NCBI GenBank assembly: GCA_040217195.1
Contig: JAVJNR010000004.1
Span: 64,001 to 128,000, forward strand
DNA from: Leptospiraceae bacterium
GTDB taxonomy: Bacteria; Spirochaetota; Leptospiria; Leptospirales; Leptonemataceae
Length of the DNA: 64,000 nucleotides
Direction: 5' to 3'
Part shown: positions 1 to 64,000 of the stretch, in pieces
Position numbering within the stretch: position 1 is the first letter of the stretch
Layout of the letters: each line of letters begins with the position of its first letter
Made by a program: the position numbers and the translations under genes
The notes under the pieces: model-generated
Databases searched by the model: none
Seen by the model: only the letters and a program-made list of their open reading frames with translations
Told to the model about the DNA's origin: nothing

Positions 1-460
1 GTCCTTCTCTTTCCAGAGCGGCTACGGAAAGCCCCATATAGGCAATGCCTGCTGTAGCCAACAAAGCCAGAACAATATCCAGTGAATACTCCTTCCACTC
101 CACAGACTCTTCCAGCCAGGGCTCTATAAGCGATGTCATAAGCGGATAGGTATGCATGGCTACCACAGCCAGTGCTATGGTAGATAGTCTTCCCGAATAA
201 AAAAACGTAATCCAGTGTGCTGCCAGCAATATGCCACTGGCAACAAGCATCCAGAGGTCCAGAGTCAACTGGCCTTCTTTCGCAAATCCCGAAAAAGAAG
301 ACCGTGAAATCTTTAGAAATAGAAACAATGCAGCACTGGCCACAACGCAGCGGGCCGCTATTACATAGGGCACAGGTGCATCGATCCATCGGCTAAAGAG
401 CAGAGCGCTACTCAATAGAACGTTGGCCATATGCAACTCCATTAGAGCCCTGTTACGCAT
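1..460 (-). CDS. DMT/EamA family transporter, 3' end outside the window
   Basis: Not in ORF track. Manual translation from ATG at 460 gives MRNRALMELHMANVLLSSALLFSRW...ARCVVA...GILLAAHWITFFYS...HTYPLMTSLIEPWL, a hydrophobic EamA-repeat pattern; frame is open to position 1. Confidence 0.85.
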   Translation of the reverse strand, partial: MRNRALMELHMANVLLSSALLFSRWIDAPVPYVIAARCVVASAALFLFLKISRSSFSGFAKEGQLTLDLWMLVASGILLAAHWITFFYSGRLSTIALAVVAMHTYPLMTSLIEPWLEESVEWKEYSLDIVLALLATAGIAYMGLSVAALEREG

Positions 461-534
461 GCAATGCCACAGGATGGAAGAAAGAGCTACGAGAAAAGTA
501 GAATACGAGAATGAATGTTACAGATTCATTTATG

Positions 535-1983
535 CTATTCCCCGGGATTGCTGATCAGGGAAGGCACCGTGCGAAGAATTATAGATACATCCATAAGAAA
601 GGACCAGTTCTCAATGTAATATATATCTGCCTGCACTCTCTTTTCGATGGAAGTATCTCCGCGCAGGCCTTGAATCTGGGCCCATCCAGTGATCCCGGAT
701 TTCACACTGTGTCTGCGCATATAGTGGTCATACTGGCTTTTGAACTGCTCCACGAAGTGCGGCCTTTCCGGCCGGGGCCCCACAACAGACATATCGCCCA
801 TAAAGACATTTATGAACTGAGGTAGCTCATCCATGGATGTTCTTCGAAGTAGCTTTCCAATTGCAGTTACTCGCTGATCCTGCGGTCCTCCCCAGGTAGT
901 ATCGGATAAGCTTTCATCCTGAACAACCATAGTCCTGAATTTGAAACAGCGAAACAGATTTCGGTCCAGGCCAACTCTTTGCTGTGCGAACAAGATTGGT
1001 CCAGGGGAGCTAAATTTTACCAGAAGAGCCAGAATTAGCCAGATAGGAAAGGTAAGCAATATAGCCAACGAAGAGAATGCCAGGTCAAAACTACGCTTAA
1101 GGAATCGATTGTAACCGTTCTTCAATGGAATGTCGCGCAATGTAAGCACGGGCATCCCATCCATATCTTCGATTCGCGCATGGCTGGTGATCAAATCCAC
1201 CATATCAGGCACAATTCTACAGTCGAACCCTTCCGAGTCGCAGAACTCGACTACCTTCTGAAGCCTTTTATGATCCTCCGAGAGTGCATAAACTATAATG
1301 TCCGGATTTAGTTGCCGGGCAAGAGACTCAAAACCTTTAATGGGTCCCAGTATGTGATTTGCTAGAGTTGGATGAGAATCCTTCTTATTTCCCACAACAC
1401 CAAGCACGCGATATCCATAGATCTGGTTTCTCATTACCTTTTCGTAGAATCTGAACGCAAGACGACCACTGCCAACGATAAGGATATTTCGGACCGAAAC
1501 TCCCTTCTGTCTCAGTCGCATCAAATAAAGTCTAAAAAGAAAATGTCCGGAACCGTGAAGCATCACGGAGAAAATGGCGGTGTAAAGGATGACCAGCCGG
1601 CTTAAACTGGCTCCCCTGTAGAAGAAAAGAAAAGCAAGTACAATAACAAGGTTCAAGAATACAGCTCTACCTATGAGAACAGTTTCGCGCACAGGATGTC
1701 TGGAGCGCGCCGGCTGGTAAATGTCCGTAACAATAAATACCAGCACCTGGGAAAGTGCAAATAGCAAACCGGGAAAGAAATAAGCGCTAAGTATTACATA
1801 TTGCTCCGGAAACAGTCCGGCCGGCGCAAAGAGTCCCTGATCATCCGGACTTACAAAGGCTCTTTTCTCCGGGTCTATAATATAGAAATGCAGGATGATC
1901 GCCAGACTGAACGACAATCCGGCCAGAATTGTATCCAGGACAATCAGCCCCAGCTTCATACTTTGGTTTCTTTCTCGAATCAT
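535..1983 (-). CDS. wcaJ: Undecaprenyl-phosphate sugar (glucose) phosphotransferase, WcaJ/WbaP family
   Basis: N-terminal TM helices, Rossmann-like ILIVGSG, C-terminal bacterial sugar transferase motifs KRSFD, FKFRTM, DELPQFINV, GDMSVVGPRPE, GITGWAQ. Confidence 0.9.
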   Translation of the reverse strand: MIRERNQSMKLGLIVLDTILAGLSFSLAIILHFYIIDPEKRAFVSPDDQGLFAPAGLFPEQYVILSAYFFPGLLFALSQVLVFIVTDIYQPARSRHPVRETVLIGRAVFLNLVIVLAFLFFYRGASLSRLVILYTAIFSVMLHGSGHFLFRLYLMRLRQKGVSVRNILIVGSGRLAFRFYEKVMRNQIYGYRVLGVVGNKKDSHPTLANHILGPIKGFESLARQLNPDIIVYALSEDHKRLQKVVEFCDSEGFDCRIVPDMVDLITSHARIEDMDGMPVLTLRDIPLKNGYNRFLKRSFDLAFSSLAILLTFPIWLILALLVKFSSPGPILFAQQRVGLDRNLFRCFKFRTMVVQDESLSDTTWGGPQDQRVTAIGKLLRRTSMDELPQFINVFMGDMSVVGPRPERPHFVEQFKSQYDHYMRRHSVKSGITGWAQIQGLRGDTSIEKRVQADIYYIENWSFLMDVSIILRTVPSLISNPGE

Positions 1984-2107
1984 TATGCTCTAACTTTGCT
2001 CAATTTCAGCGATTCAATCATTTGGAATCCGCCGACCTACCATCTATGATCTCAAACTCTCCTGCTTATGACAACCCATGACCATTCATGCAAGGCCCGG
2101 AAGAAAC

Positions 2108-5008
2108 TCAGGGACCCACCGAGGAGTACCCGCCACGTCCAATATCGGAAGGCCGGATTCTCTGTCGATTCAGGATGAAACGAGAAGGCCGGGAGGAAAT
2201 ATTGCCCACGTCAAATCGCAACAGTGTAAGTGAGAAAAATACTTTGTTATCGTAGAAATTCACTACTTCCACTGTGTTCAGCCCACCCAGGATGCTCCTT
2301 TGCTCCAGACGATAGCCCACTCGCATTTCCCAGTCATGCAAATCCATGATGAATGCAGTTTCAAAGAATCCTACATTGAATACAGCATTCTGGCGTGCCC
2401 TTTCCCCGGCCAGTCCTGTGCCGTTGAATACATCCGTGGTAAAGTTTACGGGCCTTTCTGATTCCGGTGTGTACAGACTTTGATTGGCCAGCGCATATCT
2501 GGGATCATGAGCGGCATTGTATCTGGCCGGATCCGTTGCCCTGGATTCCAGTTCCATTTCCCAGTATATGGTACGAGTGAGCTGAATGTCCATCTTTAGA
2601 TTGAAGCGCATATGATCCAGTGAGCGATCATAGTAAATATGGTACCAGTAGAAGCCCATCTCAAAGTAACGCAATCTTTCCAGGAGCCATAGATCGAATC
2701 CGCCGGTCTGAAAGTTAAGCCCAAAGATATTGGAATGATCCCTCTTGTTGATCGGATCGTAAACATAGTCGTTGGTAATATGCAGGTCCATGAAATGCCC
2801 GCGCCTTCTACTGAGTAGATTGTTACGATCAAATCCAAATGGATCGAAAAAATCGATTAAGATGTCTGTGCGAAATACAGGATAGTACCAGCGCTCCTCT
2901 GGTTTAATATCGTATTCATAGTCTTTCTGGTCATATATGCTGGTAACGCTAAAGGAAACGTCCTCCAGTGGATAGGACTCCAGAGAGACCTCTGTTTCAT
3001 TTACCTTCTGATTGTTCGTAAATCCTGTAAAATTTAGAGTGCCTCGATCCTTTAGCTCTTCCTTGAATGAATCCTTCCTTCGATAGATTGCACGAACAAA
3101 AAGCACATCCGGTCCCAGGGTTAATTCATCTTCGGTAAAATAGTACTGATAGCTATCTTTTTGCGCCTGTGCATCCAGAGCCTCATAGGCCTCTCCGGTG
3201 GGATTGTTTCCATACGGTAACGTTTTACGAGCCCCGTATCCAACTAAAGGCCTGAATGTAAAATAAGGATACCAGGAGACGTAGGTGCGAAATGCAGTTT
3301 TATACTCATTATGGTTTAGACTCTGATCAACAACGCCTGCTGAGTACTGCTTGGTTAAATCCGAAGACAGTGCATGATCCCAGTACACCGCCAGATCGAA
3401 CCAGGGATCTCGTCCCAGAAAAATATTCTTTTCCAGGTCCACCGCAGGAACAACGTCATAGGCCGGATAGTACCTGGAATCCTCGAATTTAACATCCTGA
3501 ATCCAAACCCGTCGACGGGAGGCCTGCACTCGAATAGAAAGATCATCTCTTTGATCACTATAGACCAGATTCCAGTCTGTATCGTTTCGAATTAAGCCTC
3601 GCCCGGCCTCTGAATTTTGATACAATGCAGGTATGGTACTTACAGGCTGATAGCGGCTTCCAAATTCATATTCGTAGGTATTGTAGGAGTAGTCTTCGTA
3701 ACGAATATTTAAAGTCTGTACTGAATTCTCGCGATAGTCTGCATTTCTCCAGTTTACGATTGCAAAAGCTTTGTACCATTTATAATATTCTTTTCCGTAT
3801 GTGCCATCGGAATGCTGTACCTGGTTGGTAACAGCAATCTGATCTCTTTGCCTGTAATCAGAAATGATTTCGTATCGTTTGAACCTGGCTGCTTCAAGAT
3901 CCAGAAAATAGTTTAGATTGGGACTGAAGCGAAACATCTCCAGCCCAAAGACTTCTCCTGTATTTTCATAATAGTCCGCTGTAATGCGGTATCCCATGGG
4001 AAGAAAACTGGAGGTAATTGCCTCGGGCACGCTGAACTGATATGTGTTCTGCCAGAAGAATCCCTGGACCTGGCTATGACCGAACTGTGAAATTATACCA
4101 GTGCCCCAGTCCGAAGCATACAGAAATGGCAACGGAAGAAGCGGCACTCCACCTACATAATAGAGCACTCCTGCAGCCGCCAGGGAGTCATCTTCATAAA
4201 GCCATACCCGACGGGCATAGAAATTATAATGAGGAGGCTCGGCCGCACAGCCGGTAAAGTACACATGACTTACACTCAGCTTTCCTTCGCTTAGCTGCCG
4301 AACATTCTCGCCAATGAAATGCACCGGATCTTTGTAACCGGATGCATTATACATGATCCCTGCACCCAGCCTTTGATCGTAGATAATTCGTTCTGCTCGA
4401 ATCAGGGCATCTTTGCTTTTATAGACTACATTTCCCTCTGCATAGACTTCTTTTCGCTTCGAGTCTACAATGACCAGATCGGCAAGAAAATAGCCGTCCC
4501 CTACCCGGACTCGAATGCGGCCTCTCAGTTTAAGCAATCCACGAGAATCCTCTTCGCCCCGGATGTATTCCCCTTCCGCCGCATTCTCAATCATGATTCG
4601 GCCCGGGTTGCTTTTCTCGGCCAGGTTGGGAGGTTCCTGCAGCCCCAGGTGAACTTTCAGCCGATCCTTTTTCTGTTCCAGAGTTCCTTCTGTGGAAAGC
4701 CCTTCTTTTTCCAGAAGGGCATCAATTCCCTCTTCACCAAGGTTCTCCAGCCCGGACTCAAGCAGCGTTTTTTCCAGTTCAGACCTTTCCCTTCGGACAT
4801 CTTGTCCGTTAATTAGATCTTGAAAGCGCTGCAGCTTTTCGGCTTGCTCTGGATCCAGTCCAGGAGGGAGTTCGGATGACTCAGGATTGGGAACAGGTTG
4901 AGCCAGAAGCGGTGTAAAACCAAGGATCAGGCCCAGAAGCAGGGCCAGAATCCGGAATGGATACTGGTTCCCTGAACTATGTCTTTTAATGGGATTCCGG
5001 GCTGTCAC
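2108..5008 (-). CDS. lptD: LPS-assembly outer-membrane protein LptD
   Basis: Signal peptide; OstA-like N-domain (VYAEGNVVY, AERIIYD, FTGC...PHY); long aromatic-rich beta-barrel region. Confidence 0.8.
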   Translation of the reverse strand: MTARNPIKRHSSGNQYPFRILALLLGLILGFTPLLAQPVPNPESSELPPGLDPEQAEKLQRFQDLINGQDVRRERSELEKTLLESGLENLGEEGIDALLEKEGLSTEGTLEQKKDRLKVHLGLQEPPNLAEKSNPGRIMIENAAEGEYIRGEEDSRGLLKLRGRIRVRVGDGYFLADLVIVDSKRKEVYAEGNVVYKSKDALIRAERIIYDQRLGAGIMYNASGYKDPVHFIGENVRQLSEGKLSVSHVYFTGCAAEPPHYNFYARRVWLYEDDSLAAAGVLYYVGGVPLLPLPFLYASDWGTGIISQFGHSQVQGFFWQNTYQFSVPEAITSSFLPMGYRITADYYENTGEVFGLEMFRFSPNLNYFLDLEAARFKRYEIISDYRQRDQIAVTNQVQHSDGTYGKEYYKWYKAFAIVNWRNADYRENSVQTLNIRYEDYSYNTYEYEFGSRYQPVSTIPALYQNSEAGRGLIRNDTDWNLVYSDQRDDLSIRVQASRRRVWIQDVKFEDSRYYPAYDVVPAVDLEKNIFLGRDPWFDLAVYWDHALSSDLTKQYSAGVVDQSLNHNEYKTAFRTYVSWYPYFTFRPLVGYGARKTLPYGNNPTGEAYEALDAQAQKDSYQYYFTEDELTLGPDVLFVRAIYRRKDSFKEELKDRGTLNFTGFTNNQKVNETEVSLESYPLEDVSFSVTSIYDQKDYEYDIKPEERWYYPVFRTDILIDFFDPFGFDRNNLLSRRRGHFMDLHITNDYVYDPINKRDHSNIFGLNFQTGGFDLWLLERLRYFEMGFYWYHIYYDRSLDHMRFNLKMDIQLTRTIYWEMELESRATDPARYNAAHDPRYALANQSLYTPESERPVNFTTDVFNGTGLAGERARQNAVFNVGFFETAFIMDLHDWEMRVGYRLEQRSILGGLNTVEVVNFYDNKVFFSLTLLRFDVGNISSRPSRFILNRQRIRPSDIGRGGYSSVGP

Positions 5009-5068
5009 ACCTGTCTCCGAAAGGTCTTGATTTCTCGTGCTGGCCTTTCCGTAAAGTAGAACTGACTT

Positions 5069-6850
5069 ATGCTAATACTCGATTTCTATGTGGATGAACC
5101 GGCCTGCTTCGGAGTTCCACCCTATTTATCACCGTACTGCCGCTATGCGGCCGGAGCCCTGGTGGCCGGTGGAATTCCACAGGAAAAGATCCAGTATCTA
5201 ACCGTGGACCAGTGGCGCAACCAGGGAAAATCCCTTTCCGATGACCATGAATTAATACTTCTCATTGCTGGAACTACGGTTCCAGGAAAATACCTGGGTG
5301 GCCGCATTGGAACGGTGGCCGAGGTGCTGGAATTCATTCGCATCCAGAAAAAAGAAGATCCATCCTCCACTATCCTGCTGGGAGGACCCATACGATATGC
5401 AGACAAAGAAATCCAGGATGAAATTCGAGAGCTGGGAGCATATTTAATTCGCGGTGATCTGGAACTGTATGCGGAGCGGCTGGCAGCCCATCCAGGTTCC
5501 ATTCGAGACGGGGCCAGAGAAATCCTGGAGAATGCCCGTTATCCCGTGTATTCTGCCAAAAGGAACTATGAACAGGTGGACCGATACGCCACAGCCGGAG
5601 CGTTTCTAACGGATCTACATCCCAATCGGCCTTATTTGATTTTAGAACTGGAAACCTACCGTGGCTGCACCCGGGATATATTCTGTAGTTTCTGCACCGA
5701 GGCTTTCTATGGAAAGCCAGAGTTTCGCCAGCTTCCAGGAATCCTGGATGAAGTGCAGGAACTCTATCGAATGGGTAATCGCTATTTCAGGCTGGGACGG
5801 CAGGCCGATTTGATGACTTATTTGCCAGACATGAACGACTTTCAGAATTCTTTTCCCAGACCAGTGCCAGATAGCCTGGAACAACTGTACTCAGGAATTC
5901 GAACAGTAGCTCCGGATCTTAAACTTTTGCACCTGGATAATATAAACCCTGGTTTGATTTCTACATTTCCAGAGGAATCAAGAAAGATTATCGAAATCAT
6001 CTGCAAATATAACACAGCTGGAGATACGGCTGCGATGGGTATGGAAAGTGCGGATCCGGTAGTTATTCAAAAGAACGATCTAAAAGCCAGCCCCGATGAG
6101 ATCAAGAAAGCAATAGAGATTGTGAATGAATTTGGAGCCAGGCGCGAACAGGGACTTCCCAGACTATTACCCGGGCTCAATTTGCTTCATGGACTGGCCG
6201 GAGAATCGGAAAAGACCTTTGAGTATAATTACAAATTCCTGAAGGATATTCTGGATTCCGGTCTTCTATTGAGAAGAATCAACATCAGACAAACTGTAAC
6301 CTACAAGAATACTCGATTGGACCGTATGCAGCGAACAGGCGAGAGCAAACGTCCCGGCAAGTCGCAGAGAATTCATCAGAGATTTCTTTATTACCGTGAC
6401 CGCATCCGAAAAGATATAGATCATGCATTTCTATTGAAGAATTTTCCTGTGGGCACACTGGTTCGAGAAGTAATCCTGGAATCTACGAATGAAGGCTACT
6501 ACCTGGGCCGCCCCCTGGGCTCCTACCCCGTTACTGTTAAAATACCTCTGGATGATAGACAGGCAGCCAGATTTTATGAGAACCGAACCCCTTTGACCTG
6601 TTTCGTCACCGGAGCCGAAGAGAGATCCATTCGGGCTCTTTGTTTTCCGCTTAGATTAGATTCCATGGGATCCATAGCATTTTCCCAGATTCCCGGTCTG
6701 GGAAAAAAATCTGCATCCAGACTATTTGCTGAACTGGGGCAGCGCAAAGGCGGTCAGGAGCTGGACCTGCGAAACTGGCTAAAAGCAGAAGGTGCAAGGC
6801 TGGAGCCAGCGGGCGAAGGGTCTTCTGCTCCAGAATTGCTGAATCGTTAG
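5069..6850 (+). CDS. Radical SAM protein with C-terminal TRAM-like and helix-hairpin-helix regions (COG1031-like)
   Basis: N-terminal ILDFYVDEPACFGVPPYLSPY; ELETYRGCTRDIFCSFC (CX5CX2C); YFRLGRQAD; HLDNINP; RRINIRQ; HhH-like QIPGLGKKSA. Confidence 0.85.
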   Translation: MLILDFYVDEPACFGVPPYLSPYCRYAAGALVAGGIPQEKIQYLTVDQWRNQGKSLSDDHELILLIAGTTVPGKYLGGRIGTVAEVLEFIRIQKKEDPSSTILLGGPIRYADKEIQDEIRELGAYLIRGDLELYAERLAAHPGSIRDGAREILENARYPVYSAKRNYEQVDRYATAGAFLTDLHPNRPYLILELETYRGCTRDIFCSFCTEAFYGKPEFRQLPGILDEVQELYRMGNRYFRLGRQADLMTYLPDMNDFQNSFPRPVPDSLEQLYSGIRTVAPDLKLLHLDNINPGLISTFPEESRKIIEIICKYNTAGDTAAMGMESADPVVIQKNDLKASPDEIKKAIEIVNEFGARREQGLPRLLPGLNLLHGLAGESEKTFEYNYKFLKDILDSGLLLRRINIRQTVTYKNTRLDRMQRTGESKRPGKSQRIHQRFLYYRDRIRKDIDHAFLLKNFPVGTLVREVILESTNEGYYLGRPLGSYPVTVKIPLDDRQAARFYENRTPLTCFVTGAEERSIRALCFPLRLDSMGSIAFSQIPGLGKKSASRLFAELGQRKGGQELDLRNWLKAEGARLEPAGEGSSAPELLNR

Positions 6851-6950
6851 TTTACGACTTAGGATTCACTGATTGGATCCGTAAGTATGGGACCGACTTT
6901 TTTCGGGGATTACAGCCGACCCGGAGCTGAATTGACCTGATTTCCCTGGT

Positions 6951-7973
6951 CTAGTGATCCCGTAATATCTGCTGGATGCTGGTAATTACTTCCTGCAGAC
7001 CTCCAGGGACATCTCCTGTTCGATCCTTGTAATTTTCCTCGGATTTAAGGCAGTCCATCAAGATCCTTGGTAATTCCGGGCTGTAACGTCCTTCATCCTG
7101 GACCAACCAGTGAAGGATTTCAGGATACAGTTCTCTTCTAAGCAGGATTCGCACAGTAAAGAACGGTCCCAGGGCCGAAAAGCTGGCAGCCCATGATATG
7201 GATCCTTCTCGATAGGTTCCTTCGGAGGAGACCTCGGCCGATTCTAACTTTTGCAGTTGATCTTTTTCAAACTCCTTCCAGATAGGAGAATCCTCGGCTC
7301 GGCGGGAGGAAGGAGGTTCCGGAAAGCTATGTTTGTTTCCTTCTGCTACTGCTGCATCCGAAACGTTAGCTTCCAGGGTTTCTAGCCTTTTGAGGATTCT
7401 TCTTTCCAGCACTTCATGAAACTGGCTGGTCCCAAACATCTCAAATTGCTCCATCTTGGACTGCACCTGCCGAATAGCCAGGTATAGCCTGATTAGCTTT
7501 CCTTCCAGGTTACCTTCGAGTACAGTCACATTATCGAGAAAATAATCGCCGTACTTCTGCACAGCCTGCTCAGGGTTGGCATTCATACTGAGCAGGCCAT
7601 TTAACTGTCTGCGAATCCTTTCCTCGAGAATAGAAAGAACTTCATCGTTTGCGACAATGTAACCTTCGGTCTTACGATTTATCTCATAAGAAGCGGACTC
7701 CAGGCGAATCCGCATCAGGCGAAAACAATGGACTTCAAAGTTTAATAACTGTCTAGCTTGAAAGGGTTTACATCCGAATGACCGGCTGAGCTCGTCTTCG
7801 TCCGGAATGCCCTGGAAGATGGACTCCCCGGAATTGCTTGTCCACTCTATATTGGCGCTACTTACGGCCTTCACCGGCCTGGCAGAAGCCCTTAAGTTTT
7901 CGAAATTTTTGAGCGAACCACCCTCCAGCTCTGGCAAAGGAACATCCACAATACAATTCAAATACTCATCCAT
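6951..7973 (-). CDS. Hypothetical protein, helical
   Basis: 340-aa ORF filling the gap between the radical SAM gene and xth; no motif recognised. Confidence 0.65.
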   Translation of the reverse strand: MDEYLNCIVDVPLPELEGGSLKNFENLRASARPVKAVSSANIEWTSNSGESIFQGIPDEDELSRSFGCKPFQARQLLNFEVHCFRLMRIRLESASYEINRKTEGYIVANDEVLSILEERIRRQLNGLLSMNANPEQAVQKYGDYFLDNVTVLEGNLEGKLIRLYLAIRQVQSKMEQFEMFGTSQFHEVLERRILKRLETLEANVSDAAVAEGNKHSFPEPPSSRRAEDSPIWKEFEKDQLQKLESAEVSSEGTYREGSISWAASFSALGPFFTVRILLRRELYPEILHWLVQDEGRYSPELPRILMDCLKSEENYKDRTGDVPGGLQEVITSIQQILRDH

Positions 7974-8112
7974 AAACTCAAGACTCCAGATTACTGAATC
8001 TACTTAGGAAAAGTAATAAAAAAATCTGGATCTGACTCGCATGATTGTGCAAATTGCATGGAAATGCGATCCCGGGAGTCTGAGCAGGAACTTTTTCTGG
8101 AAATCAAAAATC

Positions 8113-9126
8113 CTATTTGCGGGCCAGTTCCAGCCCCACCGGGCAATGGTCGCTGCCCATCACATCCATTCGATTGAATGCATTCTTGACCAGAGGCATG
8201 GTCTCCTCGGTTACAAAGAAGTAATCGATTCTCCATCCTACGTTGCGGTCTCTGGCTCGGGTGATCTGATCCCAGTATGTGTACTGTCCGGGCTCTTGAT
8301 TGAATTTTCGAAACACATCTACATAGCCCATGTCCACTATACGATCCAGAAACTCTCTTTCTTCTGGTAAAAACCCGGATGTCTTCTGATTCTCCTTTGG
8401 CCGGGCAAGATCTATTTCTTTATGGGCCGTATTGTAGTCTCCACATATGATGAGAGGTCGGCCCTGCTTTCTGGTTTCCTCCCAGATCTGTAAACAATGA
8501 TCATAGAATTCCAGCTTATATTTCACTCGCTCCGGGCCCCGGCCCCCGTTGGGAAAGTAAACGTTCCATAGAACAAAATCATCCAGTTCTGTAATTACTA
8601 CCCGGCCTTCATCGTTGAAATTTCGGCTCTTATCATCTATCGGAAACCCGGAGTAGGACTGACGCACAGGCAATGAGGAAAAAGTAGCCACACCGCTGTA
8701 GCCCTTCTTTTCGGCCACATGCCAGTGGGATTCATAGGGTTTTAGATCCAGGATAGGTCGGGTCTTTTTTTCATCCTGAAGCTGTTCGATGGTAGCTCTG
8801 GTCTCTTGAAGACAGAAAATATCCGGGGCTTCTTCCTTCACCCAGTCAAAGAAGCCTTTTTTGATATTCGCTCGAATACCGTTCACATTCCAGGAATAGA
8901 TGCGAATAGTATCCCTTACTGGTATGTGTATTTCCAGAGAACTCTCCGCCTGAACGGGGGTTCCGGATTTAGGTGTCGCTTTTTTTGCAGTCTTCGCCGC
9001 GGTTTTCCTGGCTACAGATTTCTTGCCTGCAGACTTCTTTGAAGAGATTGCTGAACTCTTTTTCGCGACTTTCTTTTTTGCCTGAGCGGTCTTTTTCGCA
9101 GGTTTGGAGGATTTACTGGTGGCCAT
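8113..9126 (-). CDS. xth: Exodeoxyribonuclease III (AP endonuclease) with Lys/Ala-rich N-terminal extension
   Basis: SWNVNGIRA, PDIFCLQET, KKGYSGVA, NVYFPNG, GDYNTAH, GWRIDYF, GSDHCPV. Confidence 0.95.
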   Translation of the reverse strand: MATSKSSKPAKKTAQAKKKVAKKSSAISSKKSAGKKSVARKTAAKTAKKATPKSGTPVQAESSLEIHIPVRDTIRIYSWNVNGIRANIKKGFFDWVKEEAPDIFCLQETRATIEQLQDEKKTRPILDLKPYESHWHVAEKKGYSGVATFSSLPVRQSYSGFPIDDKSRNFNDEGRVVITELDDFVLWNVYFPNGGRGPERVKYKLEFYDHCLQIWEETRKQGRPLIICGDYNTAHKEIDLARPKENQKTSGFLPEEREFLDRIVDMGYVDVFRKFNQEPGQYTYWDQITRARDRNVGWRIDYFFVTEETMPLVKNAFNRMDVMGSDHCPVGLELARK

Positions 9127-9162
9127 GAATACATTTCAGAATAGGGCCCCCGGGGAATAAAT

Positions 9163-9189
9163 AAAAAAACCCCGCAATTTCTTGCGGGG
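9163..9189 (-). terminator. Intrinsic terminator after flaB
   Basis: Minus strand CCCCGCAA-GAAA-TTGCGGGG followed by T7. Confidence 0.9.
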
Positions 9190-9219
9190 CTATGCCATTT
9201 ATGGCAGTTGATTCTGCTT

Positions 9220-10065
9220 TTATCGGAGCAGCTGCAGAACGCCCTGAGGTCTCAGGTTGGCTTGAGCCAGCATGGCTGTACCACTTTGAACCAGTATCTG
9301 GTTCTTGGTAAAATCCACAGACTCTTCTGCCATGTCCACATCGCGGATTCTGGATTCGGAAGCCTGAGTATTCTCATAAGCTACCATCAGTCCTTTGGCC
9401 GCATGCTCCAGTCTATTGAAATAGGCACCCATGTCCGCGCGCTGTTTGTTAATTCTGTTTAGCGCGTCGTCCAGAACACCAATCGAATCATTCGCGAACT
9501 CCGCCGTTGAAAGTGTAAGAAGAGTGCCATCGCCCCTTCGCAGATTCAGAGCCTGAGCAGTCATAGTCTGCACATATACTCGCTCTCTCTGGTGCTGGTT
9601 CGGTCCAATGTGAAACCACATGGAGGAAACCCGTGAGCCGCGAGCAAAGTCTCCCTGCAGCAGGTTCATTTTATTGAATTCTGCCTGGGAAGCAATACGG
9701 TCCACTTCATCAATCAACTGAGATACCTCTACCTGAATCATTTGACGATCCATGGCGGTGTAGATACCGTTAGAAGACTGGATGGCCAGCTGTCGAATTC
9801 GCTGAACAATGTCAGCAACTTCAGCCAGATATCCTTCAGTGGTCTGAATCAGAGACATACCATCTTCCGTATTGCGTTCGGCCTGACGAAGTCCTCGGAT
9901 CTGTGCACGCATCTTTTCAGACACAGCCAGACCAGAAGCATCATCACCGGCGCGATTGATTCGCATACCAGAAGACAGCTTTTCCATGTTGCGATCAACG
10001 TCCCAGTGCTGAAATTTCAGCGTACGGTGCGAGTTGATCGCAGACAAATTGTGGTTAATAATCAT
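9220..10065 (-). CDS. flaB: Periplasmic flagellar core flagellin FlaB
   Basis: [60 protein letters not shown]; 281 aa is typical of spirochaete FlaB; SD GGAGG upstream. Confidence 0.97.
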
Positions 10066-10094
10066 AGAAGTTTCCTCCGTGAAAGTTCGAGCTC

Positions 10095-10121
10095 ATGAGG
10101 AGGTCATCCTTTCCCTCCCAT
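10095..10121 (-). promoter_or_regulatory. Putative CsrA-binding hairpin in flaB leader
   Basis: Minus strand ATGGGAGG-GAAAGGATGA-CCTCCTCAT: stem with AAGGA in the loop; a second GGA overlaps the SD (ACGGAGG). Confidence 0.55.
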
Positions 10122-10196
10122 TACGACGGGCTCACTTAATGCTTCGTCGAAAAGGGAGTCGGAAATTAGGTTCAGGTTCAATTTTTTGGACCCGGT

Positions 10197-10224
10197 TTTT
10201 CGGAAAGCGAACAAAACTGCTTTA
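10197..10224 (-). promoter_or_regulatory. Putative sigma-28 (FliA) promoter of flaB
   Basis: Minus strand TAAA-N16-TCCGAAAA, similar to consensus TAAA-N15/16-GCCGATAA, upstream of a flagellin gene. Confidence 0.55.
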
Positions 10225-10465
10225 ACTTTTTTCGGTCTGGCAGTGTAATTTTTTCCCGCAAGATCTAAAGTTGTAATTATTTAGCAAATGGGTAATTGGA
10301 GGCCGAAAGAAGAATTGAGAATCTGGAGCAGTCCCGTTTTCGGCAATGCAGGTAGCGGAGACTTGAGTGCTACAGGATTTTTTTCTAAGCCGGAGATCAG
10401 AAAGGAAGTAGAGCTACATACCGGAATGATGGCTTCTGCTTCCGAAGCGCAGCTCTTGAATATTT

Positions 10466-11029
10466 TTAGCTAACTCTGTATCTGCGAATTGGATCCAGGA
10501 TCTGAGTGATTTGAACAGCAAAGAATTCATCCACTACAACCAGCCGGCCGCGGCCAAATAGGCGATCATTGACCAGAATATCTACTTCATCGCCTACATT
10601 CTTATCTAGCTCGATAATGGATCCTTCACCCAGCATCAAAACATCTTTGATGTACATCTGAGTTCGGCCCAGCTCTACGGAAAAGCGTAGGTTTACATCC
10701 AGCAGAAGTTCTGCATTGTCCCGGTTTTCCGGAGGTGCAGCAGGAATGGCTGATCCTCCTCCGGAGCCGCCACCACCGCCTGAGGGACCAGCTCCACCCA
10801 CGGCGCCGGCAATTGCATTCAGAGACTCCTGGTCCAGGCCCATATCGCCCAGGTCCATGCCTCCGGCATCCTCACCGCCACTGTCTTCAGTGGATCCACC
10901 GGGATCATCGGTTAGTAGTGAGTCCAGATCTAGATCGTCTGCAGCTGCATCCTGGTCTCCACCCCCGGGTGAATCACCGCCTAACAGCTGATCGATCTCT
11001 TCTTGAGAAAGCTGACTTTCCTCCGCCAT
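10466..11029 (-). CDS. fliN: Flagellar motor switch protein FliN with acidic, Gly-rich N-terminus
   Basis: N-terminal LSQEEIDQLL (CheY-binding-like peptide); SpoA domain LLLDVNLRFSVELGRTQM...GSIIELDK...VDILVN...GRLVVV. Confidence 0.9.
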   Translation of the reverse strand: MAEESQLSQEEIDQLLGGDSPGGGDQDAAADDLDLDSLLTDDPGGSTEDSGGEDAGGMDLGDMGLDQESLNAIAGAVGGAGPSGGGGGSGGGSAIPAAPPENRDNAELLLDVNLRFSVELGRTQMYIKDVLMLGEGSIIELDKNVGDEVDILVNDRLFGRGRLVVVDEFFAVQITQILDPIRRYRVS

Positions 11030-11176
11030 ATACTTCCTTTATCGGCAAATCTTCCGATAGTGAAAGAAAAGCCCGGGAGTCAGGACATAACATTGTATTT
11101 TGTACGCCACATTTTAAGGTTTTTTTCCAGAACTGTTCCTGGACTGTTCCGGGGCAGCCATGTAGTTCTGGTTTCC

Positions 11177-12208
11177 GTGGACCACCCACTTAGCCGAAAA
11201 GCGGGTCTGAAGGCCCTTTCCAGCCTCCATTCCCAGCTCAGAAATCATAGATGGCTACGTTACCTCCGAATCCGAAAGAGACTCAGGCTACAGCCTCATG
11301 GAGTACGCCTGGAACTGGAGGCCATGAGCCCTCTACCGCGGATTCTGTCCTTTCCGGGCATGGCCTCTGTGGCTCAAAAACTGGAGGATTATTTCTATTA
11401 TCTGCAAAGACAGTTTCGACTGATGGGTCTTGGGCTGGAAACAGGATCCGATTATGTAAAAGCGCCGGATGTCTTCCCTTCCTTTCTAGAAGGAGACTGC
11501 CTGTACCTATCCTATTTGATGGTGCAGCCTGCCGGATGGCAACCAGAAGAGCAATGGGAGCAGAAGAGATACGATCAAGGGCCGGATTGCCTGCCATTTC
11601 ATCTGAATCGCTCCTACCGGGTGCTGGCAAGATTGAAGTCGGATGGACTGTTGAATCAGACCTGGCAAGAAGCCCTGCTTTTTTCCGGAATGCGACGCTG
11701 GGAAGGTTACCTGGTCACGGACTGTCCTGGCAAGCTATTGGATCTATCCTACCAGGCCCCCGGATTTCATGCCAGCTTCCAGGATACAGGCTATCTGCCA
11801 GGACGAGTTTTTCGACCGGCTCCGGCTCATTACAGGATGAGCCCGGTTTCATTGCCTGAATTCCCCCATTTGCCCTTTGAGCGCCAGTCGGTGAATCTGT
11901 TCTTTCTGGATGCAAGTTTAAGAATACACATTTACAGAGCTACTATGATGGATCCTGTAAATCATCGGCTGCATCTAAAGGCCCGACTCATCGGCTACCG
12001 GGGAACCGCTCTTCAAAGAATCCTGAACATCCCAGCATCCAGTAGCCACTTACCGGCCCCCGGGCTATGGATCTATAGTAGCTCTGCGGTTCTGGAACTG
12101 GAAAGAGTCGATACGCTGGATGTTCTGCACTGTGATTACCGAAATCCAGATCAAATTCGGTTGAAATCAGCGGCCCCTGCCAGGCCTATTGTGTATGGCA
12201 GGAATTGA
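11177..12208 (+). CDS. Hypothetical protein, start uncertain
   Basis: Long ORF (track 11003..12208) overlapping the fliN start. In-frame GTG at 11177 or ATG at 11324 is more plausible. Its 3' end overlaps the ABC1-kinase start. Confidence 0.55.
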   Translation: MDHPLSRKAGLKALSSLHSQLRNHRWLRYLRIRKRLRLQPHGVRLELEAMSPLPRILSFPGMASVAQKLEDYFYYLQRQFRLMGLGLETGSDYVKAPDVFPSFLEGDCLYLSYLMVQPAGWQPEEQWEQKRYDQGPDCLPFHLNRSYRVLARLKSDGLLNQTWQEALLFSGMRRWEGYLVTDCPGKLLDLSYQAPGFHASFQDTGYLPGRVFRPAPAHYRMSPVSLPEFPHLPFERQSVNLFFLDASLRIHIYRATMMDPVNHRLHLKARLIGYRGTALQRILNIPASSSHLPAPGLWIYSSSAVLELERVDTLDVLHCDYRNPDQIRLKSAAPARPIVYGRN

Positions 12209-13526
12209 AGATGGCATTGGAGCATTCTTTAAAGGAGCTGTAAGAATTGGTCAGACGGCCCTGGCAGTTGGTCAGGGCGGATGGGACTGGCTCACAGCAA
12301 AGGATGCTCCGGCTCCCAGAGTACTCAGGCAAACCTTTGAAAGACTGGGTACAACGTATATTAAGCTCGGTCAGTTTATTGCCAGTGCGCCCTCAGTCTT
12401 TCCTCCAGAATATGTGACCGAATTCCAGAAGTGTCTGGACAAGACCGATCCAATACCTTTCGCACAGATCGAAAAGGTTCTTCGCAAGGAGCTCGGCAAA
12501 GATCCATACGAAGTATTTCATTCCATTAATCCGGAGCCTCTGGCAAGCGCATCCATCGCCCAGGTTCATGCTGCAGAATTGAAAGATGGCCGAGATGTAG
12601 TAATCAAGGTTCAAAAACCAGGTGTAGATGATATTATTCTCACGGACCTGAATTTCCTTTTTCTATGGGCCCAGGTTCTGGAATGGCTGGCACCGGACTT
12701 TTCTCGCACCTCAATGAAGCACATTGTTCAGGATATGCAGAAGATCATGATGGAAGAATGCGATTTCATTCATGAATCCAGAAACATTCAGGAATTCGAT
12801 AAATTCCTGGAGAAGTCAGGGATTGATCGAGTGGTAGTGCCCAAGGTCCATACTCGATTTACCACGGCCAGGGTTTTAACCATGGACCGTATGTACGGAG
12901 TTCCGTTAACCGATCTAGAGACGATTCGCAAGTATTCCAGAGATCCAGAGGAAACACTGATCCTGGCGTTGAATACCTGGTTTATGAGTCTCATGGCCTG
13001 CGATTTCTTTCATGCAGATGTTCATGCAGGAAACCTGATGGTGCTGGAAGATGGAAGAGTTGCCTTTATTGATTTCGGAATCGTTGGTCGAATCTCCAAA
13101 AAGACCTGGGGCGGAATTCAGGGATTAATGGAATCCATGGAAAGTCGCAATTTTGATAATATGGCTTCAGCGCTTATCGATATTGGTGCCACCGATGGTC
13201 CGGTGAACCGAAAGCTATTCGCCGAAGACTTGAAGAAGGTTTTCTCCGGTATGGAAAACCTGGAAAAGCTCGCCAGAAGTAACAAAGAGGTGGAGGAACA
13301 GGAAGTAAACCGACTGCTTATCGATATTGCAGAGGCGGGCCAGAAGAATGGAATCCGGTTTCCCCGGGAGTTTGCTCTTCTAATAAAACAGTTCCTGTAT
13401 TTTGATCGCTACATTCGAATTCTGGCTCCAGAGCTGAAAATGTTTGAAGATCAGAGAATAGTAAGAAGCCAGCAGGATTTACCAGGCATGGCCCAGATTC
13501 CGGGAAAAAAGAAAAAGAAGAAATAG
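12195..13526 (+). CDS. AarF/ABC1/UbiB family atypical kinase
   Basis: LGTTYIKLGQ, PLASASIAQVH, VVIKVQKP, FFHADVHAGN, FIDFGIVG. Confidence 0.92.
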   Translation: MAGIEDGIGAFFKGAVRIGQTALAVGQGGWDWLTAKDAPAPRVLRQTFERLGTTYIKLGQFIASAPSVFPPEYVTEFQKCLDKTDPIPFAQIEKVLRKELGKDPYEVFHSINPEPLASASIAQVHAAELKDGRDVVIKVQKPGVDDIILTDLNFLFLWAQVLEWLAPDFSRTSMKHIVQDMQKIMMEECDFIHESRNIQEFDKFLEKSGIDRVVVPKVHTRFTTARVLTMDRMYGVPLTDLETIRKYSRDPEETLILALNTWFMSLMACDFFHADVHAGNLMVLEDGRVAFIDFGIVGRISKKTWGGIQGLMESMESRNFDNMASALIDIGATDGPVNRKLFAEDLKKVFSGMENLEKLARSNKEVEEQEVNRLLIDIAEAGQKNGIRFPREFALLIKQFLYFDRYIRILAPELKMFEDQRIVRSQQDLPGMAQIPGKKKKKK

Positions 13527-13599
13527 GGCTTCAAAGCTGGAACCGCATTCAAGGAACTTCGAACACGAGACGACCACCGGATGACATAGGGTGAACGAC

Positions 13600-14241
13600 T
13601 CAATTGAATCTGGATTCAAGAAAGGCAGCCAGAGCATGCATGGCCTTTCCCCTGTGACTCAATGACGATTTCTCCTCAGGACTCATCTTCGCAAAGTACT
13701 CACCTGTGCTTTCTTCGATGAAAACCGGATCGTAGCCAAATCCGCCCTGGCCGGCTGATTCAGTGGCAATGTGTCCCTGTACAGTTCCTTCAAAATACTG
13801 CGGACCTTCCTTTTCAAAACCCACCAGACAGAGTACACAGGCAAAATGGGCCTTTCTACTTACCGGGTCTTGAAACTGGTTTAGATTTTCGAGTAGAAGT
13901 AAATTTCTTTCCGGGTCCGATAGTTCGGCGCCACCGTATCTTGCACTGTAGATTCCGGGATCACCATTTAATGCATCCACGCAAAGACCGGAATCATCGG
14001 AAAGACAGGGTAGCCCGGTGACTCTGTGAAATCCAGATGCTTTGATGAATGCATTTTCGGCAAAGGAGCTGCCGTTTTCTTCCAGGCTTATGGATTCTCC
14101 ATCTTCTGTTTTTAGATGATCCGGATCCAGGTTCAAGTCAGCAGGAGCCAATACCCGTATTGGAAGACTGTATCGTTCCAGGATGTTTTGAAGCTCTATA
14201 AGTTTCTTTGGATTGCCGCTGGCCAATAGTATTTGAAGCAT
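13600..14241 (-). CDS. rdgB: Non-canonical purine NTP pyrophosphatase (RdgB/HAM1)
   Basis: ASGNPKK, EENGSSFAENAFIKA, SDDSGLCVDALNGDPGIYSARY, GFGYDPVF, SHRGKA. Confidence 0.95.
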   Translation of the reverse strand: MLQILLASGNPKKLIELQNILERYSLPIRVLAPADLNLDPDHLKTEDGESISLEENGSSFAENAFIKASGFHRVTGLPCLSDDSGLCVDALNGDPGIYSARYGGAELSDPERNLLLLENLNQFQDPVSRKAHFACVLCLVGFEKEGPQYFEGTVQGHIATESAGQGGFGYDPVFIEESTGEYFAKMSPEEKSSLSHRGKAMHALAAFLESRFN

Positions 14242-14264
14242 TTAGAAAGGCTCCTGATAGCGAC

Positions 14265-14621
14265 TCAGGATTCAGTGACAATGTCTTTGAAGCTTTTGAC
14301 CGCACCGCCCAGGTCATCATAGAAATGAAAAACCCGATCCAGCAAAGTTATGCGAAATACCCTGAGGACATCCCCTTCCTTTAGAACGATGCGAATATCC
14401 CCTTCTCTTCTGCGAACCTTTCGCTTGGAGGCAATGAGCACTCCCAGGGCACTGGAGCAGATATAGCGAAGGGATGTAAAATTAAGAACCACGAATCGGG
14501 CTCCTTCATTCAACACTCGCTCGATACCTTCCTCGAAAGCCGGCGTATCTCCATGTTGAATACTACCGGAAATCTCCAGAACTGAGACGTTTCCTTCCTG
14601 TGACTTCTTGATTGGATCCAT
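14265..14621 (-). CDS. STAS-domain anti-sigma factor antagonist
   Basis: ISGSI...VVLNFTSLRYICSSALGVL, STAS pattern with phospho-acceptor Ser. Confidence 0.85.
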   Translation of the reverse strand: MDPIKKSQEGNVSVLEISGSIQHGDTPAFEEGIERVLNEGARFVVLNFTSLRYICSSALGVLIASKRKVRRREGDIRIVLKEGDVLRVFRITLLDRVFHFYDDLGGAVKSFKDIVTES

Positions 14622-14622
14622 A

Positions 14623-15297
14623 TTAATCGGCCATGAAGAGGCTCAGCACGTAAACCGGAGCCCGGCATCTTCTCTTCAAGATTCTGGTAGCTTCCATCGC
14701 AGTGGCACCTGTGGTGAAAACGTCTTCCAGTAATACATAGTAGAATGCTGGTCTATACTTCACTGTCAACTGTATCGAGTCTTTAACCTGGAAAAATCTG
14801 TCGGCCCTTCCATAAGCGCTCTGTTTCTGCCCACCAGTTTTAGAAATCATCCTTTCCAGAGGTAAATGTGGTTTTTGCAGATGCAATCCCAGGTCTTTCA
14901 CAGGTTGATAGTTCCGAATATTCCGGGCGGAGGTTCCGCTGTCGATGTATGTAAGATATCCAGGCAATTGCATTATGTCTTCTTGCTCCAACAGGGCATT
15001 CAGCCTGGATTCAATATAGGGCAGGAACCATTTGTACGCCTGACGCTGGTTTTCAAATTTCCAGTCCTGCAAAACCCTTTTGCATTCAGAATTAAGACCG
15101 AAAGTAGATATATGGCGGTCGAAGAGCAAGATCCTCTCTCTGCAAAACTTGCATCCCCCCTGTTCCAGAGCCGAATAGCACCGGCTGCAGCGCCTGCGGC
15201 TATCCAGCGGGATTGGTGCACACTTTACACAGAATCGGCCATCCGAGTTTTCTTTTTTGCATACCGGGCATTGATTGGGACTGTAAAGATGAATCAT
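14623..15297 (-). CDS. comF: ComF family protein (double zinc ribbon plus phosphoribosyltransferase)
   Basis: CPVC/CVKC/CSRC/CKFC; PRPP loop LLEDVFTTGAT. Confidence 0.8.
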   Translation of the reverse strand: MIHLYSPNQCPVCKKENSDGRFCVKCAPIPLDSRRRCSRCYSALEQGGCKFCRERILLFDRHISTFGLNSECKRVLQDWKFENQRQAYKWFLPYIESRLNALLEQEDIMQLPGYLTYIDSGTSARNIRNYQPVKDLGLHLQKPHLPLERMISKTGGQKQSAYGRADRFFQVKDSIQLTVKYRPAFYYVLLEDVFTTGATAMEATRILKRRCRAPVYVLSLFMAD

Positions 15298-16014
15298 TAT
15301 ATAAAAGGGTCCGCAAGAGGTGTACTGTTAGCTGCTTTTTCCGATTCATCCTTAAAGGGATTCGGCAGGGGCCCCCTGGCAGCCTTCATCCTGGCCCTAT
15401 GCTTGTTCCCGTTCATGAAATCCAGGGCGGACAGTCCTCCTTTGCCGGAGAACTGTATTCCAGGTTCCAGATGGACTCTCCTGGATACCTTCGATTCTCC
15501 TGGAAGCTGGAGTCTGGTTAGGCCGAAATTCTCCGATCAAACGGCGAATCTGAACTCCTCCGGGCTTTCGGCCGGTCCATACTCGGGCAGCGGTGCCTAC
15601 CTCAGCCTGCTTTTTCGCGGCAACAGCTCTACGCCTGCCATCCTGGAGCCAGAGAAACCAATTAGGCTCAATGAATACTCTCAGATGATTTCTCTGTTTC
15701 TATATGGCTGGAATCAGCCTGCCAGACTAACCTTGATTTTAAGAGATAGAGATGGAAAACAGATTCGCAGTAGTTCCACCGGACTGAGCTTCAAAGGCTG
15801 GAAAAGGGTGGAACTAGAGCTGCCTGCCAGTGTCAGACGACAACCGGACGGCCCATTTCAGGAATGGTATCTGGAACTGATGGGCCTGGAGGTTAGGCCG
15901 CTGTACAATGAAACCATAGCGGTAAGGTTATCTATGGATGATCTTTTCGTACTCTCAGCACCGGCCATTCAACTACCGGAAACTATTCGAAATTCTGAAG
16001 CAGCAGAGGAATAA
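15289..16014 (+). CDS. FlaA-like flagellar sheath / carbohydrate-binding-fold exported protein, start uncertain
   Basis: Signal-like hydrophobic stretch, then LDTFDSPGSW, ISLFLYGWN..RLTLILRDRDG, LSFKGWKRVELELP, MDDL, resembling the FlaA domain. Track start 14866 overlaps comF and is unlikely. Confidence 0.6.
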   Translation: MNHYIKGSARGVLLAAFSDSSLKGFGRGPLAAFILALCLFPFMKSRADSPPLPENCIPGSRWTLLDTFDSPGSWSLVRPKFSDQTANLNSSGLSAGPYSGSGAYLSLLFRGNSSTPAILEPEKPIRLNEYSQMISLFLYGWNQPARLTLILRDRDGKQIRSSSTGLSFKGWKRVELELPASVRRQPDGPFQEWYLELMGLEVRPLYNETIAVRLSMDDLFVLSAPAIQLPETIRNSEAAEE

Positions 16015-16162
16015 GAAACCGGATAAGGACGATAAAACGGAGCGGCAGCAGAAGAAGAAGACGGTGATAACCTGAAATCATCCTGCCGTAGGCTGGCATT
16101 CGGCCCGGTTACATGAAATGAAGCCAGGCACGGATCATGCCTGGAACTCTTTGATTGGAAAA

Positions 16163-17020
16163 TTAGAAGGAATCTAGAATTTCGGCCCGCTTCTCTTTGT
16201 ACTCCTGTTCCGTAATCAATCCATCTTTGTGAGCTTTTTCCAGCTGTTTCAATCTTTCGCTCAATGTTTTTTCTGAATCAACAGGCCCGGATCCCTTCGG
16301 TTCACCGGATGTTTCCGAAAAGTAGCTTTCGCTTGCATCGAATCCAGGTGCCTGCTTGCGCTCCAGTAACGATGCCATGGAAGTATCGGCCAGTACAGCC
16401 CAGGTGTGATGATCGTAATCGCCTACCCTTTTATAGTCAAAGGAGTCGCTACTGACAAGGGATAGATCAGGGTAGGATTTTCTAAAGCTGATTGGAAGAA
16501 CTTCGGTCCAGTTATCCTCCGTGAGAAAATCATCATAGGGTACTGGCTCTTTGATTTCACCGAATACAAGATTCAGCCCATTTGAGTCGTACCAAAGAAT
16601 CATTGAGGTCCTTTCCATGCGGCTGAGCACGGATTCATCCGGATCAAATCTGGATATGATCAAAATCCTTTGATTCTCTTCAATGGTCTCGATGGTTCTG
16701 GCCAGAGCCCCGGCAAATCGTTCCACCTCGGCAGGATCGAAAACAGGACGAACATCACTGCCCCACATGCTTTCTTTCCTGAATTTAAAGCCCCCCAGTA
16801 TCTGGATTAGGTCAGAGGGCTTCATTCTGGGGAATTTCTGCTGCTGCCCCATGTAAGCGCGGAGCTCTTCATCCGGGTAGGCATCGGATTCGATAGTGTA
16901 AATGGCAAAATAGTTATCCAGGATCTTATTTTCCCTGGAATAGAAGCCGCCCATGCAGCTCTGAAGGGTAAATGCTATTAGTAATGCCAGGGGCCAGTAT
17001 GGGCGGATGCCAGGTCTCAT
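16163..17020 (-). CDS. Lipoprotein with C-terminal SHOCT domain
   Basis: Lipobox FTLQSC; C-terminus LSERLKQLEKAHKDGLITEQEYKEKRAEIL. Confidence 0.8.
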   Translation of the reverse strand: MRPGIRPYWPLALLIAFTLQSCMGGFYSRENKILDNYFAIYTIESDAYPDEELRAYMGQQQKFPRMKPSDLIQILGGFKFRKESMWGSDVRPVFDPAEVERFAGALARTIETIEENQRILIISRFDPDESVLSRMERTSMILWYDSNGLNLVFGEIKEPVPYDDFLTEDNWTEVLPISFRKSYPDLSLVSSDSFDYKRVGDYDHHTWAVLADTSMASLLERKQAPGFDASESYFSETSGEPKGSGPVDSEKTLSERLKQLEKAHKDGLITEQEYKEKRAEILDSF

Positions 17021-17075
17021 TCGTTCGAATACTCCTATTTCTATGATCGAAGTAGGTGGATCGTATCTTAAGGGA

Positions 17076-17420
17076 TCAGGTTAACAAATCTGGAAATCGT
17101 CGATCCATTTCAATATCATCCAGATGTGGAAGAACCGGCAACAGGCCGGCCAGCTTGAAAACGGAGAGCAGGGATTTGCCCAGACCAAAAAGTGTGATGT
17201 TGGCACCCTTCTCTTTTAGATCCTTTTCACACTTTAAAAGGATGCCTATTCCGGAGCTATCCACGAATCGCACCATTCGAAAGTCCAGATAGACGGTGCT
17301 GATTCCTGGTTCATGAAGAGCCAGGAAATCTTCATAGAATTCCCGGGCATTCTCCATTTTAAGATCCTCGGTAATGCGAACCACTGCATCAGGGGAACGC
17401 ATGAGGAGTAACTCTACCAT
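17076..17420 (-). CDS. STAS-domain anti-sigma factor antagonist
   Basis: VYLDFRMVRFVDSSGIGILL...VFKLAGL. Confidence 0.88.
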   Translation of the reverse strand: MVELLLMRSPDAVVRITEDLKMENAREFYEDFLALHEPGISTVYLDFRMVRFVDSSGIGILLKCEKDLKEKGANITLFGLGKSLLSVFKLAGLLPVLPHLDDIEMDRRFPDLLT

Positions 17421-17614
17421 TATTTGAGTTCCTCCGGCCGAACACCTTTAATATAATGGGGGAAGCCTTCCTTGTCTGTGTACTCTACAACCAGTTCCTG
17501 ACTTCCTTCATCCACTTCCATCACTCGAACAAGGGTGCCCTGAATAACAAAAACTCCTTCATGGAGAAAGGTCGGTCGGTCCAGGGTTCTCTCGTCACCG
17601 GGTTTCAGTGCCAT
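17420..17614 (-). CDS. Small hypothetical protein (64 aa, beta-rich)
   Basis: Stop/start overlap (TAATG) with the downstream STAS gene suggests translational coupling. Confidence 0.7.
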   Translation of the reverse strand: MALKPGDERTLDRPTFLHEGVFVIQGTLVRVMEVDEGSQELVVEYTDKEGFPHYIKGVRPEELK

Positions 17615-17654
17615 GGATCAAGGGTGCGACGGGGGAAGTCGTCTTGTAAAGCAA

Positions 17655-18455
17655 TTATACTCTTTCCGGATGCTTTTCCGTGTATAGATCTCGGCCTTCC
17701 CGCTTCATCACTTTGAACAGTTCCGTCTGTCTGGGATCCAGTCTTGTGCCTATATCATAGATGGCATCTTCAAACCGGGCTCCTTCCACATTGGCGCCGG
17801 TAAGTTTGGCCCATCGTAGATCGGCCTGCCGGAAATCAGCGTTCTTTAGATTGCAGTTATTCAGAAAGGCTCCCCTTAAGCGCGCCCCCTGGAAGTTCGC
17901 ACCTTCAAAGCTGGCGTTCTGCAGAAAGGCATTCTGAAGGTTGGCCCCTGCCAGGTCCACACCTGAGAAATCCTCCCCTTCAAGTATTACCTGAGTGAGT
18001 TTTTCTCCCCTAAGATGGCCCTGCTCTTTTAGCCTCTCAAGTGCATAAGCCCGGGTGATCCGATCCTCCGGTTTCACTCCAGTGCCATTCCTGTAATCTG
18101 CCACAGCCTTCTGCATGGCTTCCACTGCAGATTCAGGATAATTCTTCCTTCTTTCGGGAAACTCAAATAGGGATTCTATATCTTCGGAGGTGATGGACTC
18201 GGCCCGGCTCAAAGGCTTTCCTTTAACCCATTCAGTGGCCATAGCAAGGGCTGCCAGACCAAATCCGCAACCGGTTGTTGTATAGGATGCATCCAGAACC
18301 GTCTGATCTTCCGCACCTTCGTCGATCTTGAGATAAAGCCTGTAACCATCGCCGCAACCCACGTTTCGATAGGAGGATACCACGGTGGCATCTTCCATCT
18401 CCCGGTAGTTCTGGCGCTGATCGTTGATTTCTTTGTATTTTTCGAAATCCATCAT
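17655..18455 (-). CDS. IscU/NifU-N-like scaffold domain fused to pentapeptide repeats
   Basis: NVGCGDGYRLYLKI, ASYTTTGCGFGLAA..MATEWVKGK; C-terminal (A/D/N)L-type pentapeptides DLAGANLQNAFLQNASFEGANFQGARLRGA. Confidence 0.85.
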   Translation of the reverse strand: MMDFEKYKEINDQRQNYREMEDATVVSSYRNVGCGDGYRLYLKIDEGAEDQTVLDASYTTTGCGFGLAALAMATEWVKGKPLSRAESITSEDIESLFEFPERRKNYPESAVEAMQKAVADYRNGTGVKPEDRITRAYALERLKEQGHLRGEKLTQVILEGEDFSGVDLAGANLQNAFLQNASFEGANFQGARLRGAFLNNCNLKNADFRQADLRWAKLTGANVEGARFEDAIYDIGTRLDPRQTELFKVMKREGRDLYTEKHPERV

Positions 18456-18474
18456 GACTCCAGCATAAGTCTTT

Positions 18475-20043
18475 CTACGGATCTCGACGAGCGCTTCCTA
18501 TCCCGGGATAGGAAAAACTGTAAAGTCCATGCACCGTTCCCTGGGCCTGAGCACTGAGAGAGCGCATTTCAAATCTGGTTTTGCCCGCATGGGACTCCGC
18601 ATGAAGCTGCTCAATACTCTTGATGCCCATATCCTGAAAACTCTGCTTCAGCCCCTGTACCAGATACGGAAGGTATTGAAACATGGAACCCTTGTCTACA
18701 ACAGATCCGGTAACTCCCTGAGCTACCTTGATCTCCTGATCTTCAGAGAAATAACGTTTTGCCCCACCAGCTTCCATGGCCTCCAGGCTGGCCATGCCGC
18801 GATAGCGTTTCAGACGAACACCGTTCTCATAGTAATACTCACCAGGAGCTTCCAGTGTTCCGGCAAACATGGATCCCATCATGGTAGTAGATGCGCCGAT
18901 GGCAAGAGCGATGGAAATGTCTCCTATATTGGATATTCCACCGTCAGCGATAACCGGCACTCCTTCTCTGGCTGCGTATCGGGCGGTCTGATACACGGCT
19001 GTGGCCTGCGCTCTACCAACAGCCATTGTGTCTTGAGTAATGCAGATGGATCCTGGCCCCATTCCTACGCGAAGAGCATCCGCTCCTGCACGGATCAATG
19101 TTCTGCATTGCTCCATGGTCACAACGTTTCCAGCAATTACATCCAGGCGTGGAAAGTGTTTCTTGATGTATTCGATTAGTTCGATTTGATAGTGAGAATT
19201 ACCCTGGGCTGAGTCGATTACGATCACATCGGCACCGGCCGCTTCCAGAGCTTCCAGACGATCCCGGCTTTCCAGCTTGGTAGAGATTGCAGCGCCCACC
19301 ATAAGTCGTTTGGCCGAATCCTTGGAGGCATCCGGATATTCCCTGTGCTTCTTTATATCCGAACGACAAATCAATGCTACCAGCTGTCCTCGGTCATTGA
19401 CGATGGGCAGCTTTCCTTTCTTGGATTCTTTAAGAACCTGATTGGCTTCCGCCAGGGAAAAGCCTTCTGGAGCCGTAATCACATCTCTGGTCATTACCTG
19501 GGCTAACTGAATAGTAGAATCCTTTTCCAGATCCACGTCCCGATTGGTAACTATTCCGACCAGCTTACCTGTACGATTGCCATCTTCCGTAATAGGAATT
19601 CCAGAGAATCCGTACTTCTCTTTTACTTTATATAGATCTGCTATGGTATTTTGAGGGCTGAGTACAATTGGATCCGTGATGAATCCATTCTTAAATCTCT
19701 TTACCTTTTCTACCAGTTCCACCTGGCGTTCCACGGTATTGTTGTAATGAACAACTCCAATACCACCCAGTAATGCCATGCAAATAGCCATGCGCTCTTC
19801 GGTGACTGTATCCATGGGGCTGGACACCATGGGTCTTTGAATTCGAATATTACGTGTTAGCTGAGTGCTTAAGTCGACTTCACTTGGATGAAAATCAATG
19901 AAGCCGGGAAGAACCAGAAAGTCTTTGTAGGTGAGCCCGCCTTCCAGAGCAAAAAGTTCTGCGGCGGAGAGACCGTCCTGGAAGGTCTCTTCTTCCTGGC
20001 CTGCAAAGGCTGTACCGGTAGGTTTTGTCTGCAATCCGTCCAT
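18475..20043 (-). CDS. guaB: IMP dehydrogenase with CBS pair
   Basis: [12 protein letters not shown] domains, [17 protein letters not shown] (catalytic Cys), IADGG, YRGMAS. Start set at ATG 20043. Confidence 0.97.
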
Positions 20044-20084
20044 ATTACAGGAAGTCCTGGATGGGGCAGAACGGCAAGGCAATT

Positions 20085-21359
20085 TCAGATGGCACGCCGT
20101 TTTCGGAGATCTGAAATGTCCGATTCGCTATATCCCAGGGATTCAAGAATGTCCTGAGTATCCTGACCGTGGGCCGGAGGAGGTAGCCGGTAGGAAATGG
20201 GACTTCGCGATAGATGAAAGGGGCTTCCGGTTACAGGAACCGGACCCAGCGTCGGATCGTCCAGGGCCACGGCTGCTTCTCTGGCCTGCAATTGCTCACT
20301 GTGAAACGCTTCATCCGGCGATAGAACCGGCGTCAGGCAACAATCTGTATGCGCAAACAGGGGCTGTAGATCCTCATAGGTTTTTGTATCAAAATAGTCC
20401 TGCAATTGCTGACGAACCCTGTGCCGATTCTCCATCGAATCTGGATCGGATTGCAGTTGTTCCATCAATTCTTCGCGGCCTATGTTTTTCAGAAACGTGC
20501 GAAAGAAATTTCCTTCCAGAGCGCCCAGCATTACATAGCGGTTCTCCTTTGTGCGATACACCGAGTAGTTCGGAAGTCCACCGCTTAGATCCATCTGGCC
20601 TCTGGCAGGCAGCTTACCCGCAGCGGCCAGTTCTCCGGAATGAATGGATAATAAACTGAATGCTCCATCCATCATTCCGGTATCCACAAACTGACCCTCG
20701 CCTGTTCGTTGCCTGTGAAATAGTGCTGCCAGAATTCCGGACAGAGCCAGTAAACTACCGCCGGCTGTATCTGCTACCTGAATGCCCGGAAGAACTGGCG
20801 GACCTCCGTCTGCGCCGGTGATATGAAGCAGTCCGCTTTCGGCGATATAGTTTCCATCATGCCCGGCCCGGTCTCTTTCCGGACCTGTGGCCCCATAGCC
20901 AGATATTGCACAATAGATCAGACCCGGAAATCTTTTACTCAAACTCTCATAACCGATACCCATTTCTTCCAGGGTGTTCGGTCTAAATCCTTCCAGTAGA
21001 ACATCTGCCGTTTCCAGAAGTTTTAGCAGTACGTCGCGTCCCTCTGCCCTTTTAATGTTCAGTGATATACTTTTCTTATTTCGATTAACAGAATAAAACA
21101 AACCGGTGGGATTCGAATCATCACTCGGGGATTGGCCTGATGATTCAGGGGATGAGAGCTTTGTACCCATGAGCCTGGTCATATCTGGAACACGAGGATT
21201 TTCGATTTTTATTACCTCTGCGCCCAGGTCAGCCAGGTGCATTGAGCAAAGGGGACCTGGCAATAGCAGGGAAAGATCTACGACACGAATACCGGACAAC
21301 GGTCCGCGGTTGGTCTCTCCAAAGGATCTACTTTTAAGTTTATTCACATCTATGGCCAT
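20085..21359 (-). CDS. CaiB/BaiF family III CoA-transferase
   Basis: [57 protein letters not shown]. Start set at ATG 21359. Confidence 0.92.
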
Positions 21360-21436
21360 AGCTCTATTTGCTCCTACTTCGGAAGAATGATTTGCTACCG
21401 GTCTTACCGGGCCTGAGTCAGGATAGACTATTTCAA

Positions 21437-21811
21437 TTATTGGGCGGCGCTCATCCTGGAAGCAACCAGCCACAGACCAACAATCATCATTGCAATGCCG
21501 GCGTACTGAATCCAGTCCAGATTTTCCTGGAAGAAAACCCGGGATGCTACCAGAACAATTATGAATCCAAGACTGGTCATTATTGGATAGGCAATACTCA
21601 AAGGCACATTTTGTGAAAGCACATGACGATAGGCAATAAAAGCCAGACCAAAGCTAGCAAGCCCTGCAATAAGCCAGGGATTAAGTAGCAGCTTGATGAA
21701 ATCTTCTGTACCCATTTCTCCTGAACGATAGGCACTTGCTTTGATCAGTATATTCGCCGAGGCATTCAGCACGATTGCCAGAATGAATACGATTAGTGTA
21801 AGTTGAGTCAT
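21437..21811 (-). CDS. Small multidrug-resistance/DMT-type 4-TM protein (ArnE/F-like)
   Basis: Four hydrophobic helices; PLSIAYP, FFQE motif; lacks the EmrE Glu14. Confidence 0.75.
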   Translation of the reverse strand: MTQLTLIVFILAIVLNASANILIKASAYRSGEMGTEDFIKLLLNPWLIAGLASFGLAFIAYRHVLSQNVPLSIAYPIMTSLGFIIVLVASRVFFQENLDWIQYAGIAMMIVGLWLVASRMSAAQ

Positions 21812-21926
21812 TGTTTTCTCCGATGTCAGTGGCGAATCTGTTATGCTTCGCTCTGTCTGTTATTAATGCTTCTGCCAGTATTCCGTTTTTAGATGGCTTC
21901 CGGGACCGATTGTGCACCCTGTATCG

Positions 21927-22934
21927 CTATACACTCTCGAAAATCAGTTTGCTCAGCTCTTTGAAGTCCATCTTCAAGCGCACAGGCAGATAGTGCAGTC
22001 CCCGAAGGTGTGGCTTTTCAGAGGATCTGGCATCCAGGTTGTCCACTGTGGCAATCTGTCTTATACGAACCAGATCTTTCTCGGTAGTCACAACAGGCCA
22101 TCCCTTTTGCCAGCTGAGTACATCGGACATTCGATATCGATGGTGATCGGAATACCTGATGTGGCTCTGCACATCGTAACCAGCAGCGGTCAGAGTGGCT
22201 TCAAACCCTGATGGATTTCCAATGCCACTTACGGCCACCACCGGACCGGGCTTGAGCGCAGGCAGAACGGCCCCGGCCGCATGAATGGATTCCCAGACTG
22301 GCAATGCAGGAAAGGAACTTTGAATGATTCTTTTCCATTGTGCCGCCTGGCCGGCAGCCAGGTCTGTTCTGGTCAAGATAACGGCGCTGGCTCGCTGCAG
22401 AGCCAAAATAGGTTCCCTGAATTTACCCAGAGGGATTAAAGAAGCATCTCCCGGGGCAACCGTGGAGTCCAGAAGCACCAGATTCACTTCACGGTGCACC
22501 GACGGATTTTGAAAGGCATCATCCAGAACTATAAAATCAATGTCTGTTGCGAAATCCTGGATTGCCTTCCATCGGTCCGAGCCAACAATTACCCGGGCCC
22601 CCGGCACATTGTAGAGCTGCGCTTCATCCCCACTTTCAGAAGCATCCATTAAGAAACGTGAACCATCGAAAGCAAGGCCGCCAGAACGGCTTTTCTTACC
22701 GCCATAACCGCGCAATACTACAGCCGGACGATAGCCCCTGGAAAGGGCTTCCTGTAACATCCAGACCCCCAGAGGAGTTTTGCCTGTTCCTCCAGCACTC
22801 AAATTCCCCAGGGATACAACCAGAGCTAAACTGCGATTCTGCTTATCCTTTCGTTTCTGGAATTTTCTATGGTGCAGGCGCAAATACAGTCTTTGCAACC
22901 AGTGGGAGCTTCGTATGGGATATTCGTCGCTCAT
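21927..22934 (-). CDS. lpxK: Tetraacyldisaccharide 4'-kinase
   Basis: SLGNLSAGGTGKTP, LRGYGG, SGDEA, LDDAFQ, GKFRE, SGIGNP, DHHRY, TTEKD. Confidence 0.95.
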   Translation of the reverse strand: MSDEYPIRSSHWLQRLYLRLHHRKFQKRKDKQNRSLALVVSLGNLSAGGTGKTPLGVWMLQEALSRGYRPAVVLRGYGGKKSRSGGLAFDGSRFLMDASESGDEAQLYNVPGARVIVGSDRWKAIQDFATDIDFIVLDDAFQNPSVHREVNLVLLDSTVAPGDASLIPLGKFREPILALQRASAVILTRTDLAAGQAAQWKRIIQSSFPALPVWESIHAAGAVLPALKPGPVVAVSGIGNPSGFEATLTAAGYDVQSHIRYSDHHRYRMSDVLSWQKGWPVVTTEKDLVRIRQIATVDNLDARSSEKPHLRGLHYLPVRLKMDFKELSKLIFESV

Positions 22935-24838
22935 GAAACGGCAAATTGCATCTCATAAAGGCGGCGGTAGATGCCCCCTTTCTCCAACAGAGTTTTATGG
23001 TCTCCAGTTTCCACAATGCGACCCTGGTCCATCACCAGAATTCGATCCGAGCGAGTGACTGTAGAAAGACGATGGGCTACAATAAATACTGTCCTGCCGC
23101 GTAGCAAAGTGTTGATCGCTTCCTGCACCATCTTTTCGCTTTCATTGTCCAGAGCAGATGTTGCCTCATCGAATATTAAAACAGGTGGATTGTGCAGTAT
23201 GGCTCTTGCAATTGCAATTCTCTGTCTCTGGCCACCGGAAAGCATAACTCCCCGTTCTCCCACCAGAGTATCATAGCCTTCATGAAGGGCTGAAATAAAC
23301 TTATGTGCATGGGCTGCCCGAGCCGCTCGCACAACCTCCTCTTCTGGAATGTCCACGCGACCCAGGGTAATGTTATCGCGCAATGTAGCGTTGAAGAGAA
23401 ATACACTTTGAGTAACAATACCAATTCGCTCCCGAAGATCATTCAGGCGAAAGTTCTTCAGGTCTTTTCCATCTACCAGGATTCTGCCTCCAGTGGGATC
23501 GTAAAACCTGGGAAGAAGATCAATGAAGGTTGACTTCCCGGCTCCAGAGGAACCGACAATGGAAACAGTCTGTCCTGCCTCCACACTTACGTTAACGTTT
23601 TTTAGAGCATCCTGATCCGAACCAGGATAGCGAAAGCTAACATTGTCAAATTGGATGGTATCGCGGACCCCGCCAAATCGAATTGGATCTTTTGCTTCTG
23701 TAAGTCTTGGTTTATCATCCAGAATTTCAAAGATTCTCTCAGCTGCGGCCGACGATGCTCCCATCAGATTTACCATGATAGAAACCTGTTTCATGGGTCG
23801 CATGATGAAGATTAAAATAAAGAAGAAGCCAAAAAACATCCCGCGGCTTAGATCCCCGGACGAGATTTCATAAGCTCCCCATCCCAGGAAAATCACCACT
23901 ACCAGAGTAGCCACGAATTCTGTAATGGCCGGCCCCACCTGATGATAATAGTGTCCCTTGAATGTGTTTCGAAAGAGGCGATGATTGATGATGTTAAACC
24001 TCATCTGCTCGAACTTTTCCATGGAAAAAGCTCGAATGACTCGAATGCCGCTAATTATTTCCTGTACATGGCCTCCCATCTCTGCCAGACGCTCTTGTTG
24101 GCCCATGGCGGCCCGACGAATCTTCACTGCAAACTTGTTCACCGGTGCAATCAGGATGGGAACTACCAGCAGAATGGCCAGAAGCATTTCCCAGCTAATC
24201 AAAGCCAGGATAACCAGGTGAGTAATTATATAGAACAGATTAACCACTGCTTCCTGAAACTCGATAGAAAGCGAACGACCTACTAGCTGTACATCGTTTA
24301 TAACCCGGCTCATGATGATACCGGTGCGACCCTGCTCAAAATAGTCCAGGCCCATCCGATTCAATTTACTGTAGAGTAGATTCCGAATGTCCCGTATTGC
24401 ATAGGTACCGGCCGTACCTATAAAATACAAACTAAGGCTCAGACCTATAGTCTTCAGAAAATAGATGGGCAATACCAGCAGACAGAGACTGAAAATAGCT
24501 TCCCTGGGGGTTTTATCCTCCACCCATTCATTGGAGTAGACCTTGAAGCCAGTCCAGCGCGCATTGATGGATTCGAATATCGGAAGATCCTCACCCCGCT
24601 GAAATCGATCATACTTTTCCAGCTCAGAGGCTCCAAGAGGGAAGAGCTCTACCTTTTCGGTCTCTCCCAGAGCATTGAAAATGGGAATAAAAATCGTAAG
24701 TGAAAAAAGATTGGTAATGGATACTACAAGAGAAAGGAACAATCCCGCAAAGATTCGAAATTTGTACTGCAGCACGAATCGACTGAGCCTTAAAAGCGGG
24801 GCAGCCCTGAGCGGCGGCTTGGTGCGAGTTTCTTCCAT
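22931..24838 (-). CDS. msbA: Lipid A export ABC transporter (MsbA-like)
   Basis: TM domain plus NBD GSSGAGKST, LSGGQRQR, DEATSALD, AHRLST; 4-nt overlap with lpxK. Start set at ATG 24838. Confidence 0.88.
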   Translation of the reverse strand: MEETRTKPPLRAAPLLRLSRFVLQYKFRIFAGLFLSLVVSITNLFSLTIFIPIFNALGETEKVELFPLGASELEKYDRFQRGEDLPIFESINARWTGFKVYSNEWVEDKTPREAIFSLCLLVLPIYFLKTIGLSLSLYFIGTAGTYAIRDIRNLLYSKLNRMGLDYFEQGRTGIIMSRVINDVQLVGRSLSIEFQEAVVNLFYIITHLVILALISWEMLLAILLVVPILIAPVNKFAVKIRRAAMGQQERLAEMGGHVQEIISGIRVIRAFSMEKFEQMRFNIINHRLFRNTFKGHYYHQVGPAITEFVATLVVVIFLGWGAYEISSGDLSRGMFFGFFFILIFIMRPMKQVSIMVNLMGASSAAAERIFEILDDKPRLTEAKDPIRFGGVRDTIQFDNVSFRYPGSDQDALKNVNVSVEAGQTVSIVGSSGAGKSTFIDLLPRFYDPTGGRILVDGKDLKNFRLNDLRERIGIVTQSVFLFNATLRDNITLGRVDIPEEEVVRAARAAHAHKFISALHEGYDTLVGERGVMLSGGQRQRIAIARAILHNPPVLIFDEATSALDNESEKMVQEAINTLLRGRTVFIVAHRLSTVTRSDRILVMDQGRIVETGDHKTLLEKGGIYRRLYEMQFAVS

Positions 24839-25030
24839 AGGCCTTACGATGTTTAGTTTCCAGGTGCCCCTGAGGGCAAGAACAATAGACTGCGCTTCAG
24901 CCGCGGCATAGCCCGGTATAGCAGGAGTTTTTGCCCTGAATCGGGGGGAACCCTTGCATTGGAATGCATTGGGCAGCCAGGCAAAACCGTTACCCTGGCC
25001 CTTACCACGTCCCGGACGCAAAAGAATGAA

Positions 25031-28000
25031 CTAGAAGCGGAAATCCCCAATACCGAAAACAAAATTGAATCTGTCATCTCCCGGTATAGGTTTCAGTTTG
25101 CCCCGATCATAATAGAGCTTCTGAGCCAGAAATAGCCTCAGTGGCAGAACTGGAATCTGTATCCTGATTCCAAAGCCCCAGCTAAACAGTGTACGATCGA
25201 GGGCCAGGTTTCTCTGGGACAGAACCGCTCTTCTAGGATCATTCCAGGCTGACTGGGAACCGAAGAAGTATGGCTTCTGGTTCACTGGATTGATATTGTC
25301 GGTCAGATATCGATCAATGGCATTGGCTCCTTCGAATTGAGCTTCTACCTGATCCTCATAGTCTTCAACAAACTCAGCATTGTCTCCTGTCAGCTCGCCC
25401 AGATTAATGAACATTGATCCAGCATCCAGAAAGAAGGTCCACCAGAGTACAGTAGGTTCAATTGGAAACCGCATCTCCAGACCGCCCAGAATCATGTGGT
25501 TGGCCCCGTTTAGCTGCCACCAGGAATTGGGAAAGTTGGGATCCTGAGCATAATCATAGCCCCTCAGGGTTTCATAACCGCCCAGGTATAGCTTATCGCC
25601 TGGCTCAATAAATGGATTAATGTCCTTATTCTGACTTCCGCTGTAAGGAGCCGTTTCATGGGTGAAAGTGCCAGACAATCTGGTCTCAATCACCACCCTC
25701 CAGCGCTTCAATGTATTGGATCGAAAAAGGCCACCGAAGGTGTAATCAAAAGGCCAGAAGTAATGAGCAAACTTTGCAGTGTACTGATTGTAGTGATCCT
25801 CTCCGCCCAGTATCTGGCCCACCGTTTCAATGGATAGGTCCATGCTCAGACCACTGGTGGTATTATACACATTGTCCCGGGAATCATAGAGAAGGCCATT
25901 TGTGAAGCTGGACTTGAATTGCCAGCCCAGGTTTGTTCTTCGAATTACTTCATTGCTGGCCAGAGCAGATGGACGGGAAGCAACGGACCAACTGGGAGAA
26001 TATCTATGGTAGTGAGCCCAGTTAATCCAGAAAGTATGGGAAAGTCCAACTCCAATCCCCAGGGACGTTACCTCGTAGGATGCCCTTTCGAAGAAATCAC
26101 TGGAGTCATCGCTTACGCGGATGGGAACAATCTGCACTGTACTGGATGCATACCCGGCGTAGAGCGATAGAGCCCAGGGCCTGGGAGCACTTCGGTAACA
26201 ATCTTCTTCCTCTTCTAGAAAGGGCCGCACTACATGGCGGATCTTCTCTTTTACCCGGTCCAGGTTTTCCACTGTTTCCGGAGAGTTTCGCGCTTCCTGT
26301 ACATAGGTGCGAATCAGCTTTCCAACTTCGCTGTATTGATTCTGATAGGTATCCGCCAGTAGTTCCAGAGATTCCAGGCTTTCCGCTTCATCGATTCTCT
26401 GTTGCTGATTGTACCAATAACGACCGGTGGAATCCTGACAGGCTTCATACAACCAGGGATCGGTCCAGGAAATACTTACCTGACGCGTCAGAGGTCCGTA
26501 CTGTAGTTTACCTGTAATTCGCTGCCCGGTTCCATTCAGGTTGTTTTCGCCCACCTCCGTAAAGATGGAAAAGCCAGTCTGGGTGCCATATCCACCACCC
26601 ATGGTGATAGTTCCGGTGGGCTGCTCCGTTACATCGATGATGAGATTCATTTTCTCATCATCCGAACCGGGGCGCATTTCCAGGTTCACTTCTTTAAAGT
26701 ATCCCAGGTTAAAGATCTTTTCCCGGCTTCTTTCTACCAGGGCGGAATTGAAGAGCTGACCTTCCTTAACCAGAAGCTCGCGACGAATCACATGCTCCTG
26801 GGTCTTGCTCATACCTTTGATTATAATATTCTCTATAAATGCCAGATGGTTTTCGCGAACAACAAAATGCACATGTCGCAGCGTTTGCCCGGCAGCCCGA
26901 GGATCGTCCTCAAGTTTTTCGCGCAATAGTTCAAAGTTCAGGCTTTCGCCTATATCCTGGCATCGTCTTTGCTCTTCGGATGCAGGATTTTCGAGATCCC
27001 TGCAAGCTTCGTATTTCTGCAGAGTTTCTTCTGTGAGTTTGAAGGTAGTAAAATAGGGTTGAATCTGGGCGAATACGTATCCCTGGGAAGAATAGGCCTG
27101 CTGCAGAGTGTTCCTGTCCCTAAAGAACTTACCTTCGTCGAAGATCTCTCCGCTTTCGCCGGGATTAAATTCCATGAAGCTGAGTAATTGTTCTTCGGTA
27201 AAAACTGGATTCTGATTCTCCTTGGTCTTTACTTTGCGTTCCGGCGGATTTCTCTCCAGGTTTATTGCCTGGGAATCATGCTCCAGAGAGTATCCACCAT
27301 AGTAACGAATTTCCCCTTCATTGATCTTGTAGGTGATAACCACCACTCGACCTTCTTCAGGCTTAGATGGATTTCGCCATCGAATCTCATAACCGGTCCC
27401 TGCTGGATCTATCTCTGCATTTACATAACCATTGGACTTGGCAAAGGCCAGTAGCTTGTATTTGTCCTCTTCAAATTTACCTTCGCTGAAAATACCGTCT
27501 TCGAATATCCCCTCTTCTTTATGATCCAGTATGGCCAGCATATTCTCAGGATCAAGATTTCGGGTACCCAGGATGTTGATTCTGGATATCGGGATATTCT
27601 CGCCTTCATCAATAATGTAGCGAAGTTCAATTGTATTTGTTTCCGGATCCACCTCTCCGGTATCCAGCCATACAGCAGCCATGAAGAAACCTTCACTGCG
27701 ATATTTATCCACCAGGACGGCTACCGCTTCCTGGGCTCGCTGCAACTGGTAGACATCCCCTTCCTTTATGGGCAGAGCTGTTTTTAGATCAGCTTCGTAT
27801 AGCTCTTCCATACCCAGAAGTTCTACATCGCTGATGCGCGGAAGCTCCACCAATTCAAAGTTCAAAATGACCTGATCGCTGGAGTTCAGCTGCGCTTTTA
27901 GTGTTACGTTTTCAAAGTAGCCGGTGGCATATAGAGCGCGCACGGAAGCATTGAGACTCTCCAATGTGACCTCCTGACCAACAGTCAGAGGAATTGTGTC

Positions 28001-28183
28001 CCTTAGCTCTCCAGGATCTACATTCTGAAGGCCATAAAATTCAACACCGGCCAGGGGTTTGCCCAGATATTGATCTCTATCAGAATTTCCGGGGGCAATG
28101 GCCACCAACAGGCCAGTGAGAAGGGCTACGTGCGCCAGGCGTGGAGCGAATTTTAGCAGTATTTCCTTGAATTTTTGGATCAC
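25031..28183 (-). CDS. bamA: Outer-membrane protein assembly factor BamA with large insertions
   Basis: POTRA repeats (LYATGYF, KTQEHVIRRE, NLGYF), EQPTGTITMGGGY, ENNLNGTGQ, LYDSRDN, LGGYETLRGY, C-terminal F. Confidence 0.93.
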   Translation of the reverse strand: MIQKFKEILLKFAPRLAHVALLTGLLVAIAPGNSDRDQYLGKPLAGVEFYGLQNVDPGELRDTIPLTVGQEVTLESLNASVRALYATGYFENVTLKAQLNSSDQVILNFELVELPRISDVELLGMEELYEADLKTALPIKEGDVYQLQRAQEAVAVLVDKYRSEGFFMAAVWLDTGEVDPETNTIELRYIIDEGENIPISRINILGTRNLDPENMLAILDHKEEGIFEDGIFSEGKFEEDKYKLLAFAKSNGYVNAEIDPAGTGYEIRWRNPSKPEEGRVVVITYKINEGEIRYYGGYSLEHDSQAINLERNPPERKVKTKENQNPVFTEEQLLSFMEFNPGESGEIFDEGKFFRDRNTLQQAYSSQGYVFAQIQPYFTTFKLTEETLQKYEACRDLENPASEEQRRCQDIGESLNFELLREKLEDDPRAAGQTLRHVHFVVRENHLAFIENIIIKGMSKTQEHVIRRELLVKEGQLFNSALVERSREKIFNLGYFKEVNLEMRPGSDDEKMNLIIDVTEQPTGTITMGGGYGTQTGFSIFTEVGENNLNGTGQRITGKLQYGPLTRQVSISWTDPWLYEACQDSTGRYWYNQQQRIDEAESLESLELLADTYQNQYSEVGKLIRTYVQEARNSPETVENLDRVKEKIRHVVRPFLEEEEDCYRSAPRPWALSLYAGYASSTVQIVPIRVSDDSSDFFERASYEVTSLGIGVGLSHTFWINWAHYHRYSPSWSVASRPSALASNEVIRRTNLGWQFKSSFTNGLLYDSRDNVYNTTSGLSMDLSIETVGQILGGEDHYNQYTAKFAHYFWPFDYTFGGLFRSNTLKRWRVVIETRLSGTFTHETAPYSGSQNKDINPFIEPGDKLYLGGYETLRGYDYAQDPNFPNSWWQLNGANHMILGGLEMRFPIEPTVLWWTFFLDAGSMFINLGELTGDNAEFVEDYEDQVEAQFEGANAIDRYLTDNINPVNQKPYFFGSQSAWNDPRRAVLSQRNLALDRTLFSWGFGIRIQIPVLPLRLFLAQKLYYDRGKLKPIPGDDRFNFVFGIGDFRF

Positions 28184-28379
28184 TGATGCTCCAGTTTGAT
28201 GTTCCGAATTGCCGGGCTACGGCGGAATCTGGACAGAAAAATTGTCTCCATTCAAGAGTCATTCTCATTTTCCCCGCTCCATGCCAGATGAATGCATTGA
28301 ATCCCTGTATGGAATTAGAATACGGCGCATTCGGTGAAGTGAATGCAATGTCTGTGGAGTGAATTCAACATTGATCTAC

Positions 28380-28408
28380 AAAAAAAAGGCCAGCCTTCCG
28401 GCCAGCCT
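28380..28408 (-). terminator. Intrinsic terminator after recN
   Basis: Minus strand AGGCTGGCC-GGAA-GGCTGGCCT (two G-U pairs) followed by a T run. Confidence 0.8.
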
Positions 28409-28457
28409 GAGCGAAAAAGTAGCAGATAAGATTATTGTAGATTCTGAATGAAGGGCA

Positions 28458-30194
28458 TCAGGCTCCAGCTCGATTGAGCAAATGTCGCGCATGTTCCAGA
28501 GCCATTGTATCGCGACCACCACCCAGCATTCGAGCCATCTCCTGCATTCTGTGATCCCCTTGCAGCTTATCCAGCTTGCTGAAGGTCCGACCCTCCCGCA
28601 GAGTTTTAGAAATGCGAAAATGTCGATCTGCCAGACTGGCGATTTGATGCAGGTGAGTCACCACCAGAACCTGACTCTGGCTGGCCAGCAATTGGAGACG
28701 TTCCCCAATTGCACAGGCTACCTCTCCGCCCACACCTGTATCTATCTCATCAAAGATCACTGTGGGCACTGGATTTTGCTCCATGACTGTGGTCTTCAGT
28801 GCCAGCATAATACGGGAAAGTTCACCGCCGCTAGCAACCTTTCGAAGCGGCTGAAGCTGCTCCCCCCGGTTTGCACAGAAATAAAGCTCCACCCGATCCA
28901 AACCCTTTTCGGAGATTACATATTTTTCATTTTGTCCATCCGGGATCACTCTTTTCAGTGCTTCGCTGCCCTGGGACTTCTCCTTGAGTTCCCGGTTAAC
29001 CGTGACCTGAATGGTGGCTCCGGGCATGCCCAGATGAGACAACTCTTCTGCCAGTTTCTGTTCCAGAGTGCGAATCACGGACCGGCGCTTGACGGAAAGA
29101 TCTTCACTGGTCTCCAGGAGTTCTGCATCCACCACTTTCAATTCTGAGCGCAGTAGTTCCGTTTGCTCCTCACTCATCTCAATACTGGACAGCTCGGCCA
29201 GAAAGTCCTCAAGCGCAGACATTACGGTTGCCGTATTGCCTCCGTATTTCTTATGGAGTTTCCTATAACCGGATAGCCGCTCTTCCACGTCTTCCAGTCG
29301 TTCTGGACTGAATTGCATCCGGTCCTTTTCGCTGCGCAGAAATTCTGCCACCGCTTCCAGGCTGTACAGTGCATCCCTGAGATACTGAACATTGGCATCA
29401 ATGTCTGGATGAATGGAAGAATGCTTCTCAAGTATGGTTTCCAGTTTTTCAATTCCGCTCAGTACCGAAGGATCTTCTTCTTTTAATAGGTTATAACCGA
29501 GATAGAAATCCTGATACAGCCGGCCACTATTCTGGACCATGGCCTTTTCCTGCTCTAGCTGCTCGTATTCCTCCTCCCTGGGGCCAAAGGAATCGATCTC
29601 ATCGATGGCAAATCGTAGAAAATCCAATCGTCTTTGTTTTTCATGCTCTTCCATTTGCACGGATCGCAGCTTTCGACGAATCTCCATGGCTCTTCCATGA
29701 AGTGCAGAAACCCGGGATGCCAGGGATGAGGAACCGGCAAATAGATCTAGATAATCCAGATGAGTCTCCGGCTCCAGCAGCTTCTGATGATCATGCTGTC
29801 CATGCATTTCCACCAGCAGGGAAGTTAACCGGCGGAGCTCCGCCAGCTTGAGATTTTGACCGTTGGCTATTACCCTGCCCCGGCCCTCAGGAGAGATCTC
29901 CCTTCGAAGATTCAGATAGGGTCCCTCCGCCGGAATGCCCAGCTCCAGCATTGTTTCCGGCATCCCTTTATCCCCGGTTCCAGAGATATCGAAGATACCT
30001 TCCAGAATTGCTTTGCTGGCACCGTTTCTAACCAGGCCTCCGCCAGCCCGAGCGCCCAGAACACAGTCCAGCGCCTGCAGAATAAGGGACTTACCGGACC
30101 CAGTTTCACCGGTCAGTGCATTGAAACCCTGCTCGGGCCGAAAGCGTACCTCTTCCATGATTCCAAAGTTTTCTACTCGAAGCTCGATTAACAT
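28458..30194 (-). CDS. recN: DNA repair protein RecN
   Basis: LTGETGSGKS, HGQHDHQ, ASGGELSRIMLA, IFDEIDTGVGG, VTHLHQIA, EMARMLGG. Confidence 0.97.
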   Translation of the reverse strand: MLIELRVENFGIMEEVRFRPEQGFNALTGETGSGKSLILQALDCVLGARAGGGLVRNGASKAILEGIFDISGTGDKGMPETMLELGIPAEGPYLNLRREISPEGRGRVIANGQNLKLAELRRLTSLLVEMHGQHDHQKLLEPETHLDYLDLFAGSSSLASRVSALHGRAMEIRRKLRSVQMEEHEKQRRLDFLRFAIDEIDSFGPREEEYEQLEQEKAMVQNSGRLYQDFYLGYNLLKEEDPSVLSGIEKLETILEKHSSIHPDIDANVQYLRDALYSLEAVAEFLRSEKDRMQFSPERLEDVEERLSGYRKLHKKYGGNTATVMSALEDFLAELSSIEMSEEQTELLRSELKVVDAELLETSEDLSVKRRSVIRTLEQKLAEELSHLGMPGATIQVTVNRELKEKSQGSEALKRVIPDGQNEKYVISEKGLDRVELYFCANRGEQLQPLRKVASGGELSRIMLALKTTVMEQNPVPTVIFDEIDTGVGGEVACAIGERLQLLASQSQVLVVTHLHQIASLADRHFRISKTLREGRTFSKLDKLQGDHRMQEMARMLGGGRDTMALEHARHLLNRAGA

Positions 30195-30200
30195 GACGCC

Positions 30201-30216
30201 TGTATAGTGCTATACA
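30201..30216. promoter_or_regulatory. Putative LexA (SOS) operator at recN
   Basis: Palindrome TGTATAG-TG-CTATACA 6 nt upstream of the recN ATG; contains TGCTATACAAA, similar to the Leptospira recA LexA box TTTGCTATACAAA. Confidence 0.7.
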
Positions 30217-30273
30217 AATCTTACGCAATCATTTTTTAGCTAGTTATCCAAAAAAATAAAAGCTTCATTAGGA

Positions 30274-31260
30274 ATGAATCGACGCCAAAATCATTTCCCG
30301 AAGCCTGACGGAAGCATGGAGCGCGCACAGCGGAACCTTCGCTGGTTTCATCACATATCTCTGGGAGTCTGGATCCTGGCTCTAATTACCATGATCCTGG
30401 GCCCCTATGTAAGAGCCGAGAATGCAGGTCTTTCCTGTCCGGACTGGCCACTTTGCTTTGGCCATGTAGTCCCTCCCTACGAATACCGGGTCTATCTGGA
30501 ATTCATACATCGAGTTTTTGCCGGCGTACTGCTTGGGCCTTTGTTCATCGTCTGGCTTGTATTCTCCTGGGCGGACCGAAATCTAAGAAGCAAGTTTGGA
30601 CTATGGACTTTGCTGGCTGCCGGGGTTCTGGCAATACAGATCTTTCTTGGACGGCAGACTGTAACCATGCTGCTCAATCCATACATTGTAAAATCGCATC
30701 TACTGAATGCTTTGATACTTCTGGGCATCATGCTTCTGGTCTGGAGACGTTCCCGGGTGTGGATGAATACTGGAGAACTAAAGAGTGGTCCGGTAACCCT
30801 GCCGGTATTGCTGCATAGAATTCTGATTGTTGCATTATTGTTTCAAATCTATCTGGGTGGCCGGGTAAGCGCCAATGAGGCCGGCCTGGCATGCACTGCC
30901 TTTCCTGCATGCTACTCTATAGAAGATTCGGAAGGCGGCGAATCGGAATCGGTGTATTTTCCGCCCATGACCGGGCATACAGAAATGCATATCAGTCACA
31001 GACTGGGTGGATACGCTCTATTCCTGTATGTAATTGTTCTGACCTTAATCGGACGGGGCAGCTTTCGCTTCAGGCGAAATGCAACCTTTCTGGGTCTTCT
31101 TAGCTTTCAAATACTGCTGGGCGCCTTAAATGTACTCTACAGTTTGCCCGTTCCAATCACCGTTCTACATTCTGCCATGGCCATGGCTCTATTCATACTG
31201 GCCGTAATCACAACCATCGATACAAGAACAGGATATGGAGACTACAGAAAGCAGGCTTAA
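30274..31260 (+). CDS. ctaA: Heme A synthase (COX15/CtaA)
   Basis: AGLSCPDWPLC, EFIHR, AGLACTAFPAC, HISHR, LH; about 8 TM helices. Confidence 0.9.
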   Translation: MNRRQNHFPKPDGSMERAQRNLRWFHHISLGVWILALITMILGPYVRAENAGLSCPDWPLCFGHVVPPYEYRVYLEFIHRVFAGVLLGPLFIVWLVFSWADRNLRSKFGLWTLLAAGVLAIQIFLGRQTVTMLLNPYIVKSHLLNALILLGIMLLVWRRSRVWMNTGELKSGPVTLPVLLHRILIVALLFQIYLGGRVSANEAGLACTAFPACYSIEDSEGGESESVYFPPMTGHTEMHISHRLGGYALFLYVIVLTLIGRGSFRFRRNATFLGLLSFQILLGALNVLYSLPVPITVLHSAMAMALFILAVITTIDTRTGYGDYRKQA

Positions 31261-32113
31261 GCTTCTATATCAGCTGTTCAAGCCCGGGCTGGCCTTTTCA
31301 ATTGTTGTAACGGTAGTGCCGGCTTTGCTGCTAGAGGACAGGATTCCCTCCCTGTCATTGATATTCTATACACTTCTGGGCACCGGACTTTCTGCCATGG
31401 CCTCCTTCGCGTACAATCAGCTTCTGGAGCAGCATACAGATGCGAAGATGAAGCGAACTGCGAAGCGAGTTCTTCCGTCCGGAAAACTGGATCCTATTCT
31501 GGTTCATATAATCGGCTCCAGTTTATTGGGTGCCGGTATTCTGATCCTATTCATTAAATCCGGATGGCTGGCAGCCGCTCTTGCACTGTTTTCCTTTTTG
31601 TTCTATGTATTCATTTACACATTGCTGCTAAAACCTCATACGGAACACTCCACCGTTCTGGGAGGAATCTGCGGCGCAATCGGTCCGCTAATCGGCGAAG
31701 CGGCGCTACGAGGCACTATAACCCTGGAAGGATTTCTTCTATTCTTGCTGGTATTTCTATGGCAGCCTCCCCATTTCTGGGCACTGTCCATATTCAGACT
31801 GGATGATTACCGATCCGCCGGATTTCCTCTGCTTCCAGTAAAGCAAGGGATTCCGGTAACAGTGAATCAGATGATTTTCTATCAGGCATTGCTCGTCATA
31901 GCCATGGTGCTGGTATGGTTTCCTGCCAGTATTGGATCCTATTTTTACCTGGCACTGTCGGTTCCCTTTGGACTGTACATCCTGTTTAAGATGGCCCGGC
32001 TGAAAAGAGACCTGACTCCGGTAGCTGCCAGATCCATTTTCTTTCTTACAATCTTCCATAATATTCTCTGGCACGGCTCACTCACTGCAGAATTGCTTTT
32101 GCAACACTGGTAG
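31235..32113 (+). CDS. ctaB: Protoheme IX farnesyltransferase (heme O synthase)
   Basis: NQLLEQHTDAKMKRTAKR, YTLLLKP, WQPPHFWAL, DYRSAGFP. Confidence 0.95.
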   Translation: METTESRLKLLYQLFKPGLAFSIVVTVVPALLLEDRIPSLSLIFYTLLGTGLSAMASFAYNQLLEQHTDAKMKRTAKRVLPSGKLDPILVHIIGSSLLGAGILILFIKSGWLAAALALFSFLFYVFIYTLLLKPHTEHSTVLGGICGAIGPLIGEAALRGTITLEGFLLFLLVFLWQPPHFWALSIFRLDDYRSAGFPLLPVKQGIPVTVNQMIFYQALLVIAMVLVWFPASIGSYFYLALSVPFGLYILFKMARLKRDLTPVAARSIFFLTIFHNILWHGSLTAELLLQHW

Positions 32114-32120
32114 TATGTGA

Positions 32121-33581
32121 TTGCAATGGCCTGTGGAATGGCTCCGGCACTACGCTAAGTTTATCATCCTTACGGTAGGAGTATCTGGCTTTTTGCTGTT
32201 TCATTTTCTGCCGGATTCCGGGGATGCTAATCTAGCGGCCTATCATACCCTGGGATTCATCTGCTTTCTGGCATCTCTCTGGATTTCTGAAATCATTCCT
32301 CTGGGGGCGGCCAGCCTACTGCCTCTAATCTATTTTCCCATGGCCGGAATCCTGGGTCCTGAAGATCTGGGAGAGTCCTATTTCAACTCCACAATATTTC
32401 TATTTCTTGGAGGCTTCTTACTGGCTGCCTCCATGGAAAAGTGGAATCTGCATAAACGAATCGCTCTTTGGATTCTAACCATAACTGGAAAGCAGATTGT
32501 GGCCGGATTCATGCTGGCCAGTGCATTTCTCTCAATGTGGATTTCTAATACGGCCACAGCGATGATGATGCTTCCCATAGCAGGTGCAGTGCTCAGCCGA
32601 CTGTCCGGACCAGGTTGGAACCGGCCGGTCTATCTCGGTGTAGCTTATGGATGCTCCATCGGGGGCGTCGCTACGCTGATTGGAACACCTCCCAACCTGG
32701 CATTCAGCAGAATATATAAACAAAACTTCGGCGAAGAGAGCTTTCCCAATTTTGCAGAATGGATACTTACTGCTCTGCCGCTGGCCATTATCTTGCTATT
32801 TATTGCATACATTGTTCTGGATAAAGTTCTATTTCGAGCAGGCCGGGAAGACTCACTGGGTCGTTTACACTGGAAGGCTCAGCTGGCTGGACTTGGCAAG
32901 GCCACTAAAGAAGAGAAATTGGCCGGTGCAATCTTTGCAGCCACAGCACTGCTCTGGATCTTCAGAAGTCCTCTGGATTTGCAGGCATTCAGTATTCCAG
33001 GATGGATTCAGCTGCTGGACGGACTTCCGGGACAGAATAAAATAAACGATGGAACGGTGGCCTTGACCATGGCACTGATCTGTTTTGCAATCCCTGCCCC
33101 TTCTATAAAAGGTAGCCGATTGCTGGAAGCCGAAGATCTGAACCGGGTGCCCTGGTCTATACTACTGCTCTTTGGCGCGGGCTTCGCACTGGCTTCTGCG
33201 TTCGAAAGTAGTGGACTTTCACACATGGCTGGAACGTTTCTTCAATCGGTTCGACCGGAAAGCATCTTCCTGATGATTTTTATCATCAATCTATCCATGA
33301 ATATGATGACCGAGTTTACATCCAACACTGCCACGGCACAGATCATACTTCCGGTTATGGCAGCACTGGCCCGAGAATCGGATCTTCCCGCTTTTGGACT
33401 CATGGCTGGAGTGACTTTCTCTGTAAGTATGGCCTTTATGATGCCTGTTGCAACACCGCCCAATGCAATTGTATTTGGTAGCGGCAAGCTAAAGATATGG
33501 GATATGGTTCGCACCGGCCTGATACTCAACCCGATCACTGCTCTTGTGGTAAGTATCTATTGCTATTTTTTGTATTTCTAA
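32121..33581 (+). CDS. SLC13/DASS sodium:dicarboxylate or sulfate symporter
   Basis: LSMWISNTAT, GGVATLIGTPPN, TEFTSNTAT, FMMPVATPPNAIV. Confidence 0.93.
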   Translation: MQWPVEWLRHYAKFIILTVGVSGFLLFHFLPDSGDANLAAYHTLGFICFLASLWISEIIPLGAASLLPLIYFPMAGILGPEDLGESYFNSTIFLFLGGFLLAASMEKWNLHKRIALWILTITGKQIVAGFMLASAFLSMWISNTATAMMMLPIAGAVLSRLSGPGWNRPVYLGVAYGCSIGGVATLIGTPPNLAFSRIYKQNFGEESFPNFAEWILTALPLAIILLFIAYIVLDKVLFRAGREDSLGRLHWKAQLAGLGKATKEEKLAGAIFAATALLWIFRSPLDLQAFSIPGWIQLLDGLPGQNKINDGTVALTMALICFAIPAPSIKGSRLLEAEDLNRVPWSILLLFGAGFALASAFESSGLSHMAGTFLQSVRPESIFLMIFIINLSMNMMTEFTSNTATAQIILPVMAALARESDLPAFGLMAGVTFSVSMAFMMPVATPPNAIVFGSGKLKIWDMVRTGLILNPITALVVSIYCYFLYF

Positions 33582-33650
33582 GAACCGGTAACCGTTGGAT
33601 TCGTGGCGCGAATCTGAATTAACCGGAACGACTGTAAAGATAAGAGTTTA

Positions 33651-34205
33651 ATGAAAAAGAAGATATTGGCCATTTCCGGAAGCACTCGAAAGTCCTCCAC
33701 CAATTATAGGATCCTGGAATTCTTACAGGATTCCATATCGCAAGATTCACAGTATGAAGTGGAGATCTTTGAAGGCGTGGATACTATTCCACATTTCAGC
33801 GAAGATCAGGACCGAACCCCGCCAGATGAAGTGATTTCTTTTCAACGCAAATTGATCCAATGCCCGGGAGTCCTGATCTGTTCTCCGGAATATGTATTTA
33901 GCCTACCAGGAAGTTTCAAGAATTCTCTGGACTGGCTGGTCTCCACCACGGTTCTATTGAATAAGCCTCTGGCCATGATAGTTGCTGCTGCCAGTGGCGA
34001 AGAAGCTTTTCGCTCACTAAGAAAGATATGCGAAACCCTGGGCGCTTCCATAAATGATGAATGCGCATTACTGGTTCAGGGGGCCCGGGGCAAAATGGAT
34101 CCGGAAGGAAAACCGATCCCAGAACTACGCAGTCAATTGATTGACCTTCAAGATTCGTTTCTAGAACAGCTGGCCGCTACAGAGTCTGCACTACAAAGTT
34201 CATAA
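33651..34205 (+). CDS. NADPH-dependent FMN reductase
   Basis: ISGSTRKSSTN, SPEYVFSLPGSFKNSLDW. Confidence 0.9.
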   Translation: MKKKILAISGSTRKSSTNYRILEFLQDSISQDSQYEVEIFEGVDTIPHFSEDQDRTPPDEVISFQRKLIQCPGVLICSPEYVFSLPGSFKNSLDWLVSTTVLLNKPLAMIVAAASGEEAFRSLRKICETLGASINDECALLVQGARGKMDPEGKPIPELRSQLIDLQDSFLEQLAATESALQSS

Positions 34206-36341
34206 TCCATTACTTTGATATCGTAACATGGTCACATTCGTAATGATTCCATCCACGAAATTACCGGCTGGCACCAGTGGTCCATGCCCCTGGTATGGAC
34301 CGATATTCGGAGTAAATATGCAAGTTTCGTTGGATTCGCATAGACCGTTTTCATTTCCTATACCATCGTTGATCCTTTCATAGGCTCGTCGCAAGAATGT
34401 AGTGCTGCACAAACCTGTGGACCAGGTTCCTCCACTGGCCGTGCAGGAGGGAGAATCAAAGTATCCTGGATTGGAGCATACCTGGTCCTGCCACACAGCA
34501 CCCGGGATCCTTTCGCAGTTTAGCTGAGTGGCTTCATTCCATAAATGGTAGAATACATTGTTTCCATTGGGCATACCCCAGCGGTTGCGAAGCACTGTGT
34601 CTGTTGCCCTTAAACGAAAGTCCCAGATCCTGCAAGGAGGTGCCGTGCAAGGTCCAATGTTGGGAATCGCAGCCACGTCTCCGTTGTCACGGCCCATGAG
34701 CCGCAGCCAGTGATCATAGTTTAGCCGATCCGCAGGAAACGCTGAAATAGTACCATTTGTATCCGAGGTATTGGCTAAATCTTCAGTGCTGATTCTTTCC
34801 ACAAAGCTGGAAAGTGCACTCTGACCTGGAATGTAGTTAAAATCGGAAGCGAGATCCTGGGTACATCCAGTTAATATTCCATTTCCGGCCACACCTTCGC
34901 AGTCATTCATATTGGCTCCGGTGATAAGCTGTCCGGTGATGTAGTTATTACTGGAAGCTGGATCTCTGTTTTCGAATCCAAATCCTAACGGATCCTGATG
35001 ATGCATTGTAGCAATGTCTGCGATTTGATTTCTATGCGATGGTCCAGAGTTTCCACCACCGGTAGTGCTCTGACCCAGACCGCTTCGTCGATGATTGATC
35101 AAATATAGATTGGACACCAGGTTATGCAGCGGATTACCAAAACCAATACTGTAGCCTGCAAAGGTACCGTTTGCCCAAAGAGTACCACCGTTCAAAGATA
35201 CATTTCCATCGCTATCCCAGTAAACCATAGATACACTTGGATTCCCCAGAATAATATAGTTCAATAGTACATTGTTGTTGCACTGAGCCGCGGCCTGATC
35301 CCCAAAATAAAAACCATAGTTGGGTCCCATTACATTGATTCTGTAAAATGTATTGTATCTGTTTCCGTTTCCATTTTCGATTCCTCGAATAATAGCTTCA
35401 CCGTTAATGCGAATATGCGATAGCATATTATTAGAGCTATTACCATTCAAAACGATGGCATTTAGCAATCCCGCTCCACTCTGCTGGATTCTGACGTTTC
35501 GCATCACGCTAAAATACACATTGTTATAGTTTAGTCCGGAGTCGTCAGCGATATCAAAGTCCCCTTCGATCCACAGAAAGTTCTGAGTGAGTCCACGAAC
35601 CAGAACCTCTCCAGGAGCGGCACTGCCAGTTAATAATACTCCAGGCCTGCCTACGAAGGCAATATTGTTGGCATTGATATCGAAAGTGGCAGCCGGATTG
35701 GCTGTAAAAACGTACACCGTTCCCGCTGCGGCAAGAGTACCTGGAGCTGGATTGGCTACCACGGGATTGGCCCACCATGTGGACGCAGCAGTGGTACTGC
35801 TCTTCTGGTTATTGGTAAATGTAACCGTAACCTGGACGGGAAGAAAGGCCGGTGCAGTCCAATCGATAAGATCGGATAGATGCCTACCATCTCGCAATCC
35901 CCCGGTGATCATGCGAACCCTTCCCGAGCTATCGTCGCAGGTCCAGACGAAGGCATTTAGACTATCGGTGGCCCGGATATTGCCACAACTGGTTTTGTTC
36001 AGTACTTCTACGAATCTCTTCTCGCCGCCATGAATGCATTTTCTGTAACTGCCCATCTCGGTGCCGGCGCAGGGTGTGTCCGTGGCATTGAAGAAATTCG
36101 TTCCATCGGCCAGAACATAATCGTTCCAGTTACTTCCACTGGCAGGATACAATGCTTGAACGGAGCCCAATTCCGGAGCCGGTCCATTTCCCAGGAGTGT
36201 AGCCAGAAGGCTAGAATCATCTGGATACTCACCTACACAGGACCCAGCCAGGTACAGGATTGAGAGTACCACAACAATGATACGGGCCCGAACTGCCAGA
36301 GGGCCGCGGGCCAGGCGATGCAATTGAAGGCTTCTGCCCAT
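34200..36341 (-). CDS. Large Asn/Gly/Cys-rich lipoprotein with probable right-handed beta-helix
   Basis: Lipobox YLAGSC; repetitive NN/GN beta-helix-like centre; Cys-rich ends (CIHGGE; DGIGNENGLCESNETCIFTPNIGPYQGHG). Confidence 0.7.
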   Translation of the reverse strand: MGRSLQLHRLARGPLAVRARIIVVVLSILYLAGSCVGEYPDDSSLLATLLGNGPAPELGSVQALYPASGSNWNDYVLADGTNFFNATDTPCAGTEMGSYRKCIHGGEKRFVEVLNKTSCGNIRATDSLNAFVWTCDDSSGRVRMITGGLRDGRHLSDLIDWTAPAFLPVQVTVTFTNNQKSSTTAASTWWANPVVANPAPGTLAAAGTVYVFTANPAATFDINANNIAFVGRPGVLLTGSAAPGEVLVRGLTQNFLWIEGDFDIADDSGLNYNNVYFSVMRNVRIQQSGAGLLNAIVLNGNSSNNMLSHIRINGEAIIRGIENGNGNRYNTFYRINVMGPNYGFYFGDQAAAQCNNNVLLNYIILGNPSVSMVYWDSDGNVSLNGGTLWANGTFAGYSIGFGNPLHNLVSNLYLINHRRSGLGQSTTGGGNSGPSHRNQIADIATMHHQDPLGFGFENRDPASSNNYITGQLITGANMNDCEGVAGNGILTGCTQDLASDFNYIPGQSALSSFVERISTEDLANTSDTNGTISAFPADRLNYDHWLRLMGRDNGDVAAIPNIGPCTAPPCRIWDFRLRATDTVLRNRWGMPNGNNVFYHLWNEATQLNCERIPGAVWQDQVCSNPGYFDSPSCTASGGTWSTGLCSTTFLRRAYERINDGIGNENGLCESNETCIFTPNIGPYQGHGPLVPAGNFVDGIITNVTMLRYQSNGL

Positions 36342-36516
36342 TCTATTATAACCGAGGAATCCAGGGAAATTGCATTTCTAATTCTCTGCGAATTAGACCT
36401 GGATTCTTTCAATTCCCCTGGCAGAAACTACCGTAAATCCGTGGATTGTCCAGACAAATCACAGGAAAACGAGTTCCTGTAACGCTTGAATCGATGAATC
36501 GAATCAATACAAACTA

Positions 36517-37218
36517 TTATTTTGGATATCCAAGGTAAATATTCTGGTATTGTAAGAATCCATCCACGGTAACTTCAAATCCTGCATCGCTCAATTCGCT
36601 TTTCACTTTTTGCTCTGAGAGTTTGATATGCTCCGGCGGTCCTACCGGTATATCTCCCTTCTTGAAATCAACAATAACCAGCAATCCCTGATCGCGAATA
36701 GACTTCCTGGCTTCTTTGAAATACTGTACTCGATCATCAATGTGATGGTAAACATTCACCGAGAAAATCAAATCTACCTCTTCGGAAGCCAGACCTATGG
36801 AATCCGGTTCAATCTTTCTGGTTTCTATTCGATTTGAAAAGCGATTGAACGAGGGATGTACCTCGATATATCTTAGAAATCGTTCATCAATGTCCAGAGC
36901 GATTACGCTGGCTCCTTTCTCCGCCATACGAAATGCAAAATATCCGGTACCTGCTCCCAGATCAGCCACCTTCAGGCCTTTCCATCCTTGCGAAAACTGA
37001 GAAGCCCTGGATCCGTGCTTGCGAAAGATCTTGTCCAGGTGATTCATTAACTCATCGGGCTTCTGGTAAGAATTCCTTTCTTCGCTTTCGAATCTTTGCA
37101 CCAGAACGTCGAAATCCGTCTTATGCATATGCTCCTGAGCGGACTGATGACTGCCCTTCTGGCAAAAGGAAAAGAAGCTGCAAATCGCAGCCAGACCGGA
37201 TATACCTATACGTCGCAT
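36517..37218 (-). CDS. Class I SAM-dependent methyltransferase, probably exported
   Basis: VADLGAGTGYF, ALDID, VNVYHHI, IVDF, GPP; N-terminal signal/lipobox-like segment. Start set at ATG 37218. Confidence 0.88.
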   Translation of the reverse strand: MRRIGISGLAAICSFFSFCQKGSHQSAQEHMHKTDFDVLVQRFESEERNSYQKPDELMNHLDKIFRKHGSRASQFSQGWKGLKVADLGAGTGYFAFRMAEKGASVIALDIDERFLRYIEVHPSFNRFSNRIETRKIEPDSIGLASEEVDLIFSVNVYHHIDDRVQYFKEARKSIRDQGLLVIVDFKKGDIPVGPPEHIKLSEQKVKSELSDAGFEVTVDGFLQYQNIYLGYPK

Positions 37219-37531
37219 ATGTACCAGAATAGCGAATACAGGGGATAGTTCCAGTAGAAAGCAAATGGAATTGCCCAATAGACGACTTTCCCGGAGCCGA
37301 ACTACACAGTTCAATTGGCAATAAATCGGACCAAATCCATTCCATGCATGGGCTTCTCAATCAATGTCAGAAAAGTGCACTTACGGTGAATCCTCCAGGC
37401 TTCGCACTTCACGATCAATTCCTGATACACCCATTCTCCCGAGCCACGCTGTGTCTGGCCCGGTCCGTTCCCTTGCAGAAAAAACGCACTTTCCCGTCTC
37501 GGTTCTCTTCTATTCTATAACCGCACCATCC

Positions 37532-38311
37532 ATGAGCTTCCTCCGTAAATCCATTCTTTGTTTAGTAGCCCTGGTAACATTCAGTCCTTCGCTGGCCGCA
37601 GAGGATGGACCGGTAATTATAGAAATTCTTGGTGGTGTGGGCGAGGGCAGCGGACCAGCAGTGGACCGTATTGAATCCACGGATCATACCTATTTCCTAC
37701 TGGAGGACTATCTAAACACAACCAATGAAGATATCCGTAATGTTCAGCTCTTCCAGCAATTAAGGGGGTTTGAACCGAAAGTAAAAACATCATCTCAGAG
37801 ATTCAGTATTATGGTCCAGGGAAGCGAATACATTGAAATTGGCTCCTCTCTGCAAATGTCTAATTTTAAAGCAGCCAATCTTTACCCCAGGTATTTGAAG
37901 CCTTTGTTCCCGCAGCCATTACCATTTTATTCTCCTTCTTGGAATGAAAGCCCGTTTCGAGAATTGGCCCGCACGGATTTGAACAGTGCACTTTATCTTT
38001 ATAACCTGAGACAGGAGCAATACCTGGAGCCTTCCTTTTTTCTTTCCTTTGATTTACGTTTGGTACTGCCCATGGGGCCAGCGGCCGTATATCTCACAGG
38101 ATCACTGCCTCTGGGGGAGAACTCCGGCAATGGAAGGTCTGCCTTTGCTCTTGGATTCAGACTGCGAATTATGCCCGGTCTCATCCTGTATGCAGAAGGC
38201 CATCGTAGTTACTCCAGCGTTTCCTGGACTGACCAGTACGGATCCAATTTTACAGACATTGCCTATGACACAGGAGTGCGCTTTGGGATTGGAGTGGGCG
38301 GGGCACACTGA
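37532..38311 (+). CDS. Hypothetical exported or outer-membrane protein
   Basis: Signal peptide MSFLRKSILCLVALVTFSPSLAA; amphipathic beta-strands near the C-terminus (GVRFGIGV). Confidence 0.6.
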   Translation: MSFLRKSILCLVALVTFSPSLAAEDGPVIIEILGGVGEGSGPAVDRIESTDHTYFLLEDYLNTTNEDIRNVQLFQQLRGFEPKVKTSSQRFSIMVQGSEYIEIGSSLQMSNFKAANLYPRYLKPLFPQPLPFYSPSWNESPFRELARTDLNSALYLYNLRQEQYLEPSFFLSFDLRLVLPMGPAAVYLTGSLPLGENSGNGRSAFALGFRLRIMPGLILYAEGHRSYSSVSWTDQYGSNFTDIAYDTGVRFGIGVGGAH

Positions 38312-38362
38312 TTGATTTGTCAGTCAAAAAATTGATGACAGAGTCTGGATTCCCTATTTGCT

Positions 38363-39553
38363 ATGGGAATGGCCCGCTCAACAAGAACCAACAATCATTA
38401 TTCCACCACCTACGAGCTGTCTGAGGCACGCAATTCCCACACACCTCAGGTGCGACTGGATGAAGTCCGTCGCGGCTCCCTGAAACTCAGGGATAAGCTA
38501 CTTTCTATGGATCAGGTAGTTTTTTATAAAACCTGCGATCTAATTCGTGCGCCCTATCCAACTAAATATGGGCTACTCAATGCCTATTCCATGCCCACTC
38601 CATTTATGCATATTCTGAACCGATTATTCATAGTTCAGTACAAGACAAAATCCGGTCTTCGCACCCTTCTGTTTTCGCCATCTGATATTTATGGCAACCG
38701 CCTGACGCCCTTCTTTCATCGCCTGGGAAAATCCTTTGGTCCATTCGAAGAATTGGGAGCCAGACTAATGGCTCCGGTGATTGGTACGGTGGAACACTGG
38801 CTGGAGAAGACCGGCATCTCTCCAGAGCAGGTAGATTACATTTCCTATGATCATTTGCATACACAGGATTTGAAGAAGTGGCTCGGAAATAAAGACCAAC
38901 CTGGCTTCTTTCCCAATGCGAAGCTACTTGTGACACGGCAGGAATGGGAATCTGCGAAGGGATTGCTACCACCCCAGGCGGATTGGTACTGCCCAGGAGG
39001 TCTGGATGGAGTTCCGGAAGATAGAGTAATTTTTTTCGATCAGGATATTATCCTTGGTCAGGGAGTAGCTCTGGTTCGCACTCCAGGGCATACAGAAGGA
39101 AATCATTCTCTGGTTGCGCATACTCCGGAAGGTCTCATGGTATCTTCCGAAAATGGTGTGAGCGCCGATAGCTACAGCCCCATGCATTCGCGTATTCCAG
39201 GGGTTCGCTCCTATGCAAAAAAAACCGGTATGGAAGTTATCCTGAACGGCAATACCCTGGAAGGAGGCCTGGATCAGTATATTTCCATGGTTCAGGAGAA
39301 GACTCTGGCAGGACCGGCCCGGCGAAATCCTGATTATTTCAATGTGGTGCCCTCCTCAGAAATGACTTCCTACTGGGCCTTTCCGTTTATTAAACCCACG
39401 TTTTCCTTTGGTCCTCTGGAGTTTGGTCAGCCGGTAACTTCGGCCGCAGAATTGAATGCACCGGAAAATCGAATATCTTACAGAAACAATCCAGGACAGG
39501 TGAGCAAAAAAGGAAGGACCACCGGCCGGACTAGAGCGAAGGGGCGGAAATGA
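38363..39553 (+). CDS. Metallo-beta-lactamase-fold hydrolase with atypical motif
   Basis: VDYISYDHLHTQD, FPNAKLLV..QEW, TPGHTEGNHSL. Confidence 0.75.
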   Translation: MGMARSTRTNNHYSTTYELSEARNSHTPQVRLDEVRRGSLKLRDKLLSMDQVVFYKTCDLIRAPYPTKYGLLNAYSMPTPFMHILNRLFIVQYKTKSGLRTLLFSPSDIYGNRLTPFFHRLGKSFGPFEELGARLMAPVIGTVEHWLEKTGISPEQVDYISYDHLHTQDLKKWLGNKDQPGFFPNAKLLVTRQEWESAKGLLPPQADWYCPGGLDGVPEDRVIFFDQDIILGQGVALVRTPGHTEGNHSLVAHTPEGLMVSSENGVSADSYSPMHSRIPGVRSYAKKTGMEVILNGNTLEGGLDQYISMVQEKTLAGPARRNPDYFNVVPSSEMTSYWAFPFIKPTFSFGPLEFGQPVTSAAELNAPENRISYRNNPGQVSKKGRTTGRTRAKGRK

Positions 39554-40392
39554 AAAGCCTGTCCATCTTTATGACTGGAGCGGCCGGCGGTGTTGGTCGA
39601 GTTCTGGCAGCCGATCTTCTGGAAGCCGGCCATAGACTGATGGTCACGGATCGGGATCTCAAGCAGCTCAAGGGTTTTTACGAAGAGGCAGCTCAGAGGT
39701 TTGGCCCATCCCTCTCGTTGCAGAAGCTGGACATTACATCGCACGGTTCCTGGAAGAAAAGCCTGGAGGGTTTTGCACGAAAGCAGGGAAACCTGGATGT
39801 TGTTTTGAATATTGCAGGATTCCTGCAGCCAGGTTATAGCTATGATGTGAAAGAGTCAGACATAGACCGGCACATGGACATTAATGCCAGAGGCACTATG
39901 TACGGAATTGCTCTGGCTGCAAGAATCATGAAAGAACAAAGTAGCGGACATATAATTAGCATCGCTTCCCTTGCCGGTGTTGCGCCCATACCCGGCATAT
40001 CTCTTTATTCCGCTTCTAAATTTGCAGTTCGAGGCTACAGCCTGGCCGTAGCCCAGGAAATGCAGCCGCATAATGTTCAGGTTACAGTGCTCTGTCCGGA
40101 TGCCATTCGCACGGCCATGCTGGATCTGCAGAAGGATTACGAGGAAGCGGCACTAACCTTTAGCGGCTCCAGATTCTTAACTGCCAACGATGTGAGTCAG
40201 GCCATGCAAAAGCTCATTTTAAAGGGACAGCAAGGAAAAGCGCCGGTAGAGCAAACCCTTCCCGGCAGTCGAGGCTTTCTGGCAAAAATTGCCAGCTTTG
40301 CACCGGCCACAAATATGAAACTGGCAGGACTGCTGCGAAAGAAAGGAATCAAGAAACAAAGCCAGTACAGAGTACAACCGGAAGAAGAATAA
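39550..40392 (+). CDS. Short-chain dehydrogenase/reductase
   Basis: TGAAGGVG, NIAG, IASLAG, YSASK; ATGA overlap with the upstream gene. Confidence 0.92.
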   Translation: MKSLSIFMTGAAGGVGRVLAADLLEAGHRLMVTDRDLKQLKGFYEEAAQRFGPSLSLQKLDITSHGSWKKSLEGFARKQGNLDVVLNIAGFLQPGYSYDVKESDIDRHMDINARGTMYGIALAARIMKEQSSGHIISIASLAGVAPIPGISLYSASKFAVRGYSLAVAQEMQPHNVQVTVLCPDAIRTAMLDLQKDYEEAALTFSGSRFLTANDVSQAMQKLILKGQQGKAPVEQTLPGSRGFLAKIASFAPATNMKLAGLLRKKGIKKQSQYRVQPEEE

Positions 40393-40505
40393 TTTTTCCG
40401 GTACATCGTATACTGGCCTGCATTCCTACATGTCCGGCTGAGAAACTGCAACGTTCTATGCTCCGGAGCATTTGGTAGCCTGCCTGGAACAAAGATACAA
40501 TTCAT

Positions 40506-42062
40506 TTAGATGTACATTCGTAAGAGCGGCCAGAGGTCCTGTAACCGAATCCTGGGGTGCCCTGCAAGGATCAATGTAGTCTGCCTGCGATAACTCATAC
40601 ATTCCTCACAGAGTACCTGACCCACAACCTGAATCTCAGAAAAATGATTGGCCAAATCCTCAAGCTGAAATCCAACAAAGATGATTTTTCGCACCGGCCC
40701 CACCTCGGGCCTGGGCAACCCCCATAGATAGAAACTATTGTGACCGGAACCTACGGCGGGCAGTTTATCTCGCAAGCTTAGAAAGTCCAGAGCGCCGGCC
40801 AGACCATAATTCCTGGCCACAATAATTGTATGCTTTCGTTCATTCGGCGAAAGTTTATCGTAAATGCCCTGGACTTCTTGCTGCAATTCGTTCCAGCCAA
40901 ACATACCTGCAAAGTGCTGCGGCATGCTCCCTCTTGAATGTTTTTCGAATCTGGGCGGCTGCAGGCCCAGAAACTCCTCATAGGCGATGTAGCGTTTAGG
41001 CGAAAGCAAAGGAAGGCTAAGTGGAGCCAGGGCCATACCAGAAATTCCGATTCCAATGCAATAGACAGGCAACCATGTTCCGGAGAGCCATTTCATTGTA
41101 TTTCTGTTTCGCATCCAATCCTGCATAGATTCCTGCCACTGAAACAGAAGGATTGAACCGGCTGGAATAAGTATGAATATAAGTGGGGCGATGTAATAGC
41201 TCTTTCCCCGACCAAGCAGTGCTACGACAACTGCAGTTACCACGCATAGGCCCAGAGCCCTCCAGGAAGAATCATTGCGAAACCATAGTAGGCCCACCAG
41301 TCCGGCAAACCAGAGAGGAAGTGTCATTGGATTCCATTCCAGAATCAATCCAGACATGAAGGCTCCTGGCTGAAAATAGTTCTTAAAAAGGGAAGCATTC
41401 TTCATGAACTCCAGGGATGGCCAGTCCTGCTCAATCTGCCAGAGCAAATGTGGAAGAAAAATCAAGACGCTTAGAAAAGCTGTAATGTATGGGCCCGGCG
41501 AAAGGAATTTAATTCTATGATGCGTAAATATCATTCCCAGGAAGAATCCAGCTCCCAGCATAAGGATTCCATATTTGTTCAGCAAAGCGAATCCCAGAAC
41601 CAATCCCAGACCGGTCCAATGATACCATCGATTCTTTTCCAGACAATCCAGGTAGAGATAAATGGCAACCGCCCAGAAAAGCAAGTCCAGGGAATTCATG
41701 GAATAAAACTTTGTAAGCCCCAGCATCACTGGTATTAACCCCACTGTGAAACTGGCCAGAACCACAGATGCAGCACCTCCTCGTAGCCGATTCGTAATCA
41801 TTGCAGAAAGAACAATGCTTATCTGAGCCGCCAGAAAAGGGATGAATCGAATGGATAAAAGGGAATCACCAAATAGATCTATTTGCAATCGCATGAGCCA
41901 GATAGAAAAAGGAGGATGATCCACATAGCCAGCACCCGGGCGATGAGCACCGGACAAATAATAGAACTCATCCAGAAAATACCCGTAATTGGAATACGAA
42001 AAAAGGAATAGAAGGGATCGTAGTATTAGAACTCCGGCCACTCCGTAGATCTTAAGTTTCAT
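40506..42062 (-). CDS. GT-C (ArnT/PMT-like, GT39/GT83) glycosyltransferase
   Basis: DEFYY...GYVDHPP, LLNKY, PHLLWQ, NYGLAGAL, SGHNSFYLWG; multiple TM helices. Confidence 0.85.
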   Translation of the reverse strand: MKLKIYGVAGVLILRSLLFLFSYSNYGYFLDEFYYLSGAHRPGAGYVDHPPFSIWLMRLQIDLFGDSLLSIRFIPFLAAQISIVLSAMITNRLRGGAASVVLASFTVGLIPVMLGLTKFYSMNSLDLLFWAVAIYLYLDCLEKNRWYHWTGLGLVLGFALLNKYGILMLGAGFFLGMIFTHHRIKFLSPGPYITAFLSVLIFLPHLLWQIEQDWPSLEFMKNASLFKNYFQPGAFMSGLILEWNPMTLPLWFAGLVGLLWFRNDSSWRALGLCVVTAVVVALLGRGKSYYIAPLIFILIPAGSILLFQWQESMQDWMRNRNTMKWLSGTWLPVYCIGIGISGMALAPLSLPLLSPKRYIAYEEFLGLQPPRFEKHSRGSMPQHFAGMFGWNELQQEVQGIYDKLSPNERKHTIIVARNYGLAGALDFLSLRDKLPAVGSGHNSFYLWGLPRPEVGPVRKIIFVGFQLEDLANHFSEIQVVGQVLCEECMSYRRQTTLILAGHPRIRLQDLWPLLRMYI

Positions 42063-42068
42063 TGCAGC

Positions 42069-42152
42069 ACTATAGCATTTGTCTGCGCTGACTTCCTATG
42101 GATCCTGAAATAAGTTCGATGGATTCTAGAATTCTTTGATGGATTTCAAAAT
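42069..42152 (-). promoter_or_regulatory. Promoter of the GT-C gene: extended -10 plus three direct repeats
   Basis: Minus strand TGCTATAGT 6 nt before the ATG. Plus-strand repeats TATGGATCCTGAAAT (42097), GATGGATTCTAGAAT (42118) and GATGGATTTCAAAAT (42138), spaced 21 and 20 bp. Confidence 0.65.
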
Positions 42153-42155
42153 CAA

Positions 42156-43211
42156 TCACCCCCTCAGATGGCGGTTACGATATTCAGTAGGCGTTTCGCC
42201 GGTAAGCTTGCGAAAGGCAAGGTTGAATGGAGCCAGAGACTGATATCCCAGGTCAAAGGCAACTTCCAGGATGTTCTTTTTTCGTAGATTCGGATCTTTC
42301 AATACTTCCTGAGCATCCTGAATTCGATGTGCATTCAGGAATTGATTGAAGTTTGCATATCTTAGTTCGCCATTAATCAATCGCCTCAAACGGTACTCCT
42401 GGCAGCCCAGAAATGATGCCAGTTGTCCAATGGTAAGTCCCTCTCTGTGGTGAACCTTATCCAATAAAATTGACTTCTGGAGCGCCCCAAGCAAATCTTT
42501 TTCTGCATTGGAGGTTGTGGGTAGATCCTTCAAGGTTCTGGGCCCGGCCGAGGGAAAAAGATCGGCTCTGGGGCTGAGAAGCCATAGCATCAATCCGGTG
42601 GTTAGCAGAAGTATCAGTGCTACCTTCAGGGCTTCCAGACTCAACGGAACCTTTTGCCCGGCGAAGAATATTTCTGTAACTGCAACACCAAGAGAAAGAA
42701 TGCCGATTCCTCCAAAGATCCAGAATCGCAGTCGGTATCTCCAGGGGATTAGATCCGAGGGCAACCCTCTTAGAATCGTATAAAAGGCAGCCAGAACAAA
42801 CCCGGAAAGGAGCGATTGCGGCATAGAGGAAATGAATTGCAGCAGGATTGAATCAAGTTGCCCTGCATTACCCGCGGCCATAAGAGCAGGCTTAATCTGC
42901 ACCAGCAAAAAAGCCGCAGGAGCAGCCACAAGGATCAGTCCCACCGATTTCCAGGAAGGCCGAAACCCATCATTAAAGACTGCCAGACAGAGTAGATAGA
43001 AGGCAGGCATGGGTAGTAAAGCCACTATGTGAATTAGATGCGCCACCGGCGGCGGAAAGACCTGGCTGCCGGCCAGTAGATGCCCGGTAATGGAAAGTGC
43101 AAATAGTGCCATAAATCGAGACACCATTGCACCATGGTAAATCATAATGCCAGCCAGAGTGAGTAGCTGGACTATACTCATCCAGGTCAGGTTCTCCAGC
43201 ACATTTCCCAT
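42156..43211 (-). CDS. Membrane-anchored AraC family transcriptional regulator
   Basis: About 6-7 N-terminal TM helices; C-terminal EGLTIGQLA..EYRLRRLIN..NFNQFLNAHRI..VAFDLGYQSLAPFNLAFRK..TPTEYR. Confidence 0.93.
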   Translation of the reverse strand: MGNVLENLTWMSIVQLLTLAGIMIYHGAMVSRFMALFALSITGHLLAGSQVFPPPVAHLIHIVALLPMPAFYLLCLAVFNDGFRPSWKSVGLILVAAPAAFLLVQIKPALMAAGNAGQLDSILLQFISSMPQSLLSGFVLAAFYTILRGLPSDLIPWRYRLRFWIFGGIGILSLGVAVTEIFFAGQKVPLSLEALKVALILLLTTGLMLWLLSPRADLFPSAGPRTLKDLPTTSNAEKDLLGALQKSILLDKVHHREGLTIGQLASFLGCQEYRLRRLINGELRYANFNQFLNAHRIQDAQEVLKDPNLRKKNILEVAFDLGYQSLAPFNLAFRKLTGETPTEYRNRHLRG

Positions 43212-43396
43212 TACAGAGCCAGCTAAAGTCCGGCCAGGAGGAAAATCAATTGAATCCCGTTCATTGCGCAGCGTTTCGCAACCATGAGTCCAGAGCTAAT
43301 GCCTGGACTTTCCTGCCGCCGGGCGCTCTGGACCGGTTTTTTTACTTCACCTGGTTGGATGCAAATCCATATTAACGTTTGGAAGATTCATGCGTT

Positions 43397-46051
43397 ATGA
43401 AAAAAAAGAAAATCCCTCTGCTCTTTCTGGCAGCACTTTTCATTACTCCTACATTAAAGGCAGAAACTGTCTATCTGGATGGGCCCTGGTTTATTCGCCA
43501 GGGGTTTGAACTGGAATACGTGGACCCGGAGCATGCACCGGAAAAGCTGGGACCTGAAGGAAATACCATTCCTCACTTTTTTACGGATACACCGCAGCGG
43601 CCTATCCAGGCGGTGTGGCGCAAAACCAACTATCCCATTGATCTAAGCCATTGGAATAACTCCGATTACAGAGGCTGGATTACGCTAAAGTATTCTGTTC
43701 CAGTTAACAATGTACTTGCGGCCCCCAACGACGAAATTCAGTCCCAGCGAAAGAATCATAGAAGCCTGGCAATCCTGGCCGGCGTAATGTCCGATGTATC
43801 TAGAGTTTACATCAACGGTCATTTCATTGGAGGCCTGGGACAGGTAGAGCCATATGAAAATGGCAGCTACTTAACATTCCTGGAAAGCTTTCCAGAGGAT
43901 TTGCTCCAGGGCAGCCAGCAATTAGATATTACCATCGCTCTATTCAGAAATGAGGATTACAATCTGTATCTTTCGGATAGCAGAATTCAGATTGGACCGG
44001 CCGAGGAAGTTTTTGGGTATTACTATGCAGAGGAAATCATTGGATTTGCATTGCTGAGTATTTATGGAGCTGTAGGGTTCTACCATCTACTCTTATTTTC
44101 GCGACGCAGGAATGAACTGCACAATCTTTATTTCGGACTCTTTTGTCTTGGTGTCACTCTTTACTGGTTTTTTCGCACAGGCAGCCGGGATCTGGTATTC
44201 TCTAACCACGCTCTGGCGCGAACCACTGTAGAATATAGTCTGCTCTTTACCCTGGGCCCCACGCTGTTACTATTTCTATCACAGTTCTTCTATCAAAGGC
44301 ACAGTAAGATTGGAGTTGGCTATGCAATCTTTTGCGGAGTCCTGATTGCTGGAACCATTGTATCTCCCTACTCCATCAAGGCAAAACTATTAACTCTGTG
44401 GCAGCTCAGCGCTCTGCCATTCTTGATCTATTTTATGTTTTATGTTATTCGAGAAGTCATACGCAAGAATAGAGATGCCACCTGGTTGCTGGCTGGATTC
44501 CTATTTCTTTCCGTTGCGGCCATTCATGATATTCTGGCCGCCAGAGGAATTCTAAATACACCGCACCTTGGTCGCTATTCTTTTGTGATCTTTATTCTTG
44601 GCATAGCAGGCATACTGGCCAATCGATTTGTGCGAGTGCATAATCAGGTAGAAGAGCTCAATCAGAACCTGGAAAAGAAGGTAGAAAAGCGAACAGAGGA
44701 ATTACAGAAAACTCTGCAGGAAATTAGAACTCTTAAGGTACAGCAGGATGGAGATTATTACCTTACTTCGCTTTTGATCAAACCACTGGGCGGTAACTTT
44801 GTGGATAGCCGTTTTGTGGATATTGATATCCTAATGCGTCAAAAAAAGCAATTTCAGTTTCGCCGCTGGGAAGCAGAGATTGGCGGGGATCTGGTGGCTT
44901 CCCATTCCATAGAGCTCCAGGGAAAGCGCTACGCTGCATTCGTAAATGGGGATGCGATGGGAAAGTCCATACAGGGCGCAGGCGGCGCTCTGGTTCTGGG
45001 AGTTGTTTTCAAAGCAATAATATCCAGGACCCAGCAGTCCGCAGAGATGCAAAGCCAGAGTCCAGAAAAGTGGCTACGAATTTGCTTCGAGGAGCTTCAA
45101 AACATCTTTGTTTCCTTTGATGGTACGATGATGATTTCTGCAGTTCTGGGTCTGGTAGACGAATCCACGGGCCTCCTCTATTTCGTAAACGCGGAGCATC
45201 CCTGGACTGTTTTGTATCGAGATCAAAAGGCAACCTTCATCGAAGATGGGCTGCAGCTGCGAAAGATTGGCATTGATGCACTGGCCGGGAAGCTCCAGGT
45301 CCAGATTTTTGACATGCAACCTAATGATGTAATTTTTGTAGGCTCCGATGGCAGAGATGACATTCAGATTGGAGAAGATGGCTCCGGATACCGCATTATC
45401 AACGAAGATGAAAACCAGTTTCTGCGCCGGGTGGAGGAAGGCCAGGGTCAACTGGACCTAATCGAAGAGCGTATCCTTGCCCGTGGACTACTCACCGATG
45501 ATTTTACTTTGATCCGTATTGCCTATAAAGAAGATGCTCCTATTCAGGAGGATCCAGACCCCGGTCTCAAGCTTCGTTGGGATGCACTTAAGCCGCAATA
45601 CATAAGCCAATCCGCCGATGCAGGAGCTCGGGGATTAATTGAGCTTCTAAATCATGTTTCCGGGCTCAGCATTTTCCCGACTCAGAAAGAGGTACTGCGC
45701 GAAATGGCTCAGGCGGCCGGTCGTCAGAAGGATCATCATCTGTGTACAAAGATCTATGAAGTACTGCTGGACCGATTTCCCAACGAGACAGATGCTTTGT
45801 TCAAGCTATCCTATCACTTGAAATTGGCCGGGAAGTATTCCAGGGCAGCAGATGTAGGAGAGCAACTGAGGCTCAGGGACCGGGATATGATAAACAATCT
45901 GGTGAACCTCTCGGACAGCCATCGATTGTCCGGCAACATGGATCGAGCCAGAAAGATATTGCAGGAACTGAAAGTTCTGGATCCAGGCAATGAGCATCTA
46001 TCCCTTCTGGAAACCAAAGTAATGGAAAACCAAAAAGCCAGCTCCAGCTAA
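43397..46051 (+). CDS. Sensor phosphatase: periplasmic sugar-binding-like domain, 7TM-DISM, SpoIIE (PP2C) and TPR
   Basis: Signal peptide, LDGPW, 7 TM helices, coiled coil LNQNLEKKVEKRTEEL, IGGD, GDAMGKSIQGAGG, NAEHP, GSDGRDD, TDD, TPR-like tail. Confidence 0.88.
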   Translation: MKKKKIPLLFLAALFITPTLKAETVYLDGPWFIRQGFELEYVDPEHAPEKLGPEGNTIPHFFTDTPQRPIQAVWRKTNYPIDLSHWNNSDYRGWITLKYSVPVNNVLAAPNDEIQSQRKNHRSLAILAGVMSDVSRVYINGHFIGGLGQVEPYENGSYLTFLESFPEDLLQGSQQLDITIALFRNEDYNLYLSDSRIQIGPAEEVFGYYYAEEIIGFALLSIYGAVGFYHLLLFSRRRNELHNLYFGLFCLGVTLYWFFRTGSRDLVFSNHALARTTVEYSLLFTLGPTLLLFLSQFFYQRHSKIGVGYAIFCGVLIAGTIVSPYSIKAKLLTLWQLSALPFLIYFMFYVIREVIRKNRDATWLLAGFLFLSVAAIHDILAARGILNTPHLGRYSFVIFILGIAGILANRFVRVHNQVEELNQNLEKKVEKRTEELQKTLQEIRTLKVQQDGDYYLTSLLIKPLGGNFVDSRFVDIDILMRQKKQFQFRRWEAEIGGDLVASHSIELQGKRYAAFVNGDAMGKSIQGAGGALVLGVVFKAIISRTQQSAEMQSQSPEKWLRICFEELQNIFVSFDGTMMISAVLGLVDESTGLLYFVNAEHPWTVLYRDQKATFIEDGLQLRKIGIDALAGKLQVQIFDMQPNDVIFVGSDGRDDIQIGEDGSGYRIINEDENQFLRRVEEGQGQLDLIEERILARGLLTDDFTLIRIAYKEDAPIQEDPDPGLKLRWDALKPQYISQSADAGARGLIELLNHVSGLSIFPTQKEVLREMAQAAGRQKDHHLCTKIYEVLLDRFPNETDALFKLSYHLKLAGKYSRAADVGEQLRLRDRDMINNLVNLSDSHRLSGNMDRARKILQELKVLDPGNEHLSLLETKVMENQKASSS

Positions 46052-46079
46052 ACAGGTATTTCACAAAGAGAGAATCACA

Positions 46080-46502
46080 ATGACTGTAACTCAATATTTG
46101 AAACAATTACAGCATCCGCAGAAGGGCGATATTCTTAGATTGCATAAATTCATGCGAAAGGAATTTCCGCACCACAGGGCTGCCCTCTGGGGACCCTCGG
46201 AAGACATCCTGGGTTACGGCTCCTACGATTATGTTTATGATAGTGGTCGAAAGGGATCCTGGTTTCTGTTTGGATTTGCAGCCAGAAAAGGTTTTGTTAG
46301 CGTCTATTGTATGGCTTCTTGCAAGGACGGCTATTTGACCGATGAATTCAGTAAAAAGCTGGGTCCTGTAAAAACCGGAAAATGCTGCATCAATATAAAG
46401 GATTTCTCAAAAGTCGATGAGAATCAATTACAATCCTTGATGCGCCAGGGAGTGGCTGGAATCAAAGAAGATGCGAAGTCAAAAGGTTGGTCTTTTCGCT
46501 AG
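46080..46502 (+). CDS. DUF1801 (YdhG-like) protein
   Basis: ILGYGSYDYVYDSGRKGSWFLFGFAARK..SVY..KLG..KTGKCCINIK. Confidence 0.8.
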   Translation: MTVTQYLKQLQHPQKGDILRLHKFMRKEFPHHRAALWGPSEDILGYGSYDYVYDSGRKGSWFLFGFAARKGFVSVYCMASCKDGYLTDEFSKKLGPVKTGKCCINIKDFSKVDENQLQSLMRQGVAGIKEDAKSKGWSFR

Positions 46503-46660
46503 AACAAAAAAGATCCAGCCCCTGCAAATGCAGGAATTTAAGACCATCCATGACCGGGCAGAAGCCAATCCCGAAATTATTATAAGCGTCAGACTTTGTT
46601 ACGATCCTCAAGCAATCATAAAACCGAGCGAAAGTACCGCCACCCTGAAATTTCAAAGAA

Positions 46661-47401
46661 TTAGTTCATTACCTCGGTAATTAATGTATCATCGTATTTC
46701 GAACCTTTGTATACCGATACGATCTCAATTGCAATAAAACTACCGTAAGTGTCCGAGGGCTTATGCCCGGGTAGCTGTATGGATTGCCAGGAATTGGAAT
46801 CCTTTAATTCAAACTCCTTCTGAGTAAGTACCTTCCAGTCACTGTAGAGCAGTCCCATCTGTGTTACATCACCTTTATGAGGACTGATAGCATAGACACG
46901 AATCTTTCTGGGCCGATTGTTGGCTTTGAACAGTGCATCGGTCATAGCAAAGCCAGGCCGAATTCGTATGGACTGCCTGGAATCCTCCAGCTTTACAATC
47001 AGCACTTCTCCAATGCCAGGGCCTTCCACTCCTTCAGCCCAGGCTGTATCTTCATTCTTATCAAAAGCTCGAAATGCGGCAAACATACAGGTCCAATCAT
47101 GGATATCCATATCGCCATCGAGCTCAACGTCATAATCAGGCATTCTTTCCGGAGGCTTGCCCTCCGCTTTCAGGAAGGAAGTGGCCCAGCGATCGGCATC
47201 GCCGGTAATTCCAAAATGCAATGGCACTCCATCCAGGGATCCTTTCTGTAGCAGAGTCTTTAAACTGGAGTTACCCGTTTCACAGGCCTGCCCCTCGTAG
47301 GCCTGGGCCTGAATGCCGGAGGTTCCCATCAGGCCAGCCAGCACGACCAGAGACAGAAGGGAGCGGCTCGAAAGTCCCCGGGCGGCATAAATCAAACTCA
47401 T
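46661..47401 (-). CDS. Exported protein with discoidin/NADase-type glycan-binding domain
   Basis: Signal peptide; AFDKNEDTAWAEGVEGPGIGE, PGFA..FKANNRPRKI, IEIVSVYKGSKYDDTLITEV. Start set at ATG 47401. Confidence 0.7.
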   Translation of the reverse strand: MSLIYAARGLSSRSLLSLVVLAGLMGTSGIQAQAYEGQACETGNSSLKTLLQKGSLDGVPLHFGITGDADRWATSFLKAEGKPPERMPDYDVELDGDMDIHDWTCMFAAFRAFDKNEDTAWAEGVEGPGIGEVLIVKLEDSRQSIRIRPGFAMTDALFKANNRPRKIRVYAISPHKGDVTQMGLLYSDWKVLTQKEFELKDSNSWQSIQLPGHKPSDTYGSFIAIEIVSVYKGSKYDDTLITEVMN

Positions 47402-47576
47402 CCATCCATTTCGAATAGACCGGATGTGCGGGGCGCTGGCTTTTCTGTAAGTCTTGATTCTAAGGAGCTTCAGGAATCGATTAACTGCGTATGCCATGCA
47501 TTGATAGACGAATTCTACCGGCCAGGGGCAATCATTTTTCGTTGAGTCTTGAGATAGCCTGTGGGCGAATGCAATT

Positions 47577-48566
47577 GTGAAGAGCACTCTGGACTGGACC
47601 TACTGCAAATATGCGAATCGAAACCCATTCTTTCCAGAAGGCTGGGGTGATCCGGAGCTTCTACGGTACCTGTTAAGAAAAGATGTAGGTGTGGTAGAAA
47701 ACCGAAAGGTAAAACCGATTAAGGTTAGCCATGAAATAAAACGCAGAGTACCGGGCGGCACCGCAAAGGAAGGAAGTTTTGAAAGTCCCTATGAGTTTCG
47801 TTGGAAAAGAAAGGAATATCTACCAGACTATGCACGGACGGCTCGGTATCTCTTACTGGAACCGGAGCAGGGTTCCAGCTCCTTAATAATACATTTTGCT
47901 GCCACCGGTGATGAAGGATACTCTCGACGTAGACGTATTGCGCTACCATTATTGAAAAAAGGTATTTCGCAACTCATTCTTGAAAATCCTTACTATGGTA
48001 GTAGACGGCATCCAGAACAGAAAAAGGCCGTTCTACCCACAGTGTTAAGTCTAATGCGAATGTCCCGGGCAGCCCAGGATGAAGGGATGGCTCTGGCACG
48101 GTACTTTCGCAAACAGGGTTATGAGAGAATCATGATGACCGGTATCAGTATGGGCGGTTACGTAGCTGCGGCCGCAGGAAGAGAGCTGAATTTTCCGGTG
48201 CGCATTTGCTGCCTGGTTCCATCCCACAGTGCAGCGCCGGTGTACACCGAGGCTGCGCTGCAAACAGCCTGCGATTGGCCCACACTGTACAGAACCAATC
48301 CACTTCCGGAAGAACATCCACTGCTGGTAATGCGCCGTTTATTTGGTATCTCCGATTTGCATCGCCATAAGGCCAGAAGAAAGAACTTTCAGGCAAGTAT
48401 TATTGGTGGGCGCAAAGATGCCTACATACCGGAGTATTCGGTTGAGATTGTGCATCGCGCTTTACCAGGATCTACTCTGGAATGGATTCGCACAGGCCAT
48501 GTGGGTGCTTTTATTCTGGGTACCGGTCTTTATAGGAGGAGAATGTTAGAATTGATGCAGAACTAG
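47577..48566 (+). CDS. Alpha/beta hydrolase, DUF2048/ABHD18-like
   Basis: FFPEGWG, HFAATGDEG, LENPYYGSR, nucleophile elbow GISMGG, KDAYIP, GHVGA. Confidence 0.8.
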   Translation: MKSTLDWTYCKYANRNPFFPEGWGDPELLRYLLRKDVGVVENRKVKPIKVSHEIKRRVPGGTAKEGSFESPYEFRWKRKEYLPDYARTARYLLLEPEQGSSSLIIHFAATGDEGYSRRRRIALPLLKKGISQLILENPYYGSRRHPEQKKAVLPTVLSLMRMSRAAQDEGMALARYFRKQGYERIMMTGISMGGYVAAAAGRELNFPVRICCLVPSHSAAPVYTEAALQTACDWPTLYRTNPLPEEHPLLVMRRLFGISDLHRHKARRKNFQASIIGGRKDAYIPEYSVEIVHRALPGSTLEWIRTGHVGAFILGTGLYRRRMLELMQN

Positions 48567-48712
48567 TTCAACCTGTGCGCGCCAGAGTACATTTCCGTGC
48601 AAATCCGCCCAGCACTGGCTGAGCCTGAGGAATTGAGAGTTTCTGGTAGCCAGATATGAATACACTGGATTCTTAAAAGAGCGGATAAAAGCGCCGCCGG
48701 GACCTTCCTGAA

Positions 48713-49525
48713 TCAGGAACCGGGAAGTGCAATTCGCTCAATTGTACTTCGATCGATAGAGATTCGCCTGGTTTCCACCTCTGCATCCTCTGCAGAAATG
48801 CCAAATTGAACCTGAGCAATATCGGATTTTGAAATAGTCTTTGTAGGTTCTCCATCCGGTTTTTTCAGACGAATGGTCATGGATGTACGGTTCTGGTCCA
48901 CCACTCGACCATCCAGAACATCTCCGTTTTTCATGCGAACCCGGTCAACAGTGCCCGAGGACTCTTCGCCTTCCGGAGTACCCTCCGGCCTGACTTCAAC
49001 CTCAATTTCAATAACATCTTTCTGGATTTCCACCAGTCGCCCCTGGTGCGAAGATCCATCCTTTAGAATGAATATTGGCTGCAGCCTATTGGATCTGGAT
49101 TTTCCTTCATCCTTTAAATGCTGTGCGATGGTATCGTCTACCTGCTTCTGGATTTGCTCCGGTGTGCGAATTACCACCTCCTGATTGCACTCCTGAAGTA
49201 TAACCGTATGTCTGGTTACGGTGGTAAAAAAGCCCAGGCTGACATTGACTACCCAGTCCAGCCATTGATCTTCCATCATATAGTTATAAGTACGATTGGC
49301 CTGAAACTCATGCTTGCTAAAGTCTGCATCCCAGATTCGATACATATCCCAGAGAGCCTGCCACTGCCCATCCGTTTGAACGGCTTTGCAGCTCACTTCC
49401 GAAGCTCCCAGCGCAACCGGAGACTGGGATCGATGGACCAGAGATCGTGAAGTGCAATCCGTGAATACCAGCATGGATAGACCCAGAAATGAAATGAAAA
49501 AGAAAGACGTTACGGTTCGCTTCAT
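48713..49525 (-). CDS. Lipoprotein with two small beta-domains
   Basis: MKRTVTSFFFISFLGLSMLVFTDC lipobox; LKDG...G and MKNG...G beta-domain motifs. Start set at ATG 49525. Confidence 0.7.
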   Translation of the reverse strand: MKRTVTSFFFISFLGLSMLVFTDCTSRSLVHRSQSPVALGASEVSCKAVQTDGQWQALWDMYRIWDADFSKHEFQANRTYNYMMEDQWLDWVVNVSLGFFTTVTRHTVILQECNQEVVIRTPEQIQKQVDDTIAQHLKDEGKSRSNRLQPIFILKDGSSHQGRLVEIQKDVIEIEVEVRPEGTPEGEESSGTVDRVRMKNGDVLDGRVVDQNRTSMTIRLKKPDGEPTKTISKSDIAQVQFGISAEDAEVETRRISIDRSTIERIALPGS

Positions 49526-49647
49526 AATGTATCCTCTGGAAAACTTCCATTGGCAACCCGGAAAAACCCGAATCAGGAAGTACTGAATTGACTGTCCGTT
49601 TAACAGGAATATAGTCAAGTAAATGGTTTTTTCCTCGCAGTATGGTT

Positions 49648-50439
49648 TCAGAGTTTCTCGCAGTCCACAGAGCCTGCAAAATAGACTCCACCGATTCCGT
49701 AGCGAAATCGCAATGGAAAGATTTTAAGCCCTTGATCCGCAGAATGTTTCAATGCCTTTTCAAATGCTGGATCAATCTCGGCTGCAGGTCTAAATTTCTG
49801 TCCTTCCGGTCGGGACAGAGCGAAGATTACGCCACAGGCAAAGCCACTCTTCGAAAGTTTGCCCAGATGTACAATATGTCTGGCTCCTCTTTCTGAAATG
49901 GCATCCGGGAATTGAATATAGGAACCGCGAATCTGGGTCACATTCTTCACTTCCAGAATCCAGCCATGCCAGTACAGATCCGGACGAAAATCCAGGTCCT
50001 TTAGCACCGGCTCGGTGAGTACCGAGGCGCCGGTTTTTTCAAGCCTTCGAATGGCCGATGCAGACAAAAGGCTCCTGGCATCCTTCTTTCCCATTGAAGC
50101 GGTATCCGGCAATGTGAGCGCTCCTTTTTCCAGTGCAGCCAGAACAATTCCATTGGTTCGCATGGTATTTACACCAATCCACCCTCTTTTGCTTCGAAGT
50201 AGCTCCAGGGTGGCAGGGAGCTTTGCACCGGTCTTTTTGATCTGTTCTGCGGATTTCCAGGAGATAATTGCCCTTCCCCCTTCCTGAAGACAGCTTTTCA
50301 TGGATCCGGTATTGGGATTATGGACCGTCAAAACTTCCCCGTTATCCCGCCGAACATCCACCAGGAAGCGCTTGTAGCGCTTGAGGAAAGTGACCTCTTC
50401 CAGATCCTGATCCGGTACCAATTCTTTCAAAATTTTCAT
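49648..50439 (-). CDS. sfsA: DNA/RNA nuclease SfsA
   Basis: FLKRYKRFLVDV, HNPNTGSM, GVNT, PD...EVKNVT, FPDAISERGARH. Confidence 0.93.
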   Translation of the reverse strand: MKILKELVPDQDLEEVTFLKRYKRFLVDVRRDNGEVLTVHNPNTGSMKSCLQEGGRAIISWKSAEQIKKTGAKLPATLELLRSKRGWIGVNTMRTNGIVLAALEKGALTLPDTASMGKKDARSLLSASAIRRLEKTGASVLTEPVLKDLDFRPDLYWHGWILEVKNVTQIRGSYIQFPDAISERGARHIVHLGKLSKSGFACGVIFALSRPEGQKFRPAAEIDPAFEKALKHSADQGLKIFPLRFRYGIGGVYFAGSVDCEKL

Positions 50440-50628
50440 TCGCAGTCCAGAAAGGCCAAAAAATCGTGGCCATAGGTGAAGGGGAGACGTTTTCCTCTCT
50501 ATAGTGGAAAATGATTCCCATTATTCCCATCAAGATAGCAGGAACCCTCGGGTTCGCTGCAACGAAAGATTCATCTCAAGAAATTGTCCAAAATATAATT
50601 CAGACTCAGTCAGATCCAAGGAAGCCCA

Positions 50629-52494
50629 ATGTCCACTTTACAGTCGGAAACTAAAACCAGTCGAGTAACTACAGCCATTGTTCGATTCGCCGGAGATTCC
50701 GGTGATGGAATGCAGCTGGCAGGAATGCAATTCACCAAAGCCACAGGAATCGCAGGAAACGATCTAATGACCTTTCCCGATTTCCCGGCTGAAATCCGTG
50801 CTCCCCAGGGAACCATGGCCGGAGTATCCGGATTTCAAATTCACTTTGGTAGCGATCATATTCATACTCCCGGAGATCGGGTGGATGTGCTGGTGGCCAT
50901 GAACCCTGCCGCCTTAAAAGCCAACCTCAAGGATCTGCGCCATGGAGGAACCCTCATTGTCAATACCAACGCTTTTGATGAACGGGCTCTTGCAAAGGTG
51001 CAGTATGATTCCAATCCGCTGGAAGATCCCCAGCTTCGCAGTGATTATAACGTGGTGGAAGCTCCCATTTCGGACCTGAACAAAACCGCTCTGGAAGATT
51101 TGAATCTTACGGCCAAAGAGGTGGATCGATCCAAGAATTTTTTTGCTCTGGGCATTACCTTCTGGTTATTCCAGAGAGATATGCAACCTACCATGGACTG
51201 GATTGCCAGTAAATTTCGCAATCATCCCAAGATCCAGCAAGCCAATGAAAGAGTGCTGAAAGCCGGTTATAACTTCGCAGAAACCTGTGAGTTGTTTCAA
51301 AATCGATACGAATTGACCCGTGCCGAATTTGATCCAGGCACCTACAGAAACATTACCGGGAATACGGCGATGGCCATTGGCCTTGCAGCGGCGGCTCACC
51401 TGGCAGATCTACCCATGTTGTATGCAGGCTATCCGATTACTCCTGCATCGGACATCCTCCATGAGATGGCCCGATATAAGAACTATGGAGTAAAGACATT
51501 CCAGGCCGAAGATGAAATCGCCGCTGTATGCGCTGCCATCGGTGCCTCATACGGTGGCACCATTGGAGTCACTGCCTCCTCCGGACCTGGAATCGCACTG
51601 AAGTCAGAAGCCATTAACCTGGCAGTGATGACAGAACTGCCATTGGTCGTCATCAATGTTCAGAGAGCCGGTCCATCCACTGGAATGCCTACCAAGACCG
51701 AGCAGGCAGATCTACTCCAGGTAATGTATGGCAGAAATGGCGAAAGCCCGGTAGCGATTCTGGCTCCATCGCGCCCCTCGGATTGCTTCTCCATAGCCAT
51801 TGAGGCGGTTCGATTGGCTCTTCTCTATATGACTCCGGTATTTATCCTGAGCGATGGCTACCTTGCAAACGGCTCAGAGCCCTGGAAGTTACCTCATCTG
51901 GCTGATCTACCCAAAATCAAAAAGCACTTTGTGCCCGAAGATGCAGATCCGGCCACCTTCCATGCATATGATCGAGATCCAGAAACCCTATCAAGGTTCT
52001 GGCCCGTTCCAGGCAGACCGGGCTTTGAGCATCGTATTGGAGGAATTGAGAAGGATTCCATTACCGGCAACATTAGCTATGATCCGGACAACCACCATAG
52101 AATGGTTGAAATTCGGCATAAAAGAATTGAAGGAATTGCTCAGAGCATTCCAGAACAGGAAGTTTTTGGAGATGAATCCGGAGATGTACTGATGCTTGGT
52201 TGGGGCTCCACCTACGGTTCTATTCGAACAGCCGTAGAGCATATGCGCGACCAGGGACATTCTGTATCCCATGCCCATCTGCAGTATATCAACCCGCTTC
52301 CGCGAAACCTGGAGAGCATTCTACGAAAATTTAAGAAAGTCATAATGCCAGAAATCAATACCGGACAACTGGCCATGATTCTACGTTCCAAATACTTGCT
52401 GGATATAGAACCATTCAGTAAGGTAAGAGGAAGGCCCATTAGCGTGGCGGACCTGGAAGATAAGATTGAAAGCACCATTAAAGGGCTGAGCTAA
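50629..52494 (+). CDS. korA: 2-oxoacid:ferredoxin oxidoreductase, fused gamma-alpha subunit
   Basis: RFAGDSGDGMQ, FPAEIRAP, YPITP, QAEDEIAA, SGPG, QRAGPSTGMPT, GWGST. Confidence 0.93.
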   Translation: MSTLQSETKTSRVTTAIVRFAGDSGDGMQLAGMQFTKATGIAGNDLMTFPDFPAEIRAPQGTMAGVSGFQIHFGSDHIHTPGDRVDVLVAMNPAALKANLKDLRHGGTLIVNTNAFDERALAKVQYDSNPLEDPQLRSDYNVVEAPISDLNKTALEDLNLTAKEVDRSKNFFALGITFWLFQRDMQPTMDWIASKFRNHPKIQQANERVLKAGYNFAETCELFQNRYELTRAEFDPGTYRNITGNTAMAIGLAAAAHLADLPMLYAGYPITPASDILHEMARYKNYGVKTFQAEDEIAAVCAAIGASYGGTIGVTASSGPGIALKSEAINLAVMTELPLVVINVQRAGPSTGMPTKTEQADLLQVMYGRNGESPVAILAPSRPSDCFSIAIEAVRLALLYMTPVFILSDGYLANGSEPWKLPHLADLPKIKKHFVPEDADPATFHAYDRDPETLSRFWPVPGRPGFEHRIGGIEKDSITGNISYDPDNHHRMVEIRHKRIEGIAQSIPEQEVFGDESGDVLMLGWGSTYGSIRTAVEHMRDQGHSVSHAHLQYINPLPRNLESILRKFKKVIMPEINTGQLAMILRSKYLLDIEPFSKVRGRPISVADLEDKIESTIKGLS

Positions 52495-52506
52495 GGAGAA
52501 ATACCA

Positions 52507-53517
52507 GTGAGTAATCCAACTACATTAACAAAAAAAGATTTCACTTCGGACCAGGAAGTCCGCTGGTGCCCTGGCTGCGGTGACTACGCCATTCTTTCTG
52601 CAATTCAGAAAACCATGCCCGAGCTGGGACTGCCCAGAGAAGACATTGTTTTCGTTTCGGGTATTGGCTGTTCCTCTCGGTTTCCTTACTACATGAACAC
52701 CTATGGCTTTCATACAATTCATGGTAGGGCACCGGCCATTGCCAGTGGCCTGAAACTGATGCGACCAGAACTTAGCGTATGGATGATTACCGGCGATGGG
52801 GATGCACTTTCCATCGGTGGAAATCATTTGATCCACATTCTGCGTCGTAATCTGGACATCAATATTCTGCTCTTTAACAATCAGATCTATGGTCTGACCA
52901 AAGGTCAGTACTCCCCTACCAGCAAGGCAGGGACGGTTGCCAAGTCCACACCGGAAGGTTCTCTGGATCATCCATTTTCGGCTCTGTCTCTGGCCATCGG
53001 GGCCGGAGCAACCTTTGCGGCCAGAGTACATGATAAGGACATGAAAATGATGACCGATGTGTTCAAAGCTGCCTACGAACACAAAGGAACCTCATTCGTT
53101 GAAATCTATCAGAATTGCGTAATCTTTAACGATGGAGTTTTCGACGAGTCTGTATCCAAGGATACCCGGCAGGAACATACCATTTATCTGCAGGACAAGA
53201 AGCCCATGCTTTTTGGCCAGGAGCAGGACAAAGGTCTGTTGCTGGAAGGGTATCAGGCCAGGGTAGTTCCTTCAGAGGATGCCACGGATGCAGTAACCAT
53301 CCACGATGCATCCCGGGAAGACCCATCCTTCGCTTTCGCTCTGGCTCAACTTGATCGTCCCCACTTCCCGGTTCCCATGGGCATCCTTCGACAGGTTGAA
53401 AGACCTGTGTATGAGGAGCTGGTTCAGCATCAGGTTGATACAGTCGTGGACAAAAAAGGTAAGGGAGATCTGGAAGCCTTGATACATTCCGGAGATACCT
53501 GGGAAATTAAGAACTAA
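52507..53517 (+). CDS. korB: 2-oxoacid:ferredoxin oxidoreductase, beta subunit
   Basis: WCPGCG, SGIGCSSR, IHGR, TPP motif GDGD...NNQIYGLTKGQ; SD AAGGAG. Confidence 0.95.
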   Translation: MSNPTTLTKKDFTSDQEVRWCPGCGDYAILSAIQKTMPELGLPREDIVFVSGIGCSSRFPYYMNTYGFHTIHGRAPAIASGLKLMRPELSVWMITGDGDALSIGGNHLIHILRRNLDINILLFNNQIYGLTKGQYSPTSKAGTVAKSTPEGSLDHPFSALSLAIGAGATFAARVHDKDMKMMTDVFKAAYEHKGTSFVEIYQNCVIFNDGVFDESVSKDTRQEHTIYLQDKKPMLFGQEQDKGLLLEGYQARVVPSEDATDAVTIHDASREDPSFAFALAQLDRPHFPVPMGILRQVERPVYEELVQHQVDTVVDKKGKGDLEALIHSGDTWEIKN

Positions 53518-53527
53518 CCTCGCCCTC

Positions 53528-53550
53528 CAGGGCCTCAAAGGCCCTGTTTT
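53528..53550 (+). terminator. Intrinsic terminator after korB
   Basis: CAGGGCCT-CAA-AGGCCCTG followed by TTTT and a further T run. Confidence 0.8.
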
Positions 53551-53666
53551 CCCATTTTTTTTATCTGTGGAGCCCCGCTCTCTGATTTTTTACTATGCAA
53601 GCAAAAGTTGCTTGCTTACTTGCACTGAAATTCGCGCATGCGAAATTCCATTTGGAGGGAGGTGAA

Positions 53667-54083
53667 ATGGAAGATCCGCTCGGTGAACACTACATCATTG
53701 AACTATACGAGTGCAGTCATGAAGTACTGGATAATCTCGAACAGGTTCAAACAACCCTGCTGGATGCAGCAGATATATCGGGAGCTACGATCGTAGATCA
53801 AAGGTTCCACAAATTCAGTCCGCAGGGAGTTTCAGGAGTGGTGGTTATCGCCGAATCCCACCTGAGCATCCACACCTGGCCAGAGCTCGGCTATGCAGCT
53901 CTGGATCTATTTACTTGCAGTAAGGATATGGACATCCAGAAGGCACTGGATCTGCTCAAGCAGGTCTTTAAGCCAGGAGACATGGTCGTTGAATACATTC
54001 AGCGCGGTCTAATGGATCCAACCTATCGCAAGAATCAAAGACTACACCAATACAGGCAGGCCCTGGCGGCCGGTCGACAGTAA
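53667..54083 (+). CDS. speD: S-adenosylmethionine decarboxylase proenzyme (class 1B)
   Basis: LGEHYIIELYEC, FSPQGVSGVVVIAE/SHLSIHTWPELGYAALDLFTC; strong SD GGAGG before ATG 53667. Confidence 0.93.
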   Translation: MEDPLGEHYIIELYECSHEVLDNLEQVQTTLLDAADISGATIVDQRFHKFSPQGVSGVVVIAESHLSIHTWPELGYAALDLFTCSKDMDIQKALDLLKQVFKPGDMVVEYIQRGLMDPTYRKNQRLHQYRQALAAGRQ

Positions 54084-54094
54084 GGAGGGCAGAC

Positions 54095-54997
54095 ATGCTT
54101 GTTGCTACCAAGAAAGTACAATCTCATCTGTCCGATGCTGCCGAAATGCGGCAATCAGCGGTTTCTGGAAGTGGTGTGTTTGCCACAAGGTCCATCAAGA
54201 AAGATGAGCTTGTGGCCCTATGGGGTGGTACCATCTACCGAGAGGATCAACTGGAATCACTTCCTTCCGAGCTTCGTCATTACCTGTTGCAGGTAGACGA
54301 AACTCTATACATTGGCCCGTCCGACCTTGAGAATGTGGACGATTCAGAGTTCTTCAATCATTCCTGCGAACCCAATCTGGGCTTCAAAGGACAGGTGGCC
54401 CTGGTTGCCATGCGAGACATTGAAGCAGGCGAAGAGCTGACTTTCGACTATGCAATGGCCGAAACCTACGATCAGGAATTTTTCTGTGGTTGTGGTTCGG
54501 ATCTGTGTCGAGGTAACATTCGTGGAACGGACCCGCATCTGCCACAACTCCAGAAGCGGTATCAGGGATACTTCAGTTCATGGCTGGAGAAAAAACTGAA
54601 TGTAAAACCAGAAGACCTGGCAGGAAATCTTCAATTCGAAGAAACCGGAGCCTGGGGTCTGGTAACAGCTCTGGATTTGCACGATTGCGACGGAGACACG
54701 ATTCGTAGCCGGGAAAAGATCTACGAGTTCACTATTGAGCTATGCGATCGAATCCAGGTAAAAAGATTTGGTGAGCCTACAATTGTTCATTTTGGCGAAG
54801 ATGAGCGAGTGGCGGGTTACTCTCTGGTTCAGCTAATTGAAACATCTCTGGTAAGCGGTCACTTTGCCAATGCAACGAACCGAGTCTATCTGGATGTGTT
54901 CAGCTGTGCCTGGTACAATCCAACGGAAATTGTTAAGTTTGCGGCGGACTATTTTGGCGCTCGCGACTATAACGTAAATATCTATCTGCGTCACTGA
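54095..54997 (+). CDS. SET/post-SET methyltransferase fused to a SpeD-like pyruvoyl-dependent decarboxylase domain
   Basis: aa ~17-165: GSGVFA, FFNHSCEPN, GEELTFDY, post-SET CGCGSDLCRG. aa ~186-300: WG...DLHDC, GYSLVQLIETSLVSGHF...YLDVFSC. SD AAGGAGG. Confidence 0.85.
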   Translation: MLVATKKVQSHLSDAAEMRQSAVSGSGVFATRSIKKDELVALWGGTIYREDQLESLPSELRHYLLQVDETLYIGPSDLENVDDSEFFNHSCEPNLGFKGQVALVAMRDIEAGEELTFDYAMAETYDQEFFCGCGSDLCRGNIRGTDPHLPQLQKRYQGYFSSWLEKKLNVKPEDLAGNLQFEETGAWGLVTALDLHDCDGDTIRSREKIYEFTIELCDRIQVKRFGEPTIVHFGEDERVAGYSLVQLIETSLVSGHFANATNRVYLDVFSCAWYNPTEIVKFAADYFGARDYNVNIYLRH

Positions 54998-55028
54998 TTG
55001 CCCTGGCATATCGGAGACTTTTAATCGT

Positions 55029-55050
55029 GGGCCCTGTTCAGGGCCCTTTT
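55029..55050 (+). terminator. Intrinsic terminator after the speD / SET-SpeD unit
   Basis: GGGCCCTG-TT-CAGGGCCC followed by TTTT. Confidence 0.8.
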
Positions 55051-55097
55051 CATTTTCGATCAGTTCTGTCTTTCATTCAAATTCTGCAATTCTAAGC

Positions 55098-57533
55098 CTA
55101 TTTTCGAATGTAGGCACCTTCAATGGCTTCAGCATTCATGGGACGACCAAATAGAAATCCCTGTCCTTCATTACAGCCTGAATCCACCAGATGCATTCTC
55201 TGGTCCTCGTTTTCGATTCCTTCCGCTATAACTGAAAAGCCCAGGTTCTTCCCCAGGGCAACAATCGCTGCTGAAATCGCCGACAGACTTGAGTCATCGG
55301 GTAATCCCTGAATAAAGGATCGGTCGATTTTCAGCCTGTCGACCGGCAAATCCCTTAAATAGCTTAGCGAAGAGTAGCCCACTCCAAAGTCATCAATGGC
55401 AATTCTTACTCCCTGACTGCGTAATAGATGCAGCTGTTCCAAAATCGAGGATTCCAGGCCAATCAATGAATTCTCGGTGATTTCAATCTCTAGCTTTTCC
55501 GGTGGCAGTCCAGTTTCCTTTAAGATTGCCATTACCCGGGAGGAAAAATCTCCGTTCTGAATCTGCACAGGCGAAGCGTTAACAGCAATGCAGTCGATGT
55601 GCATTCCCATGGACAACCAGGTCCGGGTTTGTCTGCAGGCCTCTTCCAGTACCCATTCTCCCAGCGGAATAATGAGGCCCAGTTGCTCGGCCACTGGAAT
55701 AAACTCATCTGGAGGAATCAGTGTATCTTCAGTTTTCCATCGAACCAGTGCTTCCAGTCCTAGAAGAGCGCCATTCACAAGATCTATTTGCGGTTGATAG
55801 TGCAAAATGAATTCATTGTGCTGCAATGCCTTTCGCAGTTCCGAACCCAGGTGAATTCTGCGCATTGCTTCATCGGTGAGATCCTGACTGAAGAATCTGT
55901 ATCGCATGGAGTCTTTTTTGGCACGATACATGGCAGTATCTGCCTGCTGAATCAATTCCTCAACGGTTGATCCATGATCCGGATACATGCTCATACCCAG
56001 ACTGGCCGATATGGCCACTTTTCGATCTCCAAGAGTAAATGGCTCCTCCATGGCCTGCACCAGATCATCGGCCACAAGAGCCACTTCACCGGCGGACTGA
56101 GGTCCGGGCACCAGAACCAGAAATTCATCGCCTCCGAACCGGGCCAGAGTCTGATCCGAACGTATGGCCTCGCTCAGCCTGGCGCCCACATCTCGCAGCA
56201 GTCGATCTCCGGTGGGATGGCCCAGGCTATCATTCACATCCTTGAAGTTATTCAGATCTAGAAAAATGATGCCTACCTTATCGCCCATTTTGTCTGCCAG
56301 GGTCATCGCCTGCCCAAGACGCTCTTCGAATAGAAGCCGATTGGACAGACCTGTTAGCGGATCTGAATGGGCCATTCGCTCCAATTTATGCTGATAATCT
56401 TTGATGCTTGAAATATCTGAAAAGATAGCCAGATACTGGATCACGTCTCCCTGGCTGTTTCGTACTTCTGTGACTGTAGATAGTTCAGGAAAGATACTTC
56501 CATCCTTTCTGCGATTCCAGATTTCTCCGCTCCAGTAGCCTTTACTGGAAAGCGCAGCCCACATGGATTCATAAAAGGCTTTACTGTGAAAACCGCTGGC
56601 CAGCAGTCTAGGGTTTCGTCCCAGAACGTCCTGCTCGGAATAGCCAGTAATTCTGGTAAATGCACGATTCACGGCAACAATGCGAACATCCGCATCAGTA
56701 ATCAGTATTCCTTCCTGGGTATGCTCGAAAACGGCTGCTGCCTGTCTTAACTGGCTTTCCTGCTTCTTGAGATCAGAGATATCTTCAACAATACCATCGA
56801 ATACTTGTCTGCCATCGCTGGTTAATCGAGTACTGGCCGTTATCGCAATCCAGATTGCTCTTCCCCTCAATGTCCTTAGTTTTAGCTCACTACGTCTCAC
56901 AGATCCATGGGCCAGAACTTCTTCTGAGAATTTGGCCCGATCGTCCGGATCCTCATAAAGCTCGAATGGACTGTGCTTCAAAAAATCTTCAACCGAATCT
57001 GCTTCAAAGATCCGTGCCATGGCAGGATTGGCTTCTAAAAATCTTCCATGAACTCCCGGTTCATTACGATACACTCCCACGGGCAATGCATCGAATAGGT
57101 CTTTGTACTCTATAAGGCTTTGCTGTAGAATCTTAGGTTCGGTATAATCATGTATAATAGAATGAAGATAGCGCTTACCCAGAATCTCGACCGGACCTGA
57201 ATAGACCTTCACGAAACGTATATCGCCCGATGAAGTTCGATGCTTGAATTCAAAATAGCGACGCTCCTCCAGGTGAGCCCGTTGCATTTCCGCAGCTACC
57301 TCTTCTGGAGGTAATTGATTGATATCCTGAATTCGCATGGACCGGAATTCATCCAGGCTGTAGCCGTAGAAATCCTGAGCGGCCGGGTTCGCATCCACGA
57401 TGCTGCCAGTCTCTGGATCAATCAGTAGTTTGGGAGCTGTATTCCTTGTGAACATTTCATGGTAAATGAACACAAAGTCCTGCCGGGACTCATCGGCACC
57501 ATTAAGAAAATCTGGCGAATTATCAAGATTCAT
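55098..57533 (-). CDS. PAS-PAS-PAS-GGDEF-EAL c-di-GMP signalling protein
   Basis: Three PAS/PAC units ([31 protein letters not shown]), [37 protein letters not shown]. Confidence 0.95.
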
Positions 57534-57671
57534 GATAGAGAGGCACTCCGAGACATAGCATCCAGTTCAGTCTTCGCAGGCATATAGAAAACACAGACCG
57601 AAATCCAATCTCCCACGGTCAGTCCAGCACCGGTGAAGTAAATGTCCAGAGGATCTGCAGAATTTTGCCCG

Positions 57672-58124
57672 CTAAATGAGCTCAAGCACTACCTGGTCGC
57701 GTAACTGAATCCCGTTCTCAAAGAGGGGGTAGTCATAGTTACTAGAAAAATAATCTGGCACAATTTGAACCATGCGAAATCCAAGCTTCTGGTATAGAGC
57801 CAGGGCAGCAAAGGAAGTGCTTCCGGTACGCACAATGATTGGACGGGCAGCCTGTTGTAGTAAAAATTCCAGCATACGAAGCGCCAATCCGCGACGACAA
57901 TACTCCGTCTTCACCGCAAGATTATAGATCTCCTGCTTTGAACCCTCCGACGCTCCAAAGACACAGAGACCCACCGGCTCATCCTGCTCATAGGAACAGA
58001 CAGCCATGCAGTGAGGTACGTAGGTGCGAATGGACTCCTCCGAAGGATCGGCTGTAAGCAATAGATCAAGATACGGAGGGCTAAGAAGAACAGATCCGTT
58101 AATCAATTCCATCATTTGACCCAA
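57672..58124 (-). CDS. GNAT family N-acetyltransferase
   Basis: LLLTADPS, EIYNLAV..RRGLA, ALALYQKLGF, ENGIQLRD; exact start uncertain. Confidence 0.85.
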   Translation of the reverse strand: MGQMMELINGSVLLSPPYLDLLLTADPSEESIRTYVPHCMAVCSYEQDEPVGLCVFGASEGSKQEIYNLAVKTEYCRRGLALRMLEFLLQQAARPIIVRTGSTSFAALALYQKLGFRMVQIVPDYFSSNYDYPLFENGIQLRDQVVLELI

Positions 58125-58801
58125 CTTCGCAGATCTGCCAGAGAAGCAAAGAGAGCATCCAACCTGGCTGGATCCTTTCTGCCCGGGACTCCTGTTTCCA
58201 GCCCAGATGCAATATCTACACCCATGGCATGACTGTTCAGAAGCCTATGTCGAGCATTCTCTGGATTGATTCCTCCGGCCAGCATATAGGGCAGTTGAAC
58301 ATCCTGTATCCAGGATTCCGGAATCTCCTTTCCCGTTCCTCCCAGGGCTCCGGTAACCTTTCGATCCAGAAGATAGAGTTGAGCTGAGGCCAGAGACTTA
58401 AGATCTTCGTCTGTAACAGGGGCCCCAACATGTACCACCGGCCACATTGGCAGTTCAATCCCCTGGCCACGCAAGAATTGCTCCATGCGATAAATGTCCT
58501 GGGAGCTGCCAATAATCTGGATGGCATCCAGATCCAGAGAAGGCCTATCCTCCAAATAACGTACCAGAAGCAATTTGAGCAGCCGGACCATTTCATCCAG
58601 GCCCATTCCGCCCATTACAGCCACATGCTGGATTCCAGGGTGATTCAGCCGAATACTACGTATGATCCGGATCGCTTTGTCTGGAGAGATCCGTCTTCGG
58701 CTGGAAGGAACAAAGATCCAGCCCATGTAATCCGGCTCATAGGAGGCCACCATATGGGCATCCATAGCATATAGATTTCCACAGACCTTTATCCGAGCCA
58801 T
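58112..58801 (-). CDS. trpF: Phosphoribosylanthranilate isomerase
   Basis: RIKVCG, DYMGWIF..SRR, LLD...GGTG, LAGGINPEN, GVDIASGLE..PGRKD. Confidence 0.9.
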   Translation of the reverse strand: MARIKVCGNLYAMDAHMVASYEPDYMGWIFVPSSRRRISPDKAIRIIRSIRLNHPGIQHVAVMGGMGLDEMVRLLKLLLVRYLEDRPSLDLDAIQIIGSSQDIYRMEQFLRGQGIELPMWPVVHVGAPVTDEDLKSLASAQLYLLDRKVTGALGGTGKEIPESWIQDVQLPYMLAGGINPENARHRLLNSHAMGVDIASGLETGVPGRKDPARLDALFASLADLRSWVK

Positions 58802-58880
58802 GGCCCAGCCTCCCCCGACCGAAAGAAGTGGGAATCACTTTCCTCCTTGCAATTGTATCGCCAGAAAAAATCCTGCAAGT

Positions 58881-59546
58881 ATGTACTCCGGGGGTGAGGA
58901 AGAATACATCGATTCACTGGAAGATGAGATTCTAGAAAAGATGACCTGGCTCAGTGCGCCATCCAGAACGCATCTGGCTGAAAGTCAGATACTGAGGGCC
59001 GGACCTTTTCGAAAATCTCCTATCTGGATCCATTCGCCTGTTAGAACTCAGGATCCTGGCATCTATCAATTCAGACCGGCAGGACTGTGCAATTATCTCA
59101 CCGTACGCCGCCTGGTGCCGGACTTTAACCTGAAAGCTATCTGGCTATTACCAGAATTTGTGGGCGGGGCCGGTCACAGCCTCACCCATCTGTGGATCCC
59201 CGAACGCCAGATGCTGGTATTTTATCTATGCCCATTGCGCATTTATGGTTCCTCTACGAAGGAACAGGAACTGGAAAAACCGGCAGGAAGCTATTCTGCA
59301 GGCAACATCCCAATGCAGAGACTGGAAACCCTTCGGTCTGGCCAGTTACCTGCAGGAAGAATGAAGCAACCACGGCCACTGCTGGACTCTGTTTTAGAGA
59401 GCATCGCAGAAAATCCAGGGGCGGAAGCCGGACTGAGCAAGTTCCTTATATCCGACTCCGCTCTCACCGATCGAGAACTGGCCGATATGGAACGAATTAG
59501 CTATAGCTGGAAACGAGCCCTGATTGAAAGAAGGAACAGATATTGA
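58881..59546 (+). CDS. Hypothetical protein
   Basis: ORF coupled to pgeF by overlap; start moved to ATG 58881 to avoid head-to-head overlap with trpF. Confidence 0.55.
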   Translation: MYSGGEEEYIDSLEDEILEKMTWLSAPSRTHLAESQILRAGPFRKSPIWIHSPVRTQDPGIYQFRPAGLCNYLTVRRLVPDFNLKAIWLLPEFVGGAGHSLTHLWIPERQMLVFYLCPLRIYGSSTKEQELEKPAGSYSAGNIPMQRLETLRSGQLPAGRMKQPRPLLDSVLESIAENPGAEAGLSKFLISDSALTDRELADMERISYSWKRALIERRNRY

Positions 59547-60388
59547 TGCAAACAAAAAGTTCCCATACCTATACCAGTGGAAGAATTGAGGCCCAGGTGT
59601 TTGGCATGGAAGCTCTGAGACACCTGGAGCATCAGTTTCCTTCTGGAACGCCGGAAGATTCGGAGCACAGAAACCTCAGACCGGATGCCAGCGGACATGG
59701 AATTCAGGACGCTGCACTTGCAAGAAAACAAATCGAAAGAGATTTTCTATCAGGAGCCCTGGAATTGCCTGCGGAGCGAATCTTCTTCCTGAAACAAATT
59801 CATGGACCGGATGTGATTCGCATAACGGAGCATGATTTTATTTCAGCCAATCTGCCTATTGCAGTGGCCGACGGAATGATTACTCAGGAAACGGATGTAG
59901 CTCTAGTCATTCGCACAGCAGATTGCCTTCCTCTATTCTTTCATTCAGGAACACAGGCAGATTCCACGCTGGCCGGGGTGATACATTGCGGTTGGCGAGG
60001 GCTTTCCAGGGGAATTATTCCCAGAGCTCTGGACCTAATTACATTCCTGGTGGAACAGATGAAGAGGGAAAAGAAAGATGTAGATCCGAACATCACAGTG
60101 TTTCCCGGTCCCTACATCTGCCCCTCTACCTATGAAGTGGGTCATGAAGTAGCTGCTCAATTTCCAATTATCCAGGAGAAGCGATCCGCACGCGGAAGGC
60201 CCCTGCTGGATTTATACAAGAATGCAGCCCTTCAACTTGAAAAGGCTGCACCCTCTGCAAAAGCACAGTTCCATCTGGAAGATCCATTACAGGCCCAGGA
60301 TGAAAGCAGATTTAAATATTTCTATTCTCATCGACGGGGCGACCGGGCAAGAAATCTGAACGTAATTCGTGTGAAGGGGGCCAGGTGA
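59546..60388 (+). CDS. pgeF: YfiH/PgeF (purine nucleoside phosphorylase / peptidoglycan editing) family protein
   Basis: QIHG, ADGMIT, RTADCLP, IHCGWRG, GPYIC...YEVG, FYSHRR. Confidence 0.88.
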   Translation: MQTKSSHTYTSGRIEAQVFGMEALRHLEHQFPSGTPEDSEHRNLRPDASGHGIQDAALARKQIERDFLSGALELPAERIFFLKQIHGPDVIRITEHDFISANLPIAVADGMITQETDVALVIRTADCLPLFFHSGTQADSTLAGVIHCGWRGLSRGIIPRALDLITFLVEQMKREKKDVDPNITVFPGPYICPSTYEVGHEVAAQFPIIQEKRSARGRPLLDLYKNAALQLEKAAPSAKAQFHLEDPLQAQDESRFKYFYSHRRGDRARNLNVIRVKGAR

Positions 60389-60960
60389 GCTTTACTACGG
60401 AAGAAATGCGCAACCTTCGCAAGTTCAAGAAAGGAATACTGGATGTATTGTTCATTCATTGCGAGACATTCTACATTCACTGTATGCCCCATGAGCATCT
60501 TGTACTGGGTAAACGAGGGCTGCTGAAGAAGGAACAAACGGAAGGATTAATTCTAGTTTTTGGTCCTTACAGCACCAGAAAGCTTACCTGGGATGATGAC
60601 TCTCTAGAATGCGAAATGCAATTCTCTCGCTGGGAATATGTGCGAATTCCCTTTGATTGCATTGTCAGAATGTTCGATAAGTCCGGTCAGGTCATTATGC
60701 AATGGGCCATGCCTGAACTTGAAGAAGTAACCGGTCCGGATCTTAAGCTACATGTTACAGACTCTGATAGCCAGGAAGAAGTAAGCGGCGAAAAATCCAA
60801 CAGCCAGGAAGTCGACTCATCAGGCTCTCCTGAGACCAATAAGGGCACTTCGAAAAAAAGTGGAGCTAAAAGAGCTACCAAGAAGTCTGCAAAGAAAAGC
60901 CGAAAGAGCGCGGACGACAATGTAATCGAAGTAGACTTTACAAGAAAAAAGAAACCCTGA
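60385..60960 (+). CDS. sspB: SspB-like ClpXP adaptor
   Basis: SspB-like core (LILVF..LTWDDD..MQFS..VRIPFDCI..FD); acidic then Lys-rich linker; C-terminal NVIEVDFTRKK. Confidence 0.65.
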   Translation: MSFTTEEMRNLRKFKKGILDVLFIHCETFYIHCMPHEHLVLGKRGLLKKEQTEGLILVFGPYSTRKLTWDDDSLECEMQFSRWEYVRIPFDCIVRMFDKSGQVIMQWAMPELEEVTGPDLKLHVTDSDSQEEVSGEKSNSQEVDSSGSPETNKGTSKKSGAKRATKKSAKKSRKSADDNVIEVDFTRKKKP

Positions 60961-61134
60961 GAAAACCTAAGAAAACGAATTCTAATTAGAATTGCTTTGC
61001 CACTACCATTGGACTTCTGTTATAGACTGTAGCTTACCGGCTTTCACCCCTTCGCCGATTTCTATGTAATCTGCCTTGTCTGGCGTTCATCATGGTCCCC
61101 AGGAGGCCAGGGAAACTGCAAAAACTCTCAGCTC

Positions 61135-62061
61135 TCAGGATCCGAATAGAGTTTTCCAGCCATCTTCGATTGAATTCGATCTCATCAGAGATGTACCAAT
61201 CAAGAATGCATCCGCAAATTCACTCATTTCGTTCAGTGTTTGCCCCTTCTCAATGCCCGATTCTGCAATAAGTACAGCCTCTGGATTCAGTTTTCGCAAT
61301 TCCGGAGCGAGCCTGGCAGAAAGACCTAAATCCATTTCAAGAGTATCCAGGTCTCGGTGGTTAATCCCAATAATTCTTGCACCACATTCGCAGGCCCGTC
61401 GAAGCTCGGATTCGCAATGCACTTCGACCAGAGGTTCCATATTCAGTGATCGAGCATGGGCTAACAGGTCGGATAGATCCTCATCGCTCAGCAATCGAAC
61501 AATTAGAAGTATTGAGTCTGCGCCGGCTGCTCGGGCCTGATTTATCTGCAATCTGTGGATCAAAAAATCCTTTCTCAGAACTGGAATTCCAGCCGTTCGA
61601 GCCGCAGCCAGATGGCTAATATGCCCCTGAAAAAAATCTTCATCGGTGAGTACGGAAAGACAACTGGCTCCCAGGCTGGCATAGGTTTCGGCAATCCTGG
61701 CCGGATCATAGTCCGGACGAATGAGACCCATGGATGGACTGGCTTTCTTGCACTCTGAGATGATAGCTCTCTTCAAAGGAAGATATTGTGCCAGATTATC
61801 AGATTCTAATGAGGCTGAGGCTGGATTTGAATCCGAAAACGTTCCAGATGAGGCAGGATCGGAATCGCCGGCAAATGCAGAGTGGTTGGCATTGGCGGCA
61901 CCATGCCTGAGCCGGCCTCCCGGATTTTTCAGATGAAAATAGAAATCCCTGGGAGACTCCAGACCTTCCAGAGATGGCTCTCCGGTGCGCTGCAGCTCTT
62001 CGATTTCCTTTCTCTTTCTGGAAACTATGCGATCCAGTAAAGAGGATCCCGGTCCGGTCAT
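61135..62061 (-). CDS. trpC: Indole-3-glycerol phosphate synthase with low-complexity insertion
   Basis: IISECKKASPSMG, SVLTDEDFFQG, PVLRKDF, LVEVH, GINHRDL, AESGI, LIGTSLM. Confidence 0.95.
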   Translation of the reverse strand: MTGPGSSLLDRIVSRKRKEIEELQRTGEPSLEGLESPRDFYFHLKNPGGRLRHGAANANHSAFAGDSDPASSGTFSDSNPASASLESDNLAQYLPLKRAIISECKKASPSMGLIRPDYDPARIAETYASLGASCLSVLTDEDFFQGHISHLAAARTAGIPVLRKDFLIHRLQINQARAAGADSILLIVRLLSDEDLSDLLAHARSLNMEPLVEVHCESELRRACECGARIIGINHRDLDTLEMDLGLSARLAPELRKLNPEAVLIAESGIEKGQTLNEMSEFADAFLIGTSLMRSNSIEDGWKTLFGS

Positions 62062-62062
62062 A

Positions 62063-62392
62063 TCAGGCTTTCAGGGCTTCTTCTTCAGATTCAAAAATAT
62101 CAAAAAGGCTGGTCAATTCGATGACATCGAAAATGCGCTTAACAGAGGGACGAATGTTGGTGAGCTTCAGGCTCCCGTCTCGCGCATTCAATTTTCGAAG
62201 CGTGGCGATACAGGCCCGAAATCCGGAGGAACTCATATATTCCACCTTATCCATATTCAGAATGATATGCTTCTGATTTTCCTGATCGATAAGTCGACTC
62301 AGTTCTTCTTCCACCTCATTGGCAACCGATACATCCAGTCTGCCTTCAAGGTATACTATTAGCTTATCATCTACCTGTTTGGTCTGGAGCAA
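62063..62392 (-). CDS. STAS-domain anti-sigma factor antagonist (TTG start)
   Basis: LEGRLD, IILNMDKVEYMSSSGFR, SVKRIFDVIEL; SD AGGGGG and a TTGACA further upstream. Confidence 0.9.
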   Translation of the reverse strand: MLQTKQVDDKLIVYLEGRLDVSVANEVEEELSRLIDQENQKHIILNMDKVEYMSSSGFRACIATLRKLNARDGSLKLTNIRPSVKRIFDVIELTSLFDIFESEEEALKA

Positions 62393-62507
62393 AACGAACC
62401 CCCTGCTTATCTACAACAATCTGGGCCGATCCGGCCCGGTGTCAATGAAATCTATTGACGGAACCAAATTTTACTGACAGGGCCGGGGCTGCGAGCATTT
62501 CTACAGC

Positions 62508-64000
62508 ATGGCCAAACGTCCTACCCTACTCGTTGTTGATGCCCATGCAATGGCTTACAGGGCCTATTTTGCTCTCCAGAATCAAAATCTCACCAATGCT
62601 TCCGGTCAGGTTGTAACTGCAATTTTTGGTTTTTTTCGCATGCTCTTCAAGGTTCTCCGCGATCTGCAGCCAGAAATGACAGCCATTACCTGGGATGCCT
62701 CTGGAGGATCTTTCCGAAATAGAATGTACGATCAGTACAAGGCCCAGAGAAAACCCATGCCAGATGACCTTAGATTTCAGATTGATGAGATCAAAGAGAT
62801 GCTGGATAAGTCCGGATTCCAGAATCTTCTAGTCCAGGATTTTGAGGCTGACGACCTCATGGGCAGTCTGGCAAAGCGATACGGAAGTAAGCAAAACGTA
62901 GTGCTTCTAACTGGAGACAAGGATTGTTACCAGTTACTAAATAGGAACGTAAAGATGCTTCGCGGCTCCAAGGGAGTCACCGAATTTATTGAAATTGATC
63001 CGGACTGGGTAAAACAGGAACTGGGAGTTACTGTCAGCCAGATTCCAGATTACATGGCACTCATCGGAGATAGCTCGGACAATATTCCCGGGGCAAAAGG
63101 CATTGGTCCCAAGTCTGCAGAAAAACTCATTCAAGAGTATGGCACAATTGATAAGATCTATAAAAAGCTCGATGAGATAAAGCCAGATGGAATTCGCAAG
63201 AAACTGGAAGACTCCAGAGATGAGGTAGTACTATCCAGGGAACTGGCAACAATCAAACTGGATGTTTCAGAAATCCAGGCTCTCAAAGATGAATCCATTT
63301 CTACTCCAAATTATCTGAGCGATGATGTTCTGAAGTTCTTCTTAAACCAGGGATACAATGCAATCTATAAGGATTTGCAGAGGGACCGCGCAGCTGCCGG
63401 TGAATCCAGCAAGACTGGAACCAAAAACAAATCTGATAAGAACGATAGTGCTACTTCTAAGGCATCTGCCGGACGAAAGTATTCTCTGATAAACAATGAA
63501 GCAGACCTCAAGAAATTGGCGGCCAAACTGAAGAAAGTCAAGGTCCTGGCTGTAGATACGGAAACTACCAGTCTGTCGCCCATGTTTGCATCCCTGGTGG
63601 GAGTTTCTGTATGTACCAAAAAGGAAGAAGCCTACTACATTGCCATCAAAGCCGGAGATGATCTATTCTCGGCCGAAGGTGGTCAGGCCCTGGACCTGGA
63701 AAAGGCACTGCCCCATCTAAAGGAAATCCTGGAAAATCCTCAGTGTAAATACCTGGGACAAAACATAAAATACGATTTTCTTGTATTACGCCGGCATGGA
63801 ATCCACCTTCCCTCCATCTATTTCGATACTATGATCGCCTCCTACCTGGCCAATCCAAACGTACGGCGTCATAATCTGGATGATCTGGCCTTTGATCATC
63901 TGGGCATAGAAACCATTAAATATTCAGAAATCGCCGGCAGTGGTAAGAAGCAGGTTACCCTGGATCAGGTTAATCCGGAAAGTATTCGAGACTATGCCTG
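62508..64000 (+). CDS. polA: DNA polymerase I, 5' part, runs off the window
   Basis: Not in ORF track. Manual translation MAKRPTLLVVDAHAMAYRAYFA...YKAQRKPMPDDL...FEADD...TGDKD...GDSSDNIPGAKGIGPK (5'-3' exonuclease), then AVDTETT, GQNIKYD, DTMIASYL (3'-5' exonuclease). Confidence 0.97.
   Translation, partial: MAKRPTLLVVDAHAMAYRAYFALQNQNLTNASGQVVTAIFGFFRMLFKVLRDLQPEMTAITWDASGGSFRNRMYDQYKAQRKPMPDDLRFQIDEIKEMLDKSGFQNLLVQDFEADDLMGSLAKRYGSKQNVVLLTGDKDCYQLLNRNVKMLRGSKGVTEFIEIDPDWVKQELGVTVSQIPDYMALIGDSSDNIPGAKGIGPKSAEKLIQEYGTIDKIYKKLDEIKPDGIRKKLEDSRDEVVLSRELATIKLDVSEIQALKDESISTPNYLSDDVLKFFLNQGYNAIYKDLQRDRAAAGESSKTGTKNKSDKNDSATSKASAGRKYSLINNEADLKKLAAKLKKVKVLAVDTETTSLSPMFASLVGVSVCTKKEEAYYIAIKAGDDLFSAEGGQALDLEKALPHLKEILENPQCKYLGQNIKYDFLVLRRHGIHLPSIYFDTMIASYLANPNVRRHNLDDLAFDHLGIETIKYSEIAGSGKKQVTLDQVNPESIRDYA

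Follow-up and report, generated by a model that had tools for sequence, protein, structure and literature searches.

In Leptospira and its relatives, a common gene joins a SET domain, in one open frame, to a domain that is very probably SpeDC, a pyruvoyl L-ornithine decarboxylase derived from S-adenosylmethionine decarboxylase (AdoMetDC). We analyzed this SET::SpeDC fusion in a 64,000-nt stretch of Leptospiraceae DNA (hereafter the window), following up an earlier note made on its sequence, and in related genomes. The fusion gene most likely supplies putrescine for spermidine synthesis, and it may represent an undescribed bacterial route to polyamine methylation. Databases label the fusion protein of pathogenic Leptospira S-adenosylmethionine decarboxylase.

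A SET domain joined to a pyruvoyl decarboxylase

The earlier note had described a single 300-residue frame without internal stop, holding a complete SET/post-SET domain and a domain of SpeD fold, and these points were borne out. A frame check found the frame open throughout, all named motifs were located (GxG at residues 25–27, NHSCEPN at 88–94, ELTFDY at 114–119 and the post-SET cysteines C131, C133 and C138), and a Pfam scan returned both expected domains, SET at residues 25–119 (PF00856; 62.3 bits, cut-off 22.4) and AdoMet_dc at residues 193–299 (PF02675; 67.5 bits, cut-off 25). In an AlphaFold model built with 32 sequences (mean pLDDT 87.4, pTM 0.62), the N-terminal part resembles SET enzymes in a fold search, residues 185–300 match T. 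maritima AdoMetDC (1vr7; Z 16.4, rmsd 1.8, 111 aligned residues), and the C-terminal domain matches 1tlu with an rmsd of 1.5 and a TM score of 0.86. The helices that close the SET part are also found, in the alignment, in stand-alone SET proteins of bacteria and archaea that are about 50% identical. Residues S243, S251, H256 and C271 stand where the earlier note had placed them, S243 being presumably the counterpart of T. maritima Ser55.

Table 1. Features at the fusion locus (positions in the window)
Feature	Position	Strand	Basis and remarks
speD, canonical class 1b AdoMetDC, 138 aa from ATG	53667..54083	+	TIGR03330; GGAGG site before ATG
Shine-Dalgarno-like AAGGAGG	54082..54088	+	overlaps speD stop codon; 6 nt before fusion ATG
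SET::SpeDC fusion gene	54095..54997	+	300 aa, one open frame
SET core, aa 25–119	54167..54451	+	Pfam PF00856; GxG, NHSCxPN, ELTFDY intact
Post-SET C131, C133, C138 and C-terminal helices	54452..54604	+	alignment; model helices 150–168
Very probable SpeDC pyruvoyl L-ornithine decarboxylase domain, aa 181–300	54635..54994	+	invariant residues, Fig. S5 of PMC10407285, fold match
Ser251 codon, predicted self-cleavage site and pyruvoyl precursor	54845..54847	+	alignment equivalence to D. phosphitoxidans S229
Intrinsic-terminator-like hairpin and T tail	55029..55056	+	after fusion gene; 7 pairs, 6 G-C; consensus match only

The gap between speD and the fusion gene is 11 nt. The longest speD ORF begins at 53595, and we took the ATG behind the GGAGG site as its start. 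An Rfam scan near the operon at 8 loci matched no RNA element, and a promoter scan of the + strand near the operon gave no match. RNA runs yielded only short contigs of this stretch, and the runs that cover it best are marine metagenomes. Before speD, the window encodes the alpha and beta subunits of a 2-oxoacid:ferredoxin oxidoreductase (50629–53517), as do several loci of the same family, probably reflecting synteny only. Elsewhere in the window there is a gene for a protein with an NADase-translocation F5/8 type C domain (46661–47587; PF25302, 67.5 bits).

The C-terminal domain carries the SpeDC signature

SpeDC is an AdoMetDC-derived pyruvoyl L-ornithine decarboxylase defined by Gln, Thr, Phe and Tyr residues, with many homologues in Spirochaetota (Li et al. 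2023, PMC10407285). With the diagnostic positions deduced from the accessible text and Fig. S5 of that paper, Q246, T250, F257, Y265 and Y274, together with the processing set S251, H256 and C271 (Ser, His at +5, Cys at +20), are invariant in 83 aligned fusions, and a check of eight residues found all of them kept in 139 of 140 distinct fusions. The T. maritima residues with which the earlier note had aligned the processing set, S63, H68 and C83, agree with the accessible text of the same paper. Counted by eye, residues 186–300 are identical to the assayed Ca. Omnitrophica SpeDC at 62 of 115 positions (54%) in an ungapped comparison (Fig. S5), with 17 consecutive identical residues around Ser251 (S243–N259).

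Against the AdoMetDC model TIGR03330 (cut-off 75.65 bits), the C-terminal domain of the fusion scores 17.6 bits and has a Thr-Ser site without Pro, whereas the upstream SpeD scores 143.4 bits and has an ESH site with the Pro that is typical of true AdoMetDC (PMC10407285). Since the domain matches the SpeDC signature, its unusual cleavage site is a feature of that family; the earlier note, which called IET/SL diverged, was wrong on this point, as IET/S is the normal SpeDC form. A diverged or dead AdoMetDC is ruled out by the SpeDC residues, the Ca. Omnitrophica match and the near-complete retention among distinct fusions. Thus, the proposed second pyruvoyl decarboxylase making a diamine stands, but its identity changes from a diverged AdoMetDC to what we regard, with high confidence from sequence comparison, as the ornithine decarboxylase SpeDC. 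Self-cleavage at Ser251, as anticipated in the earlier note, is likely, given the invariant SpeDC residues and the fact that mutation of the equivalent S229 in the D. phosphitoxidans enzyme abolished ornithine decarboxylation (PMC10407285); the predicted products are chains of 250 residues (28.2 kDa) and 50 residues (5.8 kDa).

A probable role of the fusion gene in putrescine and spermidine synthesis

speD lies directly upstream of the fusion gene in 56 of 58 loci, a set that includes some genomes twice, the two misses being one contig with a split speD; speE follows directly downstream in 19. In Leptospira, speE adjoins the fusion gene, and in the window's own genome a SpeE scoring over the cut-off is encoded elsewhere. 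A further aminopropyltransferase-like gene of this genome (L002:1285-2238) follows an argH-like gene and scores too low for the SpeE cut-offs; it could serve to extend polyamines beyond spermidine. The same genome (93.7% complete) yielded no agmatinase/arginase-family, AguA or deoxyhypusine-synthase family gene, and LysA is its sole alanine-racemase-fold decarboxylase match. The context is thus that of SpeDC: a second speD homologue in a genome in which no agmatine-to-putrescine route was found.

SpeA was found over its cut-off in none of 156 Leptospirales genomes. A PLP-dependent Orn/Lys/Arg decarboxylase is present in 60 (50 without and 10 with the fusion), and neither enzyme in 21. In the Leptospira-type family, the fusion occurs in 60 genomes and a PLP enzyme in 38, with no genome having both; one genus has exactly one of the two in 41 of 41 genomes, namely the PLP enzyme in 37 and speD with the fusion in 4, although these exclusion counts include related genomes and are not independent. 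All 10 genomes that have both belong to the window's family, and in each an NNMT-family methyltransferase lies beside or is fused to the PLP enzyme, forming a separate module. Given the canonical speD upstream and, apart from this module, the exclusion of PLP decarboxylases, we therefore suggest, with high confidence, that the fusion gene supplies putrescine. It is the probable putrescine source of most spermidine-making Leptospirales, pathogenic Leptospira included.

In the module just mentioned, an NNMT/PNMT-family methyltransferase gene overlaps that of the PLP Orn/Lys/Arg decarboxylase at two loci, one of them in the window's own genome outside the window (L005:735-2952; L273). The methyltransferase scores over the cut-off of the GntF model (77.7 vs 60 bits), and methyltransferase and decarboxylase are adjacent or fused in the 10 genomes.

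Spread and origin of the fusion

Full-length fusions occur in 85 of the 156 genomes, a count without four further copies, of which one is frameshifted, one partial and two strongly degenerate; they are present in 25 of 42 genomes of the window's family and in 60 of 114 of the Leptospira-type family. Named carriers are Leptonema illini, Leptospira interrogans and related species, and by the names borne by its closest homologues the window comes from a Leptospiraceae-type spirochaete. Both Pfam domains are found in 78 of the 120 homologues listed, and a 330-nt contig from another study spans the domain junction without a gap (54324–54653). Because the fusion is full-length in so many genomes, and in view of these homologues and of the junction-crossing contig, an assembly artefact that joined two separate genes, the first failure foreseen in the earlier note, is ruled out.

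A first quick tree split the two Leptospirales families, as if the fusion had arisen independently in each, but one clade was not rejected (p-AU 0.80) in a test on 68 of 90 rows, the remainder being 16 fused rows and 6 that were partial, very distant or on long branches. A tree of the SET domain gave no resolved branching. With a single origin of the Leptospirales fusion not rejected, its 85 genomes count once and not as independent events. One query for viral copies of the fusion returned none.

Either domain can be lost alone. L253 and several other loci read speD-speDC-speE without SET, and one locus reads speD-SET without SpeDC, with the SET domain intact (L254, in a genome 78% complete). 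Together with the loss of SET motifs described below, these losses indicate that SET is a dispensable module, and the family forms a natural series in which SET is intact, degenerate and finally lost.

The SET domain is intact in one family and degenerate in the other

The conserved motifs of SET domains have catalytic roles. GxG, NHxCxPN, ELxxDY and the post-SET cysteines are all present in the window; NH, Cys, DY and the three post-SET cysteines are kept in 70 of 140 distinct fusions, whereas NH, DY and these cysteines are missing from Leptospira-type copies. Leptonema illini (P0022) has the intact form and L. idonii, a saprophyte, the degenerate one. For the window's SET domain, dN/dS against five congeners is 0.03–0.06, similar to that of the decarboxylase and rough with dS near 1; for Leptospira-type SET domains it is 0.04–0.12 (nine pairs), indicating purifying selection. 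On these sequence grounds, the SET domain is probably an enzyme in the window's family and a non-catalytic part in the Leptospira-type family. Transfer of its activity to a Leptospira paralogue was considered and rejected: intact stand-alone SET genes do occur (L245, L246), but genes of this kind are common and no link of theirs to polyamines emerged.

The window's SET domain matches protein lysine methyltransferases best (MLL1: E 2.8e-12, fold Z 13.2), and window Trp43 aligns with a Tyr of MLL1. BurB, a SET-domain methionine S-methyltransferase that acts on free methionine (PMC12542666, PDB 9l4t), matches with E 9.3e-07 and fold Z 10.5 and ranks far below histone methyltransferases (55.5 vs 80.5 bits). 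In contrast, the SET domain of a locus described below, L197, finds BurB first (E 1.8e-28); the window's SET domain is 28% identical to it.

Among the closest stand-alone SET genes, a permease is present in 32 of 78 loci, and the SET gene follows a PotC/YdcV-like permease in 27 of the 56 loci with enough upstream DNA (24 of 33 Anaerolineae-type vs 3 of 23 other loci). On Anaerolineales-type contigs (L098, L137, L147 and others), a YdcSTUV/PotABCD-like ABC transporter operon immediately precedes a stand-alone SET gene.

SET domains and pyruvoyl decarboxylases are paired elsewhere

A profile search covered 1.84 billion representatives, of which the best 150 matches were examined. They include reverse-order fusions with another SET subtype, one bearing SpeDC residues (P0196) and one another SpeD-like domain (P0226), which represent two clusters of 1 and 2 members; a homologue search from P0196 found no further reverse fusion among 47 matches. 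Tandem SET-SET proteins account for 41 of 146 new matches. Three proteins of about 1,400 aa (P0206, P0222, P0283) carry many SET repeats, one of them with a D-Ala-D-Ala ligase-like part.

In a Chitinophagaceae genome, speDC overlaps a stand-alone SET gene of the same subtype as in the reverse fusions, an operon present in 1 of 201 genomes of its family. A gene for a 123-aa small membrane protein overlaps this SET gene (L067:5827-6198); the protein has no Pfam or NCBIfam match and appears small-exporter-like by eye.

In addition, a distinct SpeD-like clade stands beside a BurB-clade SET gene in 15 of 15 loci, in 15 of 401 Spirochaetota genomes (BurB-linked loci: L197:4948-5822, L196, L198, L275-L289); one genome has a second copy without an adjoining SET gene. 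The clade has the Gln and Thr but lacks the SpeDC Phe, and from its sequence it is a candidate for a pyruvoyl decarboxylase that turns S-methylmethionine into DMSP-amine. The earlier note had looked to an architecture search for independent occurrences: the pairing of SET with pyruvoyl decarboxylases does recur in other arrangements, but for the Leptospirales fusion itself a single origin is not rejected.

SpeDC also occurs in GNAT::SpeDC fusions of archaea (a 17-member cluster) and in a SpeDC::SpeE fusion (P0243, P0221). The SpeE encoded at L201:2710-4500 has 596 aa and ends in a SpeD-like part. A general co-occurrence of close SET proteins with SpeDC was rejected: of 121 archaeal genomes sampled, 66 have SpeDC only, 13 SET only and none both. 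Most of 80 SpeDC loci, out of 594, have no SET gene nearby.

Possible roles of the SET domain

We tentatively suggest that the fusion protein is a two-domain enzyme within the spermidine operon, whose SET domain methylates a small amine or amino acid. The C-terminal domain would, very probably in light of its assayed family, cleave itself between Thr250 and Ser251, leave the pyruvoyl group on the 50-residue chain and convert L-ornithine to putrescine; the upstream SpeD would provide decarboxylated SAM, from which SpeE makes spermidine along the established pathway. The SET domain, on the 250-residue chain, would be an active SAM-dependent methyltransferase for a small molecule of this pathway, a step to which we give a chance somewhat short of even. 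Ornithine, putrescine or spermidine would be its likeliest substrate, methylated at the side-chain amine, so that the pathway would branch off to N-methylated polyamines; amine N-methylation, one option of the earlier note, is thus our remaining best guess. In the Leptospira-type family, a SET domain without catalytic motifs would be retained as a structural or regulatory part.

We favor methylation of a small amine or amino acid over protein methylation or regulation because the reverse fusions, the speDC-SET operon and the BurB-linked clade all pair SET with a pyruvoyl decarboxylase. It is also in line with the intact motifs and low dN/dS of the window's SET domain, the fusion of SpeDC with amine-modifying enzymes (GNAT, SpeE), the permeases before stand-alone SET genes and, as a precedent for a SET enzyme acting on a free amino acid, BurB as described in the accessible text. 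However, just half of the distinct fusions keep the SET motifs, SET and SpeDC are each dispensable, and the two do not co-occur in the archaeal sample; the transporter link comes almost entirely from one lineage, the operon and the reverse fusions are rare, the Leptospirales fusion counts once, and histone methyltransferases rank above BurB by sequence and fold. Moreover, judged by titles and the starts of abstracts, no fitting literature on bacterial methylated polyamines was found.

A mainly non-catalytic SET domain, which the earlier note had raised as SAM-pool sensing, is plausible although we think it unlikely for the fusion as a whole; for the degenerate Leptospira-type copies, it is the most likely role. 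Such a domain might bind SAM, SAH, decarboxylated SAM or a polyamine to tune processing or activity of the decarboxylase, stabilize an oligomer or dock SpeD or SpeE. Motif-less copies are indeed kept in 60 genomes under purifying selection, and the accessible literature offers the trypanosome prozyme as a precedent among polyamine enzymes. Another is the AdoMetDC-fold N-domain of human spermine synthase (fold match Z 9.6), which is inactive. However, a pure scaffold would not need the full catalytic set kept in the window's family, an intact SET domain persists beside speD without SpeDC in L254, and unfused SpeDC is active alone (PMC10407285). Slightly less likely still, SET could be an enzyme for protein lysines whose fusion came about because the genes were adjacent or co-regulated; its target would be a protein of the cell, perhaps one of the polyamine enzymes. 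In sequence and fold it is most like protein lysine methyltransferases, characterized prokaryotic SET proteins mostly act on proteins according to the accessible text of PMC10117894, close stand-alone SETs exist without SpeDC, and tandem SET-SET proteins are common; yet this reading does not explain why SET domains of several subtypes have paired repeatedly, in either order, with different pyruvoyl decarboxylases. If SET acts only on an unrelated protein, the finding reduces to a re-annotation.

Improbable, in our estimate, is a route in which SET makes S-methylmethionine and the pyruvoyl domain turns it into DMSP-amine, alone or besides acting on ornithine. Precedents are BurB itself (PMC12542666) and a plant ornithine decarboxylase homologue that switched to S-methylmethionine (PMC11464771), both as given in the accessible texts; a sister SpeD-like clade lies beside BurB-type SETs, the stretch is found in marine metagenomes, and a Gln of the BurB substrate strand aligns with the invariant Q66. 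The window's SET domain is not of the BurB clade, however, and the decarboxylase keeps all SpeDC residues, belongs to a speD/speE operon and replaces PLP decarboxylases. The option that SET aminopropylates an amine or protein lysine with decarboxylated SAM, also listed in the earlier note, found no support and seems to us extremely improbable: speD is a constant neighbor, even of the lone SET in L254, but the genome has both SpeE and a second aminopropyltransferase-like gene, and what points into the substrate channel of SET structures is the methyl group rather than the aminopropyl arm.

Returning to methylation of a small amine, one may generalize, though with more doubt than for the window's protein itself: bacteria might N-methylate ornithine or polyamines by means of SET domains, a repeatedly evolved module of pyruvoyl decarboxylase and SET might make methylated amines (DMSP-amine in the BurB-linked clade and N-methyl-polyamines in the Leptospirales fusion), and the Leptospira SET domain might be a pseudoenzyme regulator of putrescine supply.

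Comparison with known systems

Both domains are of known kinds; their combination and the SET substrate are undescribed in the literature searched. As to whether the architecture had already been characterized, a point raised in the earlier note, no description of SET::SpeDC was found in that literature, which consisted largely of non-subscription papers, and term searches found no mention of it in PMC10407285, PMC3980110, PMC10117894 or PMC13625781; in the text searched, the first of these names neither SET domains nor Leptospira or Leptonema.

The window's protein shares with SpeDC, as described in the accessible text of PMC10407285, the fold, the Ser/His/Cys set, the four diagnostic residues and the speD-speDC-speE context, but differs by its N-terminal SET domain; that text reports no assay of such a protein. 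The SpeD-SpeDC fusions described there likewise carry SpeDC at the C-terminus, where it is processed and active; their N-terminal partner is SpeD, whereas the window encodes SpeD in a gene of its own and has SET between SpeD and SpeDC. Protein lysine SET methyltransferases (MLL1, ASH1L; NUE, RomA, Go1-SET) have the same SET/post-SET motifs and fold, but the window's protein differs in that it lacks a pre-SET region and is joined to a metabolic enzyme. According to its accessible description, BurB is also a small bacterial SET and post-SET protein, with a free amino acid as substrate and a decarboxylase acting at a later step; it belongs to another SET clade, however, and its decarboxylase is not a pyruvoyl enzyme.

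A further parallel comes from diatoms, in which fusions of AdoMetDC with an aminopropyltransferase and, in some, a histone methyltransferase domain were described (Michael 2011, as cited in reviews PMC3820600 and PMC6356823; the accessible part of PMC4023394 adds nothing further on them). Like the window's protein, these combine a SET-type domain with polyamine enzymes, and they were proposed to N-methylate polyamines and are uncharacterized as far as these reviews tell. Unlike it, they are eukaryotic and contain AdoMetDC and an aminopropyltransferase but no ornithine decarboxylase. As a small and expressible bacterial protein, the fusion presented here could serve to test the idea of polyamine methylation by SET domains, proposed for diatoms in 2011.
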